From the NCBI GenBank assembly GCA_964508215.1, contig CAZDSI010000014.1:11902-21098 (forward strand): DNA of 9,197 nt. The letters are read 5' to 3'. The notes under the pieces are model-generated. The model was not told the DNA's origin. It worked only from the letters and a program-made list of their open reading frames with translations, and did not search any database. This stretch comes from an uncultured Opitutales bacterium. GTDB taxonomy: Bacteria > Verrucomicrobiota > Verrucomicrobiia > Opitutales > UBA9783. The position numbers and the translations under genes are program-made. Shown piece after piece: positions 1 through 9,197 of this stretch (the first letter of the stretch is position 1; each line of letters begins with the position of its first letter).

Positions 1-496
1 TACATTGAATCAATTTTCCACACTACATACGGGTAAAGCCACCCCTACAATTGTAGAAAATATCAATGTCGAGGTCTACGGTAGTATGATGAAATTAAAA
101 GAAATCGCTTCGATTTCTACTCCCGATGCTAGAACACTTAGTATCCATCCTTGGGATAAATCCAATCTTAAGGCCATCGAAAAAGCTATACAAATTGCTA
201 ACATAGGCCTTAATGGTGCGATATTTGGTGATTCGGTTCGTTGCCCTGTACCAGAATTGAGCCGTGAACGCCGAGAGGAACTTGTAAAAGTTGCACACGG
301 AATGGTTGAAGAAGGTCGTGTTAGCGTACGGAACCTTCGCCGTGAGACACTCGAAACGATCAAAAAAGTTCAAAAATCCTACTCCGAGGATGACGTAAAA
401 CATTGGGAGAAGGACGTTCAGAAATTAACGGATGAATTTATTGCCGATCTTACAAAACATGTAGAAGCTAAAGAAAAAGAGCTTTTGCAAGTATAA
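1..496 (+). CDS. frr: Ribosome recycling factor, 5'-partial (cut by window edge)
   Basis: The frame stays open to base 2, so the TTG 'start' at 5 in the ORF track is an edge artefact. About 20 N-terminal residues are missing relative to ~185-aa RRFs. The translation aligns by eye along its whole length with E. coli Frr: HTGKATP (E. coli RTGRASP), VEVYG, CPVPELSRERREELVK (VPLPPLTEERRKDLTK), VSVRNLRR (VAVRNVRR), SEDD, DVQKLTD (identical), C-terminal KEKELLQV (KEAELMQF). Stop TAA 494-496. Confidence 0.92.
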   Translation, partial: TLNQFSTLHTGKATPTIVENINVEVYGSMMKLKEIASISTPDARTLSIHPWDKSNLKAIEKAIQIANIGLNGAIFGDSVRCPVPELSRERREELVKVAHGMVEEGRVSVRNLRRETLETIKKVQKSYSEDDVKHWEKDVQKLTDEFIADLTKHVEAKEKELLQV

Positions 497-554
497 ATTT
501 TCTGAAATCAAAAGGATTATGCATTAAAGCAAGTTTATTGCTTTTATTCTTTGC

Positions 555-583
555 TTTACAAATGTCAAAATGTGGCCTCGAAT
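555..583 (+). promoter_or_regulatory. Candidate sigma70-type promoter for the ftsZ homologue
   Basis: TTTACA (555-560), 17-nt spacer, TCGAAT (578-583). The -10 ends 8 nt before ATG 592, and no Shine-Dalgarno lies between them. Hexamer matches are only moderate in AT-rich DNA. Confidence 0.25.
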
Positions 584-591
584 AAACTCCC

Positions 592-1731
592 ATGCCGGCA
601 ATTGAAGAAAAGCTCCTTATGCCGCCAAAAATAAAAATCGTGGGTATTGGCGGTGGTGGTTGTAAGTTAGCGCAAGCATTTTATAAACATAACGAAACAA
701 CACCTCTAAACCTGCAATATTGTGTAGTCGATACCAATATTCAATCTTTGGAGGATTGTGCACGTAGTTCTAATGGAAAAATTGAAACACTTTGTCTAGG
801 TCAAAAATACTTTAGAGGATTCAATAGCGGCGGAGATCTTAGCAAGATACAAGAAATTGCAAGCGACAGCACTACCGCTATTAGCAGCATTTTTCAGCAA
901 AGCGACCTCATTATTCTCTTAACAACCTTAGGTGGTGGCGTTGGCAATGGTTTAACATCGGTTATGGCCAAAGCCGCAATGGCTCAAGGAGCTTATGTTA
1001 TGGTTGTTGCATTATTACCGTTTGAATTTGAGGGATTAAATCGCTCCACACAGGCCACACAAGTTATTAAGCAACTAAACGTTGTCGCGGATCTTGTTTT
1101 CACCATTCCAAATAATTTACTGTTCCAGGTATTACCTCCAAGCGCAACGGTTAACGAAGCTTTCCAGCAAAGCAACTTATGGGTTTGTGAACTATTGGAA
1201 TTTATTTTAAATCCAATTTATTCCCAAACATTTGGTTTTAATTCATTTTTAAAACATTTTTCGGACAAACCGGACATCGTTTTCTTTGCATGGGGCACAA
1301 GTGAACAACAAAATTCCTGTTCCGAAGCCTTAGAAGGACTTTGGCTATCGCCATTTTGGAAAATACTTGAAAGCCCGATGGCGATAAAAAATCTATTTAT
1401 CCATACTTTCGCTGAGCAGGATATTCCATTGCAAGAACTTAAGGATGCTTATTATAAATTACAAAATCGTTTTGAAAACAAACAACTAAACGTTTTTACG
1501 GCGCACCAAAGCGCATCGAAACAATTTGAAAAATTAAAAATATTCATCTTGGCAACTGGACATTCATACAATTTGCAAACCTATCGTCATCGGCAAAAAA
1601 ATACAAAAAATTCAAACGCCCAGACAAAGGCATCTAAAGAACAAACACATTTCGCTTTTAGTCCAACCGAAGACGATGATTATTTTGACACACCGACCTA
1701 CTTAAGAAAAGGTATTAAAATTGATGGGTAA
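592..1731 (+). CDS. ftsZ: Divergent FtsZ (tubulin/FtsZ-family cell-division GTPase homologue)
   Basis: The 379-aa ORF aligns by eye end to end with E. coli FtsZ. Matches: KIKIVGIGGGGCKLA (VIKVIGVGGGGGNAV, T1 loop), VVDTNIQSL (AVNTDAQAL), LGGGVGNG at the tubulin-signature position (GGGTGTG), LLPFEFEGLNR (KPFNFEGKKR), TIPNNLL (TIPNDKL), LKIFILATG (LRVTVVATG), and C-terminal DYFDTPTYLRKG (DYLDIPAFLRKQ, the FtsA/ZipA-binding peptide). ATG 592 is preferred because it gives an N-terminal length similar to E. coli. ATG 619 is an alternative start. Confidence 0.85.
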   Translation: MPAIEEKLLMPPKIKIVGIGGGGCKLAQAFYKHNETTPLNLQYCVVDTNIQSLEDCARSSNGKIETLCLGQKYFRGFNSGGDLSKIQEIASDSTTAISSIFQQSDLIILLTTLGGGVGNGLTSVMAKAAMAQGAYVMVVALLPFEFEGLNRSTQATQVIKQLNVVADLVFTIPNNLLFQVLPPSATVNEAFQQSNLWVCELLEFILNPIYSQTFGFNSFLKHFSDKPDIVFFAWGTSEQQNSCSEALEGLWLSPFWKILESPMAIKNLFIHTFAEQDIPLQELKDAYYKLQNRFENKQLNVFTAHQSASKQFEKLKIFILATGHSYNLQTYRHRQKNTKNSNAQTKASKEQTHFAFSPTEDDDYFDTPTYLRKGIKIDG

Positions 1732-1787
1732 GCGTTCTCATTTTAGAAACTACAATTTTTAATCTATTAGTTACGGAGCAAAGAGGG

Positions 1788-1820
1788 CCACGGGCGCTAC
1801 CCGTGGGTATCTATTTCTTG
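1788..1820 (+). terminator. Candidate terminator downstream of ftsZ
   Basis: GC-rich 7-bp stem CCACGGG (1788-1794) / CCCGTGG (1800-1806) with loop CGCTA, 57 nt after the ftsZ stop. The tail GTATCTATTTCTTG is only moderately T-rich and has no clean U-tract. Confidence 0.35.
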
Positions 1821-1971
1821 ATATCAAACGACGGTAAAATTGAAACAAATAAAAGACATAGGTTAACGACAAAACTTCGCTAAACTTTCAATCCATAGAG
1901 CCCTTACGTGTTATTCCAAATCGCCACCTAAAATATTTGATTCCACCGGAAAAAATATTTAGCCTGAAATT

Positions 1972-1980
1972 AAGGAAGGA
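1972..1980 (+). promoter_or_regulatory. Shine-Dalgarno sequence of the 123-aa gene
   Basis: AAGGAAGGA ends 3 nt before ATG 1984. It is the only strong SD in the window. Confidence 0.65.
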
Positions 1981-1983
1981 CTT

Positions 1984-2355
1984 ATGAAAAAGTTAATTAG
2001 TCTTATTGGATATACGTTAGCCTGCAATCTCGCGCTACTTAGAGCCGATGGAAACGAAAGCTTCAAGGCACAAAAGGAACATTTACAGCAAGATCGGGCC
2101 AAATTACACGAAAAATTGAAGGAACGCGAACAGCTCAGTAGTGAAATTAAAACCCTTCGAAAGGAAATGCATAGCGAAAGAGAAGCTTTAAAAAATGAGC
2201 GTAAAGAATGGATAAAAAAGCATCGCGAAGAAAAAGAAGCTGAAAGAGAAAAACGTAAAGAAGAACGCGAACAAATTAGGAAAAATTTTCACGAAGGCGA
2301 AAAGGCATCTAACGCAACTTCCTCCAATACAACAAGTTCTAAAAGCGAAAAATAA
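1984..2355 (+). CDS. Secreted, highly charged (K/E/R-rich) helical protein of unknown function
   Basis: A strong SD and a strong terminator bracket the ORF. The N-terminus MKKLISLIGYTLACNLALLRA|DG looks like a Sec signal peptide (basic n-region, ~15 hydrophobic residues, A at -1). The mature ~100 aa are dominated by K/E/R heptad or ER/K-like sequence (REEKEAEREKRKEEREQIRK) and end in an S/T/N-rich tail (ASNATSSNTTSSKSEK). I recognise no family. Confidence 0.7.
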   Translation: MKKLISLIGYTLACNLALLRADGNESFKAQKEHLQQDRAKLHEKLKEREQLSSEIKTLRKEMHSEREALKNERKEWIKKHREEKEAEREKRKEEREQIRKNFHEGEKASNATSSNTTSSKSEK

Positions 2356-2376
2356 CTCCTAACCCAAAATAAATTT

Positions 2377-2416
2377 AAATATAGCTCATCGATTTTATCG
2401 ATGAGCTATATTTTTG
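2377..2416 (+). terminator. Rho-independent terminator of the 123-aa gene
   Basis: Perfect inverted repeat ATAGCTCATCGAT (2381-2393) / ATCGATGAGCTAT (2397-2409). It extends by 4 A:T pairs (2377-2380 with 2410-2413) and runs into ATTTTTG. It starts 22 nt after the stop codon. Confidence 0.85.
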
Positions 2417-2716
2417 TATAAAGTCCTGGTATTTTAGCCTAAGAAAAGAGATTTTTCTTCTCGGTTAAGCATGATTTTAAGAAATTACACTTTAGTAACC
2501 TGTTGGTATTAAACTTATTTTAAGTTTTGAATCTCAGATTTGCAAAAGTCTAGAAAATTGAATCCATCTCCGTCTCAACAGACAGGTTATCAAGCATAAA
2601 TTTATTGTTCTATAAGGCACATTTTACAAGATTCTAGCCACAGCATTTCGCGAAAAAAATAAGATAATTTATTGACACAACAACAATAACAAAATAGCAA
2701 GACATACAATTTTTAT

Positions 2717-4042
2717 ATGAAAATAAAAAATCTTTTCACCATAACCACTTGTTTAGTCGGAAGCTTTTCGACTATTTTACGGGCTTTGCCACCGGCTACT
2801 TTATCCCAAGATGCCCACTTAAAGTTTTCTGAAAAAGCAGGAACAAATATTCAAACACTTAGTGGTCTGTTTGTGTTTGCCAAAGATACCCCCCTTAGAA
2901 ATAACGATATAACCACTGCATTTACAGAGCTTGGCTATCAAATCACAACCCAAGATTTCATAGAAGCCATGTCTCCTATTTTTGATGAAGAGTCAGCGGC
3001 AGCCCCAAACCGCAAGACAAACGATTTGCTTTTTAAAAGTAAACCGTTTGGATTGTTTTCAGTACCCGCATGCACTCCTATGCTTCTTCCACAAGATGCA
3101 AAAACATGGTATACAGAAGTGCTAAAAATGCTTATCCTTAAAATACAACTTAATTTGAGTCTGCGCGGAGAAAATCAAGGATTGCAAACTCAGTTAGCAA
3201 TATACAAAAACTATCTGGGTCTGGCCTATTATTTTACCGGTGAAAAAGAAAAAGCATGCCAACAATGGGTAGAGTCTGTTTTAGAGGGTACCGCAATCGC
3301 AAGCGATAGTTTGGCTGTTTTTATATACGGTAAAGGAAGCCACACTCGATCTAATACTAAAGCACAAGCTTTAATATTTCATGCTTTAACGCTAAAATTA
3401 GGTGGAGTTAGGTTTTTCGAAAATTCAACCAAAGGTATTCTCTACTGCCTTGATGTAGATGTAAAACAAAATTTACAAGGTACTCTTTCGACAATACAAG
3501 ATAAGATACAAGGTGGAAACGTGTTAGGTGCAATTCTATCCTATTATACGGACACCTACGGAGAAAGACTGCTTGAGGCGGCCTCAAAAGAGCAATATTT
3601 CCAACAAATGGTTGTCGACTTGAATACTCTTGAATTCCGAGTCGCCAATTTCCTAGAAAAGTGGCAAGGAATAATGCGGCATCTTGATGAGACCTCGGGC
3701 GATCATTCAGAAACCACATCGCTTTCAAGTGGACACCAATCACTCATAAGTTACGGTTCAGGACTTTTGCCAAGAGAATCTCTTTTGCAAGAACCCTCTT
3801 TGGAGCCCGTAAAGCCTTTAGTAATTCATGATTTCAGCTCTCTACCACCACTTCACCAAAGAACAACGTTTACGGTACCACAAAAAAGCGGTTCAATTAA
3901 CCCGGTGGTAGGTGAGCATAACCAGCAAGAAGTGCACATAGATGTGCCCGAAGAAGCAACATTGAAGACGCCGCTTTTACCTCAACAGAAAGAGGAAAAA
4001 CGCAGCGGTTTTTTCAGTTGTTGCGGTTGTTGTGTTCAGTAA
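2717..4042 (+). CDS. Orphan 441-aa protein: N-terminal hydrophobic leader, ~300-aa folded region, ~115-aa disordered tail, C-terminal Cys cluster/CaaX-like box
   Basis: A long uninterrupted ORF in AT-rich DNA with its own terminator-like hairpin. The leader is MKIKNLFTITTCLVGSFSTILRA|LPP. One TPR-like stretch is present (YKNYLGLAYYFTGEKEKACQQW). Residues ~324-430 are S/P/Q/E/T-rich low complexity. The C-terminus is KEEKRSGFFSCCGCCVQ-stop. No SD precedes ATG 2717. I recognise no family. Confidence 0.75.
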   Translation: MKIKNLFTITTCLVGSFSTILRALPPATLSQDAHLKFSEKAGTNIQTLSGLFVFAKDTPLRNNDITTAFTELGYQITTQDFIEAMSPIFDEESAAAPNRKTNDLLFKSKPFGLFSVPACTPMLLPQDAKTWYTEVLKMLILKIQLNLSLRGENQGLQTQLAIYKNYLGLAYYFTGEKEKACQQWVESVLEGTAIASDSLAVFIYGKGSHTRSNTKAQALIFHALTLKLGGVRFFENSTKGILYCLDVDVKQNLQGTLSTIQDKIQGGNVLGAILSYYTDTYGERLLEAASKEQYFQQMVVDLNTLEFRVANFLEKWQGIMRHLDETSGDHSETTSLSSGHQSLISYGSGLLPRESLLQEPSLEPVKPLVIHDFSSLPPLHQRTTFTVPQKSGSINPVVGEHNQQEVHIDVPEEATLKTPLLPQQKEEKRSGFFSCCGCCVQ

Positions 4043-4065
4043 ATTCTAAAAAACAATAATGATAA

Positions 4066-4103
4066 TAGGCCAACGACACTTACGCGTTGGCCTAATTAGT
4101 TTA
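4066..4103 (+). terminator. Candidate terminator of the 441-aa gene
   Basis: 10-bp GC-rich stem TAGGCCAACG (4066-4075) / CGTTGGCCTA (4085-4094) with a 9-nt loop, 24 nt after the stop. The tail ATTAGTTTAT is a weak U-tract. Confidence 0.5.
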
Positions 4104-4277
4104 TAATTCCCCCAAAAACTTTTCGCTCTACCCAAAGTTTCATCCGAATGCCATTAATACCCACTACCTTTCCCTTTCATCTATATACGTGAAATACGCT
4201 CTTTTTAAATTCTAAATAAACCTGTTTTTTTGGTTGAAAGAATCAAAAATAACGATTTGTTTAAGAATACCTTATAA

Positions 4278-4363
<86 letters not shown>

Positions 4364-4370
4364 AGGCCTT

Positions 4371-5159
4371 ATGGATATGTGTTCCTCTGAAAAGGCCCAA
4401 GCGGCTATCGAGCTAATAAGACTTACCGACTATTGCGATTCCCTACTTCAAATCAATTGCATAAAAGATTTTCCAAACGCACTTAACGGCTTGCAAATTG
4501 CAAATACGGGAAGGGTTACAAAAATCGGTTCTGCCGTTGACGCCAACCGATTAGCAATTCAAGCAGCCATCGAGGCAAATATTGATTTTTTAATTGTACA
4601 TCACGGTTTATTTTGGAGTGGACCCCAACAACTAACGAACGAACGTTACCTTTTATACAGAGAAATTTTTGAAAACAATTTGGCTATATACAGTGCTCAT
4701 TTGCCACTAGATGCTCACAACGTTATTGGAAATAACGCGCTTATCGCTAATGCATTAGATATTCAAATAATTGACACATTTGCCGAATTTGAAGGTACCC
4801 CTATTGGCAAAATAGCGAAATGGGAAACAACGCGTTCTCAATTGTGGCATCGGGTTAAGGCATTATTTCCACACGCTAAGGCTATGGAATTTGGCTCTCC
4901 TACGCCTTCAAAGATTGGCATTCTTTCGGGTAGTGGAGGAAATATTGTTATAGAAGCTCTGAAAAAAGCTAATTTAGACACGCTTATTACCGGGGAAGTT
5001 CGTTATTCGATGTACACGTTGGCACAAGAAGAAAAATTAAACGTATACGTATGTGGTCATTATGCCACCGAAGTTTTTGGAGCTCGTACTATGGGTGAAA
5101 TGGTGGCCAACAATTTCGGTTTGCCTCAAACATTTATTAATGCACCTTTCGATTTGTAA
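4371..5159 (+). CDS. ybgI: NIF3/YbgI-family dinuclear-metal-centre protein (DUF34; 'GTP cyclohydrolase 1 type 2 homologue')
   Basis: The 262-aa ORF aligns by eye with E. coli YbgI: PNALNGLQI (APNGLQV), [13 protein letters not shown] (DAVIVHHGYFWKG), [23 protein letters not shown] ([23 protein letters not shown]), LITGEV (FITGEV), CGHYATE (AGHHATE). The start is ATG 4371 or ATG 4377. AAGG at 4364-4367 is a possible weak SD. The frame has a stop at 4311-4313, so the gene cannot extend further upstream. Confidence 0.9.
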
Positions 5160-5396
5160 ATAGCCTTTTTCAAATCGAAAAGGACACGGTTAGTTTTATA
5201 AGCCGATATTCTATATTTTCAAACACTAAAGTATCTTTCGGAAATGGTACAAAAGTGATTATCTACCCTAAGGCTCACAAAGTTAAATCGGATAAGTTTC
5301 AAAATATTTAAAAGTGAACCACCAACGGTTTTTTTCTTTTTTTTTTATTTTGATTCATACCCTGCCTTCACTTGACAAAACTTCTAAAAAATTCGG

Positions 5397-5424
5397 AAAA
5401 AAGAGGACCTCGAGTCATTCTCTT
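5397..5424 (-). terminator. Candidate terminator of the ankyrin-repeat gene
   Basis: It lies 34 nt downstream of the minus-strand stop (5458-5460). The stem is AAGAG+GAC (5401-5408) / GTC (5414-5416) ... CTCTT (5420-5424), with a 3-nt bulge and 5-nt loop. On the minus strand it is followed by TTTTCCGAATTTTTT. Confidence 0.45.
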
Positions 5425-5457
5425 AGCCCTATATTAACAAGTTTTTAAATGCCTTTC

Positions 5458-6651
5458 TCACAAGAAAAGACCCAATGCAAACAAGTACCTTGTTAATTTC
5501 TCGTCGTTCGAATGAAGCGTGTCGAATAAGTTCAATATTTCAATTTCTCCCACAGTCCCCTCAAGAAAAATACGGTTCTTGGATAAAAATAGGAGATATT
5601 CTTTGAAGGAACTTTTATATTTGGCGGCATTTTCAGCAAATAGTTTTCTTTCCTCCGCGGAAAGTGATCCTTGGCGAAAAAGAGCCTCGAGTTTAGTAAA
5701 AAGCTTGATGGAATCTGTTGCCTTTGTTACAGCCCAAACAACCTTTTCTTTAAGGCCGGGAATAGTGTGAAATAGATATTGTTGCACATATTTTTTATAG
5801 TGCAGGCTATCCCTATAAGTTTTTAAGTCTTTTAGCGCTTCACTTCTTGCAAAAAAACGACTTGTTTCGGCATTTGGGATCCAAGAAAAGGTAAACAATT
5901 CCTCTGCCAACATGAAAGACTTTGCTTCGGCTGTTATAACGGCATCCGCATATGCTTGAGGGGTCATAAACGAATGAATCTCTGTTGTTACATTCATATC
6001 CTCATTGAGCATATTGGCTAACTCAAAACAAAAACCCATTCTTATTCTTTCACGGAATTCGGCCGCACCAAAGCCAGGACATTGCTCATGAAATGGATCA
6101 ATAAATATTTCCGTCGATGTGCAAGAAGCACTAGAATCAATGCTATCAGTAAAAATTAACTGTTTTAACCCCAAGCTTCTGGCCTTATTAACGGCCCTAC
6201 GTAACCGCGCATTATTTGCAATATCTTCTCGAATCCATTGAGTGATGGCTTCAGGTGTAATTGTTTCGGGCGAAAATTTACACAAATTTTTAAAATTAAA
6301 AATAATTTCAATACCCTTACCTTCTAATAAATTGGCAATCTCAAAGAAACCATTTGAAAAGGCAAAATCAAATGGAGTTTGTCCCTTTTGGTCTCTAAGA
6401 AAAGGTTTCGCACCCTGAGCTACCAAGAACCTTACCGCATCTTCCTGACCAAACATTGCTGCAAAATGAAGTGCGCTTTGTCCAAATGCGCTGACCTGAT
6501 GAATGAACTCACTATTGCTTTGGTAAAGTTTTGCTAATTCAGCAATATTGCCTTCCATAGCATATTCACGAAACAAACGCGCTTCGTCAGCACGCATAAA
6601 ATTCCCTATAGATGATATTATAGTTACGAGTAATAACGCCTTAGTTTTCAT
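5458..6651 (-). CDS. Secreted ankyrin-repeat protein with an uncharacterised ~280-aa C-terminal domain
   Basis: 397-aa ORF. The leader is MKTKALLLVTIISSIGNFMRA|DEA. Residues ~30-113 (nt ~6313-6564) hold a capping repeat plus two clear ANK repeats: GQSALHFAAMFGQEDAVRFLVAQGAKPFLRDQKGQTPFDFAFSNGFFEIANLLEGKG, matching the consensus G-TPLH-AA--G---V--LL--GA. I do not recognise the remainder. Confidence 0.85.
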   Translation of the reverse strand: MKTKALLLVTIISSIGNFMRADEARLFREYAMEGNIAELAKLYQSNSEFIHQVSAFGQSALHFAAMFGQEDAVRFLVAQGAKPFLRDQKGQTPFDFAFSNGFFEIANLLEGKGIEIIFNFKNLCKFSPETITPEAITQWIREDIANNARLRRAVNKARSLGLKQLIFTDSIDSSASCTSTEIFIDPFHEQCPGFGAAEFRERIRMGFCFELANMLNEDMNVTTEIHSFMTPQAYADAVITAEAKSFMLAEELFTFSWIPNAETSRFFARSEALKDLKTYRDSLHYKKYVQQYLFHTIPGLKEKVVWAVTKATDSIKLFTKLEALFRQGSLSAEERKLFAENAAKYKSSFKEYLLFLSKNRIFLEGTVGEIEILNLFDTLHSNDEKLTRYLFALGLFL

Positions 6652-6810
6652 ATATAAAACAAAGCGAGAAAAGGCAGACCTTTAAAAAAAGTCAAGGTTT
6701 TTATAATTTCCCGAAAAAGATTTTTTTAGTTGTTTATTGAAAGACGTTAAGGTGTGGAATTGTCAGAAGAAGGGGAAGAGTACTCCAAAGATTAAAACTT
6801 TACCAACAAT

Positions 6811-6842
6811 ACAAAAAAAAGGAAGAGGGTTGCTCTTCCTTT
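6811..6842 (-). terminator. Rho-independent terminator of fbaB (bidirectional-looking)
   Basis: 10-bp stem AAAGGAAGAG (6818-6827) / CTCTTCCTTT (6833-6842) with loop GGTTG, 24 nt after the minus-strand stop (6866-6868). The A8 run at 6813-6820 becomes the U-tract on the minus strand. T-rich sequence also follows on the plus strand. Confidence 0.7.
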
Positions 6843-6865
6843 GGAATTTTTTCAATTTTTTAATC

Positions 6866-7933
6866 TTAAGCAATCGTAATAGATTTCTCGAGATAAACGT
6901 CTTGAACGGCGTTCAGCAGTTCGACGCCTTCCTTTAGTGGACGCTGAAATGCCTTTCGACCTAAGATAAGGCCCATACCACCGGCGCGTTTGTTGATAAT
7001 AGCCGTAGAAATGGCTTCATCAAGATCCTTGCTTCCAGCGGAAGCACCGCCCGAATTAATAAGGCCTATACGACCCATATAACAGTTCGCAACCTGATAA
7101 CGGGTTAAATCAATGGGATGTGCCGAGGTTAATTCCGTATAAACCTTTTCATGAGTTTTGCCAAACTTTGTTAACGACTTATATCCACCGTTATTTTCCG
7201 GCAACTTCTGCTTAATAATATCGGCCTTAATCGTTACACCTAAATGATTAGCTTGGCCGGTTAAATCGGCGCTTACATGATAATCTTTATCGGAATTAAA
7301 GGCTGGGTTTCTCAAATAACACCACAAAATCGTTGCCATACCCAATTCGTGAGCCAATTCAAAGGCCATACTCGTCTCTTGAATCTGACGATTGGATTCT
7401 GGTGACCCAAAGTAAATGGTTGCTCCAACCGCTACCGCGCCCATATCCGCCGCTTGTTCAACCTGGGCAAAATAAATTTGATCGTGCTGATTGGGATAGG
7501 AAAGCAATTGATTGTGATTTAATTTTACCACAAACGGTATCTTATGCGCATATTTACGGGCAACAATGGCCAATCCTCCTAAAGTGGAAGCCACAGCATT
7601 ACATCCTCCTTCGATAGCCAATTTAACAATATTTTCGGGATCAAAATAGTCGCTGTTGGGCGCAAAGCTTGCTCCGGCCGAATGTTCAATACCCTGATCT
7701 ACCGGCAAAATAGAAACATAGCCGCTTCCTTTTAAGCGTCCGTGTTGGAATAAACATTCCAAGCTATTCAAGACACGATTCGTACGATCACTATCGATAA
7801 AAATTCTATCAACGAAATCACTACCCGGAAGATGTAGTTTTTCTTTGGGAATCGTTTTGCATATATGTGCCGTGAGATGACCCTTATCGGCCTCCAAAAA
7901 ACGTTGTATATGTTTATTCATATTTGGAATCAT
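6866..7933 (-). CDS. fbaB: Class I fructose-bisphosphate aldolase (DhnA/FbaB type)
   Basis: The 355-aa ORF is near-colinear with E. coli FbaB (350 aa). Matches: [17 protein letters not shown] (TIPSDQLYLPGHDYVDR), [23 protein letters not shown] ([23 protein letters not shown]), [53 protein letters not shown] (contains the Schiff-base Lys region), [31 protein letters not shown], and C-terminal ITIA (identical). An alternative start is ATG 7921 (Met5). Confidence 0.95.
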
Positions 7934-7981
7934 TTAATTTAAACCAAACGTGTAACCTAATTCAAATATATTCTGAAAAGA

Positions 7982-8010
7982 ATTCTCATTGACATTAAAA
8001 ATTCTTTCAA
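7982..8010 (-). promoter_or_regulatory. Candidate sigma70-type promoter for fbaB
   Basis: On the minus strand: TTGAAA (complement of 8005-8010), 17-nt spacer, GAGAAT (complement of 7982-7987), ~50 nt upstream of ATG 7933. This rests on hexamer matching only. Confidence 0.3.
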
Positions 8011-8017
8011 CGGAAAC

Positions 8018-8045
8018 CAGAAACTATTAAAAGAAATAGTTTCTG
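8018..8045. repeat. Perfect 11-bp inverted repeat (stem-loop or operator) in the fbaB/nucleotidyltransferase divergent intergenic region
   Basis: CAGAAACTATT (8018-8028), AAAAGA loop, AATAGTTTCTG (8035-8045). No clean U-tract follows on either strand. Confidence 0.6.
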
Positions 8046-8111
8046 AACCTTCCCAAAGAAAAACGATCCTGTAAGATTCGTGTCATTTCAGTAAAAGTTT
8101 TTAAGAGAAGG

Positions 8112-8149
8112 GCCGGGAAGAGATTTTTTTACAAAAAAACCTCTTCCCG
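8112..8149. repeat. Long hairpin-forming inverted repeat upstream of the nucleotidyltransferase gene
   Basis: CCGGGAAGAG (8112-8121) / CTCTTCCCGG (8140-8149) is a perfect 10-bp pairing. One A/C mismatch follows, then T7 (8123-8129) can pair with A7 (8132-8138). It sits between divergently transcribed genes, so it is not terminating either annotated gene. Confidence 0.6.
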
Positions 8150-8230
8150 GAATCGATAAAATGCGGAGCATTTTTGAGGCTTGATAAATTCGAGGATCTT
8201 CGTTCTAGTTTTATAATTAATCGGCAATTT

Positions 8231-9112
8231 ATGAGTAAATTAACTTTAGTTTTGATGGCAGCCGGCAAAGGAAGCCGCTATGGCGGCCTAAAACAACTGG
8301 AAAAATTCGGGCCTCAAGAAGCAACGTTAGCCGAGTACGCCTTATGGGATGCTATAAGCGCTGGATTTGATTCGTTTATCGTCGTTGTCAACGAAAACAC
8401 CCAGCCTTATTTTGAACAATTATTTCGGCGCATGGGCGTTGAAAAAAAAGCCCAATGTGTTTTGCAAACTATGACAAATGTTCCCCTACCCCATTTTGAG
8501 CTTCCAAAGAGTCGTCAAAAACCATGGGGGACCGGTCATGCATTATGGTGTGCAGCTCGCTATATTCATTCACCGTTTGTTATTATAAATGCGGATGACT
8601 TTTATGGTCCTGAAGCCTATAACCAGGCTGCGAAGTTTTTGGAGCAAGCGAACGGGTTTGCCTTGATTGGTTACAACTTATCCAATACCTTATCTCCTTA
8701 TGGCAGTGTTTCTCGCGCGGTGTGTTCGGTAGACTCCAACGGTATTTTGCAAGACCTCAAAGAGTACAAATCAATTGAAGAAAAATCCGGCGAGCTTATA
8801 GCGGGAACCCAATATTTTAAAGGCGATGAAACCGTATCTGTAAATTTTTGGGCCCTACAACCAAGCTTTCTAGCGGCGCTTGAAGTGGAGCTACAAAAAC
8901 TTCTAACAGAATACCAAAACTCCGAGACGGCGGAATGCTACTTGCCCGAAGTTATTATTAGGGGCGCACAAAGATTTGGTATAAAAATTCATGTATTGCC
9001 AGCAAAAGATCAATGGCTTGGAGTGACTTACCCTCAAGATAAAGATTGGGTCAACCGAAGACTCTACGAACTAACGGCTCAAAAATTATACCCTTCGATA
9101 CTGTGGTCATAA
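8231..9112 (+). CDS. Sugar-phosphate nucleotidyltransferase (NDP-sugar pyrophosphorylase-like, GT-A fold); substrate unknown
   Basis: The N-terminal signature LVLMAAGKGSRYGGLKQL matches the nucleotidyltransferase G-x-G-(T/S)-R...K loop. KPWGTGHA resembles the (E/K)xxGTGHA motif of GlmU-type enzymes, and IINADDFYG supplies the acidic metal site. ATG 8231 puts the glycine-rich loop 7-12 residues from the N-terminus, as is usual. The TTG at 8174 in the ORF track adds 19 non-conserved-looking residues. Confidence 0.85.
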   Translation: MSKLTLVLMAAGKGSRYGGLKQLEKFGPQEATLAEYALWDAISAGFDSFIVVVNENTQPYFEQLFRRMGVEKKAQCVLQTMTNVPLPHFELPKSRQKPWGTGHALWCAARYIHSPFVIINADDFYGPEAYNQAAKFLEQANGFALIGYNLSNTLSPYGSVSRAVCSVDSNGILQDLKEYKSIEEKSGELIAGTQYFKGDETVSVNFWALQPSFLAALEVELQKLLTEYQNSETAECYLPEVIIRGAQRFGIKIHVLPAKDQWLGVTYPQDKDWVNRRLYELTAQKLYPSILWS

Positions 9113-9197
9113 TAAACTTTCAAGAGGAAACCGAGAAATAAAAATTTTGAGAACCAATCCCTCAAATCGTAAAAGTAACTAAAAGTTGGATGCTTGA

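Follow-up and report, generated by a model that had tools for sequence, protein, structure and literature searches.

A protein of 441 residues with no detectable relatives, encoded in a 9.2-kb stretch of DNA from an uncultured bacterium (the whole stretch analysed here, hereafter the window), ends in a cluster of cysteines that is identical to eukaryotic lipid-anchor signals. We read this protein as a candidate host-lipidated effector, that is, a lineage-specific exported protein whose C-terminus would mimic a eukaryotic lipid-anchor signal. This reading is plausible although unproven, and we give it a probability of about 0.4. The features of the gene are as follows.

2717 to 4042, forward strand: whole ORF, 441 aa plus TAA stop (ATG start; TAA at 4040-4042), a strict orphan
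2717 to 2785, forward strand: putative Sec-type signal-peptide-like N-terminus, aa 1-23, MKIKNLFTITTCLVGSFSTILRA (from hydropathy and a helix in the model)
2786 to 3691, forward strand: domain of ~300 aa predicted to be mainly helical, aa 24-325 (DSSP of AlphaFold models, pLDDT 32-36)
3692 to 3988, forward strand: S/P/Q/E/T/G-rich linker, probably disordered, aa 326-424 (from composition and models)
3989 to 4003, forward strand: mixed-charge patch KEEKR, aa 425-429 (read from the sequence)
4019 to 4039, forward strand: Cys cluster C435-C436-G-C438-C439-V-Q441, with the CaaX/CCaX box CCVQ and two extra Cys upstream (from the translation)
4066 to 4094, forward strand: terminator-like hairpin with a 10-bp perfect stem and a 9-nt loop, then a stretch rich in A/U (inverted-repeat search)

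A genuine gene for an orphan protein

The ORF translation bears out an earlier note on this DNA, which had described a 441-aa ORF with a Cys-rich end. The C-terminus reads ...KEEKRSGFFSCCGCCVQ-stop, with C438 at position -4, and the ORF itself ends in ...PLLPQQKEEKRSGFFSCCGCCVQ followed by TAA, the codon for C435 beginning at nt 4019. Both the gene and its stop codon are genuine. When codon usage was scored in windows of 40 codons, frame 0 scored best in 21/21 windows against frames 1 and 2, and the coding signal persists in this one frame into the tail, as far as the stop. It is weakest in the linker part (~0), still far above the other two frames. Only 24 nt past the stop lies the hairpin, which folds as RNA at -17.4 kcal/mol (z = -4.5; 0/200 shuffles equally stable) and thereby backs a genuine gene end at 4042. 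A terminator predicted inside the coding tail (4001-4025) was treated as a false positive, the true hairpin being the one at 4066-4094. It is highly improbable that the ORF is no real protein-coding gene, or that its C-terminus was mis-assembled or frameshifted. This idea could draw on the missing homologues, on the low-confidence structure models and on the lack of an obvious Shine-Dalgarno sequence upstream of the ORF, but the remaining genes of the window likewise have no clear Shine-Dalgarno sequence. Moreover, 441 codons stay open in DNA of 38.6% GC in the frame that leads in every window, the GC contents at the three codon positions (GC1/2/3 = 0.50/0.39/0.33) are similar to those of the neighbouring housekeeping genes, and the ORF is framed by a signal-peptide-like start and the post-stop hairpin.

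The protein was also said to be an orphan, which the searches uphold. No family was found in Pfam or NCBIfam at E 0.01, nor in Pfam at E up to 10, and no PDB sequence matched below E 0.6. In a word-index search of 5.8 billion protein clusters the protein matches itself alone. When 1.84 billion representatives were scanned in full with HMMER, two marginal matches appeared (E 1.5e-5 and 6.4e-4), which we rejected as spurious: each is a long protein of tandem repeats (one resembles polyubiquitin) that aligns through five repeated stretches, and the better-scoring one (P0004) shares 24% identity with the target in a pairwise alignment with 16% gaps. There is no orthologue among 87 fetched loci and no paralogue inside the window. 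We count this strict orphan status against the effector reading, since a tail known from one protein leaves selection on it unsupported.

The AlphaFold models, from which the helical domain is predicted, have a pLDDT of 32 for the full protein and 36 for residues 30-326. A Sel1-like/TPR repeat architecture, suggested by the segment ...YLGLAYYFTGEKEKACQQW..., was discarded because Pfam returned no family, even at the most permissive threshold. The region downstream had been described as an apparently disordered S/P/Q/E/T-rich linker, and this agrees with its composition, 55% S/T/P/Q/E/G and three aromatic residues over residues 326-430, as well as with the absence of secondary structure beyond about residue 326 in both models, at low confidence. 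The KEEKR patch, in turn, had been taken for a small basic patch, a description that we do not retain: its net charge is merely +1, hence it forms no polybasic region. As it is no true polybasic second signal, it too counts against the effector reading.

The terminal cysteine cluster and its counterparts

The last seven residues hold four of the eight cysteines of the protein. Our control set consisted of 893 ORFs, each 200 aa or longer, from the 87 fetched loci. A cysteine at -4 occurs in 1.5% of these ORFs, which is about equal to the overall Cys frequency of 1.1%. A CaaX-like tetrapeptide, defined by a loose rule, is found in 1/893, and none of the 893 has three or more Cys in its last ten residues. 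By simple arithmetic from the 1.1% frequency, at least four Cys in seven positions are expected in ~5e-7 per protein. The cysteine tail is no accident of composition but a strong outlier among control ORFs.

The DNA encoding the tail, AGTTGTTGCGGTTGTTGTGTTCAG, contains GTTGTTG twice, and slippage-type low complexity may have helped create the Cys cluster. Since the Cys codons lie within this GTTGTTG...GTTGTTG stretch, slippage is possible, which we weigh against the effector reading. In a rival explanation, the cluster would be a neutral accident of a fast-evolving orphan, whose last codons arose when a stretch rich in GTT/TGT slipped or was duplicated, and the cysteines would have no selected function. 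The lack of relatives in the cluster and HMMER searches and the weakness of the codon-usage signal in the linker would suit such an origin. Even so, we consider it unlikely. The repeat is just 7 nt long and present in two copies, the repeat search reported no direct repeat there, and the gene has a clean frame, stop and terminator. Such an accident would have had to yield not just any Cys-rich sequence but a complete CaaX box, in the right place and flanked by Cys, which is a very narrow target.

The match to eukaryotic signals is exact. C438-C-V-Q441-stop places a cysteine precisely at -4, in a box of the type used by FTase and GGTase-I. CCVQ is listed in the literature as the CaaX tetrapeptide of human PTP4A2 (PRL-2), as the earlier note stated, with the protein given as farnesylated or geranylgeranylated (PMC7674641). 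CCaX boxes can be prenylated on their first Cys and palmitoylated on the second, as in Cdc42-palm (PMC9868626); brain Cdc42 (CCIF) is another eukaryotic CCaX protein to set beside the target. Furthermore, JGI metagenomes were scanned for DNA coding for CCGCCVQ-stop, which yielded 17 stretches; 11 of them fall within short open frames (7-66 codons) and are most simply taken as chance matches. The other six all represent one 222-aa Rac/ROP-like Rho GTPase ending in ...GKRERNEAAASDQGGCCGCCVQ, a protein of a classic lipid-anchored eukaryotic type and the sole long complete ORF with this end in the scan. The target thus has the terminal tetrapeptide of PTP4A2 and the terminal heptapeptide of the metagenomic GTPase, and in both of these a flexible region with K/R/E residues likewise precedes the Cys cluster. 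More generally, it shares with Ras/Rho GTPase tails a disordered linker, a mixed-charge patch and a Cys cluster at the extreme C-terminus. However, homology does not extend beyond the last seven residues: neither a PTP nor a small-GTPase fold is indicated by any Pfam, NCBIfam or PDB match, and the genes around the target gene are bacterial (RRF, FtsZ-like, tRNA-Leu and Nif3). Codon choice in the target and GTPase tails tracks the GC content of each genome, which gives no hint of a recent transfer.

Prenylation of bacterial CaaX proteins by the host is an established mechanism (PMC2916131, PMC4951486). Like Legionella AnkB and PelA-J and Salmonella SifA and GtgE, the target is a bacterial protein with a C-terminal CaaX-compatible box and a Cys at -4, and it shares with SifA additional Cys that could be S-acylated. 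These effectors also lack homology to eukaryotic prenylated proteins, the tail alone being the mimic, and NCBIfam, cluster and HMMER searches found no sequence similarity between them and the target. In contrast to the target, which comes from an Opitutae-type verrucomicrobium, has a Sec-like N-terminus and is known from sequence alone, they come from Proteobacteria whose hosts are known, have no Sec leader and are delivered by T3SS or T4SS injection.

Leader, export and genomic context

The earlier note had remarked that the N-terminus resembles a Sec leader, and hydropathy agrees. MKIKNLFTITTCLVGSFSTILRA combines a basic n-region with a hydrophobic core whose Kyte-Doolittle value is 1.61 across 15 residues. 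In 19-residue windows, the hydropathy of the protein is highest at the N-terminus, peaking at 1.53 at residue 6, with residue 185 the one exception among the top windows, and the AlphaFold model of the full protein has a helix at residues 6-22 (pLDDT 32). Two neighbouring ORFs have leaders of the same style, with a K-rich n-region and a hydrophobic core ending in [LM]RA.

1984 to 2355, forward strand: orphan of 123 aa, Sec-like leader (…LLRA|DGN), K/E-rich body resembling a coiled coil (single-member cluster, no Pfam family)
5458 to 6651, reverse strand: protein of 397 aa, Sec-like leader (…FMRA|DEA), ankyrin repeats at aa ~30-118 (Pfam Ank_4 1e-13, Ank_2 8e-11)

A lipoprotein was considered and rejected, C12 being preceded by I-T-T and just ~6 hydrophobic residues in place of a lipobox ([LVI][ASTVI][GAS]C). 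The proven CaaX effectors are all T3SS or T4SS substrates without a Sec leader (PMC4951486, PMC2916131); the Sec-like leader, atypical for them, is therefore counted against the effector reading. A C-terminal signal on a Sec-exported protein is also a trait of the PEP-CTERM/exosortase, MYXO-CTERM, GlyGly-CTERM, LPXTG and T9SS CTD systems, and a conserved Cys occurs in some such bacterial sorting signals (MYXO-CTERM). In those systems, however, what comes after the motif is a transmembrane helix with a basic cluster, or else a folded domain, whereas the target ends three residues past C438. With no C-terminal hydrophobic segment and no NCBIfam match, a sorting signal of this kind was dismissed.

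The leader bears directly on another explanation, in which the protein is an envelope or extracellular protein that is never in a host cytosol. After Sec export, CCGCC would act periplasmically or extracellularly by binding a thiophilic metal (Cu(I), Zn or Hg) or by forming inter- or intramolecular disulfides, and the CaaX likeness would be coincidental. The Sec-like N-terminus fits this picture, the shared leader style of the two neighbours suggests ordinary export, and a lone Cys at -4 is at chance level in bacterial ORFs, as noted above. Metal-binding vicinal-Cys C-termini and CxCC motifs also exist in bacteria, MerA ending in ...CCAG and CopG having a CxCC. We nevertheless find this explanation doubtful. 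Pfam and NCBIfam revealed no metal-binding or redox family, and the window has no partner genes for metal handling. A terminal Cys cluster on a 100-residue disordered tether is a eukaryotic lipid-anchor layout, unlike known bacterial metal sites, and the only long complete ORF with the same heptapeptide end in the metagenome scan is the Rho GTPase.

The best identities of window genes (Nif3 55%, aldolase 78%) point to a divergent verrucomicrobium of an Opitutae/Puniceicoccales-like lineage as the source, and not to a chlamydia or a Legionella-like pathogen, either of which these gene relatives led us to reject. A scan of genome contigs with Nif3 gave no match, and one with the aldolase gave 80 loci from many phyla, none with further window genes. 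Relatives of the FtsZ-like protein (loci L081 and L082) and of Nif3 (L083-L087) lie in different neighbourhoods that contain no homologue of the target. The GC content of the window is low, 38.6% against 42-55% in six contigs reached via these relatives, its intergenic spacers measure 215-362 bp, and its FtsZ homologue is very divergent. Together with the ankyrin and coiled-coil neighbours, the low GC, long spacers and divergent FtsZ are compatible with host association, if suggestive only. The earlier note had argued that the ankyrin protein 1.4 kb away fits the same lifestyle. The repeats (Ank_4 1e-13) and the distance stand, but this neighbour is weak evidence of lifestyle: it too has a Sec-like leader (hydropathy 1.96 at residue 5), and its C-terminal 277 aa have no significant match. 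Opitutae are mostly free-living, which also counts against the effector reading. The Puniceicoccaceae do include a ciliate endosymbiont located in the cytoplasm without a symbiosome (PMC7679464), and the exported proteins of such an endosymbiont would contact host prenyltransferases directly.

A possible route to the host membrane

The earlier note's central proposal, a eukaryote-type lipidation signal on a host-prenylated effector, thus holds for the motif, while the missing homologues, the Sec-type leader and the lack of any secretion system within the 9.2-kb window lend the effector part no support. For the target protein we infer host contact, delivery, lipidation and an activity of the helical domain, in the following way. 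The protein might leave the bacterium by Sec followed by a second step (for instance T2SS, vesicles or lysis), or else the hydrophobic N-terminus may not be a leader that is cleaved off. Having reached the cytosol of a eukaryotic host, it would be prenylated on C438 of CCVQ by a host farnesyl- or geranylgeranyl-transferase, and a neighbouring Cys could be palmitoylated by host DHHC acyltransferases, either C435/C436 once CVQ has been removed or, without that cleavage, C439, as in CCaX proteins. The long flexible linker would then tether the ~300-aa helical domain to the host membrane. The most specific version, in which an Opitutae symbiont exports a tail resembling the hypervariable region of Rho GTPases via a Sec-type leader, and not by injection, and the host both farnesylates and palmitoylates it, appears improbable as a whole.

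As matters stand, the orphan protein is a well-formed candidate for such a mechanism. To our knowledge, hijacking of host prenylation has been demonstrated solely for a few proteobacterial pathogens (Legionella and Salmonella). If the most specific version is true, the protein would take CaaX-mimic effectors beyond the Proteobacteria for the first time, and would also be the first of them with a Sec-type export route. Verified in a verrucomicrobium, it would imply that prenylation hijacking evolved independently in the PVC group and that a Sec-exported protein is able to use host prenylation, and it would offer a handle on the host interaction of an uncultured organism.

The gene and its cysteine-rich end

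The 441-aa orphan protein is encoded by an open reading frame (ORF) at 2717-4042 (+) which, in both the ORF listing and the raw sequence, starts with ATG, comprises 441 codons, and ends ...PLLPQQKEEKRSGFFSCCGCCVQ followed by TAA. This agrees with the earlier note, the codon for C435 beginning at nt 4019 and C438 occupying position -4. Trained on the window's five housekeeping genes, a codon model favored frame 0 over frames 1 and 2 in 21/21 sliding windows, including those covering the linker and the tail. GC at the three codon positions (0.50/0.39/0.33) is the same as in the neighboring genes, so composition gives no hint of recent import. The hairpin at 4066-4094, 24 nt 3' of the stop, has a 10-bp perfect stem followed by an A/U-rich stretch, and a fold energy of -17.4 kcal/mol (z = -4.5). 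No clear Shine-Dalgarno was seen upstream of this gene or of the window's other genes. Both the gene and its 3' end appear genuine, and it is highly improbable that the ORF is not a gene.

N-terminal of the linker lies a domain of ~300 aa, predicted with low confidence to be mainly helical (single-sequence AlphaFold pLDDT of 32 and 36 in two runs). The region from the linker through aa 430 (aa 326-430) is 55% S/T/P/Q/E/G, has three aromatics, and shows no secondary structure in either AlphaFold model. The KEEKR stretch, previously described as a basic patch, has a net charge of just +1 and is mixed-charge, not polybasic. Four of the eight cysteines of the protein are within its final seven residues.

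Searches of Pfam and NCBIfam found no family (Pfam was still empty at E 10), a PDB sequence search gave no match, a 5.8-billion-cluster search returned only the protein itself, and no paralogue was found inside the window. When 1.84 billion representatives were scanned exhaustively with HMMER, two marginal matches emerged, both to long tandem-repeat proteins and each scored via five repeats. The better-scoring one (P0004) aligns pairwise with 24% identity and 16% gaps, and we rejected both matches as spurious.

The background for the tail was a set of 893 ORFs, each 200 aa or longer, drawn from 87 fetched loci. A Cys at position -4 is found in 13 of these (1.5%, vs. a Cys frequency of 1.1%), which is by itself unremarkable. 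However, only 1/893 has a tetrapeptide that is CaaX-like by a loose criterion, and none has at least three Cys among the final 10 residues, which makes the cluster a strong outlier. Slippage may have contributed to the tail-encoding DNA (AGTTGTTGCGGTTGTTGTGTTCAG), where GTTGTTG is present twice. That the tail is a functionless slippage product in a fast-evolving orphan would suit this DNA, less so the rarity of the cluster, and we consider it unlikely.

Likeness of the tail to eukaryotic lipid-anchor signals

The earlier note named CCVQ as the CaaX box of PTP4A2/PRL-2, and it is indeed listed as such, with the annotation farnesyl or geranylgeranyl (PMC7674641). The accompanying claim that X = Q directs farnesylation stands in part: in the same table, PDE6A (CCIQ) and RAP2A (CNIQ) are farnesyl, while RAP2C (CVVQ) is geranylgeranyl and PTP4A2 can be either (PMC7674641). 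Since these annotations are mixed, the isoprenoid type in our protein is not certain. In CCaX boxes, the first Cys can take a prenyl group and the second a palmitoyl group, as in Cdc42-palm (PMC9868626).

We scanned JGI metagenomes for DNA coding CCGCCVQ then TAA or TGA, which yielded 17 stretches. Eleven are in short open frames (7-66 codons) and most plausibly match by chance. The other six encode one 222-aa protein with the C terminus ...GKRERNEAAASDQGGCCGCCVQ:

Rac/ROP-like Rho GTPase (222 aa, ending ...DQGGCCGCCVQ) on six JGI metagenome contigs
L090, 1815-1838
L095, 6269-7033 (-)
L098, L100, and L102
L088, copy cut by the contig end

The encoded protein belongs to the Rho family of GTPases (Pfam Ras, 1.3e-38), its top PDB matches being plant Rac-like/ROP proteins and Rac1 (~5e-41). 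The contigs have a GC of 55-57% and L095 appears gene-sparse, so they probably come from an intron-poor eukaryote. The sole long complete ORF found with a CCGCCVQ end thus encodes a classic eukaryotic protein with a lipid anchor. Its terminal seven residues are identical to those of our protein, but the likeness ends there, and the synonymous codons of the two tails differ, each tracking its own genome's GC content. This points to mimicry or convergence, not transfer. We excluded a bacterial C-terminal sorting signal, since there is no transmembrane segment after the motif.

Leader, export, and gene neighborhood

The N terminus (MKIKNLFTITTCLVGSFSTILRA) has a Sec signal-peptide layout, without a lipobox, and contains the protein's most hydrophobic windows, which bears out the caveat raised previously about a Sec leader. 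Three ORFs in the window have such leaders:

1984-2055, coiled-coil orphan (123 aa), LLRA/DGN
2717-2785, 441-aa protein, ILRA/LPP
6583-6651 (-), ankyrin-repeat protein, FMRA/DEA

These non-homologous ORFs have in common a K-rich n-region and a ~15-residue hydrophobic core ending [LM]RA, which may be an organism-specific signal-peptide style. Since the coiled-coil orphan and the ankyrin protein have this leader style too, the eukaryote-like proteins here seem to be Sec-exported. This is a genuine difference from proven CaaX effectors, which are T3SS or T4SS substrates (PMC2916131, PMC4951486). A Sec leader would not be fatal to an effector role if the bacterium were naked in the host cytosol, like its relative 'Ca. 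Pinguicoccus supinus' (Puniceicoccaceae), which is found in ciliate cytoplasm without a symbiosome (PMC7679464). The leader nevertheless leaves the delivery step unexplained, and a periplasmic or extracellular role fits equally. A metal-binding or disulfide-forming role of the Cys cluster in an exported protein would suit the leader, less so the CaaX placement, and we regard it as unlikely.

Among the neighbors, the genes for a nucleotidyltransferase, ribosome recycling factor, a Nif3-like protein, class I fructose-bisphosphate aldolase, and tRNA-Leu are ordinary bacterial ones. Positions of several neighbors are as follows:

592-1731 (+), very divergent FtsZ/tubulin-family protein (379 aa; 126 bits vs. 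an FtsZ equivalog cut-off of 295)
4278-4363, tRNA-Leu(UAA)
5458-6651 (-), ankyrin-repeat protein with a Sec-like leader, repeats confined to aa ~30-118
8174-9112 (+), nucleotidyltransferase ORF (listed start TTG; Pfam match from residue 26)

Named Nif3 relatives are all Verrucomicrobiota of class Opitutae (Puniceicoccales, Opitutales), with at most 55% identity among the matches listed, and the top aldolase match is an Opitutales MAG (78% identity). The lineage is therefore divergent Opitutae-type, which rules out a chlamydia or Legionella-like pathogen as the source. Puniceicoccaceae also include the epixenosomes of Euplotidium (PMC7679464). GC is 38.6% here vs. 42-55% in six contigs fetched via FtsZ-like and Nif3 relatives, the window's intergenic spacers are 215-362 bp, and within 5 kb there are two orphan proteins exported, by their leaders, and one ankyrin-repeat protein. 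The low GC, long spacers, divergent FtsZ homologue, and orphan/ankyrin neighbors are compatible with host restriction, none being decisive.

The FtsZ-like protein has no FtsZ_C domain recorded. Its four sole close relatives are JGI metagenome proteins (42-45% identity), and the next matches are genuine FtsZ, some from Opitutaceae (22-26%), which reflects either fast-evolving cell division in the lineage or a distinct FtsZ-like family. In the ankyrin protein, the ~280 C-terminal residues matched no Pfam family (best E 0.04), and only the repeats account for a weak NCBIfam similarity to Legionella AnkY/AnkQ. In L087 (3947-6509), the locus of a Nif3 relative with 55% identity, 740 bp separate the class I aldolase and Nif3 genes on one strand, whereas in the window they are on opposite strands with the ankyrin gene between them. 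The ankyrin gene is thus at a rearranged spot.

The FtsZ-like gene and tRNA-Leu flank both orphan genes, whose position may be that of an island, although codon-position GC shows no foreign signature. Just 3' of the 123-aa orphan, in the window's AT-richest part (GC 0.30), a perfect 17-bp stem with a 3-nt loop (2377-2413; AAATATAGCTCATCGAT AAA ATCGATGAGCTATATTT) is probably a bidirectional terminator. The tRNA ends 8 nt 5' of the listed Nif3-like ATG (4278-4371). Since the Nif3-like protein has 262 aa vs. 251 aa in relatives, with ~93% of the query covered, its translation probably begins at a codon further downstream. The true start of the nucleotidyltransferase looks like an internal Met (MSKLTLVLMAAGKGSRYGG).

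A possible host-lipidated tether

We put the probability that the 441-aa protein is a host-lipidated membrane tether at roughly 0.4. This estimate draws on how extremely rare the cluster is and how exactly it sits at the CaaX position, on its being identical to two signals natural in eukaryotes, on the layout of linker plus anchor, and on the ankyrin neighbor; counted against it are the Sec leader, the lack of a homologue in the databases searched, lifestyle features that are not decisive, and the low-complexity tail DNA. Evidence for host lipidation is limited to the motif. A reading in which a verrucomicrobial protein exported via Sec mimics the tail of a Rho GTPase and is lipidated by the host is rather unlikely. 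Since 2005-2010, bacterial CaaX proteins have been known to undergo prenylation by the host, and further examples continue to appear (GtgE and PelC/PelE, 2026). If true, the host-lipidated reading would provide a host-prenylated CaaX protein from a new phylum, with an unusual export route.
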